From Planctomycetota bacterium (lineage in GTDB: Bacteria > Planctomycetota > JAJSAM01 > JAJVHW01): a stretch of 64,000 nt of DNA. How positions within the stretch are numbered: the first letter of the stretch is position 1; each line of letters opens with the position of its first letter. The position numbers were made by a program, and so were the translations under genes. The DNA is taken from assembly GCA_965248445.1 (NCBI GenBank), contig CBDFJG010000003.1, forward strand, positions 1,664,001 through 1,728,000, in the 5' to 3' direction. Under the pieces are notes generated by a model. It was not told the origin of the DNA. It made no database searches and worked only from the letters and a program-made list of their open reading frames with translations. This document shows positions 1 through 64,000 of this stretch, piece by piece.

Positions 1-707
1 CGGTCGGAACGTGGATCGCGAAGACGTTCCGCCTTGGACCGAGGAAGACTCGGCGAGCGCTCGAGACGCGCGTGATCCTGTACGGCGAGGAGCGCTTCCT
101 GTTCGGCACCTACAAGTGGCGCGCCGACGGCAGCGACGCCGACCTCGTCCACGAGCGCGAGACCGAGACCGTGCAGGGACCGCAATCACCGCAGGAGTGG
201 ACCTACCCGTCTCCCGAGGACTGCCTCGAGTGCCACACCGAGGCATCGTCGCGCGTGCTCGGGATCACCGCGACGCAAGTGAAGGCGCGCCGCGGCCGCC
301 GCGGCGTCATGCGGCGCTGGCGTAGCAAGGGCGTCCTCGACGGCGACGGAACCGACGTGCCGCACTTCCTGCCGGTCGCGGGCCGCAAGAAGCATGACCG
401 GCGGGTGCGGAGCTACCTCGCGTCGAACTGCGCGTACTGCCACCGCCCGGGCGCACCGGAGCCGGCGGGCCTGGATCTGCGCGCTTCCGTACCCCTGGCC
501 GACACCGGCTTGCTCGACCTGCCGGAGCGGAGCGTCCCCGCCATCCCGGACGCGCGCGTCGTGTTCGCGGGTGACCCCGACAAGAGCGTGCTCCTGTCCC
601 GCATGGCGCTGCGGGGCGACGCGGAGCAGATGCCGAAGCTCGGTTCGGCGTTCGCGCACGAGACCGCTCTCGACCTCGTCGAGGGCTGGATCCGCGACCT
701 CGAGTAG
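1..707 (+). CDS. 5'-partial multiheme (two CxxCH) cytochrome c domain protein, SO2930-like C-terminal region
   Basis: Frame is open from position 3 (VGTWIAKTF...ALETRVIL); heme motifs CLECH and CAYCH; terminal QMPKLG motif. Start lies outside the window. Confidence 0.7.
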   Translation, partial: VGTWIAKTFRLGPRKTRRALETRVILYGEERFLFGTYKWRADGSDADLVHERETETVQGPQSPQEWTYPSPEDCLECHTEASSRVLGITATQVKARRGRRGVMRRWRSKGVLDGDGTDVPHFLPVAGRKKHDRRVRSYLASNCAYCHRPGAPEPAGLDLRASVPLADTGLLDLPERSVPAIPDARVVFAGDPDKSVLLSRMALRGDAEQMPKLGSAFAHETALDLVEGWIRDLE

Positions 708-782
708 CCAATCCCAGGCGCCTTTCGGGGGCCGCTGCCGGGCCGGGTAGAGTCCCGGACCCGGTCGAAGGCGGAGGTCCGA

Positions 783-3467
783 GTGAGCGTTTATCCCGAG
801 TCCCAGGATCCCGATCCCGTCGAGACGACGGAGTGGCTGCACTCTCTCGAGAGCGTGGTGCAGACGCACGGCCAGGACCGGGCGCGGTACCTGCTCGACA
901 GGATGATGGCCCGCGCCCGGCTCGGAGGCTTCTCGCCCGACCAGCTCCTCACGACCGACTACGTCAACACGATCGCACCCGCAGACCAGCCGCCGTTCCC
1001 TGGCGACGAAGTCATGGAAGAGCGGATCAGCGACATCATCCGCTGGAACGCCGCCGTGATGGTCAGCCGCGCCAATCACGAGTACCCCGGGCTGGGCGGC
1101 CACATCTCGACGTTCGCGTCGTCGGCCGAGCTCTACGACGTCGCGTTCAACCACTTCTTCCGCGGGATCGAGGGCAGCGGCAGCGGCGATCAGATCTACT
1201 TCCAGGGGCACGGCTCGCCCGGCATCTACGCGCGCGCGTTCCTCGAGGGACGCCTGAACGAGGGCCACCTGAATCGCTTCCGCCGCGAGACGGAGCGCAC
1301 GTTCGAGCAGTGGCAGGGACTGTCGTCGTATCCGCACGCGCGGCTGATGCAGGACTTCTGGACGTTCCCCACCGTGTCGATGGGCATCGGCCCGATCTTC
1401 TCGATCTACCAGGCGCGCTTCAACCGCTACTTGCACGCGCGCGGAATGGCCGACACCAGCCAGTCGCGTGTGTGGTGCTTCGTGGGCGACGGCGAGTCCG
1501 ACGAGCCCGAGTCGCTCGGCGCGCTGTCCGTCGCCGCACGCGAGGGTCTGGACAACCTCGTCTGGGTCGTGAACTGCAACTTGCAGCGCCTCGATGGACC
1601 GGTGCGGGGCAACGGCCAGATCGTGCAGGAGCTCGAGACGGTGTTCCGCGGCGCCGGCTGGAACGTCATCAAAGTGCTCTGGGGCAGCGAGTGGGATCCG
1701 CTCTTCGAGAAGGACGAACGCCGGCTCATCGTCACGCGCATGAACGAGGCAGTGGACGGTGAGTACCAGCGTTTCAGGGCGGAGAACGGGGCCTTCATCC
1801 GCAAGCACTTCTGGGGTACGAACCCGGACTTGCTCGAACTTGTCTCCCACTTGTCGGACGCCGATGTCTGGGCGATGCGCCGGGGTGGCCACGACATGCA
1901 GAAAGTCCACGCCGCGTACAAGGCGGCGGAGGAGCACAAGGGCCGCCCCACAGTCGTGCTCGCCATGACCGTCAAGGGCTTCTCACTCGGCGGCGGCTTC
2001 GAGGCCACCAACGCCACGCACCAGATGAAGAAGATGAACGTCGAGACGCTGCGCGGCTTCCGCGACCGGCTCGACCTTCCCATCGACGACGACAAGCTGG
2101 AACGCGCGCCGTTCTACCACCCCGGCGCTGACAGCGACGAGGTCGCGTACCTGCGCGAGCGGCGTGCGGCGCTCGGCGGACCGGTGCCCGTGCGGCGCAC
2201 GACGTTCAGCGTGCAACTCGAGCTCCCCGAGCCCGATCTCTACGACGAGTTCCTTGGCGGTTCGAAGGGACGCGAGTTCTCGACGACGATGGCGTTCGTT
2301 CGGTTGCTCGCCAAGTTGATCAAGGACAAGGGGATCGGACGGCACATCGTGCCGATCATTCCCGACGAGGCGCGCACGTTCGGTATGGAACCACTGTTCC
2401 GCACGGTTGGCATCTATGCGGCGCAAGGACAGAAGTACGAGCCCGTCGACAAGAAGCAGCTCCTCTACTACCGCGAGACGAAGGACGGTCAGGTGCTCGA
2501 GGAGGGCATCACCGAAGCCGGGTCGATGGCGAGCTTCATGGCGGCGGGAACGTCGTACGCAACGCACGACACGCCGATGATCCCCTTCTACACCTTCTAT
2601 TCGATGTTCGGGTTCCAGCGAGTTGGCGACCTCGCGTGGGCGTTCGCGGATGCGCGCGGCCGCGGCTTCTTGATGGGTGCGACGGCCGGCCGCACCACGC
2701 TGAACGGAGAGGGGCTCCAGCACGAGGACGGACACAGCCATGTGCTCGCAGCGACCGTGCCGAACGTCGTTGCCTACGACCCCTCGTTCGCGTTCGAGAC
2801 TGCGCTGATCGTGCGTGAAGGCATGCGGCGCATGTACAGCGAAAACCAAGACGTCTTCTATTACGTCACGGTCCACAACGAGAACTACGCGCAGCCGCCG
2901 ATGCCGGCGCTCACCGAGCGCGGCGTCATCGAGGGCCTCTACCTCTTCGAACGCGCCAAGGAGCAGGCAGAGCATCACGTGCAGCTGTTCGGCAGCGGCT
3001 CGATCATGATGCAGGTGCTCGCAGCGCGCGACATGCTGGCGGAGCGCTTCGGCGTGTCGGCCAGCGTCTGGGGCGCAACGAGCTACCAGCAGTTGCGCGT
3101 CAAAGCATTGCGCGCCGAGCGCTGGAACCGCCTGCATCCGGACGAGACGCCGCGGTCATGCTGGCTGCAGGACTCGCTCGACGGCATCGAGGGTCCGTTC
3201 ATCGCAGCGAGTGACTTCATGATGCTCGTGCCCGACCAGATCGCCCGCTGGGTGCCCGGTACGTTCGTCCCCCTCGGCACCGACGGCTTCGGCATGAGCG
3301 ACACGCGCGAGGCGTTGCGCCGCCACTTCGAAGTCGATGCCGAGTCGATCGCGCTCGCCGCGCTCTACGGCCTGCACAAGGACGGCAAGCTGGACGCCGC
3401 AACCGTCAAGAAGGCCTACGACGACCTCGGCTACGACACCGAGAAGCTCCGCCCCACGGCGATCTAG
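783..3467 (+). CDS. aceE: Pyruvate dehydrogenase E1 component, homodimeric type
   Basis: DPDPVETTEW start, GGHISTFAS, FPTVSMG, GDGESDEPES (TPP motif), GRTTLNGEGLQHEDGHSH, LGTDGFG. Confidence 0.97.
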   Translation: MSVYPESQDPDPVETTEWLHSLESVVQTHGQDRARYLLDRMMARARLGGFSPDQLLTTDYVNTIAPADQPPFPGDEVMEERISDIIRWNAAVMVSRANHEYPGLGGHISTFASSAELYDVAFNHFFRGIEGSGSGDQIYFQGHGSPGIYARAFLEGRLNEGHLNRFRRETERTFEQWQGLSSYPHARLMQDFWTFPTVSMGIGPIFSIYQARFNRYLHARGMADTSQSRVWCFVGDGESDEPESLGALSVAAREGLDNLVWVVNCNLQRLDGPVRGNGQIVQELETVFRGAGWNVIKVLWGSEWDPLFEKDERRLIVTRMNEAVDGEYQRFRAENGAFIRKHFWGTNPDLLELVSHLSDADVWAMRRGGHDMQKVHAAYKAAEEHKGRPTVVLAMTVKGFSLGGGFEATNATHQMKKMNVETLRGFRDRLDLPIDDDKLERAPFYHPGADSDEVAYLRERRAALGGPVPVRRTTFSVQLELPEPDLYDEFLGGSKGREFSTTMAFVRLLAKLIKDKGIGRHIVPIIPDEARTFGMEPLFRTVGIYAAQGQKYEPVDKKQLLYYRETKDGQVLEEGITEAGSMASFMAAGTSYATHDTPMIPFYTFYSMFGFQRVGDLAWAFADARGRGFLMGATAGRTTLNGEGLQHEDGHSHVLAATVPNVVAYDPSFAFETALIVREGMRRMYSENQDVFYYVTVHNENYAQPPMPALTERGVIEGLYLFERAKEQAEHHVQLFGSGSIMMQVLAARDMLAERFGVSASVWGATSYQQLRVKALRAERWNRLHPDETPRSCWLQDSLDGIEGPFIAASDFMMLVPDQIARWVPGTFVPLGTDGFGMSDTREALRRHFEVDAESIALAALYGLHKDGKLDAATVKKAYDDLGYDTEKLRPTAI

Positions 3468-3479
3468 AAGGAACTCCGC

Positions 3480-3725
3480 ATGTCCGTATTGCTGGCCGCA
3501 ACGGACGAGCCGTACTGGCTGGAGATGTTCTGGGGCGTGTGCAGCATGCTCATCGGCGTCTACTCGGTCACGGGAGCGGTCTGCAACTGGGATTGGTTCA
3601 TGAACCACCGCAGCGCGGCAATCCCGGTGGCGCTGCTGACGCGCACGGGTGCGCGGCTGTTCTACATCGCCGTCGGAGTGGCGATCTTCGTCATCGGTGT
3701 GAACTGGGTGATCCCCGACGCGTGA
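3480..3725 (+). CDS. Small membrane protein, Imm17-like family
   Basis: Two hydrophobic helices around NWDWFMNH...RTGARLFY, which recalls Imm17 proteins; AGGA RBS upstream. Confidence 0.6.
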   Translation: MSVLLAATDEPYWLEMFWGVCSMLIGVYSVTGAVCNWDWFMNHRSAAIPVALLTRTGARLFYIAVGVAIFVIGVNWVIPDA

Positions 3726-4273
3726 TCAGCCGTCACGACTTCGGCCAGCTCCGTCCGGTACCATCCCGGTCCGCGGCCGCCCCCCGATCACGCCGGCGCC
3801 GCGGCGAGGAGACATCGCCATGAGTAGCACAATCGGGTTGCCGCCCGAGGCCGACCTCGCCGCACTCGGGTTCACCGTCCATCGCTACGAGGCGGACTCG
3901 CTGGCGCTGCAGCGAGAGCCGTTTCGCATGTCGTGGATCGCCACGCAGCTCGTCACGTTCGTGTTCGTGATTCGCAGACAGGTGACGTCGTGGGAGGAGA
4001 TGGCTGCGGACTTCGCCGCGATGAAGTCCTTCGCGAAGCAGCACAAGAAGACGTTCCTGCCGATGGGCTTCCAGTGCGGGTACGCGCTGCTGCCGATCTA
4101 CGTCGGTGCAGGTTTCTCCGACGAACTCAGGGAGACGGTGCGTTCCACGTTCAAGAAGCGGTGGTGCATGATGCACCTTCCGTCTCTGCTCGACCTAGCG
4201 ACGGGCGAGTGCACCTCGCTCGCGGCGAATCACATCTGGGGCGTCATCTACCGCACCTACGTCGCGGACACCA

Positions 4274-5890
<1,617 letters not shown>

Positions 5891-5899
5891 CCCGGCATG

Positions 5900-5936
5900 T
5901 TACGAATTTCCGTAATCTTGTGACGTGAATTCGTGA
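5900..5936. promoter_or_regulatory. Putative upstream activator sequence (two dyads) for the adjacent bEBP
   Basis: TTACG-N6-CGTAA (5900-5915) and TGACG-N6-CGTGA (5921-5936), starts 21 bp apart, about 90-120 bp upstream of the sigma-54 promoter. Confidence 0.55.
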
Positions 5937-6022
5937 AATCCGAGATCTCGCGATCCTGGACGGTCGCGCGTCACAGACTTAAGCTTACTCTTGATAAGGA
6001 GTTATGTCTCTATCGCTGTGGC

Positions 6023-6037
6023 TGGCACGCCATCTGC
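6023..6037 (+). promoter_or_regulatory. Sigma-54 (-24/-12) promoter
   Basis: TGGCAC-GCCAT-CTGC matches TGGCAC-N5-TTGC; divergent from a bEBP and upstream of the AAGGAGG RBS of the 6077 gene. Confidence 0.75.
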
Positions 6038-6076
6038 GTTTGTCGGGCATCAGCATCTCGCCACAAGGAGGCACCG

Positions 6077-6640
6077 ATGTCCCGACTCACCCTTCCCAGA
6101 CAACAGGCCATCGATCCGAAGGCGCAGCGGGTGCTGCGAGCCATCCGGAGTTCGCTCGGCTTCGTGCCGAACATGTTGCGCTCCATGGCGAGCGCGCCGG
6201 CAGTGCTTTTGGGCTACACCCAGCTGTCATCCACCCTCGCCGGCGGGAACCTCAGCGCAGAGCTGCGCGAGAAGATCGCCCTGCTGGTCGCGCAGGAGAA
6301 TGCCTGCGAGTACTGCGTGGCGGCTCACAGCACGACCGCCGGCGCAGCCGGTCTCAGCCTGGAGGCGATCCTCGATGCCCGCCGCGGCACGGCTGTCGGC
6401 CGCACCGAGCAGGCCGGGCTCGACTTCGCGAGGGCCGTGCTCGAGCACAAGGGCGCGGTCGCCGACACCGATCTCGCGGACGTCCGGGCCGCCGGATACC
6501 GCGACGGCGACATCGCCGAGATCGTCGCGAACGTCGTGCTCACGATCTACTCGAACTACTTCAACAAGGTCGCCGAGACGGAGATCGACTTCCGCCGCGT
6601 CCTGCCCGTCGCGGCCGTCGCGACCGCCCACGCAGCCTGA
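6077..6640 (+). CDS. AhpD-like/carboxymuconolactone decarboxylase family peroxidase-related protein
   Basis: LGFVPNM, EKIALLVAQENACEYCVAAH (CxxC..H motif), NYFNKVAETEIDF; AAGGAGG RBS. Confidence 0.85.
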   Translation: MSRLTLPRQQAIDPKAQRVLRAIRSSLGFVPNMLRSMASAPAVLLGYTQLSSTLAGGNLSAELREKIALLVAQENACEYCVAAHSTTAGAAGLSLEAILDARRGTAVGRTEQAGLDFARAVLEHKGAVADTDLADVRAAGYRDGDIAEIVANVVLTIYSNYFNKVAETEIDFRRVLPVAAVATAHAA

Positions 6641-6707
6641 CCCCTTTCGTTCCCCCCGGCCGGGGGTCGCGCACGCAGCCCGACAGCCCCACAGAAAGAG
6701 CCACCCG

Positions 6708-7322
6708 ATGACAGCCATCGCCCCGAACACCGACGTCGTCTTCTCCCCCGCCGTCAAGCGGCAGCAAGCGCGGCTCGGCTCCCGCAACATGATCGAGCGG
6801 TGGGAGCAGCGCGGCGGGTTCCGCGAGGACCGCGACGCGGAGCTGTACGCGTTCGCCGCGGAGCGCGACTCGTTCTACCTCGGCACGGTCAGCGCCGAGG
6901 GCCAGCCCTACATCCAGCACCGGGGCGGGCCGCGGGGCTTCCTCAAGAAGATCGGCGGGCGCAAGCTCGCGTTCGCCGAGTTCGCGGGGAACAAGCAGTA
7001 CGTCTCGTACGGCAACCTCGACGACAACCCGAAGGCGACGATCTTCCTGATGGACTACGCCAACCGGAAGCGGATCAAGGTGTGGGGCCGCGCCGAGGTG
7101 GTGGAGGACGATCCGGAGCTCCTGGCGCTCGTCGACGATCCCGAATACGCGTCACGCCCCGAGCGAGCGATCGTGTTCCACGTGGACGCGTTCGACACGA
7201 ACTGCCCGCAGCACATCCCCGTGCTGCTTCCGGCGGATCTGGTCGCGAGCGAACTCGAGAAGCTGAGAGACCGCGTCGCGGACCTCGAGCGCGAGAACGC
7301 CGAGCTCCGCGCCGCAGTCTGA
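6708..7322 (+). CDS. Pyridoxamine 5'-phosphate oxidase family (FMN-binding split barrel) protein
   Basis: RDSFYLGTVSAEGQPYIQHRGGPRGF, FAGNKQYVSYGNL, FDTNCPQHIP. Confidence 0.85.
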   Translation: MTAIAPNTDVVFSPAVKRQQARLGSRNMIERWEQRGGFREDRDAELYAFAAERDSFYLGTVSAEGQPYIQHRGGPRGFLKKIGGRKLAFAEFAGNKQYVSYGNLDDNPKATIFLMDYANRKRIKVWGRAEVVEDDPELLALVDDPEYASRPERAIVFHVDAFDTNCPQHIPVLLPADLVASELEKLRDRVADLERENAELRAAV

Positions 7323-7376
7323 AGCCGATCGGTCAGCTGGCGAGCACCCGGCCTCACGCATCCGCGGCGCGTTCGC

Positions 7377-9038
7377 TCAGCGGGGGAGACGTTCCGCCAA
7401 GACCGCCGCGATCGTGCCCGCGAGCCCCGGTGGAGCCTCGGGATCCGAAGCAGCCAGCTGCTGCGCACGCTGGAGCAGCGCCACCCCGTCCTCGGTTCGG
7501 TTCTGCTGCAGGGCGACCAGGCCGGCGTGAAAGTGCGCCACGGCGTGGTCGGGATCAAGCGCAAGCGCCCGGTCGTATGCCTCAGCCGCACGCGTCCGCT
7601 GCTCGCGGCGGGCGTGCACGTCGCCGATCAGGACCCACGCCCAGGCCTTCGGACGGAGCTCGATGCTCCTCTCAAGGTGGCGCAGCGCACGATCGGGCTC
7701 GTCCCGCAGGATCGCCGCGTTCGCCAGCCGCATCCGGCGCTCGGCGCTGGCCTGGCCGATACGTTCGAGCAGAGCGTCCGCGCGCTCGGCGGCTTCGAGG
7801 TCCCCGCGTTCGAGCGGCCTGCGAAAGCCGACTTCCGGCTCGACCGCCGCGAACACGGTGAGAGCGAGTGCTGCCGCGCCGCCCAGCCACAAGAACGCGC
7901 GGACCGTCACGGGAGGCAGCGTCGGCGCCTCCGCGGCCGCGGCAGACCGCGGCACCAGGAGGATGCGCGCGATGCGGCCCTCGCGCAGCTTCCAGATCAC
8001 GCCGTCGAGCACGAAGTGGTGGAGGTTCACCAGCGACGCGACCATGACGGTCAGGCCCTCGTCGTAGGGGAGTCGCCCGAGCATGCCCGGAGCGAACAGG
8101 ACGGCGGGCACCGCCCAGAGCGCGCAACCGGCCAAGAGCGCCTTCAACAGGAAGGCGGGCAGCCGACGGGCGCGCCCCTGCGCCGACGCGAAGTACGACG
8201 TGATCCACAAGTACTGCACCGCATGTCCGGCTCCGATCCACAGAAACGCGTAGTGCGCGTGCGTCGTGCCGAGCGGCTCGACGCCTCCGAGAACACCGAA
8301 CTCACGCGCCAGTGCCGGCACCGCGAACCAGAGCGACTGCGTGCCGATCAGCAAGATCGCAGGCAGCAGTTCGCGCAGTGGCGCCGCTCGGCGCAGCTGC
8401 ACGACGGCCGCGGCAGTCACGACCGCGTACAGAGCGCCGACGGCCGCCATCAGCCACGAGGACGCGCCCGCCGGGATGCCGGCGAGTGGACCGAGTGCCA
8501 CGAATGCGTAGACGTCGCCGGGAATCTGGTTGGGCGCGTAGCTGGCGGCCGGGTCCTCGCCGTGCAGCGCGAGCAACGCCAGCAGGCAGGACAGGATGAA
8601 CGAGTAGTGCAGGAACTGCCGTGCGCGGGGGGTCACGTCGACGCCTCGCCGGCGCAGGAACATCATCGCCACGCCGAAGTTCTGCCCGGCGTAGTGCCAC
8701 GGGCTCCAGGTCAAGTAGAGCGTGACGAACCACGAGCCGAGCGCCTCCCAGTAGAGCCCGGAGGCAAAGCCAGCGCCGAGAAGGAGCGTCGTCCAACCGC
8801 TGAAGAGCATCCATGCCCGCCGGTCGGCCGCCCGCCCGTACGCCCGCATCGCCGTGGCGCCGTAGTGAGCGCTCGCCAGGATCGTGATCGGGATGATCGC
8901 GATCGTGGCCGGCATGACCTCGCGCACGCTCTCCCCGGCGAGCGACAGGGCCGTGAAGACGATCGCGTAGACCAGCCCGCACCCGAGCAGCAGGTCGGAG
9001 GCGGGGCCGTAGAGCCAGCGGCTCGTCCCGGGAGTCAT
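7377..9038 (-). CDS. Polytopic membrane protein with C-terminal TPR repeats
   Basis: Many TM segments with His motifs (HYGAT, WSPWHYAGQNFG, HHFVLDGVIWKLR); TPR-like AYDRALALDPDHAVAHFHAG. Confidence 0.75.
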   Translation of the reverse strand: MTPGTSRWLYGPASDLLLGCGLVYAIVFTALSLAGESVREVMPATIAIIPITILASAHYGATAMRAYGRAADRRAWMLFSGWTTLLLGAGFASGLYWEALGSWFVTLYLTWSPWHYAGQNFGVAMMFLRRRGVDVTPRARQFLHYSFILSCLLALLALHGEDPAASYAPNQIPGDVYAFVALGPLAGIPAGASSWLMAAVGALYAVVTAAAVVQLRRAAPLRELLPAILLIGTQSLWFAVPALAREFGVLGGVEPLGTTHAHYAFLWIGAGHAVQYLWITSYFASAQGRARRLPAFLLKALLAGCALWAVPAVLFAPGMLGRLPYDEGLTVMVASLVNLHHFVLDGVIWKLREGRIARILLVPRSAAAAEAPTLPPVTVRAFLWLGGAAALALTVFAAVEPEVGFRRPLERGDLEAAERADALLERIGQASAERRMRLANAAILRDEPDRALRHLERSIELRPKAWAWVLIGDVHARREQRTRAAEAYDRALALDPDHAVAHFHAGLVALQQNRTEDGVALLQRAQQLAASDPEAPPGLAGTIAAVLAERLPR

Positions 9039-9133
9039 CGCGTCACTGTACGCGCACGGGTCGTTCGTCTCGCGACCCGGCGGCCCACCGGCCTTTAGGA
9101 TCGTCGGCTTCCACCGAACCGGGAGCCGCAAGC

Positions 9134-12055
9134 ATGATCACCACCGCCACACGCACAGTCCTCTTCGCAACGGGAGTCTCTCTCGTCCTCCTCGCCGGCT
9201 GCGGCCAGGAGCAGACGATGACGCCGCCCGCACCGGGAACGGTGGGAGTCGCCGACAAGACTGCCGATCCGCGCAGTGACGATCCGCGCACTGCGGACCC
9301 GCGTCCGTGGGCGCACGAGCGGTCGGACATCCCAGTCGATCCGCGCATCAAGTTCGGTCACTTCGACAACGGCATGCGTTACGCGTGGGCGGCGAATTCT
9401 GAGCCGAAGAAGCGTTGCTACGTCCGACTGCACGTCGACGTCGGAAGCCTCGGCGAGAACGACGACGAACAGGGGGTGGCGCACTTCCTCGAGCACATGG
9501 CGTTCAACGGCACGAAGAACTTCGAGCCAGGCACGCTCATCGAGTGGTTCCAGGAAAACGGAATGGCGTTCGGCGCCGACACGAACGCACACACTGCGTT
9601 CAGCGAGACGGTCTACAAGCTGGACCTGCCCGACAACGACGCGGAGACGATCCGCGAGGGACTGACTGTGCTGCGCGACTTCGCGGACGGCATGTTGCTC
9701 GCGGAGGAAGAGGTCGAGGCCGAGAAGGGCGTCATCGACGGCGAGCAGCGCGAGCGCGACTCGGCGCGGTTCCGCATGATGGAGAAGGAACTCGACATCG
9801 TGTTCGCCGGCACGCTCGTGGCCGAGCGCATTCCGATCGGCACGAAGGAGGTGCGCGACACGTTCAACGCGGCGAAGGTGCGCGCGTTCTACGAGCGCTG
9901 GTACCGCCCCGAGAACATGACGCTGGTCGCCGTCGGCGACTTCGGCGAACTCGATCCGGTGCCGCTGTTCGAGGAGGCGTTCGCCGACATGCCGGTGCCG
10001 GCATCGCCCCTGGTCGAAGAGCCCCAGCCGGGCAAGCCGGCGAGCTACTCGCACTTCTACTCCATCTACGAGAAGGAGATCCCGCAGGTGCAGATCGGGA
10101 TCGCGCGCCTGCGCGAGTGGGAAGACGAGCCGACAACCATCGCCGAGTGGACGGAGGATCTGCCGCTCCAGTACGCGTACTCGATGCTGAACATCCGCTT
10201 CTCGGAACTCGCCAAGAAGGACGACGCACCGTTCCTCGGCGCGAGTGCGTCGAATCTGACGATGTTCGAGGTCATCGACGGCGAGAGCCTCGGCATCCGC
10301 GCAGCGCCGGAGAAGTGGAAGGAAGCGCTCGCCGCCTCCGAGCAGGAACTGCGCCGCGCGATCGAACACGGCTTCGCGCAGGGGGAACTCGACGAGGTCC
10401 GCGCCAACGCGTTGCGCGGCCTGGACGAAGCGGTCGAGCGCGAGGCGACGGCTCCGAGCCGCGCGTTGCTGCGTCGGATCCTCGGCGCCGCCGAGCGCGA
10501 GACGGTGCCGACAACGGCGGAGACGCGACGCAACATCATGAGGCCCGCCGTCGAGGCGCTGACCGTCCAGGGATGTCACGACGCCCTCAAGGCCGCGTGG
10601 AGCACGGGCGAGTTGTCGATCGACGCGTCGGGCAATCTCGATCTCGGCGAGGACGCCGGCGAGCAACTGCGCGCAGCGTACGAGGCCAGCACGAAGGTCG
10701 CGGTCGAGGCGCGCAAGGTCGTCGAGACCGATGAGTTCGCCTACGCATCCGACGCGTCGAAGGCAGGCGCCGTCGCGAGCCGCGAGCACGTCGAGGATCT
10801 CGACATCCATCTGGTGCGCTTCGAGAACGGCGTTGCGCTGAACCTCAAGCGAACCGACTTCCGCGAGAACCAGATCATGATGAGCGTGCAGTTCGGAGAG
10901 GGCGCGCTCACGCTCGATCCGAAGGATGTGCTGGTTCTGCAGATGGTCGCACCTGCAATCGTGAACGGCGGCGGACTCGCCGCACATACGACTGACGACC
11001 TGCGGAGGCTGATGGCCGGCAAGCAGGCAGGGGTCGGATTCAACGTGGGCGCCGACCGGTTCGCGCTGCGCGGCGGCACGACCGCCGAGGACCTCCTTCT
11101 CCAGTGCGAACTCGCCTCCGCATACCTGCGCGCCCCGGGATGGCGCGAGGACGCGCTCGGTCAGCTGCGCCAGCGCGTGCCCATGATGTTCGAGGGCATG
11201 AAGCACCAGCACAACGGTCCGGCGATGATGGAGTTCATCCCCGCGCTCTACTCGGGCGATCCGCGACACGGCCTCCCCGATCCCGAAGCGATCCTCGGCA
11301 CCGGCGCAGCGGAAGTGCGCGCGTGGCTCGAGCCGATCCTCGCCGACGCGCCGATCGAGGTGTCGATGGTGGGGGATCTCGACGTGGACGAGGCGATCGC
11401 TGCGGTCGCGCGTACGTTCGGCACGCTGTCGAAGCGGCGTGACTGGATGCCGTTCGACGAGCGGCGCGTCAAGCCCGCGCCGAAGAGCGGCCTCGCACAG
11501 AAGCACACCATCGCCACGCAGGTCCCGAAGTCGCTCGTGTTGATCGCCTTCCCGACGACTGACGGCATCGAGATGCTACGCCGCCGCCGGCTGAACATGC
11601 TGAACCAGGTGGTCCGTGACCGCCTGCGCCTCGAGGTCCGCGAGAAGCTCGGCGCGGCGTACAGCCCGGGGTCCCAGACCCAGGTCAGCACGGTCCATCC
11701 CGGCGACGGGTTCCTGATGATGCAAGCCATGGCGGATCCCGACAAGGTGGACGCACTCGTCGAGGCGTGCCTCGCCGTGGGCGATTCGCTGGCCAAGGAC
11801 GGCGTGCAGGACGAGGAGTTGGACCGCGTGCGACAGCCGATCTTAAAGCAGCGCCGCGACGCCAAGCGCACGAACCGCTTCTGGATGCAGGCCCTCGCAC
11901 GCGCGCAGAGCGAGCCGGGCCAACTGGACAACATGCGCTCAGGTGACGACTTCTACGAGAACGTGAAGGCGGCCGACCTCACGCCGCTCGCCGCGGAGTA
12001 CCTGAAGAGCGAGCGCGCCTCGACGCTCGTCGTGAGCCCAGAGCCCAACGAGTAG
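9134..12055 (+). CDS. M16 family zinc peptidase (PqqL/insulinase-like), lipoprotein
   Basis: Lipobox LAGC; inverted zinc motif AHFLEHMAFNG; NAHTAFSETVYKL; FYERWYRPENM. Confidence 0.92.
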   Translation: MITTATRTVLFATGVSLVLLAGCGQEQTMTPPAPGTVGVADKTADPRSDDPRTADPRPWAHERSDIPVDPRIKFGHFDNGMRYAWAANSEPKKRCYVRLHVDVGSLGENDDEQGVAHFLEHMAFNGTKNFEPGTLIEWFQENGMAFGADTNAHTAFSETVYKLDLPDNDAETIREGLTVLRDFADGMLLAEEEVEAEKGVIDGEQRERDSARFRMMEKELDIVFAGTLVAERIPIGTKEVRDTFNAAKVRAFYERWYRPENMTLVAVGDFGELDPVPLFEEAFADMPVPASPLVEEPQPGKPASYSHFYSIYEKEIPQVQIGIARLREWEDEPTTIAEWTEDLPLQYAYSMLNIRFSELAKKDDAPFLGASASNLTMFEVIDGESLGIRAAPEKWKEALAASEQELRRAIEHGFAQGELDEVRANALRGLDEAVEREATAPSRALLRRILGAAERETVPTTAETRRNIMRPAVEALTVQGCHDALKAAWSTGELSIDASGNLDLGEDAGEQLRAAYEASTKVAVEARKVVETDEFAYASDASKAGAVASREHVEDLDIHLVRFENGVALNLKRTDFRENQIMMSVQFGEGALTLDPKDVLVLQMVAPAIVNGGGLAAHTTDDLRRLMAGKQAGVGFNVGADRFALRGGTTAEDLLLQCELASAYLRAPGWREDALGQLRQRVPMMFEGMKHQHNGPAMMEFIPALYSGDPRHGLPDPEAILGTGAAEVRAWLEPILADAPIEVSMVGDLDVDEAIAAVARTFGTLSKRRDWMPFDERRVKPAPKSGLAQKHTIATQVPKSLVLIAFPTTDGIEMLRRRRLNMLNQVVRDRLRLEVREKLGAAYSPGSQTQVSTVHPGDGFLMMQAMADPDKVDALVEACLAVGDSLAKDGVQDEELDRVRQPILKQRRDAKRTNRFWMQALARAQSEPGQLDNMRSGDDFYENVKAADLTPLAAEYLKSERASTLVVSPEPNE

Positions 12056-12083
12056 GGCGGGCGCCCTGGCCGACGGCTCCGCT

Positions 12084-12108
12084 GTAGGGGCGGGGCGCTG
12101 CCCCGCCC
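12084..12108 (+). repeat. GTAG-type REP-like palindrome
   Basis: GTAG followed by perfect hairpin GGGCGGGGC-GCT-GCCCCGCCC just downstream of a stop codon. Confidence 0.45.
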
Positions 12109-12299
12109 GCGCACTGTTCATGTCGTTCGCCCCCGCCCGCGCTCGCACGCGCGCACCGGGTTGCGGGCGTTCGGGCGCGCAGCAGTTCCAGGAATCCATA
12201 CGCCCCGCGCCCGCCCGGGCGATCGCTTCCGCGTCCTTCCGTTGATCGTCTACTGTCAAGAGTTGGCGACAGCGGGGAGGCCGAAAGGAAGGCAAGACA

Positions 12300-12959
12300 G
12301 TGGACGCAGCATCAATTCTCGGAGCCCTGTTGGGCAACAAGTCGAAGGCCTCATCCGGTGGCGGCGGCGGCGCGGGCGGACTGCTCGGCAGCGCGCTCGG
12401 CAGCGTGTTGGGCGGCGGTAAGAAGACGCCGGCTCCTCAGCCGAAGGCGCAGCCGACGCAGAGCCGCACTCCCTCGCACCACGCGACCGGTGGCGTCGAC
12501 GATCTCCTGCGCAACGCGTACTCGAAGTACCAGACGCGCAGCGGTCAGTGCAACGACCAGAATCACGCGGCTCCGACTCGTTCGTCGCACCACGAGACCA
12601 GCGAGCTCGACAACGAGCAGGCAGTGACACTGGTCCGCGCGATGGTCAACGCGTCGAAGGCCGACGGACAGCTCGATCAGAACGAGCAGAACCGGATCGT
12701 CGAGCAGCTCGGCAACGTCACGCAGGAGGAAGTCGAGTTCCTCAACACCGAGTTCAAGGCCCCGCTGGACGTCAAGGCGTTCACGTGGTCGGTGCCTCTC
12801 GGACAGGAAGAGAGCGTGTACGCCGTCTCCGTGATGGCGATCAACCTCGACCTGCAGAAGGAAGCGACGTACCTGAAGGACCTCGCGCACGGCTTGCGGC
12901 TCGCGCCCGAGACCTGCAACAACATCCACGACCGCTACAACGCGCCGCGGATCTTCTAG
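12300..12959 (+). CDS. DUF533 / TerB-like family protein
   Basis: Gly-rich N-terminus; LVRAMVNASKADGQLDQNEQNRI; E..YL..LA..L.L C-terminal pattern. Confidence 0.8.
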   Translation: MDAASILGALLGNKSKASSGGGGGAGGLLGSALGSVLGGGKKTPAPQPKAQPTQSRTPSHHATGGVDDLLRNAYSKYQTRSGQCNDQNHAAPTRSSHHETSELDNEQAVTLVRAMVNASKADGQLDQNEQNRIVEQLGNVTQEEVEFLNTEFKAPLDVKAFTWSVPLGQEESVYAVSVMAINLDLQKEATYLKDLAHGLRLAPETCNNIHDRYNAPRIF

Positions 12960-12980
12960 TCAGCTAGCAAGCGACACTCA

Positions 12981-13011
12981 CGCGGGCGGAACTCCGGTTC
13001 CGCCCGCGTTT
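12981..13011 (+). terminator. Intrinsic terminator hairpin between convergent genes
   Basis: 12-bp perfect stem CGCGGGCGGAAC/GTTCCGCCCGCG with TCCG loop, followed by TTT. Confidence 0.7.
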
Positions 13012-13046
13012 CGATTCCGCGCTGCTACCTTTCGATTCCGCGCTGG

Positions 13047-13418
13047 CTAGAGGTGGCCGCGTGGCCAGCCGTAGTAGTTGCGCATGTGCTTCGGAGCGCC
13101 GAACTCGCGCCGGGCGTCGGTGGCACCCGCCTTGCCGCGGCCCTCGGCAGGTTCGTCGCTCACTCCGCCGGCCGCGATGGCCTGCTCCAGTTGCCTGCGG
13201 CGGCTCTCCCGTGCAGCTGCACGGAACGCGCGACGCCGCTTGCGCCCGAGCACCCAGTCGGAGAGCACGGCGATGCCGAGCACGGCCGCGGCGAGGAGCG
13301 GCCCGGCAACCAGGACCGGCACGGCGATCACGGGGGCCACCACGGCGATGAGGAGGATGCGCGGCCAGTTGCGCGCGGTGCGCAGCGGCAATCGACGGCG
13401 GGTGGTCTCGGCGGACAT
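13047..13418 (-). CDS. Hypothetical membrane protein
   Basis: ATG with GAGAG upstream; long hydrophobic stretch followed by a basic segment. Confidence 0.5.
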   Translation of the reverse strand: MSAETTRRRLPLRTARNWPRILLIAVVAPVIAVPVLVAGPLLAAAVLGIAVLSDWVLGRKRRRAFRAAARESRRRQLEQAIAAGGVSDEPAEGRGKAGATDARREFGAPKHMRNYYGWPRGHL

Positions 13419-13514
13419 CTCTCAGCTACTGATCGTAACCGGCTGCTGGGGGCCTCCGTTCCGGCCGCGAGCGATCCATTGACCCAGCGAGCCTGGACGC
13501 CGATGCTCGCCCGC

Positions 13515-14471
13515 ATGAAGACGCTCACACTCCACGACGGCACGAAGATCCCGGCGCTCGGCCTCGGCACCTGGAAGCCCCAGGGCGACGACGTCTACAA
13601 CGCGGTCCGGGCGGCGCTCTCGGCGGGCTACCGGCACATCGACTGCGCCGCGATCTACGGAAACGAAGACGTGATCGGGCGCGCGCTCGCAGACGCCCTC
13701 GCAGCGGGGGACGCGCAACGCGAGGACCTGTGGATCACCTCGAAGCTGTGGAACACCGAGCACGCTCCGGACGCGGTTCTTCCCGCGATCGAGAAGACGC
13801 TCTCCCGGCTCCGACTGGAACGCCTCGACCTGTATCTCATGCACTGGCCGGTCGCGCTCCGGCAGGGCGTCGTCTTCCCGCAGAAGACCGACGACTTCAT
13901 CGCGCTGTCCGAACTCCCGCTCGAGGCGACGTGGACGGCCATGGCCGGGTTGCGCGAACGCGGACTGACCCGGCAGATCGGCGTCTCGAACTTCAGCGCC
14001 GCGAAGACGCGGAGACTCGCCGACGCGACCGGCGTGCTCCCCGCCGTCAACCAGGTGGAGATGCACCCGTATCTGGCGCAGAACGAGTTGCTCGCCACGT
14101 CGCGCGAGATGGGAGTCGTGCTGACCGCGTACTCGCCGCTCGGCACGCCGGACAGCAACGAGATGTTCAAGCGCGGGGATCCGTTCAAGCTCCTCGACGA
14201 CACGGTGATTGCGGGTCTCGCGGCGGCGCACGGCGCCTCGCCTGCGCAGGTGATGCTCGCCTGGGCAGTGCAGCGAGGCACGTCCGTGATCCCGAAGTCG
14301 AGCAACCCTGGGCGCATCGCCGAGAACCTCGCGGCGGCGGACCTGACTCTCACGGACAGCGACATGGCTGCCATCGGCGCACTCGACAAGCACCACCGCT
14401 TCGTCAGCGGTTCGTTCTGGTGCCCCGAGGGCTCGCCGTACACGCTCGCGAACCTATGGGACGAGGCCTGA
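13515..14471 (+). CDS. Aldo/keto reductase
   Basis: GLGTWK, GYRHIDCAAIYGNE, WITSKLWN, LDLYLMHWP, IGVSNF, NQVEMHPYL, SVIPKS. Confidence 0.95.
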   Translation: MKTLTLHDGTKIPALGLGTWKPQGDDVYNAVRAALSAGYRHIDCAAIYGNEDVIGRALADALAAGDAQREDLWITSKLWNTEHAPDAVLPAIEKTLSRLRLERLDLYLMHWPVALRQGVVFPQKTDDFIALSELPLEATWTAMAGLRERGLTRQIGVSNFSAAKTRRLADATGVLPAVNQVEMHPYLAQNELLATSREMGVVLTAYSPLGTPDSNEMFKRGDPFKLLDDTVIAGLAAAHGASPAQVMLAWAVQRGTSVIPKSSNPGRIAENLAAADLTLTDSDMAAIGALDKHHRFVSGSFWCPEGSPYTLANLWDEA

Positions 14472-14920
14472 TGGCGGGCACGCTGCACTTCCAGCCCGAG
14501 TGACTCTCTCTCATTCTGATATGCAATTAGGCATGCTTCAGCACGTTTTCTCTCGCAATGATAACCACGAGATTTTCACTATCAGCCTGATAAGGATGCT
14601 CAACTAAAACGATAAACATCAAAGAATGCAATTCATGGGGTTGCCGCATGGACTCCTGCGGGGTGTACTCATGCCGGAGGAACGAAGCCATGCAGCGCAG
14701 CGCACTGAAGTCGATCGGGAAGTCCATTGCAGCGAGTGCCGAAGAGGCAACGCTCGAGGATCTCAAGAGGACCGGGAAGCGGAAGGAGTGGGCGCCACGC
14801 TTTCGCCAGTCTCCCGCCGCCGGTCGCCGAGGCTAACACGGTCCCTGGGCGCGGGGGTGGACCGACCCAGAGCCGCCAGCATGGCCCCCGACATGGCCCC
14901 AAGCTCTCGGTCGTGGCGGC

Positions 14921-15394
14921 ATGACACCGCGCCAACGATTGCCTCGTCCCCCGTGCGCCCGCTGCGGGCAGCCCGCGGGGCAGCGCCACAACAAGCACTG
15001 CTCTCGTGCGTGCGCTCGGGAGGCCGCTGCGCAGGGGCTTCGCAAGTTCGACCTACCCAACGACGAACTCGCCCGGCTCGTGTGGGAATTCACGATGCCG
15101 GAGCTGGGTCGCCGGTTCGGGGTGTCTTCGACGGCGGTCGCGATCCGGTGCAAGAAGCGCGGCATCAAGACCCCTGTCCCGGGGTTCTGGAACGGACGCG
15201 CCTCTGGGCGCTTCGATGCGCGCGGACGGTTCCGTAATCAGATCGTCTGGTGCGGCTGCGGCTGTGGCGAAGTCATGAAGGGGCGTAGCGGCTACCGCCT
15301 GCAGGAGGCGGGGCTGGTCGAACTCACCGTCGCGCCGGGGTTGTCCGACTGGCGGCGGCTGCGGAAGTCCCCCACCCAGAGCAAGGAGACGTGA
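14921..15394 (+). CDS. Phage hypothetical protein (Cys clusters plus HTH-like segment)
   Basis: CARC..HCSRAC, ELGRRFGVSSTAVAIRC, CGCGCG. Confidence 0.5.
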   Translation: MTPRQRLPRPPCARCGQPAGQRHNKHCSRACAREAAAQGLRKFDLPNDELARLVWEFTMPELGRRFGVSSTAVAIRCKKRGIKTPVPGFWNGRASGRFDARGRFRNQIVWCGCGCGEVMKGRSGYRLQEAGLVELTVAPGLSDWRRLRKSPTQSKET

Positions 15395-16041
15395 TGGCGG
15401 AAGTGACGTTCAACGAGACGACGCTCCTCTTCGCAATCTCGCAGGGCTGGAAGCTGACCGGTGGAAGCGGCTCTGTGTTGTTCCACCGGCCCGACGGGAC
15501 GACGTGCGGGCAGAGCGTCGCAGAGACGGAGATCCCGCAGTGGTACGCAGAGCAGCAGTCCCGCGTCACCGCTGGGGACGCGCTACGGGAGGCCGTTCAG
15601 TCGCCCACCGTCACTGAGTGGTTGGCGCTTGATGGGCCGTCCTTGGCGGACTCGTTCGCTCCCGCGCACGACGACACGCAAGCCGAGGCTTGGTGGCGGC
15701 GCGCTGCGTGGTCCCTTGCCCAGCAGCTCGCCGACCTGAAGAACGCGGAGAAGGGGGAGCCCGAGGAGGAGACAGTCCAGCGTTGCCGCGCATCCCAGAC
15801 GGGCGTGGACAAGTTCTGCTCGCGGCCACCAGGTCACCTCGGCGACCACATCGCGCGCTTCGGCCACGAGGAAGCCGGTGCGCTCATGGAGTGCTGGCCG
15901 CAAGACGCCTGGATCGAGGAGGCGGCTGCGCGGGCATGGGATGAGCACAAGCGCCAGTTCCCTCGCTTCAGCGAGTGGATCGGCACCGAGCCGCTCGCCA
16001 GCATCATCCGCGACTGCTACCGGAACCGAGGCGCGAAGTGA
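15391..16041 (+). CDS. Phage hypothetical protein
   Basis: AAGGAG RBS, GTGA overlap, CSRPPGHLGDH zinc-finger-like motif. Confidence 0.6.
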   Translation: MMAEVTFNETTLLFAISQGWKLTGGSGSVLFHRPDGTTCGQSVAETEIPQWYAEQQSRVTAGDALREAVQSPTVTEWLALDGPSLADSFAPAHDDTQAEAWWRRAAWSLAQQLADLKNAEKGEPEEETVQRCRASQTGVDKFCSRPPGHLGDHIARFGHEEAGALMECWPQDAWIEEAAARAWDEHKRQFPRFSEWIGTEPLASIIRDCYRNRGAK

Positions 16042-16307
16042 GCCACTGCCAAGGGTGCGCCACGCTGGAGGCTGAGGCTCTAAGCCTTGCTCGCGACCAT
16101 CAGTTCCAGATGGAGAAGCGCGTAGCGGCTGAGGCCGAGGTCAAGCGACTGACTGCGGAGCGGGACGACCACTCTCTCCGCGCCATCGGCCGACGCATCG
16201 TCGCCGAGGCGCAGGCCGACACGACACCCGGATCCCCGTTCGCCGCCCGCATTGAGGAGGCAGCCGTGCGCGTCTTGCGCGAGCAGCTCGAAGGGAGCGC
16301 CACATGA
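16038..16307 (+). CDS. Phage hypothetical coiled-coil protein
   Basis: GTGA overlap with previous gene; MSHCQGC...AEAEVKRLTAERD. Confidence 0.55.
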   Translation: MSHCQGCATLEAEALSLARDHQFQMEKRVAAEAEVKRLTAERDDHSLRAIGRRIVAEAQADTTPGSPFAARIEEAAVRVLREQLEGSAT

Positions 16308-16723
16308 GCGCTCGCTGTCCCCACTGCCAAGAGAGCAAGCGACTCACCGAACTCGAGGAACGCGTCGCAACGCTCGAAGGGCTGATCAAGGGCACCGGCA
16401 CCAGCGATCGCTTCGACGGCTCGCTCAGCACGATCGTCGAGACCGTCGGACGCCTCTGGCTCCTGAAGCCGGCCGTCATCATCGGCCCGCAGCGCACGAA
16501 ACGCATCTCCGAAGCGCGCCAGGTCGTGTTCTACATCGCGTGCCTCTCTCTGGATGAGTCGCTCGTGGAGATCGGCCGGTGGCTTGGCGGGCGCGATCAC
16601 AGCACCGTCATCTACGGCCGTGACCGAGCGACCGCGCGACTGGCGACGGACAGTGCGTTCGCTGATCGCGTGACGGGTGCGCTCGCTGCGCTCGGACTCC
16701 TGGAGACGGAGCAGGCGGCGTGA
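16304..16723 (+). CDS. Phage protein with DnaA domain IV-like (Bac_DnaA_C) HTH
   Basis: ISEARQVVFYIA...SLVEIGRWLGGRDHSTVIYG matches the DnaA C-terminal signature; no AAA+ domain. Confidence 0.8.
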   Translation: MSARCPHCQESKRLTELEERVATLEGLIKGTGTSDRFDGSLSTIVETVGRLWLLKPAVIIGPQRTKRISEARQVVFYIACLSLDESLVEIGRWLGGRDHSTVIYGRDRATARLATDSAFADRVTGALAALGLLETEQAA

Positions 16724-17778
16724 GCACCACGAAGATCGAGTGGACACGCGGCGACGACGGAACGCCGGGTAAGACGTGGAACCCGTTGCGCGGCTGCAGC
16801 AAGGTCAGCGCCGGCTGCAAACACTGCTACGCCGAGACGATGGCGATGCGCTTCTCCAAGCCGGGACTCTGGGGCCACGGCGTCGCCGATGCGAACGGTT
16901 GGACCGGCAAGGTCGTCCTCGCTCCCGAGAAGACGCTCACGGCGCCGCTGCGGTGGCGGAAGCCGTGTCGCGTGTTCGTCAACTCGACGAGCGACCTGTT
17001 CCACGAGCGGGTCGCGTTCGAGTGGATGGCGCTGATCTTCGCGGTTATGGCGCTCTCGCCACAGCACACGTTCCAGTGTCTGACCAAGCGGCCGGCACGG
17101 ATGCGCCGGTTCGTCGAGATGCTCACCCCACCAGGCGAGTCGCGTCGCCTCATGGCGGACGCACTCGGGCGCTACCCCGTCGATCTCCCGAAGCGGAACG
17201 GCGGGTGGCAGGTCCCGTACGAGTGGCCCCTCCCGAACGTGCACGTCGGCTTCTCAGCATCCAACCAGGAGACGTTCGACGCGCGCGTGGACGACGCCGT
17301 CGCGACGCCGGCTGCGGTCACGTTCGTCTCCCTCGAGCCCATGCTCGGGCCGGTGGATCTCACGGGCTGGTTCCCGGACCGACTCGCGCCCGGCGCGCGC
17401 TGGGCGGACTGCCTCTGCGCGGAGATCGACCCGAGTGACGTGCCCTGCGTCGTGTGCGAGGCGCAGAACGGAATCGACTGGGTCATCTGCGGCGGCGAGA
17501 GCGGCCCCGGCGCGCGGCCGTTCGATCTCAAGTGGGCACGGTCGGTTCGCGATCAGTGCGCCGATGCGGGCATCGCGTTCTTCCTGAAGCAGACCGGCGC
17601 CTGGCCGATGGACACGACGCATAACCTCCTCGACGCCGGGTCGTCGGCGTACGCGAACCGCTGCGCCACGGGTATCCACGACAAGAAGGGTGGGGACCCA
17701 TCGGAATGGCCGGACGACCTGCGCACCTGCCGCGCGTTCCCCGCGTCCCCCCAGCAGCCCGGAGGTGCAGCGCAGTGA
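16720..17778 (+). CDS. Phage Gp37/Gp68 family protein (DUF5131, radical-SAM-like)
   Basis: TKIEWT...TWNPLRGCSKVSAGCKHCYAE, FVNSTSDLFHE, HTFQCLTKRP, SLEPMLG, DWVICGGESGPGARP, FFLKQ. Confidence 0.92.
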   Translation: MSTTKIEWTRGDDGTPGKTWNPLRGCSKVSAGCKHCYAETMAMRFSKPGLWGHGVADANGWTGKVVLAPEKTLTAPLRWRKPCRVFVNSTSDLFHERVAFEWMALIFAVMALSPQHTFQCLTKRPARMRRFVEMLTPPGESRRLMADALGRYPVDLPKRNGGWQVPYEWPLPNVHVGFSASNQETFDARVDDAVATPAAVTFVSLEPMLGPVDLTGWFPDRLAPGARWADCLCAEIDPSDVPCVVCEAQNGIDWVICGGESGPGARPFDLKWARSVRDQCADAGIAFFLKQTGAWPMDTTHNLLDAGSSAYANRCATGIHDKKGGDPSEWPDDLRTCRAFPASPQQPGGAAQ

Positions 17779-17801
17779 AAACCCATAACAGGAGGAACGA
17801 C

Positions 17802-18269
17802 ATGGACATCGAACGACTGAGACGATCCACGCTGCGTGTCGGAGGCGTCTGTAACACGACGACCCGCCGCAAGGTCATCGAGGACGCCATCGCTGCGATC
17901 CAGGAGGACGGCGTCACGGCGCTCGCTCGTGAGTTCATGGGCGTGAAGCGGTACGCGCACTTTGGAGACCAGCGCACGGACTGCGCGTACGGCATGGGGC
18001 CGCGGCACGGGTCCATCGCCTTCAGAGTCGGGCGCGACACGTCGCACCGCAGTCGCGCGCCGCGTCCAGACCTCGGCCCCGACGACGTGTACTTCCTCGA
18101 GTGCGCGCGGGACTTCCCCGGCGTCGAGCGTCCAGACAAGCACATCCGCAACCGCACGGTCCGCGACGGGCTGAGCACGGTGCTTGACGCGCTCGCGCGG
18201 GCCGAGGGCGAGGTGGAGCTGCTCCGCGGTGCGCTCACGACAGACGTTGAGGAACACGCGGTCGCGTGA
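17802..18269 (+). CDS. Phage hypothetical protein
   Basis: GGAGG RBS before ATG (alternative GTG 17775); YGMGPRHGSIAFRVG motif. Confidence 0.6.
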   Translation: MDIERLRRSTLRVGGVCNTTTRRKVIEDAIAAIQEDGVTALAREFMGVKRYAHFGDQRTDCAYGMGPRHGSIAFRVGRDTSHRSRAPRPDLGPDDVYFLECARDFPGVERPDKHIRNRTVRDGLSTVLDALARAEGEVELLRGALTTDVEEHAVA

Positions 18270-18616
18270 GCACACTCCCGCCCTGCCACCGCCCCCGCGA
18301 CTGCCCGCTCTGCGGGAAGGCCGCGATCCGCGCAGGTCGGAACCGTGCCGGCGTGCAGCGGTATCGGCTGAAGTGCGCGTGCGACCGCCCCGCGGAACCA
18401 CCGCTCCCAACCGACTGCCCGCAGTGCGGGGGCAAGCGTTCCATCGTGCGTCACGGCATGCGTCGGGACCGCACCACGCGGTTCCGGTCGAAGTGTGGGC
18501 CGTGTGAGAACGAGGCGAGCCGCTTCAGTAGGGCGGGCCAGTCACTGCCGGAGTCGCAGCTGGACCCGTACCTGCAAGTAGCGATGGCGGTGAGCCCGCT
18601 GTGGAGGACGCCGTGA
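18266..18616 (+). CDS. Phage hypothetical zinc-ribbon protein
   Basis: GTGA overlap; two CPxCG...RY/F.xKC repeats. Confidence 0.55.
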   Translation: MSTLPPCHRPRDCPLCGKAAIRAGRNRAGVQRYRLKCACDRPAEPPLPTDCPQCGGKRSIVRHGMRRDRTTRFRSKCGPCENEASRFSRAGQSLPESQLDPYLQVAMAVSPLWRTP

Positions 18617-18918
18617 CGACCGACCGGGAGATCGACGGGCTGCGCACCAAGCTCCGAGAGGCGAAGCGCGCCCAGGACGACGAATTCGGTCGGCGGCGTC
18701 GCGCCGAGAAGGAACGCGATGAACTCGCCGGACACCTCGGCAACGTCGGCAACGTGCTCATCGAGTTCGGGTTCGACATCGACAAGGAGCGCGCGTGGGC
18801 GTTCATCCGACGGCGGCTCACCGACCACGCCAAGTGCCGAGACCAGGCGCAGGAGGTCTCCAACTTGAAAGCGCGAATCCGTGGTCTGCACGCGGCTGCG
18901 AACCGGAGGACGCCGTGA
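18613..18918 (+). CDS. Phage hypothetical coiled-coil protein
   Basis: GGAGGACGCC-GTG start overlapping previous stop. Confidence 0.55.
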   Translation: MTTDREIDGLRTKLREAKRAQDDEFGRRRRAEKERDELAGHLGNVGNVLIEFGFDIDKERAWAFIRRRLTDHAKCRDQAQEVSNLKARIRGLHAAANRRTP

Positions 18919-19166
18919 GCCGCCCTGCGAAACGCCTCCCCGTCCCCGGGCTCGAGGGCACCTGGTGGCGCTGCCCCGTGCACGGCCTGACCCAGGACAC
19001 CCACATGCTGCGCGGCATCGAGGACGACGAGTTCCACGCCTACTACTACTGCCGCGTCGACACCTGTTCTCGCGAGCTGGAGGACGTCCAGGGCGCCGGC
19101 CGCGACATCCGGAAGATCTCGCACTGGAACAGGCCCCCGAAGACGAAGGGAGCCCTCGCGTCGTGA
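18915..19166 (+). CDS. Phage hypothetical protein
   Basis: GGAGGACGCC-GTG start; WRCPVHG and CRVDTC motifs; strong GC3 bias. Confidence 0.6.
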   Translation: MSRPAKRLPVPGLEGTWWRCPVHGLTQDTHMLRGIEDDEFHAYYYCRVDTCSRELEDVQGAGRDIRKISHWNRPPKTKGALAS

Positions 19167-19585
19167 GCTGGATCCACATGCGGCCAACCGCTTCCTCGGG
19201 TTCTCCACACGCCGACATGCGGAGCCTTGTGGGGGTGTCTGTCGGCGACAATGGAGGGCGTGTTCAGCGCTTCGACCGACGGCGTTCCGTCTCGTCCGTT
19301 CTCCCCTGTGACATCGTGCCCGTTCTGGGTCGCGCTGAACACAGCACGGGGTCGAGAGCGGGCGGGATGGAGAGCCGGGGAATCCGTCGATGAGCGCGAC
19401 GCTTGCGTCTCTTGAGCCCTGCTACGGTGGCCCCGCGCGCGAAGACCTGACGCGCCACACGATCACCGACCTGGGTTTCCACAGCCACCTCGTGTACGTG
19501 ATCTCGGCGCGGTCCCTCTGTGCCAACGTGGCTGAGACACCGACCCCACGGATGATTACTGTGCAGGGCGGTGGAGGAACCAGCG

Positions 19586-20089
19586 ATGACGAACAACCAC
19601 AACACAGCGCCGGGGGAGATCCCGGAGCCGAGGGAGGGCGAGCATAGCGAGCGCGATCGAGGCGGAGGGGGCTCCCCCGGGGCGCGCGGCCCGGGGGACG
19701 TTGGGGTGCGCGACCCCGAGGTCGTGCCGCGCGCCTCGCGGCGGCGCTTTGGCGCCGCGTACAAGCTACGGATCATCGAGGCGGCGGACGCGTGCACGAA
19801 GCCCGGCGAGATCGGCGCTCTCTTGCGCCGTGAGGGGCTGTACTCCTCGCACTTGTTGACGTGGCGGCGCGCGCGGGACCAGGGCCAGCTCGAGGCGCTC
19901 TCGCCCAAGCGGCGTGGTCCCAAGCCCGATCCGGACCGTGCGCTCAAGAAGCGCAACGAGCAGCTCGAGCGCGAAGTCGCCCGTCTCGAGAAGCGGCTCG
20001 AGACGGCCGAGGTGATCATCGACGTGCAGCGAAAAGTCTCACGGCTGCTGGGCATCGAGATGCCCGAGACGAGCGGGAGCGACACGTGA
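19586..20089 (+). CDS. IS3-family transposase OrfA (HTH + leucine zipper)
   Basis: RRRFGAAYKLRII..., GALLRREGLYSSHLLTWR, coiled-coil tail. Confidence 0.88.
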   Translation: MTNNHNTAPGEIPEPREGEHSERDRGGGGSPGARGPGDVGVRDPEVVPRASRRRFGAAYKLRIIEAADACTKPGEIGALLRREGLYSSHLLTWRRARDQGQLEALSPKRRGPKPDPDRALKKRNEQLEREVARLEKRLETAEVIIDVQRKVSRLLGIEMPETSGSDT

Positions 20090-21114
20090 TTGCGGCGGAG
20101 GAGCTGGGGGGACGCGTGGGCGTCGCCCCCGCGTGCCGCGCGCTCGGAGTCACGCGCGCCACGCTCTATCGGCGCCGAACGGCACGCACGTGCCCCCGGC
20201 CCCAGCAGCCGCGCCGGCGCTCGCCGCGCGCCCTCACGATCGACGAGCGTCTTACCGTACTCGCGGTGCTGAGCGAGGAGCGCTTCTGCGATCTGTCACC
20301 GCTTGCGGCGTGGGCGATCCTGCTCGACGAGGGACGCTACCTGTGCTCGGTGCGCACGATGTACCGCATCCTCGGTGCGGCTGGTGCTGTGCGTGAGCGC
20401 CGCAACCAGCTGCGTCATCCCGCGTACAAGAAGCCCGAGCTCCTCGCGACCTCCCCGAACCAGGTCTGGAGCTGGGACATCACCAAGCTCCGCGGCCCGG
20501 TGAAGTGGAGCTACTTCTATCTCTACGTCGTGCTCGACATCTACTCCCGCAACGTCGTGGGCTGGATGCTGGCGGACTGCGAGAGCGGTGCGCTGGCGAC
20601 GGCACTCATCGAGCAGTCCTGCGAGAAGCAGGGGATCGCGGCGGAGCAGCTCACGATCCACTCCGATCGGGGGCCGCCGATGATCAGCAAGCCGGTGGCC
20701 TTTCTGCTCGCCGATCTCGGCGTGACGAAGTCGCACAGCCGGCCGTACACGTCGAATGACAATCCGTTTTCCGAGAGCCAATTCCGCACGCTGAAGTACC
20801 GGCCGGACTTCCCAGCGCGCTTCGGCTGCATCGAGGACGCGCGGGCGCACTGCCGCGCCTTTTTCCACTGGTACAACCGCGAGCATCGTCACTCGAGTCT
20901 CGGGCTGCTGACGCCCGAGACCGTGCACTACGGCCGCGCCGAAGCGGCCGTCGCCGCGCGCTCGGTCGTGCTCGATGCCGCGTACGCGGCGCATCCCGAG
21001 CGCTTCGTGCGCCGTGCGCCGACGCCGCCGGCTCTGCCGACCGAGACGTGGATCAACCCGCCGGCCCGGGAACTCGCGGCGCTGGAGACTGCGACACAGG
21101 AGGCTGCTCACTAA
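20086..21114 (+). CDS. IS3-family transposase OrfB (rve DDE core)
   Basis: PNQVWSWDITKL, IHSDRG, SNDNPFSESQFRTLKY, WYNREHRHSSLG; GTGA coupling to orfA. Confidence 0.92.
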   Translation: MIAAEELGGRVGVAPACRALGVTRATLYRRRTARTCPRPQQPRRRSPRALTIDERLTVLAVLSEERFCDLSPLAAWAILLDEGRYLCSVRTMYRILGAAGAVRERRNQLRHPAYKKPELLATSPNQVWSWDITKLRGPVKWSYFYLYVVLDIYSRNVVGWMLADCESGALATALIEQSCEKQGIAAEQLTIHSDRGPPMISKPVAFLLADLGVTKSHSRPYTSNDNPFSESQFRTLKYRPDFPARFGCIEDARAHCRAFFHWYNREHRHSSLGLLTPETVHYGRAEAAVAARSVVLDAAYAAHPERFVRRAPTPPALPTETWINPPARELAALETATQEAAH

Positions 21115-21253
21115 ACTCGAAGACGCGGTGTCTCAAAGTCGTTGACACGTCCCGCTCCCCCGAGAGCTACGAGTCCGACATGGAGATCCTGCGGAAGGCG
21201 TTCTGAGCGAGCCGTAGCGCCTGGCGACACCGTGAGCCATCTGGCACCGGTCT

Positions 21254-21305
21254 CGGTATGGCGCGGTATGGCGCGGTATGGCGCACGGTACGGCGCAGTA
21301 TGGCG
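21254..21305 (+). repeat. Tandem 10-mer repeat (CGGTATGGCG x3 plus two degenerate copies)
   Basis: Read directly from the sequence. Confidence 0.9.
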
Positions 21306-21306
21306 A

Positions 21307-22311
21307 TTAGGGCTGGCCCAGGTCCACCGAGTACGGGATCTGCGCGAGATCAAAGGCTCCCGTCAGCGAGATCTTCTGCCCGCCGGCGCTCTCCGCCGAG
21401 ATGCGATACGTGCCCGTCATCTCACCGACGACCACCGGCGCGTTGCTGAACTTCAGGCCCGCGATCCGGATGTCTCCGGACGTGTTGCGGTCGTAAACCG
21501 TGCCGCCGCGCGTGATCACGATTGTCGCCGTGTCGTCTGCGTCACTCACCAGCGCGACGGGGCTGAAGCCGATCTGGCGGACCGTCCAGTCCATCGTCAC
21601 ATCCGAAAGCTGCTGCGTCGCCGGCTGAGCATCGACGTGCAGGTGGAGAAGAAGAGTGCCGGCCCACGACGTCGCGTCGACCGCGACCGTCCCGGCCGTC
21701 GCGCCGTTGATCGTGTAGTCGAACTGACCGACGACGCCCGATAGCGGGTCGCCGGTGGGGATGATCGGATCCGGCGGCACGAACGCGATGGCCCGCTCGG
21801 CAGCGACGACCTTCCTGGTCGCGCGCAAGAGGAACCGCGCACGCTGACCGCGCGGACCGGCCGAGGCCGCCAACGTCTCGAAGTCGCGGGCGCGACCGAG
21901 GAACGCCTCTGCCGTCGCCTGTCGCTGCGCATTCGCGGCCTCGCCGGTGATCTGCTCCGCGTCGAAGATGCGGTTGGAGACGTCCGTCGCGAAGCCGTCC
22001 AGCATTCCGTCGAGCAACGGGCCGAACTCCGCGTCTCCCGGGAAGCGACGATCGATGCGCTGTGCAATTCTCCTCGCCGAGGACAGATCGCGCTTCAGGC
22101 CGCGAGGAACGCGAAGCAACACGCGCGTGACACCACGCAACGTGCGCAGTTGACGCCGCTCCGCGCGATTCGCAGGAGTCGCGAGCTCGCCGCGCCGCTC
22201 GTCCACCTCGACCGCGAGTTCCTCGAAAGGAGTGCCGTCCGTCGCCGCGCCGCCGATCGACGTCAGAGCGAAGACTGCGCAGAGCGCGAGTGCGGTCCGT
22301 CTGGTGCCCAT
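21307..22311 (-). CDS. Secreted hypothetical protein (N-terminal helical domain shared with 44606-45982)
   Basis: Signal peptide MGTRRTALALCAVFALTSIGGAA; GGGAGG RBS. Confidence 0.7.
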   Translation of the reverse strand: MGTRRTALALCAVFALTSIGGAATDGTPFEELAVEVDERRGELATPANRAERRQLRTLRGVTRVLLRVPRGLKRDLSSARRIAQRIDRRFPGDAEFGPLLDGMLDGFATDVSNRIFDAEQITGEAANAQRQATAEAFLGRARDFETLAASAGPRGQRARFLLRATRKVVAAERAIAFVPPDPIIPTGDPLSGVVGQFDYTINGATAGTVAVDATSWAGTLLLHLHVDAQPATQQLSDVTMDWTVRQIGFSPVALVSDADDTATIVITRGGTVYDRNTSGDIRIAGLKFSNAPVVVGEMTGTYRISAESAGGQKISLTGAFDLAQIPYSVDLGQP

Positions 22312-22438
22312 CCATGCCTCCCCGGGAGGGTCATCCCGGCCACAGTCTAGCGGCGACCACCGGATCGCCCACCCTCGGCGCGCCGGAGCGCCACGCCGGA
22401 CGGCAACAGACACCGGTCTCGGTATGGCGGGCTCGGCG

Positions 22439-23164
22439 TCAGCGACCGCGGGGCTCGATGTCGCCTGACCCGCTCGTACTCTCGCCCACCGTGGGTGGGT
22501 TGCCGGCGTACGTGATGTCGCCGCTGCCCCTCACTTCCCCGTCGAAGCTCCAGGTCGCGTGCACCTCGACGTCGCCGCTGCCGTCGACCGTCACGACCGC
22601 TTCCCGCGAGATCAGCCCGAACAGTGCGGCGTCGCCGGAGCCCGCGACGGTCACCGTCAGTTGCTCGGCCTTGCCCGACACTTGAACGTCACCGCTGCCC
22701 GTGATGCGTACGTCGAACGCCTCCGCGTCGACGCCGACGACGACCACGTCACCCGAACCGGTCACCGACACGCCCTCGAGTGCGGTGACCGTGACGTTGA
22801 CCGTCACACCGATGCTGGTGAAGTACGACTCGTCGCTCGAGACGACGAGCTCGCCGTCGATGACCTCGGTCTTGATGACAGGGAGCAGGTTGTCGTCGGC
22901 CGAGACGTGCACCGTCTGCTCGTCACCGACGACCACGCTCACGTCCGTGCTGCCGACCACCTTGACACGCGCGAACTCCGGCACGTCCCGTCCCTCGGTT
23001 GCCGCGACACCCGAGCCCCGGACGTCGACCATCTCTTCTGCCATGAACTCGAACGAGCGCGCGCCGTAGAGCCAGACACCCCCGCAGCACAGGAGGCCCA
23101 GTACGAGGAGGATGAGGACCACCACCAGAACGACCTTGCCGCCGCCACCGTCGCCTTCCGCCAT
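22439..23164 (-). CDS. DUF2807 / head GIN domain protein
   Basis: VRGSG...ADDNLLPVIKTEV..GEL, repeated VTGSGDV motifs, GSGDITYAGNP. Confidence 0.85.
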   Translation of the reverse strand: MAEGDGGGGKVVLVVVLILLVLGLLCCGGVWLYGARSFEFMAEEMVDVRGSGVAATEGRDVPEFARVKVVGSTDVSVVVGDEQTVHVSADDNLLPVIKTEVIDGELVVSSDESYFTSIGVTVNVTVTALEGVSVTGSGDVVVVGVDAEAFDVRITGSGDVQVSGKAEQLTVTVAGSGDAALFGLISREAVVTVDGSGDVEVHATWSFDGEVRGSGDITYAGNPPTVGESTSGSGDIEPRGR

Positions 23165-23380
23165 CTCGATGCTCCTCCAGACCCGTAAATCACCGCAGCT
23201 CCCCGCCCGGTGAACCGGCCCAACGGCTGGTGGTTCGTCGGGCGCCCTGCCGGCCTGCCGGTAGGGTGCGCGCGATGGACGAGAGCATACTCGCGCAGTG
23301 CCGCGAGGCGCTGCTGGACTGTGAGCACCTCACGCTCGACGATCGTCAGCGTGAGGATCAACTCGGCTGAGAGGACCACG

Positions 23381-23851
23381 TTGCCCCACGTCTACGTAGA
23401 TGCTGACGACTGCCCGGTGAAGGAAGAGGTCGTCCGCGTGGCGAAGCGATACGGGCTGCGCGTGACGTTCGTCGCGAACACCTGGATGCAGATCGCGGAG
23501 CGCGACGGCATCGAGATTGTCGTCGTCCCGAAACAGCCCGATGCCGCCGACGACTGGATCGCCGAGCACGTTGCCGCCGACGACATCGTGATCTGTTCGG
23601 ACATCCCGCTCGCCGCGCGCTGCGTGGAGCGCGAAGCGACGGCGATCAACTCCCGCGGGCGTCTGTTCACCGAGGACGATATCGGCGAGACGCTGGCGAC
23701 CCGCGACCTCCTGTCGTCACTGCGCGAGTCCGGGCTGACGACCGGCGGTCCCAAGCCGTACGGCCCGCGCGATCGTTCGCAGTTCCTGCAGAGCCTCGAC
23801 AAGCAGGTGCACGTGTCGCGCAAGAGCCGCAAGCTGCGCGCTCTCGAGTAG
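23381..23851 (+). CDS. YaiI/YqxD family protein (DUF188)
   Basis: YVDADDCPVK, DAADDWI, SDIPLAARC, GGPKPY; TTG start after GAGGA. Confidence 0.9.
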   Translation: MPHVYVDADDCPVKEEVVRVAKRYGLRVTFVANTWMQIAERDGIEIVVVPKQPDAADDWIAEHVAADDIVICSDIPLAARCVEREATAINSRGRLFTEDDIGETLATRDLLSSLRESGLTTGGPKPYGPRDRSQFLQSLDKQVHVSRKSRKLRALE

Positions 23852-23853
23852 CG

Positions 23854-24900
23854 TCACTCCACGGCATCCAGCAATTGCTCGAGGCGGGATGCTGGGTACT
23901 CCGTCGTGAGGTCCGTGATCAGGCAGCGGTAGAACTCGCCGATCGCGAGCGCCACCGGCCCTCTGCGCGCGACGTACTCGCGCACGGCAGCGGGCACACT
24001 TGCGATCGCTGCGTGCGTGCCGTCGATCAACTCGCGCACCGTCTTCCGCCAATCCTTCCTCGCGTCGTAGCGAGTGACGAGCGAGTGGACGTTGCTGGTG
24101 ATGGCCGTGCAGCGATCGAAGTTCTGGTGCCGGTCGAAGAACGCGAGTTCTGCGGCGTCGAGATCGAATTCCGGCGAGATGGCCAGCCCGTGGTCGCTCA
24201 GAAACAACCCGCTCCCGTCGGTGAGGATGTTCTCGAAGTGGGCGTCCATGTGCAGCACGCCCTGACCGTTCACGAACGCGAGCAGGTCCAAGAGCGCGGC
24301 CTCGGTCTGCGCCACGGCGTTCGCGCGATCGAGTTCGGCGATCGGCCGCTCGCGGGTCCACTGGAGCAGCGTCATTGGAAAGTGCTCCAGGAACAACGCG
24401 ACCGACGACGTCGCCTCCAGAACCGCCGCGGCCCGCTGCTTGATCACGGGCTGATGGCCCCAGATCTCGGTGCTCGTCCTGTCGTCCTCGAGCGCAATCG
24501 CCATCGGAAGAACGCGCCAGTCGTGCAACAGCACGAAGTCAGGGCACTGCCCGCTGAGGACCCACTCGTTGGCCTGCCGGTGGACCTCCAGCTCGCGCCA
24601 CGCGCCGAAGCCACAGCCCCCGAGCCGGTGCTGGTAGTAGGTCGGGAGTCCGAACAGGTTGGCTGTCGAGTGACGGTGCTCCGGCCGCAACTCGAGAGCG
24701 GTCAGCGGCACCAGCTTGACGAACACGTCCGCGTTGACGCGCGGCACGCAGACGGTCCCGTGGCCGCCCACGGACAGGCTCGACCCGGAGAGCCAACGAA
24801 CGAGTTCTTCGTCGCTCAGCGCGCGTAGCTCGGCCTCGATCTCGCGATGGCGCGCGATGCGCGCTGCGAGCGCGGGGGCGGCGGGGGTGTCAGCGCGCAT
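23854..24900 (-). CDS. Protein-kinase-like fold protein
   Basis: VFVKLVPLT, GFGAWRELEVH, LHMDAHFENILTDG, LSDHGLA (catalytic-loop and DFG-like motifs). Confidence 0.7.
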   Translation of the reverse strand: MRADTPAAPALAARIARHREIEAELRALSDEELVRWLSGSSLSVGGHGTVCVPRVNADVFVKLVPLTALELRPEHRHSTANLFGLPTYYQHRLGGCGFGAWRELEVHRQANEWVLSGQCPDFVLLHDWRVLPMAIALEDDRTSTEIWGHQPVIKQRAAAVLEATSSVALFLEHFPMTLLQWTRERPIAELDRANAVAQTEAALLDLLAFVNGQGVLHMDAHFENILTDGSGLFLSDHGLAISPEFDLDAAELAFFDRHQNFDRCTAITSNVHSLVTRYDARKDWRKTVRELIDGTHAAIASVPAAVREYVARRGPVALAIGEFYRCLITDLTTEYPASRLEQLLDAVE

Positions 24901-25471
24901 CGCCCGGTCGATTGGGCGCCGCGGAGACGTCGTACCGCAGTTCCGCGTACTCCCCGGCTCGCCGGACCGACGTCAGCCGCAGCGACGGTGGATCGATCCG
25001 GCGGGGAAGCAGCGGGAAGCCGGCGCCGAGAGTGGCGGGGGCGACGTGGACCATCACTTCGTCCAGGAGTCCGGCGTCGTGGAACTGGCCGGCCAGGTCG
25101 CCGCCACCGATGACCCAGACGTTCTTGCCGTTCGCCGCCGCCACCATGTCCGCGTGCACGGGACGCACGTCGCCGCGGACGAAGCGTACGTCGGCGCCCT
25201 CGACCGTCGGGAGGTCATCGCGCGAGCTGAAGACCCAGCACGGGGCCTCGTAGGGCCACGCCGCCTCGTTGCCGGCCGCCCGTTCCCGTTCGAGGTGCGC
25301 CGCGACCCACCGGTACGTCCCCGAGCCCATCGTCAACGCACCGACCGCGGCGATGAACGTTACGTAGTCGTTGGGGTCGCCCTCGCCGGACGCATCAAGC
25401 CAGTCGATGCCGTGGTTCTCGTCGGCGATGAAGCCGTCGAGTGTGGAGGCGACGTAGTACTGCGTCTTCAT
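24890..25471 (-). CDS. Dihydrofolate reductase family (RibD C-terminal) protein
   Basis: YYVASTLDGFIAD, MGSGTY, NVWVIGGGDLAGQF..AGLLDE, LGAGFPL. Confidence 0.9.
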   Translation of the reverse strand: MKTQYYVASTLDGFIADENHGIDWLDASGEGDPNDYVTFIAAVGALTMGSGTYRWVAAHLERERAAGNEAAWPYEAPCWVFSSRDDLPTVEGADVRFVRGDVRPVHADMVAAANGKNVWVIGGGDLAGQFHDAGLLDEVMVHVAPATLGAGFPLLPRRIDPPSLRLTSVRRAGEYAELRYDVSAAPNRPGDAR

Positions 25472-25764
25472 GGATCGTCATCGTAGCGAGGCAAGACGCC
25501 GATGGCGCCTGGCGCCGCCTAGACTGCCGTGATGCAGCCACCACGCCGGCCCGCGAAATCCCGTCCGCGACTCAGGTTCGCGACGCTCCTCGTGGTCGGT
25601 CAAGTCCTTGGCGATGGTTTTCTTGCCGGGCGTCTGCGTCGCCTTGCCCTCGCTCCGACAGGCCGACGGACTCAGAAGATCGATGTCGACGAGCCGTCGG
25701 CCCAGAGTCGGAACCGGGTCGGCGCGGGCTGGCCTGCCGCCGCGTCCAGGTCCATCCTGGGTGC

Positions 25765-26430
25765 GTGCAGGCGCCCGAGCTCATCGACGAAGCAAGGACC
25801 CCCGCCGGCGAGCGGATCCGGCTCACGCGGGAGTCGGGCTACTTCCTTGTGCACGTGGACGACGTGCTGCTCATGACGAGCGGCGCGCACCACTCCGAAG
25901 AGCTCATGGCGACGATCGGCTGCCGGGGGCTGCGCGGGCGGAACGACACACGCGTGCTCGTCGGTGGTCTCGGCCTGGGGTACACGCTGCGCGCGGCACT
26001 GAACGCCGTGGGGCCGCGCGCGACGGTCGTCGTCTCGGAGTTACTGGAAGCCGTCGTCGACTGGAGCCGATCTCACGTCGGCCACCTGGCTGGGCATCCG
26101 CTGGACGACCCGCGCGTAGTCGTCGAGGTCGGCGACCTCGTGGCCTACGTCCACTCACGGCCGGAGCCGTTCGACGCCCTGCTGCTCGACGTGGATTGCG
26201 GGCCCGACTCGTTCACCTCGAAGGGCAACGGACGCCTCTACGACCGGGACGGACTCGCGTTGCTCCGGCAGCTGCTCCGGCCGGGCGGTACGTTGGTCGT
26301 CTGGTCGGCGTATCAGTGCCCGCCGTTCGTGCGGGATCTGAAGAAGGCGGGGTTCAAGCCAGAGGTCGTCACCGCCCGCGAGCGGGGCGACCGAGGCGCG
26401 CTGCACACGCTCTACGTCGGGCGCCGCTGA
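25765..26430 (+). CDS. Spermidine-synthase-like SAM-dependent methyltransferase
   Basis: HSEELMA, VLVGGLGLGYTLRAAL, FDALLLDVDCGP, LRPGGTLVVWS; start codon approximate. Confidence 0.8.
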   Translation: MQAPELIDEARTPAGERIRLTRESGYFLVHVDDVLLMTSGAHHSEELMATIGCRGLRGRNDTRVLVGGLGLGYTLRAALNAVGPRATVVVSELLEAVVDWSRSHVGHLAGHPLDDPRVVVEVGDLVAYVHSRPEPFDALLLDVDCGPDSFTSKGNGRLYDRDGLALLRQLLRPGGTLVVWSAYQCPPFVRDLKKAGFKPEVVTARERGDRGALHTLYVGRR

Positions 26431-26456
26431 TCACGTCACGTACGGACGCAGCCCGG

Positions 26457-27795
26457 TCACTCCTCTCGCGCGACGAGACGCTCGACCTGGCCGGCTGCCG
26501 TCGTCAGTTCCGCCAGCACCTTCTCATCCTGCTCCGTGCTCTCGGCGTCGCGCAGGTACTGCAGCACGGTCTCGTCCGCCCGGGACGCGAGGCCCTTCAC
26601 GGCCGTGAGCCGGAGTTGCTGTGTGTTCGACTTGTCACGGACGATCCGCATCAACTCGGGCGCCGCCCGCGCATCGGGGGAGCGTGCGAGGAACCGCGCG
26701 CCGTCCAGTCGCTGGACATCGGAGTTGCCGGCCGCCACGCGGCCGACCGCCATTTCGACGTACTCGTTCTGGAGGTCGGGGTTGAGCGGTTCGACGAGCT
26801 TCTTGTACGCATCGAAGAACGGAGGCATCGCGAAGGTGAGCTGTCCCAGCGCGTTGTTCGTGAAGCCCGCACCGTAGCCGCCGTTCCGTGCGCGCTCGAT
26901 GTACCGCTCCATGTAGTCGTTCTTCAATGGGGCGGTGGACTCCACGAACGTGAAGGCCTGCATCATCACCGCGCGGATCTCGGCCACCACCTCGGGATCG
27001 GTCTCGGCCGCGTCGAAGGCCATGATGGCGTCGAACTGCTCGCGCGTCATCTTGCCGAGCTCGGCGACGAGGATCGGTCCCAGCTCGTACTGGTTCGCGC
27101 CCGCTTCCTGCATCCGGACGAGAATGCCCATCACGCCGGCATACATCTCCTGGATCTCCTCCCAGCGCTCGTCGCGGGAGACCTCGCCGTCGCGGCTCGC
27201 GGCCTGCGAGCCGGAGGTGAGTTCCTCTACCCGCGCATCGAGAGCGGCGATCGCCAGATCCCGCTCATCGAGCTGACCGCGCAGCAGCTCCAGGTCCGCT
27301 CCGAGGCCGCCGATCTTGGCGGCGCTGCGCGACCGCTCGTCGTCGAGCTTGCTCCGCATGGACGCGAGGTCCTCGCGGTCGGACTCGAGCTGGCCGCGAA
27401 GCTCCGCGACCGCCGCGTCGTGCTCATCCGCAAGCCCGGATGCGAGGAGCTGCTGCGACAGTGCTGCGCCCCCCACCAGACAAGAGATGGCGAGTACGAA
27501 CGCCCCTACGACAGTCTTTGCCTGCATGACGACTCCTCCTGCTGTGGCTCCCTTGGCAGCCAGCGTTTCAGTCAGTGCTGTTTGGGCCGACGCTGCGGTG
27601 GTGGCAGCGGCCGACGCCGAGAAGTAGCTATTGACGGCCTCTCGCGCGGCGGAGACCACCTGCGGCGCAACGGCGTCCAGCACGACTTGCCCGTGCAGCG
27701 GGGGCACGAGCAGCGCGCCCAGCGACACGCCACCGACGAGGCGGCGATTCAGTATCCCGAGTCCCTTGCGAAGGCGCTGATGCACCGTCTTCTGG
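26457..27795 (-). pseudogene. 5'-truncated ECF-sigma-like protein (end of region 4, TM, coiled coil, HEAT repeats)
   Basis: Begins QKTVHQRLRKGLGILNRRL, resembling sigma region 4.2, then an Ala-rich linker, TM helix and C-terminal HEAT-like repeats; in-frame TAG at 27809-27807 leaves no room for regions 2-4.1. Confidence 0.55.
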
Positions 27796-30495
27796 AGTGG
27801 AACGGTCTACGTGATCGCAGAGGACGGGAAGGACCTGCGCCTCTACGCGTTCGAGGGGCGCACGGGCACGTTGATCTCGGAGCGCAAGCTCGGTCGGAGC
27901 CGTCCCGCGACACTCGCCGCGTGGGGTAACCGCGTGATCGTCGTGCAGGACGGCACGGTCAGCGGCGTCCCACTCAAGGACGGCGCGTTCGGCATGCCGT
28001 GGCGCAAGAAGGGCGACTACTCGGGCGCCCCGTGCGTCTGGAACGGGCGCCTGCTCATCCGCGGCAAGAAGGGCCTGAACCTGATGGACGCGACGACCGG
28101 GCGCGTCATGACGACCGGGGACGGTCCGTCGCCCGCCAGCAAGGCCGTTGTCACCAACATCGGCTCCGTCGCGATCCGCGTCGTGAACGACACGCCGGTC
28201 GCGTCGTGGGTGACGCACACCAACTACAAGGATCCCGGCACCGACGACGTCGTGGTGCTCAGCACGCTGGGCGTACTCGACGCGGAGTCGCGCAAACCGA
28301 AGTTGAAGGGCGTGCGTGGTGCGGGTGGCTTCAAGACGCTGAAGCCGAAGCAGAGTCTCGACGTGGATCGCGCGCCGCTCGCCACGCTGGCATGGCTCGG
28401 TGGGGACAACTCCGGGGACAAGGGCGTCATGCTCATGATCTCCGCGGACTGCGGGGCATGGTCCGGCTCGATCGGCCTCAATCCGAAGGGCGGTCAGCTC
28501 GGACCACAGATGACCGGGCAGCCCTCGTTGATGGACGGAACGCTCTACGGATTCGCAAAGAGCGGCGAGCTGCGGGCGATGAACCTCGAGAGCGGCAAGG
28601 TGCGGCCGCTCGCCAGCGTCGACAAGCTACCCAAGGGTGCGCGGCCCGGACCGTCGTGCTCGTGGTCGGACGCCGTGTGCTTCGGCAACTGGGCGATGGA
28701 CATGTCCACCGGGCGCACGCTCTGGGTGCTTCCGGACCTCCCCGAGATCGTCGCGACCGTTCCGATTACCGACGGCTTCCTGATGCTCGCTACGAAGACG
28801 AACGAACGGATCGGCCTCGCCGAGCCCGGCCGCGCAGTACCAGCGGCAGCCGTGACGGGCGCCGACGGCCCCGCCGTGCGCACAGCGGGGAGCGAGGCCG
28901 CCCCACCCGCGCCCGCACCCGGAGACGGCATCCTGATGAAGGACGGCCGCAAGGTGCTCGGCACCGCCGAGGCCAGCGATGACACAGTCACCATTACGCC
29001 GACCGAGGGCGAGCCGTTCGACGTGCCGCGCGATCAGGTCGCCGCCGTCGAGGAAGGCGGCGAGATCGTCCTGCGAGGCGAGGAACCCGCGGTGCTCGGC
29101 GCGTGGCAGACGGTGCTCGACGGCATGGTCGTGCGCACGCTCGCCGAGCAGATCGACATCTACCGCAAGGAGAAGCTGATCAAGGCCTCGCGGCGGCTGC
29201 TCGACCAGATGCGCACGTTCAACATCGGGAGCGCGTACGCGGACGAGTTGCAGAAGTCGTTGTCCGGCCAGCGCGAAAACCCCAACGCCGACCTCAAGAT
29301 GAAGCGGCTCGGTCTGGAAGAGGAGAAGCGGCGCGACCTTCTCGAGAAGGCCGTCAACGCGGCGATCGACTGGTGCGAGGAGAACGACTACCCCGGTGCA
29401 GCAACTGCGCTCCTCGATCACGCAGGACGACTGGGCGTGTCCGACGACGACGTCCTCGCCCGCGCTAAGGAGCTGATGCCCGACGAGTTCCCGTGGAAGG
29501 ACGACAAGACCGCAGCCAAGCAGTGGCTCACCTGGGCTCTCGAGATCGTCCCCGCCGGCGGCGCGTTCCTCGACGAGGACCACTCGCTGCGCAATCGCGC
29601 CGGTAACGAGCCCTGGTACGAAGACACGATTCTCCTGCGCACCGAGAACCTGCTCCTGTTCTCCCGCGCGCACGACCCCGGCGTCGTCGGCATGTGTCTG
29701 CGCACCGGCGAGGGCACGGTGCGCGCACTGCACGCGCTACTCGGCGAGAGCGCCACCGGCGGCAGCGGCCTGCTGGACATCCGCCTGCACGCCAACCGCA
29801 AGGAGTACCTCGCCGAGGAGACCCGGGGCGAGAAGGCGCCCGTGTGGAGCGCCGGCTACTACTCCCCCGGGCTCAGCGCATCGCGCTTCTACGTGTCCGG
29901 CCCCGGCGACGCGGAGTCGACGCGCGGCAACCTCGGCCGCGAGCTGAAGTCGACGCTGTCCCACGAGATCACGCACCACTGGTTGTCCGAGCGGTGGATG
30001 TCCGCCGGTTCCAGCCGACGCGGGTCCGCGGTGCCCGGCTACTGGATCGTGGAGGGCTTCGCGCGCTTCATCGAGGACCAGTCCCAGGAGATGAGCCGCC
30101 GCCGCGGACGGCTCGACGACGAGACGGCACCGTCCCTCGACTCCGCGTCGCAAGTCGCGCGCGTCGACAAGCTGATGGACACGGCGGAACTCGTCGGCAT
30201 GAACCAGTTCGAGTTCGGACAGATCAAGGAGAAGCCCGTCGCGACGATCACGCTGCGCAACACGATGCAGTCGCGCGTCGTGGACGTGCGCGGGCTCTTC
30301 TACGAGCAGTCCGGCGGACTCGTGTTCTTCCTCATGAACAAGTGCGGCGAGGACACGCGCGAGGCGATGATCAACTACATGCGCCAGCACTACGAGGGGC
30401 GGTCCCCTTCCGAGCCGTTCAGCAACCTCGGCTTCGAGGACGGCAAGGACTTCCACGCGAAGTACGAGGCCTATCTCAAGTCGCTGGCGGAGTAG
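27790..30495 (+). CDS. PQQ-like beta-propeller plus C-terminal HExxH (gluzincin/DUF1570-like) protein, probably 5'-truncated
   Basis: WSGTVYVIA..LYAFEGRTG and APCVWNGRL propeller blades; LSHEITHHW...WIVEGFARFIE zinc motif; no signal peptide or RBS. Confidence 0.7.
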   Translation, partial: FWSGTVYVIAEDGKDLRLYAFEGRTGTLISERKLGRSRPATLAAWGNRVIVVQDGTVSGVPLKDGAFGMPWRKKGDYSGAPCVWNGRLLIRGKKGLNLMDATTGRVMTTGDGPSPASKAVVTNIGSVAIRVVNDTPVASWVTHTNYKDPGTDDVVVLSTLGVLDAESRKPKLKGVRGAGGFKTLKPKQSLDVDRAPLATLAWLGGDNSGDKGVMLMISADCGAWSGSIGLNPKGGQLGPQMTGQPSLMDGTLYGFAKSGELRAMNLESGKVRPLASVDKLPKGARPGPSCSWSDAVCFGNWAMDMSTGRTLWVLPDLPEIVATVPITDGFLMLATKTNERIGLAEPGRAVPAAAVTGADGPAVRTAGSEAAPPAPAPGDGILMKDGRKVLGTAEASDDTVTITPTEGEPFDVPRDQVAAVEEGGEIVLRGEEPAVLGAWQTVLDGMVVRTLAEQIDIYRKEKLIKASRRLLDQMRTFNIGSAYADELQKSLSGQRENPNADLKMKRLGLEEEKRRDLLEKAVNAAIDWCEENDYPGAATALLDHAGRLGVSDDDVLARAKELMPDEFPWKDDKTAAKQWLTWALEIVPAGGAFLDEDHSLRNRAGNEPWYEDTILLRTENLLLFSRAHDPGVVGMCLRTGEGTVRALHALLGESATGGSGLLDIRLHANRKEYLAEETRGEKAPVWSAGYYSPGLSASRFYVSGPGDAESTRGNLGRELKSTLSHEITHHWLSERWMSAGSSRRGSAVPGYWIVEGFARFIEDQSQEMSRRRGRLDDETAPSLDSASQVARVDKLMDTAELVGMNQFEFGQIKEKPVATITLRNTMQSRVVDVRGLFYEQSGGLVFFLMNKCGEDTREAMINYMRQHYEGRSPSEPFSNLGFEDGKDFHAKYEAYLKSLAE

Positions 30496-30499
30496 CGGC

Positions 30500-31348
30500 G
30501 TGCGCCTTGTCGTCGCGCTTCTCCTCGCACTGGCGCTCGCCGCATGCGGTGGCGGAGTCGAGGAGCCAGATCCTGCGACCGCCGGCACCGAGGACCCGCA
30601 ACCGGCGAGACCGCTGCCGCTGAGCGTCGCCGACGGCGCGAGCGTTCGATACTCGCACTCGCTCCTGCTCTCCAAGGACGGGAAGAGAGAGTTCGAGATC
30701 GTGCGCGATGTGCGTCTCGCGCGCGAGCCCGCGGCGTCCGGCGCGATCCTGTCGTTCGTTTGCGAGCGATTACGGGTCCGGATGGGCGATTCGCAGGGCT
30801 TGTGGGACTTCGACTCCGACGACTCCACGGTGGAAGACGTGATGTCGGTCGAAAACCCGCCGGATATCGTGCGCGCCGCGAGATTGGCCGACACGGCGCT
30901 CGGCGATTACTCCGCGCAGTTCGACGCAGCGGGAGTCCTGCGGAATCTCGAGGCGATCAAGGGTGAGCTCGCCACGGGCGACGGGGAAGACGACCCGGTT
31001 CGCTCCCTCCTGGCCGAACTGTCCCACCGGCCCGAGATGTTCCTGCTCACCGAACTCGACAACGGCTGGTGGAAGCACGACGAGCTCCACATGACTCTGC
31101 TCGGCCCGCGCGTTCGCGGGACCCTGGAACTCTGGAAGAGCGCGCGTCCTCGGCCCCATGACGAGGCGTGGCTGTGGGACGGTGAAGCGGTCCTTCGTGG
31201 ATTGGACGGCACGGACCATCCGGCAGAGGTGGTCATGTCCTATCGCGGCGACGGCCCGGGCCCGCGACACACGGCGAGCGTGAAGCTGGTCACGAAAGAC
31301 GGCGAGGCGGGGCTTGGGCTCTACGTATCCGTCATGCGCCTGGAGTAG
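30500..31348 (+). CDS. Hypothetical lipoprotein
   Basis: Lipobox LAAC; paralog of the next gene. Confidence 0.75.
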   Translation: MRLVVALLLALALAACGGGVEEPDPATAGTEDPQPARPLPLSVADGASVRYSHSLLLSKDGKREFEIVRDVRLAREPAASGAILSFVCERLRVRMGDSQGLWDFDSDDSTVEDVMSVENPPDIVRAARLADTALGDYSAQFDAAGVLRNLEAIKGELATGDGEDDPVRSLLAELSHRPEMFLLTELDNGWWKHDELHMTLLGPRVRGTLELWKSARPRPHDEAWLWDGEAVLRGLDGTDHPAEVVMSYRGDGPGPRHTASVKLVTKDGEAGLGLYVSVMRLE

Positions 31349-31385
31349 CGCGGCCTCCTCTAGGTCGTCGCGCTATCGTCACCAC

Positions 31386-32207
31386 ATGAAAGCCGCCCTC
31401 CTGGTCGCGCTCGCGCTGTTCGCGGCGGGGACCTGTGCGTGCGACACGGCGACAGAGCCCGTGGCCGGCCTTGTGCTCGCCGAGGGCGAGTCCTCGCAGT
31501 TCGTGCGTCGGTTCACGCTCTCGCGCGGCGATGAAGTGCAGCTCGTAATCGCGCAACGGCTCTCCGTCACGCGCGAACCTGCCGAGACGGGTGAGATCAT
31601 CGGCGTCACCTGCGAACGGGCGCGCGTCTGGTGGGGTAGCAGCGAGGGCACACCCGACTTCGACTCCGATGTCCAGTCCGTCGCCGACATCATGGCAGAG
31701 CCAGATGGTGACGTCGGAGTCGAGTACGCCGCGACCTGGGCGGCCCCCGCCATGCTCGGTCTCGTGGCGCATCTGGACGACGACGGCAACGTCACGTCGC
31801 TCTCTGCAAGCACTGGGGAGCTCGAGTCCGGCGACGAAGAGGAGGACGCGGCGCACGCGGTGCTCGCCGAGGCCATCAGCCGGCCGGAGAGCCTGCTCAT
31901 CTCCAACTTCGACCGGCGCGAGCGACCCACACGCGCCGCCGCGGCGTTCGGACCCCGCGTCGCCGGCGAGCTCGCGAACAAGGGGAAGATCGCGACCGGA
32001 AAGACGGAGGAGGTCTGGGGCTGGCAGGGAGACGTCAGCGTCTGGGAGCCCGGCGATGCTCTGATCGACAACTCTGTCACAGGCCGCTTGGCTGTCCAGT
32101 TGCACGTCGCGCCACCCGCACGCCCCCACAAGTTGACGTGGCGCCTCTCGCTCGCCGGACCCAATACGCCCGTCACTCTCGTCTGCGACGTCACGCGATC
32201 GGAGTAG
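31386..32207 (+). CDS. Hypothetical exported/lipoprotein, paralog of 30500-31348
   Basis: Shares REPAxxG.I....CER.RV..G.S.G..DFDSD..V.D.M and LAE..S.RPE..L motifs. Confidence 0.75.
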   Translation: MKAALLVALALFAAGTCACDTATEPVAGLVLAEGESSQFVRRFTLSRGDEVQLVIAQRLSVTREPAETGEIIGVTCERARVWWGSSEGTPDFDSDVQSVADIMAEPDGDVGVEYAATWAAPAMLGLVAHLDDDGNVTSLSASTGELESGDEEEDAAHAVLAEAISRPESLLISNFDRRERPTRAAAAFGPRVAGELANKGKIATGKTEEVWGWQGDVSVWEPGDALIDNSVTGRLAVQLHVAPPARPHKLTWRLSLAGPNTPVTLVCDVTRSE

Positions 32208-32247
32208 CCCGACGTTCGCGGACCGGCCGGCGCGTTATCGTACGTCC

Positions 32248-33723
32248 GTGCGCGCTCCCCTCCTGATCGTCGCAGCGCTCCTGGCGCTCGGAGCGCTCGC
32301 CGTAACCGCAGTTCTGCTGACCATGGGATCGCCCGGCGAACCGGACGGCGCAACCGCAATCGAACGCGAGCAGCGGCCGGACCGCCCACAGCGCACGGAG
32401 CAGCCCGCGCGAGAGCGCTATCCGGCGGGCGGACGCGACGTCGCCGGCACCGTGACGAACGACCGGGGATACCCGCTCCGCGGTGCCACCGTCGAGGCGG
32501 GCGAGATGACGACGACGACCGACGACGACGGGCGGTTCCTGCTCACGGGCGTCAGTCCGCGCGTCCGAGAGATCGTCGTGCGGGCCGACGGAGTGGCGAC
32601 GAAGACGATCCCGATCGGCCGGCGCGACGAACTCGTCACGGCGAAGCTCCACCGCGTGCGGAGGGTCGATGTCTCGGTGGAGTTGCCGGACGGCCTCGTT
32701 CCGGCGGGCGGGCGCCTGATGGTGCGACCGTGGCGAACCGAGGAGCACGAAGTCGTGCTCGAGGCGGACGGGACGCACCCACCTCTCGAGCTCATCCACC
32801 GGCTCACACGTATCACGTTCCCCGCACAGCGCGTCGGCGGCGTGCCGCTGCAGCGCGCGCAGACATCCGTGAGTGCGAGCGGCAACAAGCCCGCGACTCT
32901 GCGGCCGGAGCGCGGCGCGGCGATCAGCGGCAGGGTCCTGGATCCGGACGGACGTCCGGTCAAGAGCGCACTGGTGCAGGCGAGACGCTACGAGAGCGGC
33001 AAGTTCCCGATCCGCGACAGCGCCGAGACCGACTCCAACGGCTGGTTCGAGGTGATCATCGACCCGGGTGCCAAAACCTCGCTGCGCACCATCACGCAGT
33101 CCGAGAGAGGGGCCACCGGCTTCCGCTTCGCAACGTCGATCGTCCAGGCCGAAGCAGGCGACAGCAACCTCGAGATCCGCTTGAAGCAGGGGCTGACCAC
33201 GACGGGTGCGGTCGAACTACCGGACGGTACGCCCGCCCGGCGCGTGCGTCTCGCCGTGACGCGCAACTCCCGGCGTCCCGGCGGCGGCACGAGCGAGGTC
33301 GGCACGACCGTGGTGACCGACAGTGACGGCCGGTTCCGCATCGGCGGCCTGATCCAGGGGTACTACTGGATAGACGTTCCGCCGGACGTGGCGGAGGCCA
33401 AGAACTGGGTCCTCCGCACAGAACTCTGCGCCGGGTCGACAGACGTCGTGTTGCCGATCAGCAAGTCCCTCAGAGTCTCCGGCACGCTGCTCGACGAGCG
33501 CGGCGAGCCCGTCTACACGATGAACCTGACCCTCAACGACGGCAAGGTCGGCCGCTCGCTTCGATCACGCACGAACAGGTCGGGCGAATTCGTCGTGAAG
33601 GGTGTGCCACCCGGCGAGTACACCGCGTCTGCGACTGTCCCTGGACGCTCGGGCTGGGTGTCACTCGGCACGGTTCGAGCCGGTAGCGAGGACGTCGAAC
33701 TCCGCGTCCCGCCCGCCCGCTGA
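32248..33723 (+). CDS. Membrane-anchored carboxypeptidase-regulatory-like (prealbumin-fold) repeat protein
   Basis: Repeated G.V.D..G.P / TD.DGRF...G motifs after an N-terminal TM helix. Confidence 0.8.
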   Translation: MRAPLLIVAALLALGALAVTAVLLTMGSPGEPDGATAIEREQRPDRPQRTEQPARERYPAGGRDVAGTVTNDRGYPLRGATVEAGEMTTTTDDDGRFLLTGVSPRVREIVVRADGVATKTIPIGRRDELVTAKLHRVRRVDVSVELPDGLVPAGGRLMVRPWRTEEHEVVLEADGTHPPLELIHRLTRITFPAQRVGGVPLQRAQTSVSASGNKPATLRPERGAAISGRVLDPDGRPVKSALVQARRYESGKFPIRDSAETDSNGWFEVIIDPGAKTSLRTITQSERGATGFRFATSIVQAEAGDSNLEIRLKQGLTTTGAVELPDGTPARRVRLAVTRNSRRPGGGTSEVGTTVVTDSDGRFRIGGLIQGYYWIDVPPDVAEAKNWVLRTELCAGSTDVVLPISKSLRVSGTLLDERGEPVYTMNLTLNDGKVGRSLRSRTNRSGEFVVKGVPPGEYTASATVPGRSGWVSLGTVRAGSEDVELRVPPAR

Positions 33724-33766
33724 GAGCGGTTTCTCGGAATGCCCCTAAACCGACCCACCGTACTAG

Positions 33767-35462
33767 CCTGCATAATTCATCACGCCACGCCCGGAACGTA
33801 GATTCGGGCGCACCGCGCATTGCATAAACTGTTGTTAGAGCAATAGTTACACAGATGCGAGAGGTACGCCCGAGTGACGAATTCTACCCCACACACTGTC
33901 CGGTTTCCCGATCTCTTCGGGAAGGTCACCACGGCCGTGTTCGACGGCGAAGCGCACACGTCCGAGGGAGGCGCGGGACTGCTGCGCGCGGTGGACCGTC
34001 GAATGGGAGTGACCGCAGGTCTGGCTGCGCTGTTGGTGGATCGTCGTGACCCGACGCGGGTGCAGCACTCGTTGGAGGAGCTCTTTCGGCAGCGCGTCTT
34101 CTCGATCGGCCTGGGCTACAGCGACCAGAACGACGCGGCTCGCGTGGGCACCGACCCGATGCTCAAGGGGGTCACGGGCCGCGCGCCGATCAAGGGCGCC
34201 GACCTGGCGTCTCAGGCGACGCTGTCGCGCTTCGAGAACGCGGTCACGGCGCACGAGCTCGTGGCCTTGTCGCGCAAGCTCGAGGAGGACGTGATCGAGC
34301 GTCTTTGCGCTCGCCACCGGGGGGCCCGGCGCATCACGATCGACATGGACCCGAGCTGTGACCCGACCCACGGTGCACAGCAGGGAGCGCTCTTCAACGG
34401 CTTCTACGACACGTGGTGCTACCTGCCGGTTTTCGGCTTCCTCACGGTCGACGGCGATCCGGAGCAGTACCTTTTCTGTGCGCGGCTGCGGCCGGGCAAC
34501 GCGAAGGAGGGCCGCACGTCGCTGCGGACGATCCGCCGGATGGTGAAGCGACTTCGGCGTGCGTTTCCGCGCACGCAGATCCTCGTGCGCCTGGACAGCG
34601 GCTTCGCCGGCTCGCGGCTCTTCGACGCGCTGGACGAACTCGGCGTGAAGTACGTGGTCGGGATGCCCAAGAACAAGCGGCTCCTGGATCTGTGCGACGC
34701 CGAGATGACAGCGGCTGCGGTGCTGGCGGCGATGGAAGACAAGACGGCGCAGATCTACGGCGACTGCGAGTACCGGGCGAAGAGCTGGAGCAGGTCCCGC
34801 CGCGTGGTCTTCAAGGCGCAAGTGCTGGTCGCCACCGGGAAGGTGAACAAGGACAACGCGCGCTTCGTGGTCACCAACGTCTCGCGCAGCTACAAGCCCG
34901 AGACGACCTACTGCAAGACCTACTGCGGTCGCGGCGACGCCGAGAACCGCATCAAGGAACTCAAGGGTGGCCTGGCGGTGGATCGCACGAGCAACTCGAG
35001 CTTCCTGGCGAACCAGTTCCGCGTGCTGATGACCGCGGCGGCCTACGTACTCTTCCAGGAGTTACGCTACCAGTTGCGCGGCACCACGGCCGCAGTCTGG
35101 CAGGTGCACACGATCCGCGAACGGCTGCTCAAGATCGGCGCCCGCGTCGTGGAATCGGTGCGCCGCGTCGTCGTGCATCTCGCGGCGGCCTGCCCATGGC
35201 GCGAGCTGTGGTGCCGCGTCGCGCGAAGGCTCGGCGCTGCGCCGGTCTGAGCGCAGCCGATGGCCAGAAGAACGACACGCTTCCGGCTACCGGTCCGTCC
35301 AGACCTCGTCCGCGCGGCGGCAAATGGACTTGAACGCCCCCTCGGAACGAAGATCCCGCCGTCCGAGACCCCGCCGACCTCGGTGAACGCCGCAAGTCGA
35401 GCGCCCGGGCGCTCGGACCGGCCGAGGGACGCCATCGCGAGCGTCGTCATGAATAGTGCGGG
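33767..35462 (+). mobile_element. IS1380-family insertion sequence
   Basis: Terminal IRs CCTGCATAATTCAT / ATGAATAGTGCGGG (11 of 14 match), preceded by CTAG. Confidence 0.85.
33874..35250 (+). CDS. IS1380-family transposase
   Basis: TSEGGAGLL, LASQATLSRFEN, IDMDPS..HGAQQG..FNGFY, RLDSGF, YCGRGDAENRIKELK. Confidence 0.93.
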   Translation: MTNSTPHTVRFPDLFGKVTTAVFDGEAHTSEGGAGLLRAVDRRMGVTAGLAALLVDRRDPTRVQHSLEELFRQRVFSIGLGYSDQNDAARVGTDPMLKGVTGRAPIKGADLASQATLSRFENAVTAHELVALSRKLEEDVIERLCARHRGARRITIDMDPSCDPTHGAQQGALFNGFYDTWCYLPVFGFLTVDGDPEQYLFCARLRPGNAKEGRTSLRTIRRMVKRLRRAFPRTQILVRLDSGFAGSRLFDALDELGVKYVVGMPKNKRLLDLCDAEMTAAAVLAAMEDKTAQIYGDCEYRAKSWSRSRRVVFKAQVLVATGKVNKDNARFVVTNVSRSYKPETTYCKTYCGRGDAENRIKELKGGLAVDRTSNSSFLANQFRVLMTAAAYVLFQELRYQLRGTTAAVWQVHTIRERLLKIGARVVESVRRVVVHLAAACPWRELWCRVARRLGAAPV

Positions 35463-36556
35463 CAGGGGCTCCCCCCTTCGCTCAGGTTGAGCGTCCGATC
35501 GGGTGACTAACATCGCACTTACAAGGAGGTGCGATGACCGGTGCCATGATCCCCTTTGCGCGCGACGACTCGCTGCCGGGCACACTCGCCGAGTTTGTCG
35601 TGAGGTTCTCCGACGAAGATCGGTGTGCAGCCCTGCTGCGCCGGTGGAAGTACGGCGAGGGCGGCTTCCGCTGTCCAGCGTGCGGCGGCGAGGAGGCGTG
35701 GTTCCTGCCGTCACGCCGGCTCGACGAGTGTTGTGCCTGCCACAAGCAGGTTTCGCTCACCGCCGGCACCGTCATGCACGGGTCTCGCAAGCCGCTACGG
35801 CTGTGGTTCCTGGCCATGTATCTGTTCGTGTCGAGCAAGCGAGGCATCTCCGCACTCGAGCTGCAGCGCGAGCTTGGACTGGCCAAGTACCAGACCGCTT
35901 GGACATGGCTGCACAAGTTGCGAAACGCCATCGCGATGCGATCCACCGCGCCGCTGCGCGGACACCTCGAGATCGACGAGACCTGGGAAGGCGGACTGCG
36001 ACATGGCCGGCCGGGGCGTCCCAAGGTCGGCGACCGCAGCGCGCTGGTCATGGGAGCCGTCGAGATCTCACCGCGTCACGCCCTCATCGGTCGCATCCGT
36101 CTCGAATCCATCGCCGATGGTTCGGCTGACACGGTCAAGGCGTTCCTCGAGCAGCACGTCGCCGCACGCTCAGTGCTGTTCACCGACGACTGGCGTAGCT
36201 ATCGAAAGCCGGCTGACGACTTGGAGCACGACCATCGACCGACCAACGTGTCGAAGTCCGACGACGAGGCACACGTTGTGCTACCTGCGATCCACCGCGT
36301 CTTCTCGCTGCTCCATCGCGTGCTCTTGGGCACGTTCCAGGGCGGCGTGCGACGCAAGTACCTCCCCAGCTACCTGGCGGAGTTCGAGTTCCGGTTCAAC
36401 CGACGCACATCGAAGCGACGTGGACTGCTGTTCCAACGACTACTCGCCTGCGCCGTGCGGCGATGCCCTCCCTTCCACTGGGAGATCGTTGGGCGAACCG
36501 ATGCGCGCACGCCACTCGCCGCCGCAGCCTGACCTGAGTGAAGAGGGGATCCCCTG
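35463..36556 (+). mobile_element. IS1595-family insertion sequence
   Basis: 25-bp IRs CAGGGGCTCCCCCCTTCGCTCAGGT / ACCTGAGTGAAGAGGGGATCCCCTG (22 of 25 match). Confidence 0.88.
35534..36532 (+). CDS. IS1595-family transposase
   Basis: Zinc ribbon CPACG..CCAC, SLTAGTVMH, EIDETW, LFTDDWRSY, YLAEFEFRFNRR. Confidence 0.93.
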   Translation: MTGAMIPFARDDSLPGTLAEFVVRFSDEDRCAALLRRWKYGEGGFRCPACGGEEAWFLPSRRLDECCACHKQVSLTAGTVMHGSRKPLRLWFLAMYLFVSSKRGISALELQRELGLAKYQTAWTWLHKLRNAIAMRSTAPLRGHLEIDETWEGGLRHGRPGRPKVGDRSALVMGAVEISPRHALIGRIRLESIADGSADTVKAFLEQHVAARSVLFTDDWRSYRKPADDLEHDHRPTNVSKSDDEAHVVLPAIHRVFSLLHRVLLGTFQGGVRRKYLPSYLAEFEFRFNRRTSKRRGLLFQRLLACAVRRCPPFHWEIVGRTDARTPLAAAA

Positions 36557-36562
36557 TAGGGG

Positions 36563-37129
36563 CTAGTCGCCCGGGTCCGGATCGCTTTCGCTCGCCGCGC
36601 CTCCCTGGTGGTCTGGCAGCTCATCGAGCGCGCCGGACACGAGGCGCCACAACAGTTCGCCGAACAGCTCCATCGTGGCCCGCGCGTAGGTTCGGTCGCG
36701 GTGCTGCTCGGCCGGTACGGGCTCGACCTCGTGCTCGTAGCGATCGAGGCCGTGCTCTGCGCCGATGGCAAGGCGGGCCGCCTGCAGGCCGCTGATCCAC
36801 GCGTCGCGGTGCTTGCCAGGGATCTCCAGGCGGCCGTCGCCCTCGTTCGTGCAGGTCATCGCCAGCAGGTGCAGGTCCCGGGCGATGACCTCCTGCGCAG
36901 ACCCGAGCAGGTGGAACAACTCCGGGTGCATGAGCTTGCGCCACTCGTCGTTTGCTTCCTCATCCGTGGCCGAGACGTCGGGGAACAGCCGCTTCTTCAC
37001 GGCCGGCGGTCCGTTTGCGTCGAGCGACGCCGGCAGGGTCAGGAGGACCGCCGCGAGCCCTCGCGAGACGTTCGTCAGGTCGAGACCCCCGTCATCCCGC
37101 ATGGCGACGTTCGCGCCTTCGTCGCTCAC
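36563..37129 (-). CDS. DUF2017-like protein
   Basis: RLFPDVS..DEEANDEWRKLM..EL, AWISGLQAARLAIG; GTGA-coupled downstream of clpS. Confidence 0.7.
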   Translation of the reverse strand: MSDEGANVAMRDDGGLDLTNVSRGLAAVLLTLPASLDANGPPAVKKRLFPDVSATDEEANDEWRKLMHPELFHLLGSAQEVIARDLHLLAMTCTNEGDGRLEIPGKHRDAWISGLQAARLAIGAEHGLDRYEHEVEPVPAEQHRDRTYARATMELFGELLWRLVSGALDELPDHQGGAASESDPDPGD

Positions 37130-37437
37130 TCTTCGACCTGTTCGATGGTTGCCTTGATGAACGCCGCGTGGAGCTTGTGGACGTACAGCTCGGCCTTCTC
37201 GCGGGATCCCGTCCATACGACGGACCGTCCGCTCTCGTGGACCTCACTCATCAGGCGCTGCGCCTTCGCGAGCGAGTAGCCGAACACACGCTGGAACACC
37301 ATGGTGACGTACGTCATGAGGGTGATCGGGTCGTCGTGCGCGATCACGTTCCACGGTCGCGCGAGTGATGTGACGACCACCGGCTCGACGATGACGCCGG
37401 GCTCGGACGTGGAGGCGAAGGGCCGGGTGGGTGACAC
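37126..37437 (-). CDS. clpS: ATP-dependent Clp protease adaptor ClpS
   Basis: PWNVIAHDDPITLMTYVTMVFQRVFGY...MSEVHESGRSVVW.G.REKAE; start approximate. Confidence 0.9.
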   Translation of the reverse strand: MSPTRPFASTSEPGVIVEPVVVTSLARPWNVIAHDDPITLMTYVTMVFQRVFGYSLAKAQRLMSEVHESGRSVVWTGSREKAELYVHKLHAAFIKATIEQVEE

Positions 37438-37477
37438 GTTCGGATCGTATCCGACGCCTCGCACTAGACTGCTCTGG

Positions 37478-37996
37478 ATGAAGACCCCAACGCTGACGCT
37501 CCTGCTCGCCGCCGCTCTCGCTCTCGGACACCTCCCTGGCTGCGCCGGGGAGGCCGACAGGCCGGATGACCGCCCGGATGACCGCCCCGGGGAGCGTTCC
37601 GCCCAACCGGCCAAGCCGCCGGCCGACCTGCAGGTCGGCGACACGTTCACCATCCCATCAGGACAGAGGGGCGTGCCGGGCATCACCGTGGACGTGGCTG
37701 CCGTCGGCGCCGGCCCACGGTGCGGAAAGGGCCGTCGGGCGAGCGTCCATTACATCCTGACGCTCGCCGATGGGAGCGAGATCGAGAGTTCGCGCAAGAG
37801 CGGCACGCCGTTCCCGTTCGTGGTCGGCTCACCCGGCGCGATCGAGGGCTGGCAGCTCATCGCCGAGCAGATGCGCGTCGGTGACCGCTGGAACGTCGTC
37901 GTCCCCTATCAGCTCGCCTACGGCGAGCGCGGCGGACAGGGCATGGCGCCACGCACCAATCTGCACTTCGACATGGAGTTGATGGGCATCCGCTAG
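37478..37996 (+). CDS. FKBP-type peptidyl-prolyl isomerase, probable lipoprotein
   Basis: LPGC lipobox-like; VHYILTLADGSEIESS, IEGW, MRVGDR, LAYGERG, LHFDMEL. Confidence 0.88.
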   Translation: MKTPTLTLLLAAALALGHLPGCAGEADRPDDRPDDRPGERSAQPAKPPADLQVGDTFTIPSGQRGVPGITVDVAAVGAGPRCGKGRRASVHYILTLADGSEIESSRKSGTPFPFVVGSPGAIEGWQLIAEQMRVGDRWNVVVPYQLAYGERGGQGMAPRTNLHFDMELMGIR

Positions 37997-38613
37997 TCCG
38001 CGTGAAGACGCCGGGCGCGCACGCCGTCGAGGCCGTGGTACGTCACGAAGATCGTGCCCGCCGCCGCGTATTGCTCGAACAGGTCGTCGAAGAACCCCTC
38101 TGCACCGGGCCACGGGTACGCGTACACCACTTCGAACTCGTCGAGGTCGCGGCCGAGATCGTCGTACGCGTCGGCGCCCTCGGCGATCGTCGATCGCTCG
38201 GTCTCCATCGTCTCGGGGTCGGGATCGAAACCGTCCGGCACGAAGCTCCCCGCGCAGATCTCGGCGTGAACGTCCGCTGCGGCGAGCACCTCCCGCGCGG
38301 CGTCCGCGAGACGGGGGACGATCTCGATGCCGTGCGCGCGCCAGCCGCGGAGTGCCGCGAGTCCAGTCACGAGCCCGGCCGCGGCGCCCCACTCGAGGAA
38401 CAGTGGCCGTTTCGCCAGATGCGTTTCGAGCGCCGCGAACGCCGCGTCCACGACGACCGGATCGGCGGGAGCGAACGAGGGCAGTTCCTCCCGCAGTCCG
38501 GCGGCGAGGAGTGCATCGAGCCGCGCGTCGGCGAGCGCCGCGAACGGCGCAGCCCGCTCGCCGAGCCCGTGCCCAGCGTGCTCCGCGAGTTCGATGTCCT
38601 CGAAGCGCGACAT
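37993..38613 (-). CDS. Class I SAM-dependent methyltransferase-like protein
   Basis: FLEWGAAAGLVT, AHGIEI, GSFVP, VVYAYPWPG; TGATG coupling to mutM-GNAT. Confidence 0.7.
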   Translation of the reverse strand: MSRFEDIELAEHAGHGLGERAAPFAALADARLDALLAAGLREELPSFAPADPVVVDAAFAALETHLAKRPLFLEWGAAAGLVTGLAALRGWRAHGIEIVPRLADAAREVLAAADVHAEICAGSFVPDGFDPDPETMETERSTIAEGADAYDDLGRDLDEFEVVYAYPWPGAEGFFDDLFEQYAAAGTIFVTYHGLDGVRARRLHAD

Positions 38614-39986
38614 CAGAGCGCTCCCCGGAAACGGATCTCGATGAGCTTCTGACCCTCGAAGTCGAGCGTCTTCTTCGATCCATCCCGCGCGAAGCCCGCC
38701 GCCTCGTAGAAGCGGTGCGTCTTCATGTTCTTGTCGAGCACCCACACGACGGCCCCCCGAAAGCCGAGGCGGCGCAGTCCCATCAGCGTGTAGCTGTAGA
38801 GTCGGCGCCCGAGCCCGGTGCCGATGACCGACGGCTCGACGTAGATCGCGTACACCTCGCCGACGTCGGTGCTCAGGTCGTCATCCCGCGCCGGTCCGCT
38901 GACGGCGAACCCGAGCAAGTCGCCGCCCCGCACGAGTACCCAGATGCGGCGGTCGGGCACGTCCGTCCTCCGTATCCACTTCTCGTGATGCGCCGCGCGC
39001 GTCTTCGCGTCGAGCCGGTCGAGATACGCCTGCGGCATCTGACCGCGGTACGCGTGCTGCCAGGCGCGCACGTGCAGAGACCCGAGGGCCGGCGCATCGG
39101 ACACGACCGCTCTGCGGATCGTCGTGCGCGGCGCCTGCGCTCGTTTTCGACCCCGCGGCTTGGGCTGACAGCGCGTGCAGAGGTGCGTGCCGCGCTGGCC
39201 GACGACGATGCGCTTGATCGCACGGCCGCACGTCGTGCACGGTTCGCCCTCGCGGCCGTAGACGCGGAACAGATGCTGATACGAGCCGGGATTGCCCTCG
39301 GGGGTGCGATAGAACGGATCGAAGCTCGAGCCCTCGCGCTCGATGGCCTCGGACAGCACAGTTTGCAGCACGACGTGTAATCGCTGCGCGCGGGCACGCG
39401 TCACACGGTCGCTTCTGCACTCTGGATGCAGACCGGCGCGGTGCAGTGACTCGTCGACGTAGATGTTGCCGAGGCCGGCGACGAACGTCTGGTCGAGCAG
39501 CAGCGGCTTCAGCGTCGCCCGGCGGCCGCGCAGAGCGGCGGTGAAGACCGCCTCGGTGAACCCGGGATCGAGCGGTTCGGGACCCAGATGATCGAGGAAC
39601 GCGTCCGCGTCGCGGGCGAACGTGAAGCGCCCGAACTTCCGAACGTCCACGAAGCGGAGCTGCCGGCCTCCCGACAGACGGAGCGCCACGCGGAGCCAGC
39701 GCGGATTCTCGTCGCGGGCGCGGTCCACCATCAGCCGGCCGCTCATCCGCAGGTGGACGACGACGGCACCGGCCGGGACCCGCTTGCGCCGCAGCTCCAC
39801 GATCACGTACTTCCCGCGGCGGCGGACACCTGCGATCCGCGCCCCGCGAACAGCCCTTCCGAAGGCCGCCCGCGTAGCCCCGCCGAGAGACCGCTCCCAG
39901 AGCACGCGCACGCCTTCGATCGTCCGGCCCCTGATCCCGGGGGCGATCATCCGCGCGACCGTCTCGACCTCGGGCAGCTCCGGCAA
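38613..39986 (-). CDS. mutM: Formamidopyrimidine-DNA glycosylase fused to a C-terminal GNAT acetyltransferase
   Basis: TTG-PELPEVET after GGAGG; RRGKY, HLRMSG, DVRKFG, LLDQTFVAGLGNIYVDE, zinc finger CTTC..CTRCQ; then IRRA...AWQHAYRG...GEVYAIYVEP..GTGLGRRL...FYEAAGF. Confidence 0.92.
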   Translation of the reverse strand: MPELPEVETVARMIAPGIRGRTIEGVRVLWERSLGGATRAAFGRAVRGARIAGVRRRGKYVIVELRRKRVPAGAVVVHLRMSGRLMVDRARDENPRWLRVALRLSGGRQLRFVDVRKFGRFTFARDADAFLDHLGPEPLDPGFTEAVFTAALRGRRATLKPLLLDQTFVAGLGNIYVDESLHRAGLHPECRSDRVTRARAQRLHVVLQTVLSEAIEREGSSFDPFYRTPEGNPGSYQHLFRVYGREGEPCTTCGRAIKRIVVGQRGTHLCTRCQPKPRGRKRAQAPRTTIRRAVVSDAPALGSLHVRAWQHAYRGQMPQAYLDRLDAKTRAAHHEKWIRRTDVPDRRIWVLVRGGDLLGFAVSGPARDDDLSTDVGEVYAIYVEPSVIGTGLGRRLYSYTLMGLRRLGFRGAVVWVLDKNMKTHRFYEAAGFARDGSKKTLDFEGQKLIEIRFRGAL

Positions 39987-40035
39987 TTCGTCCTCCGGCG
40001 ACACGGTACCGGGCGGCCCGTTACGATGCGCCGAC

Positions 40036-40853
40036 ATGCGGGATGACGACGCGGCACCGGAGCCCTCGCACGAAGAGATCGTCGAGCGCGCGGCGCGCGA
40101 GCTCGCAGAACTCGAGCGGCCACCCAGCATGCTCAAGCGTGTGTCGGCGCGCGTGAGGGAGGGTGCTTCGCACCACATCCGACTCGCATTCGAGGAGGTC
40201 AAGGAGAGCCGCGAGGCGTGGAGTCTCCTCAGCGCGCGGGTGCGCACAGGCCGCAAGCTCGAACCCGCGGAGTCTGCGGCCGTGCGCCAGCAACTCATCG
40301 ACGTCATGAAGACGCTGCCGGCGGGCGTGCTCACCGCGGCGACGGGCGCGATCCCGTTCCCCGGAGCGATGCTGCTCGCGCCGTGGATGCTGCAGCGGCT
40401 CGGCCTTCTGCCGTCGCGCTGGCGCGAGGAGGCCGTGCTCGGCCGGCTGCGCGAACAGGCGGAGCACCTGCGCGAGGAAGGCGATCACATCGCCGCGGAG
40501 CGAATGGAGTGCCTGGTCACGGAGTTCGAATCGCGCAGCGAGGATCGCCACGAGATGGCGGAACAGACGACCATGCTCACTCACTGGGATCTCGACGGCA
40601 GCGGCGAGATCGAGGGGATGAGCGCGACGCGTACGACGCCGAGGTGGGGCGGGTGGCCGACCAGATTGCAGAGCGCGAGCATGATCGCTGCCTCTATCTG
40701 CAGCTTCACGGTCACATCGTCGGGCCGATGCGGATCGACGAGACGGAAGAGGCCGACCCGCAGCTGCCGCTGTTCGTCTGCATGGACGGCGAGACGGCGT
40801 GGGTGATGCTCTCCGACCTGCAAGCCGAGGTGGAGCGCCGCACGACTTCATGA
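40036..40853 (+). pseudogene. LETM1-like/EF-hand-motif hypothetical protein with an apparent frameshift at about 40614-40617
   Basis: First frame ends at WDLDGSGEIEG; coding-like continuation DERDAYDAEV...RTTS* in another frame, whose stop overlaps the next ATG. Confidence 0.6.
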
Positions 40854-42031
40854 GCTCCCGGCGCGCGGAGATCCGGCTGGGGCTGACCATGCTCGCGTAC
40901 ATGGTCGTGGTGATCTCGCTCATCACGCTTGCGCCGTTCCGTTTCCACCGTCCCGAGACGTGGACGTTCGTGACGGAGGGCGACGGGTTCGACGTCGTGA
41001 TGAACGCCTTCCTGTTCAGCATCCCCGGGTTCCTGCTGCGGCTCACCACCGGCCGGCGACGGGACGCGTACTGCATCCTCCCGCTCCTCTTCGGCCTCGT
41101 GTTCAGCGCACTCCTCGAGGGCGGGCAGCTGTTCCTGGAGGGGCGGTTCACCAGCCCCGTCGATGTGGCTGCGAACGCGTTCGGCTGCTGGTGCGGCGCT
41201 CAGCTCCACGACGGGCTGGCCCGGCTGCTCGAACGCCGGCTGCCCGGCGTGCTGGCGCTCGAGTTGCCGCTCATGGGGATCGTCTACCTCATCGTGCCCC
41301 TGCTCTGGCTGCACGGGTACGCGAGCGAGGGGAGCGCTGATCGCGAGATGCTTGCTCTCCTGCCCGGACTCGTGGGCGGACTCCTACTCGCATCGGTCTG
41401 GCACCACCGGCTGCGCGCCGCGGGCGTGCTCGGACCGGTACGCGTCGCTCTGATCGCCGGCGGGTGGTTCATGGTCTGTTCGCTCACCGGCGTTCGCGAT
41501 CACGGCCAGCAGTTGCTGCTCGCCTCCGCGGGGCTCTCGGTGCTGGTCTGGCTGACTCTGGTCGCCCCGGCGTTCCTCGCGGTCCCCGGACGGCGATTCG
41601 AACGGACGAGCATCCTGCGGGTCGCGCCGATCTACCTTGCGTACGTCGTTTTCCTGTCGCTCTGGCCGTGGTCCGGCGGTCTGGCGATGAGCGGACTCGA
41701 AGTCAGCGTGCACTACGTCGACTTCGACACGCTCCCAGGTCAGGTTCAGATGCTGCGCGAGCTCGAGTACCTTGCGGCGGCGACGCTGGGTGGGTACTTG
41801 CTGGCGGAGAGCGTTGGACGGCACGAGTCGCGGGCCTCGCTCGCGCTGGTCGCCGCGACGATTGTCGTGATTGCAGCCGCGATCGAGCTACTGCGCGGCT
41901 TTCATCCGGAGTATGCCGCCAGCCTCCTTCGTTTCGCATTCGCGGCGGTCTCCACGGTCTTCGGTGCGGCGATCTACGGCCGGCAGCTCGACGCCGTGCG
42001 GAAACTGGTCGGCGAGATTGCCGCCGACTGA
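40850..42031 (+). CDS. VanZ-like polytopic membrane protein
   Basis: DVVMNAFLFSIPGF, SALLEGGQLFLEGRFTSPVDVAANAFG. Confidence 0.75.
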   Translation: MSSRRAEIRLGLTMLAYMVVVISLITLAPFRFHRPETWTFVTEGDGFDVVMNAFLFSIPGFLLRLTTGRRRDAYCILPLLFGLVFSALLEGGQLFLEGRFTSPVDVAANAFGCWCGAQLHDGLARLLERRLPGVLALELPLMGIVYLIVPLLWLHGYASEGSADREMLALLPGLVGGLLLASVWHHRLRAAGVLGPVRVALIAGGWFMVCSLTGVRDHGQQLLLASAGLSVLVWLTLVAPAFLAVPGRRFERTSILRVAPIYLAYVVFLSLWPWSGGLAMSGLEVSVHYVDFDTLPGQVQMLRELEYLAAATLGGYLLAESVGRHESRASLALVAATIVVIAAAIELLRGFHPEYAASLLRFAFAAVSTVFGAAIYGRQLDAVRKLVGEIAAD

Positions 42032-42052
42032 GTCGTTCGCGTCCGCCGCCCC

Positions 42053-43054
42053 GTGGCGAACAATGCGCCCGTGCCCGACCGCGTGAACGCCGACCTCCGC
42101 CAGATCAGCGTCGGGCGTGCGCTCGCAGCCGGCCTCGCGATGGGAACTGCCGACGCGGTCCCGGGCGTCTCCGGCGGCACGATCGCGCTCATCATCGGCA
42201 TCTACGAGCGGCTGATCGGCGCGCTGCATGCCGCGACCTCACTGGTTCGCCCTCCGTACGACCGCGCGTCGTGGCGTGCGTTCCGCGGCTCGCTGCCGTT
42301 CCTGGTGCCGTTGTTCGTCGGAATCGCAGTGGCACTGTTCGTCGCGACCAAACTGCTGGTCGGCGACGTGCCCCGACCGGAGGGTGGGAACGGTCAGCAG
42401 CTCGCGCAGCAATTGCTCACCACGCCGCCGAAGGGCTGGCTTGTGCGGCCGGACGCTGCACCGATCGTGTTCGCGTTCTTCTTCGGTCTCGTCGTGTGCA
42501 GCGTCAACGTGCCCTGGAAGGCCAAGCGCGAGACGCGCGGCGTCGACTGGCTGCTCTTGCTCGTGGGGGCCGCGCTTGCCGCTGGCATGTCACTCGCGAC
42601 GCCGGCGGGCGGCGCGACGACACCACTCGCGCTGCTCGGTGCGGGAGTCGTGGGAATCTCCGTCATGCTGCTGCCCGGCGTGAGCGGAAGCCTCGCGCTG
42701 CTCGTGCTCGGGATGTATCAACCGATCTCGGGCGCAGTTCACTCGCGTGAGTGGGGCATCCTCGCGTGGTTCGGACTCGGCCTCGTGCTCGGCGTCACGT
42801 TCTTCGTGCCCGTATTGCGGCAGCTGCTCGCCCGCGCGCACGACCGTACCATGTCGTTCCTCACCGGCCTGATGGCAGGCAGTCTCGTGGCGCTCTGGCC
42901 GTGGAAGGCGCACTACCTCCCACGGTTCATCGAGTGGCTGGGACCGATGGAGCCCGGCGCGCCCACGGGTTCGTGGTGGTGGCCGGCGCTCGCCGCCGTC
43001 GCGGGCGGCGCCGTCATCCTGTCGGTCGCGCGGCTGGCCCGCGCGACCGATTGA
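42053..43054 (+). CDS. DUF368 family membrane protein (undecaprenyl-phosphate translocase family)
   Basis: MGTADAVPGVSGGTIALIIGIYERLI and MLLPGVSGS repeats. Confidence 0.92.
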   Translation: MANNAPVPDRVNADLRQISVGRALAAGLAMGTADAVPGVSGGTIALIIGIYERLIGALHAATSLVRPPYDRASWRAFRGSLPFLVPLFVGIAVALFVATKLLVGDVPRPEGGNGQQLAQQLLTTPPKGWLVRPDAAPIVFAFFFGLVVCSVNVPWKAKRETRGVDWLLLLVGAALAAGMSLATPAGGATTPLALLGAGVVGISVMLLPGVSGSLALLVLGMYQPISGAVHSREWGILAWFGLGLVLGVTFFVPVLRQLLARAHDRTMSFLTGLMAGSLVALWPWKAHYLPRFIEWLGPMEPGAPTGSWWWPALAAVAGGAVILSVARLARATD

Positions 43055-43074
43055 GTCGTCTGAGACGGTCTCCG

Positions 43075-43620
43075 CTAGGCCCTGTAGATCTCGACGCGTT
43101 CGAGGGTCGTCTTGCCGTTGCCGGCGGCCGCGATCTGTGCGACCAGCTCGACGCCGGAGGTCACCTTGCCGAACACGGTGTGCTTGCCGTCCAGATGCGG
43201 AGTGGCGACCTCGGTGATGAAGAACTGCGAGCCGTTCGTGGCGGGGCCGGCGTTGGCCATCGAGAGCACACCCGGCACGTCGTGCGTGAGATCCGCGACG
43301 ATCTCGTCGCCGAACGACCAGCCCGGGCCGCCCGTCCCGTTGCCCTTCGGACAGCCGCACTGGATCATGAACTGCGGGATGACGCGATGGAACGCCATGT
43401 CCTGGTAGAGCGGTTCGTTCGACGCTCCGCCGGTCGGCGTCTTCCACTCGACCGTGCCGCTTGAGAGGGCCACGAAGTTCCGGATCGTCTCCGGCGCCTG
43501 CTTCTCGTAGAGCTCCGCTTCGAGGTTGCCGGCCGACGTCACGAAACGCGCCATCAGCGCTCCGTCACCCTCCACGCTCACCTCGGGGGCCGGAGAGCCC
43601 TTCTTTCCCTTACCGAACAT
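43075..43620 (-). CDS. Cyclophilin-type peptidyl-prolyl isomerase
   Basis: FHRVIPQFMIQCGCP.G.GTGGPG, LSMANAGPATNGSQFFIT, HLDGKHTVFG. Confidence 0.95.
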   Translation of the reverse strand: MFGKGKKGSPAPEVSVEGDGALMARFVTSAGNLEAELYEKQAPETIRNFVALSSGTVEWKTPTGGASNEPLYQDMAFHRVIPQFMIQCGCPKGNGTGGPGWSFGDEIVADLTHDVPGVLSMANAGPATNGSQFFITEVATPHLDGKHTVFGKVTSGVELVAQIAAAGNGKTTLERVEIYRA

Positions 43621-43636
43621 CGTGTCCTCCTGTGCG

Positions 43637-44386
43637 CTACGCGGCGCTGGTCGATTTCTCCGGCCGCTGCTGCGGCCGTGTGCTGTCTTCGTCGAACGGA
43701 CAGTTCTCGTCCCGTCGCCGTTCCAGGTCGCGCACCACGGCGCGCTTGAACCCCCTTTCGCCGGCCAACGCGAGCATCTCCTCGCGGTACTCCGCGATGT
43801 CCACACTCTCGTAGCGCAGGCGAACCGTCTGGAACAGGCTGGGCAACTTCTCCCCGGGAGCCTGAATGCTGTGCAGGCCGCCGCTGTACCCGATCACCAT
43901 GCGTCCGCATGGGATCGTCTTGATGATGTCGGCGACCCCTCCACGCACCGTCATCGGGCGCCCGTCCTTGTCGAGTCCGTCCCGCCGCATCATCCGGCCC
44001 TCGGGCATCATCACGATGACCGAGTCGGGCTGGATGGCCGCCAACATCTCGGACCACGTCGAGTCCCGCTTCCTGCTGACCGTGATGACCTGCGCCGCGA
44101 TCGAGCGGAAGAAGAGGCCGGCAAGGGGTCGCTTGAGGGTCACGTCGGCGATCGGCAGCGCACCGACCGTCGCCATGCGCCACAGGATGCGGTTGGGGAT
44201 GGCCGCCGTGAACACGGGCTCGAACAGGCTGGTGTGGTTCAGCAGGATGCCGACGCGCATGTCCCGCCACGGGTCTTCGTCGTCCGGGGTCCCCGGAACC
44301 CACTCGTGCCGGACCCGGAAGAACAGCCACGAGAGCATTCTCACGGAGAACAGCACAACGAAGACGAACGCTGCGCGCACGCTCAC
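43637..44386 (-). CDS. PlsC-like lysophospholipid acyltransferase
   Basis: NHTSLFE (HX4D/E) and MPEGR motifs. Confidence 0.75.
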   Translation of the reverse strand: MSVRAAFVFVVLFSVRMLSWLFFRVRHEWVPGTPDDEDPWRDMRVGILLNHTSLFEPVFTAAIPNRILWRMATVGALPIADVTLKRPLAGLFFRSIAAQVITVSRKRDSTWSEMLAAIQPDSVIVMMPEGRMMRRDGLDKDGRPMTVRGGVADIIKTIPCGRMVIGYSGGLHSIQAPGEKLPSLFQTVRLRYESVDIAEYREEMLALAGERGFKRAVVRDLERRRDENCPFDEDSTRPQQRPEKSTSAA

Positions 44387-44605
44387 GCCCCCGGCCCCGG
44401 TGCAGCCTCCATCTGGTCCTGTCTACCGCACGAGGCGGCCCTCCCGGAGGCGATCCCGGGCGGGGAGCCGGATGCCGGGAACAGGGGCCTGCCCGCCGGC
44501 TGTTCGAGGGACGGCCGGGATCCCCGCGCCGCAAATCCGACTAATCTGGGATGCTCCGGACCGGCCCGGTGCGCAGGCAGGCAGGAACCCAGGACAGGGA
44601 CAACC

Positions 44606-45982
44606 ATGAAACGAATCATCATCCTGACGGCAGCGGTGCTGCTCACCGGCATCTCGTTGCCGCAGCCCGTGCGGGCGATGCCTGCGAACTTCGCGCTGTT
44701 CGCGCCCGTCGAGACGGAACTGATCCGGCGCCTCGACGAGGAGCTCACCGGCACGCTGGACCGCGCCGAGAAGAAGCAGCAGCGCGCCGTCAAATCGGCG
44801 TTGAAGAAGTTCCGCAAGTCGTCGCCGGGACTGTCGAAAGATTTCCAGGTGGCTCAGCAGACGTCCAAGAAGCTCGCGAAGGCGTACCCCGATGAGTTCC
44901 CCGACGCAGGCACGCTGGGCACTCTCTACTCGACGCTGCTGGACGAGATGCAGATCGTGCTGGCCGAGTCGCGCGAGGTGACGGCGGCGCGCGCACCCGA
45001 CTCCGCTGCGAAGCCGGAGGACATCCTCGCCGCAGCCGTCATCAAGTCCGACGCCGCGGTGACGGTGGCGGACGCACAGACCACCGTGGACGGGAGAGCG
45101 AAGCAGCTGCGCAAGGCCGCCAAGGCGCTCGAGGCCGGGAACAAGAAGGCGAGCAAGAAGCGATTCGGCGACTACATGACCGCCGCGATCGAGGGCGTGC
45201 AGTTCGTCGCTGCGGACATCACAGCGAGTTTCACGCCCACGATTCTCGGGTCGGAGGAAGGAGACATCGTCGACGTCTCCGGCTCGTTCACGACAGCCGG
45301 TGGCGACCTCTGTGAGCTCGGTTTCTCGGCCGTCGAGATCACGAAGAGGGGGACCTACACGCTTTCCGGTACCGCGACGGCCTCGGTCTCGGAGACCCCG
45401 TTCGGTGAAGCGCAACGGGGTTTCGTACTCGTTCCTGGCTCGGGATCACTGGTGGTCAAGAAGTTCGACCTGAAGAACCCGTGGATCGAGGGAACGTTCT
45501 CCTTCGAGGCAGACGGACCCGACGGTTCGCGCTCCGTGATGCTCGGCGCGTTCGGCGTCGCGCCCACCATTTCCACCGGCGGCGGCCCCGGCTCGCAATC
45601 CGTGTCGTATGAGTGGGACGGCAACCTCGTGAACGCCGCCGATGAGACGATCGTGATCCGGTATCTGCAAGGGACCGGAGAGTTTTTCATCGAGGCAGGG
45701 CGCGTCGACCTGACGTTCGGTCTCACCGATGCCGTGACGATCGCAGCGACGGGCGTCACCGTTGCCGACACGTTCGCGGTGGGGGCCGGTGCGGACGGTG
45801 TGTTCAGCCAGCCGCCTCTCGACCCCGCGCCGCTCGTCACCGGTGCGCTCGTCATCACGTCTCTCGACGTGCCGGGCAAGAGCGCGGAGGGCACTTTCTC
45901 GTTCACCGCGATGCGCGACGCGACGACCATCACCATCGCGAGTGGCGAATTCTCGACGACGCAGCTCGACGTCCAGGAGTAG
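44606..45982 (+). CDS. Secreted hypothetical protein (helical N-domain plus two beta-sandwich repeats)
   Basis: Signal peptide ending VRA; duplicated G.L.I...D......EGTFSF.A motif. Confidence 0.75.
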   Translation: MKRIIILTAAVLLTGISLPQPVRAMPANFALFAPVETELIRRLDEELTGTLDRAEKKQQRAVKSALKKFRKSSPGLSKDFQVAQQTSKKLAKAYPDEFPDAGTLGTLYSTLLDEMQIVLAESREVTAARAPDSAAKPEDILAAAVIKSDAAVTVADAQTTVDGRAKQLRKAAKALEAGNKKASKKRFGDYMTAAIEGVQFVAADITASFTPTILGSEEGDIVDVSGSFTTAGGDLCELGFSAVEITKRGTYTLSGTATASVSETPFGEAQRGFVLVPGSGSLVVKKFDLKNPWIEGTFSFEADGPDGSRSVMLGAFGVAPTISTGGGPGSQSVSYEWDGNLVNAADETIVIRYLQGTGEFFIEAGRVDLTFGLTDAVTIAATGVTVADTFAVGAGADGVFSQPPLDPAPLVTGALVITSLDVPGKSAEGTFSFTAMRDATTITIASGEFSTTQLDVQE

Positions 45983-46008
45983 CGGCCGCGACGGCCGGCC
46001 CAAGCGGG

Positions 46009-47826
46009 CTAGCTGCGCTGGCGCTCGTCGCGCTTGCGCAAGCTGTGGTCCAAGATGCGCTTACGGACGCGGATGCTCTGTGGCGTGACTTCCACGAGTT
46101 CGTCGTCGCCGATGAACTCCAGCGCCTCTTCGAGTGACATGACGCGCGGTGGCGTGAGAACGATGTTCTCGTCACTGCCCGCTGCACGCACGTTCGTGAG
46201 CTTCTTGCCGCGATGCGGGTTCACGACGAGATCGTTGTCGCGGTTGTTGATGCCGACGATCTGCCCGTGATACGTCTTCTCTCCCGGCGCGACGAGCAGC
46301 ACGCCTCGCTCCTGGAGCGTGAAGAGCGTGTACCCGGCGCACGCGCCGTCGTCCTGCGAGACCAGTACGCCGTTCTTGCGCGGCTTGCGCCGCGGCTTTG
46401 CCGGTCCATAGTGGCTGAACAGATGGACTAGCGTTCCCGTGCCGCGCGTGTCGGTCACGAACTCGGAGCGATAGCCGATCAGGCCGCGGCTCGGCACGGT
46501 CCAGCGCATGCGCGTCTGACCGTCCGGCGCCGTGAGCAGTTCGTCGAGTTGTCCGCCGCGCTGGTTCAGCTTCTGGATCACGCTGCCGGAGTGCTGCTCG
46601 TGACAGTCGGCCACGACCTCCTCGTAGGGTTCCTCCATCTTTCCGTCACGCTCGCGGCGGATGACCCGCGGGCGGCTGACCGAGAGCTCGTAGCCCTCCC
46701 GGCGCATCGTCTCGATGAGCACGGACAGGTGCAGCGTGCCTCGCCCCGCGACGTTGAACGTCTCCCGGGTCGGTCCGGGTCCGATACGCAAGCCGACGTT
46801 TGCCAGCGCCTCGCGTTCGAGGCGCTCTCCGATCTGGCGACTCGTGACGTACTTGCCCTCGCGGCCTGCGAACGGGCTGGTGTTCGCCGAGAACGTCATC
46901 GCGAGGGTCGGCTCGTCGATGTGCAGCGTCTCCAGCGGTTCCGGACAGTCGACCGGACAGAGCGTATCGCCGACCGTGGCCGTGCCGGCGCCGGCCAGCG
47001 CGACGATGTCGCCCGCCTGAGCGGACTCGACGTCCACGCGCTCCAGTCCGTCGAAGCTCATCAGCTTCGTGACCTTGAACTGCTCCCGTTCGCCGTCGGT
47101 CTTGCAGATCACAGCCTGCATCCCGCGTGAGATCGAACCCCGGCGGATGCGGCCGATGGCGATGCGGCCGAGGAACTCGGAGTAGTCCAGGGTCGCGACC
47201 TGGAGCTGGAGCGGCGCGTCGACGTCGGACGGCGGCGGTGGAACGTGCTCGACGATCGCCTCGAACAGCGGCGTCAGGTCCTTGCGTTCGTCGTCGAGCT
47301 CGTGCATCGCCCAGCCGTCGCGGGCGGACGCATAGATGTGTGGGAAGTCGAGCTGCGCATCCGTGGCCTCGAGGTTGACGAATAGGTCGAAGACCTCGGA
47401 GAGCGCGTCGTCGCTGCGCTCCGGAGCGCGGTCCACCTTGTTGATGACGACGATCGCCTTGTGGCCGAGTTCCAGCGCCTTGGACAGGACGTATCGCGTC
47501 TGCGGCATGGGTCCTTCGGCCGCATCGACGATCAGGAGCACGCCGTCGACCATGCGGAGCACGCGCTCGACCTCGCTGCCGAAGTCGGAGTGGCCGGGAG
47601 TGTCGATCACGTTGATCCGGAACCCGCCCCACGTGACGGACGTGTTCTTCGACAGGATCGTGATGCCGCGCTCGCGTTCCTGGTCGTTCGAGTCCGTGAC
47701 TCGATCGGTCAGCTGCGCGCCCTCGCGGAATGCGCCGGCCTGCTGGAGGAGCACGTCCACGAGAGTCGTCTTCCCGTGATCCACGTGGGCCACGATGGCC
47801 ACATTTCGGATTGCGCGCGGGGGCAT
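46009..47826 (-). CDS. typA: Translational GTPase TypA/BipA
   Basis: IRNVAIVAHVDHGKTTLVD, RERGITILSKN, DTPGH, NKVD, GRGTLHLSVLIETMRREGYE, KKLTNVRAAGSDE. Confidence 0.97.
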   Translation of the reverse strand: MPPRAIRNVAIVAHVDHGKTTLVDVLLQQAGAFREGAQLTDRVTDSNDQERERGITILSKNTSVTWGGFRINVIDTPGHSDFGSEVERVLRMVDGVLLIVDAAEGPMPQTRYVLSKALELGHKAIVVINKVDRAPERSDDALSEVFDLFVNLEATDAQLDFPHIYASARDGWAMHELDDERKDLTPLFEAIVEHVPPPPSDVDAPLQLQVATLDYSEFLGRIAIGRIRRGSISRGMQAVICKTDGEREQFKVTKLMSFDGLERVDVESAQAGDIVALAGAGTATVGDTLCPVDCPEPLETLHIDEPTLAMTFSANTSPFAGREGKYVTSRQIGERLEREALANVGLRIGPGPTRETFNVAGRGTLHLSVLIETMRREGYELSVSRPRVIRRERDGKMEEPYEEVVADCHEQHSGSVIQKLNQRGGQLDELLTAPDGQTRMRWTVPSRGLIGYRSEFVTDTRGTGTLVHLFSHYGPAKPRRKPRKNGVLVSQDDGACAGYTLFTLQERGVLLVAPGEKTYHGQIVGINNRDNDLVVNPHRGKKLTNVRAAGSDENIVLTPPRVMSLEEALEFIGDDELVEVTPQSIRVRKRILDHSLRKRDERQRS

Positions 47827-47972
47827 GGGGGGAGAGGACCAGCCGTCGAGACGGCGGTCAACAAAGGGCGGGCCCCGCTCCGGCCGGGTGGCAAGGAGGG
47901 CGGCTTGCGTGGCTGCGTCCCTCTGCGCGCACGGAGCGCGACCCGGCGAGCGGGAAATCGTACCCTCGCCGC

Positions 47973-49058
47973 ATGCCGCCCGGCGCCCCCCCGACCGACC
48001 TCCGCGACCTGACGCGTGAGGAGTGCCGCGCGTTCGCCGAATCGCTCGGCGAGCCGGCATATCGCGGCGATCAGGTGTTTCGGTGGGTCTGGCGCAGCGG
48101 GGCTCGCGATTGTGCGTCGATGACGAACCTCCCCGCGGATCTCCGTACGACCCTCTCCGATAACGCCCGCGTCAGCGCTGCCGAGACCGTGCGTGTGGAC
48201 GAGAGCCTCGACGGCACGCGGAAACTGCTCATACGGTTGGAGGACGGGAACCTCGTCGAGACAGTTCTCATCCCCGACGGAGAGCGCCTCACTCTTTGCG
48301 TCTCGTCGCAGGTGGGGTGCGCGCTGGCGTGTGCGTTCTGTGCGACGGGCACCATGGGACTTGCGCGTCACATGCGGCCGGGCGAGATCGTGTGGCAGGT
48401 CCTGGCGGCCCAACGTGTGCTGATGGGCGACGACGCCGACTGGCGAAAATCCGATCCCGCCAGCCGACCTGTCACGAACATCGTGTTCATGGGCATGGGC
48501 GAACCGCTTCACAACTTCAAGGGCACGATGGCGGCGCTCCGCATCCTGACCGACGCCGACGCGTTCTCGTACGCACCGCACCGCATCACGGTCTCGACGG
48601 TGGGGCTCGTTCCGCAGATGATCGAACTGGGCGAGACGATCCCGGTTCGACTCGCCGTGTCGTTGCACGCGGGGGACGCCGAGACGCGGCGGGAGATCAT
48701 GCCCATCGATCGCAAGTACTCGATGGACGAGGTGCTCGCCGCCTGCCGCCGCTTCCCGCTGAAGGCGCGTGAGCGCATCACGTTCGAATACGTGCTTCTC
48801 GCAGGCGTGAACGACCGGCCCGAGGACGCTCGCAATCTGGCGACTGCGCTCGACGGAATGCGTTGCATGGTCAATCTGCTCCCGTTCAACGAGCACGACG
48901 GTGCGCGCTTCACGCGGCCGGACGACAAGAGCGTCGCCGCCTTCTCCGAGAGTCTGCGGGCCGTCGGTGTCTCTACGTTCGTGCGCACGACGCGTGGGCG
49001 GGACATCGCCGCAGCGTGCGGCCAACTGGCGGTCGCCGACACCGGGGCTGCGACGTGA
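47973..49058 (+). CDS. rlmN: 23S rRNA/tRNA adenine C2-methyltransferase RlmN
   Basis: CVSSQVGCALACAFCATG, NIVFMGMGEP, ITFEYVLL.GVND, RGRDIAAACGQL. Confidence 0.96.
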   Translation: MPPGAPPTDLRDLTREECRAFAESLGEPAYRGDQVFRWVWRSGARDCASMTNLPADLRTTLSDNARVSAAETVRVDESLDGTRKLLIRLEDGNLVETVLIPDGERLTLCVSSQVGCALACAFCATGTMGLARHMRPGEIVWQVLAAQRVLMGDDADWRKSDPASRPVTNIVFMGMGEPLHNFKGTMAALRILTDADAFSYAPHRITVSTVGLVPQMIELGETIPVRLAVSLHAGDAETRREIMPIDRKYSMDEVLAACRRFPLKARERITFEYVLLAGVNDRPEDARNLATALDGMRCMVNLLPFNEHDGARFTRPDDKSVAAFSESLRAVGVSTFVRTTRGRDIAAACGQLAVADTGAAT

Positions 49059-50428
49059 GCCCGCTTCCGAAGCCCGGCGACAGCCAGTTGAGCGAGGGCA
49101 CCATGCTGGCGCACTACCGCGTCGAGGCGCCGCTCGGCCGCGGCGCCATGGGAACCGTCTACCTCGCCCACGACACGTCGCTCGAGCGATCCGTAGCCGT
49201 GAAGGTGCTGCACAGCGAGATCGCTCGCGAGCCGGACATCGCCCGCCGCTTCGAGCGCGAGGCCCGGGCCGCTGCGCGCGTGAGCCACCCGAACATCACG
49301 CACGTGTACTTCGTCGGCGGCGACGACGACCAGCGCTTCTTCGTGATGGAGTACGTGCCCGGCGAGAGCCTCTACGAGCACGTCCAGGAGTGGGGCGCCC
49401 TTCCGTTCGACCAGGCGCTCGATGTCCTGCGCGACGCCGCGCGCGGGCTGTCGGCTGCCCACGAGGCCGGTGTCATCCATCGCGACGTGAAGCCGTCGAA
49501 CCTCATGTTCCTTCCGGACGGCTCCGTGAAGGTGGCGGACTTCGGTCTCGCCAAGTCGCTCGGCGGAGACATGGACGCCACGGGCGCGGGCCGCGTGATG
49601 GGCACACCGCGCTACATGAGCCCCGAGCAGTGCAAGGGCGACGAGATCGACGCCCGCACCGACGTCTACTCGCTGGGCCTCACGGGTTTCTTTCTGCTCA
49701 GCGGGATGCACGCATTCGACGGCGAGACACTCGGCAGGGTGATCGCAGATCAGTTGAACAAGCGGTTGCCCGACGTGACGACGCTGCGTGAGGATCTGCC
49801 GGTCTCGGCCCACACGCTGCTTGTGAGGTTGTGCGCGAAAGATCCCGATGACCGTCCCGGTTCGATGCAGGAGGTGCTGCGCCTCATCGAGGACGCCCGG
49901 CCGAAGACGATCGATCCGGCGCCGCTCTTCTCGCGCGGCGGAGCCTTCCTGATCGACGCGTTCCTCGCGTTCGTCCTGTTCCTGGTCAGCTACGTGACGG
50001 TCGAGGGGATCACGTTCTCGATCTTCGAGGGCGTGATCGGAGAGTGGGTGCGCCGCATCCTGATGATCGCGGTCGCCGGCGGCCTGCAACTGATGCTGCT
50101 GGTCGGGATGGAGCGGCGCTGGGGCGCCACCCCCGGGAAGCTGGCCTTCCAACTGTGTGTGGTGACTGCGGTCGGCACACAGCCTTCGTGGCGTGCCTTG
50201 ATCGTGCGCTTCGTGTTGCGACTGCCGATCTTCGCACTCCTGATCTTGCCTGGTCCGGAGACCTGGGTCATCGCGTTCCTGGCCGTGATCGCACTCCAGG
50301 TTCTGTTCATCGTGACGGGTGTTGTGTGCTTCGTGATCCTGGACCGCCGCACGATGAGCGACGTGATGACCGGGACCCGCGTCGTGCACCAGGCCGCCCC
50401 GACGGCCATCGAAGTCGCAGCGGACTGA
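49055..50428 (+). CDS. Hanks-type Ser/Thr protein kinase with C-terminal RDD membrane domain
   Basis: LGRGAMGTVY, VAVKVL, HRDVKPSN, DFGLAK, GTPRYMSPEQ; R..AFLID, GATPGK, RRTMSDVMTGT.VV. Confidence 0.9.
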   Translation: MSPLPKPGDSQLSEGTMLAHYRVEAPLGRGAMGTVYLAHDTSLERSVAVKVLHSEIAREPDIARRFEREARAAARVSHPNITHVYFVGGDDDQRFFVMEYVPGESLYEHVQEWGALPFDQALDVLRDAARGLSAAHEAGVIHRDVKPSNLMFLPDGSVKVADFGLAKSLGGDMDATGAGRVMGTPRYMSPEQCKGDEIDARTDVYSLGLTGFFLLSGMHAFDGETLGRVIADQLNKRLPDVTTLREDLPVSAHTLLVRLCAKDPDDRPGSMQEVLRLIEDARPKTIDPAPLFSRGGAFLIDAFLAFVLFLVSYVTVEGITFSIFEGVIGEWVRRILMIAVAGGLQLMLLVGMERRWGATPGKLAFQLCVVTAVGTQPSWRALIVRFVLRLPIFALLILPGPETWVIAFLAVIALQVLFIVTGVVCFVILDRRTMSDVMTGTRVVHQAAPTAIEVAAD

Positions 50429-50434
50429 GAGAGG

Positions 50435-50947
50435 TCAGTCCGCCGCCGGCGTCTCGCAAGCGGAAGCGAACCCGAGTGCGCGCTTGATCCGCGGGAATGC
50501 ACCGGCCGCTGCGATGCCGAGCGCTAGTTCCGCCAGCGCGCGGTCTCCGATCCGCGCGCGGATGTTCTCCCGCGGTGCGTCGCCGTCTTCGTGCGAGCCG
50601 ACGACGGCGCGCGCGAACTCTGCGACCTCCGCCAGGTCGTCGGGAAGATCGGAGAAGCGCCCGTCACGCGCTGCGACGACGATCTCGCGCTCGACTCCCG
50701 CCTTTGCCGCCGCGCGCTCCTCGATCCGGACGCACGGTCCGCAGTCCTCGTGGCGGGCGGCGACGATCCGGGCGACGTGCCAGTCCGCGGCCGGGGCGGC
50801 GCTGCGGCACTCGCTCACGCCGAGCAGCTTCGCGAAGCGCAGGAACGTCGGGATGGACGCATCCACGATGAACCTCGCGTAGTCCATCGACTCACCGAGG
50901 TCGCGCTCGGCGGCGCCCAGTCGATTGCGAATCACGGCTCTCAGCAT
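50435..50947 (-). CDS. AhpD-like hypothetical protein
   Basis: ARHEDCGPC motif, FARAV, ELALGIA..AFPRIKRALG. Confidence 0.65.
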   Translation of the reverse strand: MLRAVIRNRLGAAERDLGESMDYARFIVDASIPTFLRFAKLLGVSECRSAAPAADWHVARIVAARHEDCGPCVRIEERAAAKAGVEREIVVAARDGRFSDLPDDLAEVAEFARAVVGSHEDGDAPRENIRARIGDRALAELALGIAAAGAFPRIKRALGFASACETPAAD

Positions 50948-51003
50948 GGTCTCGGCCCTCGCGTGGGTGCGAACCTCTGGACAGTGCGTCAGCGGGCCGG
51001 CAG

Positions 51004-52260
51004 CTACTTGGACTCGCGGTCGGTCTCGTCCGCAAGCCGCTGGCGTTCGACACGTTCTTGGAACGCGCGTGTCAGCTTGCGCACTTCCTTGGCGTCGAAG
51101 ATGCCGGTTTCTTCCTCGGTGTGCTCGGACGTCACGATGTGGCCGACGTTCGAGAGCTCGACTTGCTCGAGCGGCGGCTGTTCGCCCGCTTCGACTGCCT
51201 CCGCTGCAGACTGACCGAGTTCCTCGTCCTCGAAGTCGTCGGTCTCCTCGACGGGATCCGGCGGGCGCTCTGCGTGGATCACCGACTCGGGCGTCCGCAG
51301 CCGCCGCTTGCCCTCGCCGCGGTTGTCGTAGAAGCGCATCGTCGGGTACGCGAAATCGATGTCGTCGTGCTTCGCGAATTCCTTGAGGACAGACGACCAG
51401 AGAGCGTGTTCCGACGAGCGGCGGCGGCGCGTGTCGCAGAGGTACCGGAGCGTCAGAGTGACGCCAATGTCCTCCACCTTCACCCACACGATCGGCGTGA
51501 ACCGCGTGTAATAGACCATGTACCGCGTTGAGGCGTCGTGCACCTGCTTCTGCGCGGCCTTCACCGAGTCCTTCGTCTGCTCGCCGACGATCCTCGTCAG
51601 GACGTTGTGTGCCTTCTCCCAGTTGCTCTCGAACGTGACCGTGATCGGAAGCTCGTTCCAGATGTGCTTGAAGCCCTGCGTGTAGTTGGCGATTACGTGG
51701 TTGAACACGGCACCGTTCGGGATGTGCAGGATCCGCCCGGTGCTCTGCTCTGCATCGACCCAGTTCCCGACCTCGAGCAGCGAGAACATCGAGAGGCGGA
51801 TGTCGATCACGTCTCCCTTCACGCGGTGCTCGCCGAAGTAGATCTCCACGCGGTCTTTCACGTCGAACGGCTCGCGAACGGTGATGTACATCCACCCGAA
51901 GACGTTCAGCAGCGGGTCCTTCAGCGCGATCGCGAGGCCGGCCGACGCGATGCTGATGAACTGGAACCAGTCTGCGTCCTTGGTCGAGATCCAGATGACG
52001 GCGATGGAGAAGAGCGTCACGACGCTGAGCACCGCGTTGCCGGCCTTGCGGACGTGGTAGCGCCGCCGTGGATGCTTGAACAGGCGGCTCGCCGGTTCGA
52101 CGAGGAACCGGCGCAGGAGCAAGAACGAGACGACGAGGAGGAGCGACTTGGTGAGGTTGTGGAGCACGTCGATGCTCCAGCCCTGATCGACGTCCCACCA
52201 ATCCTCGAGGGCCAGCCAGCCGCTGGCCAGAGTGTCGAAGATCCACTGGATGAGACCCAT
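51004..52260 (-). CDS. MscS-family mechanosensitive channel
   Basis: SAGLAIALKDPLLN, PFDVKDRVEI, GDVIDI, QSTGRILHIPN, IDFAYPT. Confidence 0.9.
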   Translation of the reverse strand: MGLIQWIFDTLASGWLALEDWWDVDQGWSIDVLHNLTKSLLLVVSFLLLRRFLVEPASRLFKHPRRRYHVRKAGNAVLSVVTLFSIAVIWISTKDADWFQFISIASAGLAIALKDPLLNVFGWMYITVREPFDVKDRVEIYFGEHRVKGDVIDIRLSMFSLLEVGNWVDAEQSTGRILHIPNGAVFNHVIANYTQGFKHIWNELPITVTFESNWEKAHNVLTRIVGEQTKDSVKAAQKQVHDASTRYMVYYTRFTPIVWVKVEDIGVTLTLRYLCDTRRRRSSEHALWSSVLKEFAKHDDIDFAYPTMRFYDNRGEGKRRLRTPESVIHAERPPDPVEETDDFEDEELGQSAAEAVEAGEQPPLEQVELSNVGHIVTSEHTEEETGIFDAKEVRKLTRAFQERVERQRLADETDRESK

Positions 52261-52339
52261 GCGCGCCGCGCCCCCTGTAAGCCACCCCCAGGCATCCAGG
52301 GGCGCGGCATTCTAGCGCTCGCGTGTACGCTGCGCGCCC

Positions 52340-53296
52340 GTGAGTTCTCTGCGCGTCCACTGCCTCCACGAATTCGACGCCGAGGCGCTCACTGACCTGC
52401 GTGATCGACTCGTTCCCGAGGTCGAGCTCAACGTCTCGAAGACGATTCCGGAGCCTGCCGACTTCGATGTCCTCGTGGCAGGGCGGCCGGCCCCCGAGCA
52501 GTTGGACGTCAGTCCACGGCTCCGCACCGTCGTGATCCCGTGGGCCGGTGTTGCGCCGGCGCTTGTCAGCGCACTGGCGGAGCGTCCACAGATCACGCTT
52601 CACAACATCCACCACAATGCGGCGCCGACCGCGGAGTACGCCGTCGCGCTGCTGCTCGCTGCCGCGAAGGACGTGTGTCCCGCGGACGCACAGATGCGCA
52701 CACTCGACTGGCAGGACCGCGGCCGGTCGCACCGCGCGGTGCTGCTGGAGGGCCGCCGCGCGCTGGTGCTCGGCTACGGAGAGATCGGGCGCCGGGTCGC
52801 TGCAGCGCTGCGCGGAATCGGCATGACCGTCACCGGCGTGCGCCGCGCCGCGGGCGGCGACGCCGCGTCCGTCGATGATCTGGACGAGCTTCTGCCGCAG
52901 ACGGACGTGCTGATGGTGACGCTGCCGTTGACAGACGCCACGCGCGGTCTCATCGGGGCCAAGCAACTGGCGCTGCTGCCGCGAGGCGCGATCGTCGTGA
53001 ACGTCGGCCGCGGAGCCGTGTTCCGCGAGCACGCGCTGTTCGAGGCTCTCGACAGCGGGCATCTGCACGGCGCGGGCCTCGACGTCTGGTGGCGTTACCC
53101 GATGCCGGATGTCGAGCGAACGGTCCCGTCCGCTGCGCCTCTGCACACACTATCGAACGTCGTCATGAGCCCGCACCGCGCCGGCCACTGCGACCGCACC
53201 GAGGAACTCCGCATGACCGCGCTGGCGAAGACGCTCAACACCCTGGCGCGCGGCGCTGAGCCGCCGGGGCGTGTCGATCTCACGAAGGGGTACTGA
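52340..53296 (+). CDS. D-isomer-specific 2-hydroxyacid dehydrogenase
   Basis: GYGEIG, LPLTDATRGLIG, VNVGRG, AGLDVW, MSPHRAG. Confidence 0.92.
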   Translation: MSSLRVHCLHEFDAEALTDLRDRLVPEVELNVSKTIPEPADFDVLVAGRPAPEQLDVSPRLRTVVIPWAGVAPALVSALAERPQITLHNIHHNAAPTAEYAVALLLAAAKDVCPADAQMRTLDWQDRGRSHRAVLLEGRRALVLGYGEIGRRVAAALRGIGMTVTGVRRAAGGDAASVDDLDELLPQTDVLMVTLPLTDATRGLIGAKQLALLPRGAIVVNVGRGAVFREHALFEALDSGHLHGAGLDVWWRYPMPDVERTVPSAAPLHTLSNVVMSPHRAGHCDRTEELRMTALAKTLNTLARGAEPPGRVDLTKGY

Positions 53297-53298
53297 GC

Positions 53299-55764
53299 AT
53301 GCGAAGATTCGCCGCCGCGCTGATTCTGGTCCTGGTCGCCGCGCCGGGACGCGGGCAGGAGGCGCCCGCCGCGCCACCTGAGCCCGAGCTGGTCGGGGGC
53401 GAGTGGCTCGTCCTGCCCGCCGTCGATACCCGCGGCCGGCAGCCGTTCAACCCGGACGCCGTGTTCGTGCGCTACCTGCTCGAACGGCCGTTCGCCGCGC
53501 CGAGCGAAGGCCAGACGGTGCGCGGAACGAACGGAGAACGCGAAACGTGGACCAAGGTGAGCGTTGACGAGCAGGGGCGGGTCCCCTGGACCGTGAAGCA
53601 CAGGCGCAACCACGTCGCGTGGGCGTACCGGACCTACGACAGCGACCACGAGAGGGTCGTCCTGGCGGACTGCAACCGCGGCGCCTCGCTGTTCGTCAAC
53701 GGCACCGGCTACGTCGGCGACATTTACAGCTTGAACACGGGCCCGGTTCCGGTGTTGCTCCGCAAGGGCGCGAACCACATCTTCGTGCGCGGTTCCCGCG
53801 GCGGCTCCAAACTGACGTTCAAGGACGTCGATCCCGCGATGCCGATCGTCCTCTCGGCCATGGACATGACGCTGCCGGACCTCGTCGTGGGAGAGGCGTA
53901 CGTCGGCGAGGCGGCGATCACGATCACCAATGCCAGCGCGGACTCGTGGATCGACTGGCTGGACCAGGCGCCGCCGGGTGATGCCACGTTCATCGATCCG
54001 CCCAGCATCGCGCCGCTCGCCGTCCTGAAGTTGCCGCTCCGCATCTCCGCACCGGCGATCTCCCCGGAGCCCGATGCGGCGGGTGCGCACACGATCCTGG
54101 TGCACTTCCCGGCGAAGGACCCGTTCAGCAGTGGGCCTCCGTTGAATGTCGGGACGATTTTGCCTCTGCGCGTGCGCGAGCCGGAGCAGGTGCGCAAAAT
54201 AACGTTCCGCTCGGCGCAGGACGATTCGGTGCAGTACTACGCCGTCCGTCCCCCGACCGGAGACGCGGCTGGTGTCGTGCTCTCCCTCCACGGTGCCGGG
54301 GTCAAGGCCCCTGCGCAGGCGCGTTCGTACGGCCCGAAGGAGGACCTCTGGATCTGCGCGCCGACCAACCGGCGTCCGTACGGGTTCGATTGGCAGGACT
54401 GGGGCCGGCGGGACGCGTACGAGGCGCTCGAACACGTACTCGCGGCGACCGGAGTCGATCCGGCCGAGGTCTACCTGACGGGCCACTCGATGGGCGGCCA
54501 CGGGACGTGGCACCTCGCAGCCAACGACCCGGACCGTTTCCGCGCGATCGGACCGAGTGCGGCATGGTCGCAGTTCGACAACGTCTGGGCCGGGCGCCCT
54601 AACGCGGCGCGCGACGAGCCGTGGCTGGGTGCGGACCGCGCGTCGGACACGATGTCGCTGATCGACAACCTCGCGCAGATCCCGACGTTCATCCTGCACG
54701 GCGAGAAGGATGACAACGTGCCGCTCAGCGAGGCCGAGCGGATGCTCGCCGCGCTGCGCGCGGCCGGAGCGGCGCCGCTCCATCACTTCGAGCCGGACAA
54801 GAAGCACTGGTGGGACGGCTACCCCGAACCCGGGACGGCTTGTGTGGACTGGCCCGCGATGTTCGAGTTGTTCTCCGCGCCGGAACAGGCGTCGCCGCAG
54901 AGCGGCCGCATGTCGTTTACGTCGGTGGACCCTGGTGTCGACTCGACCCACGGGTTCGTGACCGTCGAGCAGGTACTGGAATACGGGCAGTCCTTCCACG
55001 TCAGCAGCGAGCGCATGGGGAACGCCATTCACGTCGATACGCAGAACGTCGCCCATCTCCAGGTGACGTCGCCGTTGCCGGGGGAGGAGATCGTCTGGGT
55101 CCTGAACGGGACGACCGCCCACATGGGCGCCGAGCGATCACTCTGGTTCCACACGGACGGCGAGAAGTGGACGCTCGCCGACGGTGCGCCGCCGGCCGGC
55201 GAGAAGTCCTCCGTTCTCAGCGGGCCGTTCAAGCGCGCCTTCGACCGGAGATTCGTCATGGTGATCGGCACGGCCGGAGACGAGACCGAGAACGACACAC
55301 TGCTCGCCCGCGCGCGCTACGACGCGCAGGTGTGGAAGTACCGCGGGAACGGCCGCGGCGAGATCGTGACGGACGAGAACTTCAAGAAGGGTGACTACGC
55401 CGGCCGCAACGTGGTTCTCTACGGCAACGTCTCGACGAACACGGCCTGGACCACGGTGATCGGGGGCGACACGCCGATCGCGGCCGAGCGCGGCAAGCTC
55501 ACGGTGGGCGAGAAGACCTATGAGGGCGACGCGTACGCGGCGCTGTTCGTCCGCCCGCGAAAGGACGATCCCGCTGCGATCGTCGGCGTCTTCGCCGACA
55601 CCGGCGTCGCCGGATCGCGACTCGGCTACAACGTGCTCACGTTCGTCTCGGGCGTGGGGTACCCGGACTACACGGTCTTCTCACCGACCGTGCTGCACGC
55701 CGGCACCGACGGCGTCCTCGAGGCGGGCTGGTTCGACGTGAAGTGGAAGATCCAGCAGGAGTAG
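53299..55764 (+). CDS. Secreted alpha/beta-hydrolase (prolyl-oligopeptidase/esterase-like)
   Basis: Signal peptide; SLHGAG, GHSMGG nucleophile elbow, HGEKDDNVP, HWW. Confidence 0.85.
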   Translation: MRRFAAALILVLVAAPGRGQEAPAAPPEPELVGGEWLVLPAVDTRGRQPFNPDAVFVRYLLERPFAAPSEGQTVRGTNGERETWTKVSVDEQGRVPWTVKHRRNHVAWAYRTYDSDHERVVLADCNRGASLFVNGTGYVGDIYSLNTGPVPVLLRKGANHIFVRGSRGGSKLTFKDVDPAMPIVLSAMDMTLPDLVVGEAYVGEAAITITNASADSWIDWLDQAPPGDATFIDPPSIAPLAVLKLPLRISAPAISPEPDAAGAHTILVHFPAKDPFSSGPPLNVGTILPLRVREPEQVRKITFRSAQDDSVQYYAVRPPTGDAAGVVLSLHGAGVKAPAQARSYGPKEDLWICAPTNRRPYGFDWQDWGRRDAYEALEHVLAATGVDPAEVYLTGHSMGGHGTWHLAANDPDRFRAIGPSAAWSQFDNVWAGRPNAARDEPWLGADRASDTMSLIDNLAQIPTFILHGEKDDNVPLSEAERMLAALRAAGAAPLHHFEPDKKHWWDGYPEPGTACVDWPAMFELFSAPEQASPQSGRMSFTSVDPGVDSTHGFVTVEQVLEYGQSFHVSSERMGNAIHVDTQNVAHLQVTSPLPGEEIVWVLNGTTAHMGAERSLWFHTDGEKWTLADGAPPAGEKSSVLSGPFKRAFDRRFVMVIGTAGDETENDTLLARARYDAQVWKYRGNGRGEIVTDENFKKGDYAGRNVVLYGNVSTNTAWTTVIGGDTPIAAERGKLTVGEKTYEGDAYAALFVRPRKDDPAAIVGVFADTGVAGSRLGYNVLTFVSGVGYPDYTVFSPTVLHAGTDGVLEAGWFDVKWKIQQE

Positions 55765-55766
55765 CC

Positions 55767-56297
55767 GTGTCCCGCCGCGTCGTTCTCGTTCCCTACGACC
55801 CGGCGTGGCCCGACTGGTTCGAACGGGAGGCCGCCGAGCTGCGCGACGTCTTGGGTGACATCGCTCTCGACGTTCATCACATCGGCAGCACGTCCGTGCC
55901 CGGGCTCACGGCGAAACCCGTCATGGACATGATCCCCGTGATCGAGAGCCTCGCTGCGATCGATGCGCGGCGTCCGCAGATCGAGGCCGCGGGGTACGCG
56001 TGGCGCGGCGAACTCGGCATCGCCCGCCGCCGCTACCTGACGCGCGGCCACGAGGGCCCGCAGGACCTCCATGCGCACTGCTTCGCCGCAGGAGATCCGC
56101 AGATTGCGCGGCACCTGCTCTTTCGCGACGTGCTGCGCACGGATGAGTGCGTTACCGCGGAGTACGTGGCGCTCAAGCTCGCCCTGCGTGATCGCTTCCC
56201 GAACCACGGCTACGCGTACGCCGACGCCAAGGACGAGTTCGTGGCCCGTGTCCTCCGGAACGCCGGATGGGTTGCGCCCGGCGGCACGGAGCCCTAA
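55767..56297 (+). CDS. GrpB family protein
   Basis: VPYDPAWP..FEREA, HHIGSTSVPGLTAKPVMD, HLLFRDVLR, Y...K...Y...K. Confidence 0.92.
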   Translation: MSRRVVLVPYDPAWPDWFEREAAELRDVLGDIALDVHHIGSTSVPGLTAKPVMDMIPVIESLAAIDARRPQIEAAGYAWRGELGIARRRYLTRGHEGPQDLHAHCFAAGDPQIARHLLFRDVLRTDECVTAEYVALKLALRDRFPNHGYAYADAKDEFVARVLRNAGWVAPGGTEP

Positions 56298-56355
56298 CGT
56301 CTTCGGCACGTGGAGTGCCGCTCGAAGCACGGCGGCCCAACCCGGAGGGAAGAAG

Positions 56356-56919
56356 ATGTCACGCAGATCAATGGGACCCGTCTTCGCAATCGTCGTCGCT
56401 GCATTGGTGTTTACGCTCCCTGAGACCGGACTATCGAAGTTCGGACCCTTCTCGGTCACGGGGACGAACTGGGACGTGGCCGGGAAGATCAAGGCGAAGG
56501 TCAAGGGCGTGGGCAAGACCAAGGAGGACGTGACAGCCAGCGTCCGCTTCCTGAGTGACACGCTCCTCGAACTGGAAGACAGCGAGGGCAACCTCATCCA
56601 GGCCGACTACACCGGCGGTCAGATTGACGAGGACGGCAAAGGCTCCAAGAAGCTCACCGTCGTGCTGACGCCGCAGCAGCTCGACAGCGCGGAGGCGGAG
56701 CTCGCGGAGTTCGCCACCGACCTTGCCGTCGAGAACGGCTTGCCGGCGATCACGCCCACCATCGAGATCACCAAGCAGAAGGTGAAGGGCAAGCTGGCCA
56801 AGAACGGAGAGCTGCTGAAGGTCAAGGCGAAGTTCAAGTTCACGGCCTCGGCTCTTGGTCAGAGCGCGAACGGCAAGTTCCAGATCAAGGCCAAGGGACC
56901 CCAGGCCCCCAGCGAATAG
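56356..56919 (+). CDS. Secreted Lys-rich hypothetical protein
   Basis: GGAGG upstream; hydrophobic signal; strong GC3 bias. Confidence 0.7.
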   Translation: MSRRSMGPVFAIVVAALVFTLPETGLSKFGPFSVTGTNWDVAGKIKAKVKGVGKTKEDVTASVRFLSDTLLELEDSEGNLIQADYTGGQIDEDGKGSKKLTVVLTPQQLDSAEAELAEFATDLAVENGLPAITPTIEITKQKVKGKLAKNGELLKVKAKFKFTASALGQSANGKFQIKAKGPQAPSE

Positions 56920-56953
56920 ACACACCGAAGAGTAGGCGCACAGGAGAGATCGC

Positions 56954-57301
56954 ATGTCCTCACCGAACGACCCACCGGGTGCTGAGATGACCGTCGCGCT
57001 TTACAAGCCGTTCGACGGCAAGGACGCGGAGCTGCGCGAGATCATCAAGCGCCACGTTCCCTACCTGCGCAGCGAGGGCCTCGCGACCGACCGGCCCGTG
57101 GTCCACATGCGCGCAGAGAACGGCACGTACGTCGAGATCTTCGAGTGGGTTCCCGGCGCTGCGGAGGCGGCTCATTCGCACGACGGCGTGATGAAGATGT
57201 GGGGCGAGATGATGGCGGTCGCCGATTTCCCCGAGTTCCACGAGCTGGCCGAGAGCCAGCGCCGCTTCCCGCACTTCACGGCCGTCGATGACTTGGTCTA
57301 G
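56954..57301 (+). CDS. Hypothetical dimeric alpha/beta-barrel-like protein
   Basis: AGGAG RBS; YKP..GKDAEL...H...LR.EGL.TDR...GTYVEIFEW. Confidence 0.7.
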   Translation: MSSPNDPPGAEMTVALYKPFDGKDAELREIIKRHVPYLRSEGLATDRPVVHMRAENGTYVEIFEWVPGAAEAAHSHDGVMKMWGEMMAVADFPEFHELAESQRRFPHFTAVDDLV

Positions 57302-57764
57302 CTGACGCGCTCCGGCGACCAGCAGACGACGTGCAACGACTCGACGAAGTGCAACAGAGGTGCGGTATCGGGCAGCTCGATGCCTGTCGCCGCCGCCATG
57401 GTGTTCTCCGAGATCTCGGCCCAGGCTGGCGCGAGCGGCCATGGCGGGTGGCTGATCTCACCGCGTAGCAGGCCATCCGCGCCCGCTGCGTACAGGCAGT
57501 AACGCGCAGTGAGCCAGTGGTCGAGCGTCGCGGCTGTCGCTTCGTTCGGCATCGCCGTCGCTGCGTACTTCGCACGGAGGACTGCCGGCGGCGCGCCGGC
57601 GTGCGTTCTCTCGCTCACGTAGACGGTGGTTCCGTCGCCGCTCTTCTTGCACGACATCAGCGCGTCGAAGTAGGGGAGGTGGAACCACCGGCGCGCCACA
57701 CGGACGGCCAGGCGGCTGGCGGCGTCGAGGGAGAAGAACCAGACGCCGGGCTTGTCTCCGTGCC
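57298..57764 (-). pseudogene. 3' part of a YqjF/DUF2071 family gene truncated by IS66
   Basis: PGVWFFSLDAAS..AV..AR..FHLPY, WLTARYCLY, ISHPPWPL; N-terminal half absent. Confidence 0.85.
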
Positions 57765-59264
57765 GTAACCGTTCACCCCTTCGTCGCGAGCCAGGATCCA
57801 GATCGTTCGGCCATCGGTCGATCAAGATGTTGTGGGCGAGCGGCAGGACGAGGATCTGCGGGCGATGGTCGAGGGCCTTCTGGCCTGGATCGAGGAGCTG
57901 GAGCGTCGCGAAGCGAAGCATCTGCGCCGCATCGACGAGCTCGAGTCGCGTCTGAAGCGTGACTCCCGCAACAGCTCGAGGCCTCCGTCGTCGGACCCGG
58001 CGTGGTCCAAGCGCCGTCGCGGCCGAAGGCCGCGTAGCGGTCGCAAGCAGGGCGGACAGCCGGGCCATGAGGGCACGGCGCGCGAGCTGGTGGATCCGTC
58101 CAACGTCGATGAGACCAAGGAGCACCGTCCCGACCTCTGCGACGCGTGCGGACACGACGATCTCGAGCAGGGCATCGGCGATCCGTACCGGCACCAGGTG
58201 ACGGTGCTCCCGCGCGTGCTCGTCACGGTGCGGGAGCACCGGCTGCACAAGGCGCGGTGCCGGCGCTGTCGTGCGGTCACGACGGCGGTCCTGCCCGATG
58301 GCGTGCCGACCGGGGCCTTCGGTCCGCGGCTGACCACACTTGCCGGCGCGCTGCGCGGCGTGTACCGCGTGAGCGTGCGGGAGACGCAGCGGCTGCTCGG
58401 TGAGATCTTCGGTGTGAAGATGTCGCTGGGCAAGATCAGCGACTGTGAGCGTCGGCTCAGTGACGCTCTGCACTCGTCGTACCTCGAAGCCCTCGGGGCA
58501 GTCCGCACGTCGCTGCGAGCCAACGTGGACGAGACGTCGTGGAAGGAACGGGGCCGGGTGTGCTGGCTGTGGGCGGCGGAGAGCGAGCACGCCACAGCCT
58601 TCGGGATCGATCGCCGCCGCAGTGCCAAGGCGAAAGGGCGGCTGATCGGGCGGCGCTTCGGTGGCACGGTGATCAGCGACCGGATGGGTGCCTACGAGTC
58701 ACACCCACTTGCCCGCCGCCAGCTCTGCTGGGCGCACATCGAGCGCGCCTTCCGTGCGCTGGCCGAAGGCCCGCGAGAACATCGCCGCTTCGGCAACAAG
58801 GGCGTCATGATCGCGCAGTCGGTCATGCGCAGCTACCGGCTCTTCGGTGAGCACGGCGACCGTGACCGGCTGCAAGGCGAAGCCGCTGTGCTGCGCGGAC
58901 GGCTCGAGCGACTGATCGCGAACGACGACTCGGCTCTGGCCAACCATCTGCGCCCCCGCGTGGTCGCCCTCTTCACCTATGCGCGGACCCAGGACGTGAG
59001 TCCGACGAACAACGCCGCCGAGCGCGCGGTCCGCAAAGCGGTGCTCTGGCGCAAGGGCTCCTTCGGAAGCCAGTCCGCTCGCGGACTCCGCTTCGCCGAG
59101 CGCGTGTTGACCGCCGCGGCCACGCTGCGACGCCGTGGCGACCAAGTCTTCGACTTCCTCGCCGACTCGGTCGCCGCGCACCTCACCGGCGCCGACCCGC
59201 CCGTCATGGTCCCGCTGCCCGTCGCACGCTGAGGCTCACACGCTGTCAAGGGGTGAACGGTTAC
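57765..59264 (+). mobile_element. IS66-family element (single-ORF, ISBst12-like organisation)
   Basis: Perfect 17-bp IR GTAACCGTTCACCCCTT at both ends; no matching target duplication. Confidence 0.92.
57832..59232 (+). CDS. IS66-family transposase
   Basis: NSSRPPSSD, GGQPGHEG, CDACG, NVDETSW, ISDR, QLCWAHIER, PTNNAAERAVR. Confidence 0.94.
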   Translation: MGERQDEDLRAMVEGLLAWIEELERREAKHLRRIDELESRLKRDSRNSSRPPSSDPAWSKRRRGRRPRSGRKQGGQPGHEGTARELVDPSNVDETKEHRPDLCDACGHDDLEQGIGDPYRHQVTVLPRVLVTVREHRLHKARCRRCRAVTTAVLPDGVPTGAFGPRLTTLAGALRGVYRVSVRETQRLLGEIFGVKMSLGKISDCERRLSDALHSSYLEALGAVRTSLRANVDETSWKERGRVCWLWAAESEHATAFGIDRRRSAKAKGRLIGRRFGGTVISDRMGAYESHPLARRQLCWAHIERAFRALAEGPREHRRFGNKGVMIAQSVMRSYRLFGEHGDRDRLQGEAAVLRGRLERLIANDDSALANHLRPRVVALFTYARTQDVSPTNNAAERAVRKAVLWRKGSFGSQSARGLRFAERVLTAAATLRRRGDQVFDFLADSVAAHLTGADPPVMVPLPVAR

Positions 59265-59335
59265 CCTCGGCCTACGGGGCGGCAGCATGGGGACAGTCTA
59301 GACGGCTCGATGTTCCCTTGCCTGCCGCCGGAGAC

Positions 59336-59480
59336 GGAACGCTCCAAGGGTGGAACGGTCGGTTCGATCGTGCGGACAGGGGGGGAGTGGATAACCCCTC
59401 GACACATTTTTGGGAAGTCCGAGTTCTGGAGCGCCCCCAGTCGCCGCGGATCGCCGTGCGCCTGCACGTCAGCATGACGC
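59336..59480 (+). repeat. Diverged intergenic repeat, copy A
   Basis: GGAACGCTCCAAGGGTGGAACGGTCGGTTCGATCGTGCGGACAGGGGGGGAGTGGAT aligns with copy B at 60486. Confidence 0.75.
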
Positions 59481-59507
59481 CCGTCCTACCATGTCGTCGT
59501 GGGGATC

Positions 59508-60473
59508 ATGCAACCGACCATCGTCTACCGGGACCCGCGACCAATCTCGGGCACGGTCGCCGTGCTCCTCGGCGTCGCAGCCGTCCTCTCGGTCTGTGGG
59601 ATCTTGCTGGATGCCGGGGTGCTCGACTCGCTGGACCGACTCGCTCTCGGCGGCAACCAGGCGGAGAAGTTCGAACGCGCGTTCGCATCGGTAGTGCGTC
59701 TTGAGCAATCTGACGTGGTGCTCTGGGTTCTGACGGGCGTCGCGTTCGTTCTGTGGATGCGTCGCGCCGCAATCAACAACATGGCGTTGGGCGCCAAGAA
59801 GATGCGGCACGGTCCCAGAGCGGGTTACTGGTTCTTGGTTCCCCTTGCGCACGCGATCGTCCCCTGCCTGGCCGTCGCAGAGGCGTGGCGAGCCAGCGGT
59901 CGCGGCAGAGGTGAGACGTGGAAGACGAACTCGACTTCCCCCCTCGTCATCGCTTGGTGGATCGCGTTCGTCGTCTCGTTCGTGGGCGGGCAGTTAGTGT
60001 TCGTCATCGCCGACTGGGAAGACGTCGAGTCAGTGCAACGGCTCTTTCGGTGGGATGTCGGGCGACGCGGAGGCCGCGTGCTCGCCGCGATCCTCGCGGT
60101 CGCCGTTGTCTTGGGCATCTCAACTCGCCAGAGGGCGAAGCTGCACGCGCTGGAGACCGCCGAGAACCGGCTCACGCTGGACGGGGCGTCGAGGAGAGTC
60201 GTCAGCCAAGCGACGGCCTCTGCGGCGCCAGCAGCACATGCATTCGACGGCGGAGAAGGAAGCAGCCGTGAGGAGCAGTCTTCGGAGAATCGCGTCATAC
60301 AGTCGTCCCGCGATGTGCCAACTGCGCAGCGTCGGCGCGTCCAAGACGCATCCAGTTCCGCAATCGTGCGGCTCTGCGATGGTTGTGCGGGCGAACTTGA
60401 GCGAGAGGGCTCGGTTGTCGAGTCGTTCGGCGCTCGCGGGGGCGCCTGTGAGATGTGCCACCCGCCGCTGTAA
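59508..60473 (+). CDS. DUF4328-like membrane protein with C-terminal Cys pairs
   Basis: FVLWMRRAAIN, GYWFLVPLAH...P..AVAEAWRAS, LVIAWWIAF; CDGC/CEMC tail. Confidence 0.75.
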   Translation: MQPTIVYRDPRPISGTVAVLLGVAAVLSVCGILLDAGVLDSLDRLALGGNQAEKFERAFASVVRLEQSDVVLWVLTGVAFVLWMRRAAINNMALGAKKMRHGPRAGYWFLVPLAHAIVPCLAVAEAWRASGRGRGETWKTNSTSPLVIAWWIAFVVSFVGGQLVFVIADWEDVESVQRLFRWDVGRRGGRVLAAILAVAVVLGISTRQRAKLHALETAENRLTLDGASRRVVSQATASAAPAAHAFDGGEGSSREEQSSENRVIQSSRDVPTAQRRRVQDASSSAIVRLCDGCAGELEREGSVVESFGARGGACEMCHPPL

Positions 60474-60485
60474 CAGCGCCGAGCG

Positions 60486-60645
60486 GGAACGCCCCAGGAG
60501 AGAACGGTCGATTCGATCGCGGATGCGGGGGGAGTGAATGGCCTGCCCCGATAGTTTTGGGGAATCGGGAACCTCCGGCTCGTACGCCACGCGAGCGCCG
60601 CGTGCCCCCGCCGCGGAGGCGGCGTACGCTCACGGCGCCGACGCG
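60486..60645 (+). repeat. Diverged intergenic repeat, copy B
   Basis: GGAACGCCCCAGGAGAGAACGGTCGATTCGATCGCGGATGCGGGGGGAGTGAAT aligns with copy A at 59336. Confidence 0.75.
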
Positions 60646-60678
60646 CCCCCGTGCGCGTTTCACCAACAGGGGGTAGCC

Positions 60679-61050
60679 ATGCCAAGACCTTGGCTCAGGA
60701 CCACACTCGCCGTCGGAGTTGTCATCTCGCTTGCGACGCTGGCCGTCGCTCACGGCGGAGGTCTCGACTCGCAGGGCGGCCACAACGACCGCAGTGCTGG
60801 CACGTACCACTTCCACCGCGGAGCGCTCGCGGGACGATCGTTCTCGTCGAAGTCTGCGGCCGCCACGGCGCTGCGGAAGCACAACGCTGCCGCGGCAAGC
60901 ACCGCTGACGACAAGGCGGCAGACAACGATCCAAAGCGCGTGCTGACGCGCGCCACTACGGCGAAGAAGGTGGACGCGCTGATCGCCGTGCTGGTGCGGA
61001 AGGGGTCGGTGACTGAGAGGGAACTCGCGGCTGAACTGAAGAAGCGGTAG
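60679..61050 (+). CDS. Secreted YHYH-motif (His-rich) domain protein
   Basis: Signal peptide then AHGGGLDSQGGHNDRSAGTYHFH. Confidence 0.8.
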   Translation: MPRPWLRTTLAVGVVISLATLAVAHGGGLDSQGGHNDRSAGTYHFHRGALAGRSFSSKSAAATALRKHNAAAASTADDKAADNDPKRVLTRATTAKKVDALIAVLVRKGSVTERELAAELKKR

Positions 61051-61275
61051 CGCCTCGCCTTTCACAGGAAGCGCGTCCGCACGCGCAGCCGTTCCGAGTC
61101 ACCTGACGAGCAGCCTCCGCATCTCCGGCGTTAGTTCCTCGACGATCGCGCTACGGAAGTGTGGGACCTTCTTGGGGCCGACGAACCTGATGGCCGAAAG
61201 CGAGCGCGTTCTCGCGTGCGGCCAAGACGCATCGAGACCTGGCGCGGCGCGGCAAGACCTCGACGAGACTGCGTT

Positions 61276-61755
61276 CGCCGCGGAGAACTCCTCCGCCTGG
61301 AGTGGCGCGACGTGGACTTCGGTCGCCGGATGGTGACGGTTCGAGTCGCGAAGAACGGCCAGCCCCGCGACGTCCCGCTCACACGCCGCGCGACCACTGC
61401 GCTCGCCGATCTCAAGGCGAAGCGCACGATCACCCTGAGCGGCCCTCAGCGCGTGTTCTCGTGGATACCGGAGCAGTGGCCCGGTCATCTTGCGAAGGAC
61501 TACAAGCGGGCCGTGAAGGCGGCTGAGTTGCCGCCTCTGCGCCTCCACGACCTTCGGCACCTTGCCGCTGTGAACCTCGTCAGGAGCGGCACCCCACTGC
61601 CCGACGTGGCGAAGTTGCTCGGGCACAAGACGCTGGCGATGACGTGGCGCTACGCCCGGCACACGCCGGGGGACTCAGCGCTGCTAGCGCGCGACCGGCT
61701 GGAGGCGTACTTGGAGACGGGTGAGAGTGCGGAGCGCAGTACAGCGATCTCCTGA
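61276..61755 (+). pseudogene. Tyrosine recombinase/phage integrase, C-terminal catalytic remnant
   Basis: RRGELLRLEWRDVDF, KNG, RLHDLRH, LLGHKTLAMTWRYA; upstream sequence is not integrase-like. Confidence 0.88.
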
Positions 61756-61771
61756 CCAGTAGACTGTGCGC

Positions 61772-61924
61772 GTGACGACGAACGACCCGCCCTCGAAGCC
61801 CAAGGACGACGAGGAGCCCGCCACGATGGACGTGGAGGAGTTCGACGTGCTCTTGGCGGGGGCGCTCGGTGCCGGTCGGCCAGATTACGAAGACGAACCA
61901 GAGGACGATGACGGAGACGAGTAG
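61772..61924 (+). CDS. Possible small acidic protein (50 aa)
   Basis: GTG...TAG ORF MTTNDPPSKPKDDEEPATMDVEEFDVLL... with GC3-rich codons. Confidence 0.35.
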   Translation: MTTNDPPSKPKDDEEPATMDVEEFDVLLAGALGAGRPDYEDEPEDDDGDE

Positions 61925-62165
61925 GAGAGAAGCGCGCTGGTCGCGCTTTCTCGCCTTGGCGGCTGCCCTCGTCTTGGGCGTGAGCGCGTTCTCGCAGGTG
62001 TTCGCCTGGATCGTGTTCCGCGACCACGAGGAGGAGGCGATCCTGTCGGACTTCGTGGGCGGCGTCCTGCTGTTCGAGTTCTGGGTCGCGCCCTGGGTCA
62101 CGCTTGCCGCGTTCGTGCTACTCGTCGCGTCACTCTGCGTCGCCGGGAAGTGGACCCGCCGGTAA
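61908..62165 (+). CDS. Small two-TM membrane protein
   Basis: GAGGA RBS, two hydrophobic helices. Confidence 0.55.
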   Translation: MTETSRREARWSRFLALAAALVLGVSAFSQVFAWIVFRDHEEEAILSDFVGGVLLFEFWVAPWVTLAAFVLLVASLCVAGKWTRR

Positions 62166-62364
62166 CGCCGTCACGCTCGTGGGTTCGGGAACGACATCCC
62201 GCGTTCGGTACACGTCCGGTGGCGGTGCCGCGGGCTAGCGGCTACTTCCCCGGCTACTTATTGAGCACGTTTGAAGGCGTCACGGCGCACGCACGAGGAT
62301 GCGCGAACGCGCCAATTGCGAGACTGGAGCGACCAAAGTGGGCTCGCAACCGCAGGCTTCGAGC

Positions 62365-62405
62365 GGATTTTGAATCCTACGCGTCTGCCATTCCGCCACT
62401 CCGGC
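62365..62405 (-). pseudogene. 5' half of tRNA-Leu(CAA); probable att-site remnant
   Basis: Minus strand reads GCCGGAGTGGCGGAATGGCAGACGCGTAGGATTCAAAATCC, then diverges with no intact T-arm or acceptor 3' strand. Confidence 0.85.
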
Positions 62406-62508
62406 CTGGTTGCAAGGCCTTACCTCTAGCGGAACCCGCGCAGACTGAGAAGCGCCCGCCGAGCGGGAGCCAGTTCACCTCCCGCCGGGGCCCGGGTGGT
62501 CGTGCGCG

Positions 62509-63171
62509 CTAGACGCCGCGCGTGCGGATGCTGCGCCTGCGCCGCGTCCACGCCAGCCCGGTGAGACCGAGGGCGAGGAGCGCAACGGTCGAAGGCTCGG
62601 GGACGGGGACGATGGCGGCGTCCGAGACGATCATCCAACCGAGAATTGAGTTTGGTGGCTGGGCGGTAGTCTGAGAAATGCCCGCGAAGCTGGAAGTAAG
62701 CTGCAGGTAATCACGCGTGGAGTTGGCGCGGACACTTCCGTCCGGGTCCGACCACACGAGCGTTTGGCTAGCAAGGTACGTATAGCCTAGGGCCGCGGAC
62801 AACGTGCCGGCGTCGTAGTTGGTACCGGTCGAAAGCGCTAAGCTGGAACCACTGGTGAACGCGTCGCTTGCGGTGAGGGATCCGTTGTACGAAATCCCTG
62901 CCGCCGCAAAGAGGTCGTCCCACTCCGCGCTCGTTGCCAGTCGCGCATTCGCGTAGGTCCCCTGGGCGTTGGCGAGAGCGGCCGAGAGGGTCAAACCTTC
63001 GCTGTAGGACATGTCGAGGAAGCGCAGGCCATCTGACGCATTCCCGGTATCGTCGATGATGTTCAGGTCGCCGACTTCCATGATGTCAGCCCGCGCAGAC
63101 TCGACACCGAACGCGAAGACGCCCAGGGCGACCATCGCGACCGCCACGGCCTTGCTGCTCTTGATTGACAT
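62509..63171 (-). CDS. PEP-CTERM sorting domain protein
   Basis: GGAGG RBS region, signal peptide ending ARA, C-terminal VPEPSTVALLALGLTGLAWTRRRR. Confidence 0.92.
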   Translation of the reverse strand: MSIKSSKAVAVAMVALGVFAFGVESARADIMEVGDLNIIDDTGNASDGLRFLDMSYSEGLTLSAALANAQGTYANARLATSAEWDDLFAAAGISYNGSLTASDAFTSGSSLALSTGTNYDAGTLSAALGYTYLASQTLVWSDPDGSVRANSTRDYLQLTSSFAGISQTTAQPPNSILGWMIVSDAAIVPVPEPSTVALLALGLTGLAWTRRRRSIRTRGV

Positions 63172-63331
63172 GTCTCCGTCCTCCTCAGTGAGCGCAGCCG
63201 CACTGCGCCGCGTTTCCCCACTCGCGCGACGTCCCAACTCGGGCGAGGAGGACGGCCCCAGCCCGTGGACGAGACTCTAGGCAAGTCGTGCCGCTGCGAT
63301 CCAGGGTCTTCTTGAGTCGAGGGTACCGCGG

Positions 63332-64000
63332 CTAGCGGAAGTAGACGCCGGCGCGGCGGAGGTAGTCGAGCACCTTGAAGTCCGTGATGCGCGACCGAAG
63401 GATCGCGACGGAGGGCGCCGGGCGGTCCACCAGCAGGCGGCGTACCGCCTCGACCGTGAGCACCGCGTCCATCGCCGCGGCGTCGCCGGTCGTCAGGATC
63501 ACGCCCTCGCGCTGTTCTGCGATGCGCACGCGGGAAGCCCACTCGCGGATGGAGTACGCGACGTTCTGCGGCACCGGGGTTCGCGCGTTCGCACTCAGGA
63601 AGGCCAGGATCTCCTCGGCGCCGAAGCCCTTGACGACGGCCCGCTCGACCGTCTCCCGCGCGATCCGGTAGTGCGCCACGTGCTCGGACTTCGTGCGCAC
63701 GGCGAACCGGCCGAGCGTGTGCGCGACGACCGGCACGTCTCCCTCGGGGAAGTGGATGACCTCGAAGTCCGGGTTGACGACCAGCGGCTTGGCGACGTCG
63801 ACCTCGAGCGGCGGGCCGAACACGGGGACGTCGGACTCGTCCCCGTCGTCGACTCCGAGCAGCCGCCGGCCGATATCGGTCAGCCGCACGCCGACCGGTG
63901 TGCCGCCGAGGGTCGCGACGTCCACGATCCCGAGCGGATGCAGGCGCCGCAGCAGGTAGTCGCGCAGTTCCTGCGTGACCTGGTCGCCGGTCTCGACCGG
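63332..64000 (-). CDS. 5'-partial XPB/Ssl2-associated helicase N-terminal (Helicase_C_3-like) domain protein
   Basis: LVVNPDFEV, LGRFA, YRIARETVERAV..G...EEIL.FL......VPQNVAYSIREW. Confidence 0.8.
   Translation of the reverse strand, partial: PVETGDQVTQELRDYLLRRLHPLGIVDVATLGGTPVGVRLTDIGRRLLGVDDGDESDVPVFGPPLEVDVAKPLVVNPDFEVIHFPEGDVPVVAHTLGRFAVRTKSEHVAHYRIARETVERAVVKGFGAEEILAFLSANARTPVPQNVAYSIREWASRVRIAEQREGVILTTGDAAAMDAVLTVEAVRRLLVDRPAPSVAILRSRITDFKVLDYLRRAGVYFR

Follow-up and report, generated by a model that had tools for sequence, protein, structure and literature searches.

Two diverged repeats in a decayed tRNA-Leu(CAA) island of a Planctomycetota bacterium, possibly duplicated promoter-upstream DNA

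Two diverged non-coding repeats, A and B, head two different genes beside a tyrosine-recombinase remnant in a Planctomycetota genome. Do they delimit single-gene cassettes, or is their origin of another kind? The window is the whole stretch of 64,000 nucleotides that was analysed, and its genome, G000, comprises 5.4 Mb in 4 contigs and is 92% complete. Copy A extends in full over 59326–59482 on the plus strand, with a core at 59336–59392, TTTTGGGAA at 59408 and a distal block at about 59431–59482. Copy B extends over 60477–60646, also on the plus strand, with its core at 60486–60539 and about 20 extra bases ahead of the distal block. The two copies are in direct orientation, at the positions given in the preliminary description, and are spaced 1.15 kb apart. 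Their cores start 172 bp (A) and 193 bp (B) ahead of the ATG codons at 59508 and 60679, matching the 170–190 bp reported before, and B does begin 12 bp past the stop of the first gene at 60473.

The first gene (59499–60473, plus strand) encodes a DUF4328 membrane protein of 324 aa, counted from a GTG, with a C-terminal CxxC...CxxC. The family was named earlier from the sequence and is borne out by Pfam (PF14219, E 1.8e-15). No homologue is found at E 1e-20, and distant homologues only, with 24–41% identity, occur in 14 of 400 phylum genomes. The second gene (60679–61050, plus strand) encodes a small YHYH-domain protein of 123 aa with a hydrophobic N-terminus. Here too the earlier assignment holds, with NCBIfam NF033223 at 38.1 bits against a cut-off of 30. 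This protein has 7 homologues, and the closest accessible one, in a Planctomycetota MAG, has unrelated upstream DNA.

The relationship of A and B is strongest in the 57-bp core. The alignment has 45 of 57 identical columns (79% identity), and blastn over the whole 5.4-Mb genome gives E 1e-4. The local score of 47 compares with a shuffle mean of 13.8 and is reached by 0 of 1000 dinucleotide shuffles. The core contains two GAACG repeats 15–16 bp apart, an imperfect CGGTCG-N3-CGATCG palindrome and a run of six to seven G; six of the nine substitutions between A and B are transitions. Under strict local scoring, 45 of 1000 shuffles score as high as the TTTTGGG(G)AA block and 298 of 1000 as high as the distal block, and the similarity outside the core as a whole is not significant (273 of 1000). 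Global scoring, which is gentler, lends modest significance to all that lies outside the core: the score is equalled in 4 of 2000 random genome segments and in 13 of 2000 shuffles, and for the distal block, with its best window free to choose, in 30 of 3000. The shared blocks across about 150 bp that had been described are thus strong in the core and weaker than implied in the other two. Identity is 45/57 in the core and 61/111 outside it (Fisher p 0.002). The homology is probably about 150 bp long, with the core much better kept. Such unevenness is as expected of a constrained site or of a patch that may have been homogenised later.

The whole genome contains two copies, A and B, as seen by blastn, nhmmer and a block scan. 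The next nhmmer match in G000 has only E 2, and in the block scan the two copies score 42 and the next locus 31. Filter-free scans show no third copy in the 64-kb window or in five other island or prophage stretches (96 kb), where the best match of the model has E 0.078. As to the ends of an IS or MITE, no further copy is found on either strand of G000, and A and B are direct, not inverted. The pattern is not rare, since the same genome has three further intergenic repeats that are local, with two copies within 4 kb.

Relatives are represented by many fragmented MAGs, none of the same genus as G000. In blastn of A against 60 genomes just short matches appear, mostly in the distal GC-rich part. 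An 18-mer with 1 mismatch is found in 3 of 16 class genomes, and no match extends. A sequence-only model, which scores A and B themselves at 93–100 bits, reaches at most 20.9 bits in the phylum set, where 13 of 150 genomes have a match at E 0.05, and at most 18.3 bits in the class set, where 14 of 16 have one at E 0.5; the seven top matches inspected all lie inside predicted coding genes. The start of contig C111 in G005, a genome of the same family, has a 13.6-bit match (E 0.005 in 97 kb). BLAST of 400 phylum genomes, with the best 2 candidates per genome, yields 65 matches to B, nearly all in the GC-rich distal part; this is weak evidence because the search missed the sister copy in G000 itself. 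Among viral contigs, two patterns give 0 matches and a third gives 100 stretches, none continuing the core. BLAST of phages and plasmids gives chance matches only (E 0.6). The core is not found in 173 loci of YHYH homologues (1.45 Mb) or in 35 loci of related integrases, and the best match in cargo arrays of relatives (91 kb) has E 0.074. No convincing further copy is seen in the genome itself, its relatives, viral contigs or YHYH loci, and in everything searched this is the outcome that the preliminary description had named as refuting its reading.

This count bears directly on the idea that A and B mark off single-gene modules, exchanged either by homologous recombination, in the manner of the PeSLs treated below, or by a site-specific recombinase. 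Direct repeats do surround exactly one gene, B starts just past the stop of that gene, and the locus is mobile-element cargo. However, there are two copies only, and local comparison finds no site behind the YHYH gene or behind the integrase fragment. Sequences of 79% identity with indels over 57 bp, such as the core, are a poor substrate for homologous recombination, and its palindrome is weak, at 6 bp with a 3-base centre. In the contigs from 4 runs of one sample, which drop rare variants, there is no joint of A to B. One contig of about 3.16 kb covers 59239–62394 without differences (4 runs, single sample). Two weak contig joints, 59197 to 59450 and 57573 to 60930, have a short side of 21 letters, and neither joins A to B. 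Nothing indicates that the core is cut by a recombinase.

As in integron cassettes, a single gene here is bounded by two related non-coding sites, with a tyrosine recombinase gene close by. Integron attC sites have RYYYAAC and GTTRRRY ends. No such ends, strict or loose (YYAAC..GTTRR), occur on either strand of 59201–62500, in agreement with the first reading of this DNA. No IntI is found in G000 (92% complete) above the TIGR02249 cut-off, the best candidate scoring 88.7 of 265 bits. A and B thus differ from integron sites in having no attC ends, no long imperfect palindrome, no IntI and no site after the second gene, and their conserved part lies at the start of the spacer. A cassette-type system delimiting single genes, as first proposed, is not supported with no third site, no attC and no IntI, and we regard module boundaries as very doubtful.

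On the accounts given in PMC2839356 and PMC4122927, the nearest working analogue of a cassette reading is the PeSL, the promoter/stem-loop cassette of T4-type phages. As summarised there, a genome has about 50 PeSLs, which contain consensus sigma-70 boxes as well as a stable terminator stem-loop and form mini-circles. A and B resemble PeSLs so described in being repeated intergenic DNA, with the stop codon of the preceding gene at its start and variable genes of unrelated kinds behind it. In contrast, they are only two copies in 5.4 Mb, with lone TANNNT boxes in place of a consensus promoter. They have no stable stem-loop or terminator-like site, folding no better than shuffles, and no A-to-B circle joint appears in the contigs of one sample. 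Still more doubtful is a version in which A and B would be conserved, promoter-bearing module boundaries of an unsampled family of Planctomycetota integrative elements, with single cargo genes excised as circles and swapped, and without attC or IntI. On that reading, A and B would be all that is left of such boundaries in an element now dead. In a narrow literature search, no description of the A/B element or of a matching non-integron cassette system was found.

What kind of element, then, surrounds the repeats? The integrase fragment (61273–61755, plus strand) corresponds to residues 217–365 of a 377-aa relative with 63% identity (tblastn) and belongs to the PHROG 1 integrases, so the recombinase remnant noted earlier is real. 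The N-terminal 216 residues are missing and are not found elsewhere at similar identity. Against TIGR02249 (IntI) the fragment scores 35.9 bits, with a cut-off of 265. This relative, the closest intact integrase, lies in genome G004 beside a tRNA-Leu(TAA) and points toward the intact tRNA, whereas the fragment points toward the tRNA half. Classified by sequence, the adjacent integrase is a remnant of a phage-type, tRNA-targeting enzyme of neither the Xer nor the integron kind. Most related integrases in the class adjoin a tRNA gene. Between the fragment and the tRNA half, a small acidic ORF at 61760–61924 has a leaderless TAGACT promoter, and its DNA is 73% identical to an element ORF on G005:C111.

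The tRNA half (62365–62405, minus strand) is an exact 41-bp match to the 5′ half of tRNA-Leu(CAA), ends just past the anticodon loop and is likely attL; this specifies the tRNA att reported before. The intact tRNA-Leu(CAA) lies at C3:324471–324557 (plus strand), 1.4 Mb from the half and inverted. Tandem AAGTAGCC repeats at 62238–62261 (minus strand) are likely arm-type sites of the P′ side. The same tandem pair is also found upstream of the intact tRNA-Leu(CAA), a tRNA-Leu(TAA) and a tRNA-Met in G000, and a similar pair lies between the G004 integrase and its tRNA-Leu(TAA). Near-identical upstream DNA with the tandem repeats is present in the window at 62238–62405 and in G000 at C3:324330–324557, C4:1666255–1666480 and C4:1635557–1635720. 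The AAGTAGCC repeats seem to be the arm sites of an element family that replaces the 5′ end of tRNA genes. A and B are both without these arms and score at background against the att region, and for the latter reason they are not sites of the island integrase. The locus is a decayed, dead island at tRNA-Leu(CAA), with A and B in its cargo end. Another island scar is seen at C2:702280–702320 of G000, where a 3′ tRNA-Asp fragment lies near an integrase remnant and a small membrane-protein array.

Islands with a 5′ tDNA fragment are known, and Islander, as described in PMC4383910, has 159 of them among 3919. Compared with that description, the locus likewise has a tyrosine integrase, a displaced tRNA half and cargo genes, and its intact relatives adjoin tRNA genes. 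It differs in that the integrase is a C-terminal fragment and that A and B lie outside its att system. The tRNA half and the intact tRNA are not within 200 kb and not in the same orientation. The length and orientation filters, as described there, would reject the locus because the intact tRNA is 1.4 Mb off and inverted.

This distance has a likely explanation in an IS66-family element at 57765–59264 (plus strand), one of about 50 copies in G000. Its flanks have no matching 8-bp duplication, and it is therefore a likely rearrangement breakpoint. The 8-mer of the right flank pairs with the copy at C3:1791529 and that of the left flank with C3:1426557. On the right side, IS66 cuts the start of a divergent small membrane-protein gene (59265–59317, minus strand; promoter TAGACT at 59295–59300, ATG at 59288), and the rest of this gene lies from C3:1791530 onward. 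On the left side, at 57301–57764 (minus strand), a DUF2071 gene is cut, and its other part is likely beside C3:1426557. Since the flanks pair with distant copies, recombination between IS copies likely moved the A/B piece. The pairing likely accounts for the 1.4-Mb inverted tRNA distance, although the full path between the ends is not traced.

Over the genome, IS66 has 49 left and 48 right ends, and 20 of the 49 left ends have a matching 8-bp flank, in only 3 cases at the opposite end of the same copy. The left and right ends of IS1380 number about 70 each, and almost all of them are at CTAG-like targets. A link of the locus to HK97-type prophage genes from C3:1793770 onward is not established, as an IS1380 with mismatched flanks intervenes. 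That prophage piece (C3:1793770–1811467) has terminase-, protease-, capsid- and connector-like genes and a 936-aa ORF, possibly a terminase–portal fusion, and another piece at C3:15600–31300 has a helicase/tape-measure-like stretch, all by rough gene calls. A dispersed repeat of about 100 bp, starting with GTCTCCCTCC, occurs at C3:324613–324710 and elsewhere in dozens of copies; it is REP- or MITE-like and unrelated to A and B.

A tRNA origin may also be considered for the repeats themselves, as decayed scars of repeated integration at a tRNA 3′ end, with a single cargo gene remaining at each scar. On its minus strand, A agrees with the 3′ end of tRNA-Leu(CAG) in 25 of 32 columns with a score of 36, and A is the top non-tRNA intergenic match for this 3′ end. 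The score is reached in 2 of 400 windows under a best-of-all-tRNAs null and in 2 of 226 windows with a G6/C6 run, among which A itself may be counted. The strand of the match agrees with the att half. However, the match leans largely on the G7 run and has three gap columns. With flanks it is unremarkable (3 of 600, 114 tests), and about eight ideas, this one included, were tried. Leu(CAA), the local tRNA, scores only 22, and both copies are without the AAGTAGCC arms of the island element. B scores 24 against tRNA-Leu(CAG), below the null mean of 26, so the likeness is confined to copy A. Integration scars are thus a distinctly unlikely source of the pair.

Least probable of all the readings is that the repeat is transcribed before each gene as an RNA, either a structured leader or a small RNA. 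Both copies are predicted to form a small CGGUCG/CGAUCG hairpin, and B has a TANNNT at 60552 where the aligned place in A reads CATTTT. Against transcription as a structured RNA, the four 150-nt strands fold with z-scores of +0.35 to +1.39, and the 85-nt pieces with −0.69 and +0.12. No Rfam family matches near threshold, the best being radC with E 0.16 and 17.7 of 40 bits. The DUF4328 start is likely leaderless and lies downstream of A. The portable leader RNA of the preliminary description therefore finds no support from folding or Rfam, with two sequences only to compare.

Promoter signals lead to the reading that we favour. G000 has a strong genome-wide signal of leaderless transcripts: TANNNT peaks 6 bases before predicted starts, with 149 counts against 2–5 at gaps 0–5. 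A predicted −10 box TACCAT at 59487–59492 (plus strand) stands 6 bases before the GTG at 59499, at exactly this peak spacing, and is likely the leaderless promoter of the DUF4328 gene. For the YHYH gene, the candidate −10 box is TACGCT at 60625–60630 (plus strand), its function suggested by sequence. A second TANNNT, TAGTTT, lies at 60552, and an SD-like AGGGGG at 60668–60673. The core starts 151 bp before the predicted TACCAT of A and 139 bp before the TACGCT of B. We give an even chance to A and B being old duplicated promoter-upstream DNA in the decayed island, now heading two different genes. An old duplicated promoter region is likelier than a gene-cassette system because no third copy is found. 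Of the portable promoters proposed at first, this is the part that is retained, as duplicated upstream DNA only.

In this favoured reading, a single upstream region would have been duplicated within the element, and the two copies would have ended up in front of different genes. The DUF4328 gene would likely be transcribed from its own leaderless TACCAT box, and the YHYH gene from the TACGCT box. The core may be a putative binding platform for a regulator, since neither gene has a consensus −35. Promoter copying in cargo arrays does occur in the lineage, as judged from a duplicated segment in G005. There, on G005:C12 (L430), a 35-bp segment with 97% identity and with TACGAT at its end stands before each of two dissimilar leaderless cargo genes 287 bp apart. 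Against this analogy, the G005 repeat is shorter, ends at the −10 box and has no resemblance to A or B. Paralogous cargo genes of G000 also have promoters in common.

The promoter reading has its own difficulties. The predicted −10 boxes lie 80–150 bp downstream of the core, and A and B do not have the box in common, because TACGCT of B aligns with TGCGCC of A. In the genomes and loci searched no homologue of the core was found beyond the two copies, and the six transitions among its nine substitutions would suit drift equally well. No sigma-70 consensus is found in the core, and −35/−10 sites in 59200–62500 number 0. ECF sigma promoters have the consensus GGAAC-N16/17-GTC, and a similar match is present in A with N17 and in B with N16. 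In 2772 upstream regions of G000 this match is not enriched by strand or spacing, with 15 and 17 on the coding strand against 13 and 17 on the other. The sigma-54 consensus is GG-N10-GC, and by eye it was seen in A only and was rejected. Ahead of the closest YHYH homologue, the DNA resembles B no more than by chance (259 of 2000), and a TACGCT context common to the two was likewise dismissed at chance level. A link of the core to promoters of a small membrane-protein family was discarded, with ranks scattered from 32 to 411 of 445.

A and B may instead be an inert leftover of an old duplication, possibly a decayed gene, without present function; we consider this unlikely. The searches found no copy outside the A/B locus, the changes are transition-rich with indels, the element is dead and scrambled, and one frame gives NGRFDR in both copies. 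The uneven identity along the repeat (p 0.002) speaks against an inert leftover. As to a decayed gene, about three of the nine core changes are synonymous in the NGRFDR frame, as many as expected under neutrality, and the frame is broken in B. When the genome and the loci retrieved were searched by six-frame tblastn, no non-self match appeared at E 0.05.

The gene cut by IS66 at 59265–59317 (minus strand) belongs to a small membrane-protein family that begins with MxPPRRPRRW, has one hydrophobic stretch, a WPE and a highly variable tail, and often ends in RDSSLGVIAPR. Its genes have leaderless promoters. Matches number 16 in G000, 13 in G005, 3 in G001, 1 in G006 and 0 in the other 13 class genomes, and none of three tested has a Pfam match. 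At element ends, several of these genes form tandem rows immediately before intact tRNA genes. Further loci are C4:1652000–1669000, C3:323800–324250 and C2:705900–707100 in G000, contigs C111, C12 and C42 in G005 and C31 in G001. No viral relatives of this family or of DUF4328 were found.

On the best reading, A and B matter little in themselves, since a duplicated upstream region among the cargo of a decayed tRNA island is nothing unusual. The arrays of the MxPPRRPRRW family, with their constant start and variable tail, seem the better lead from this locus. If it is true that related elements carry arrays of such repeats, they would represent an integron-independent shuffling of single genes in a poorly studied phylum.
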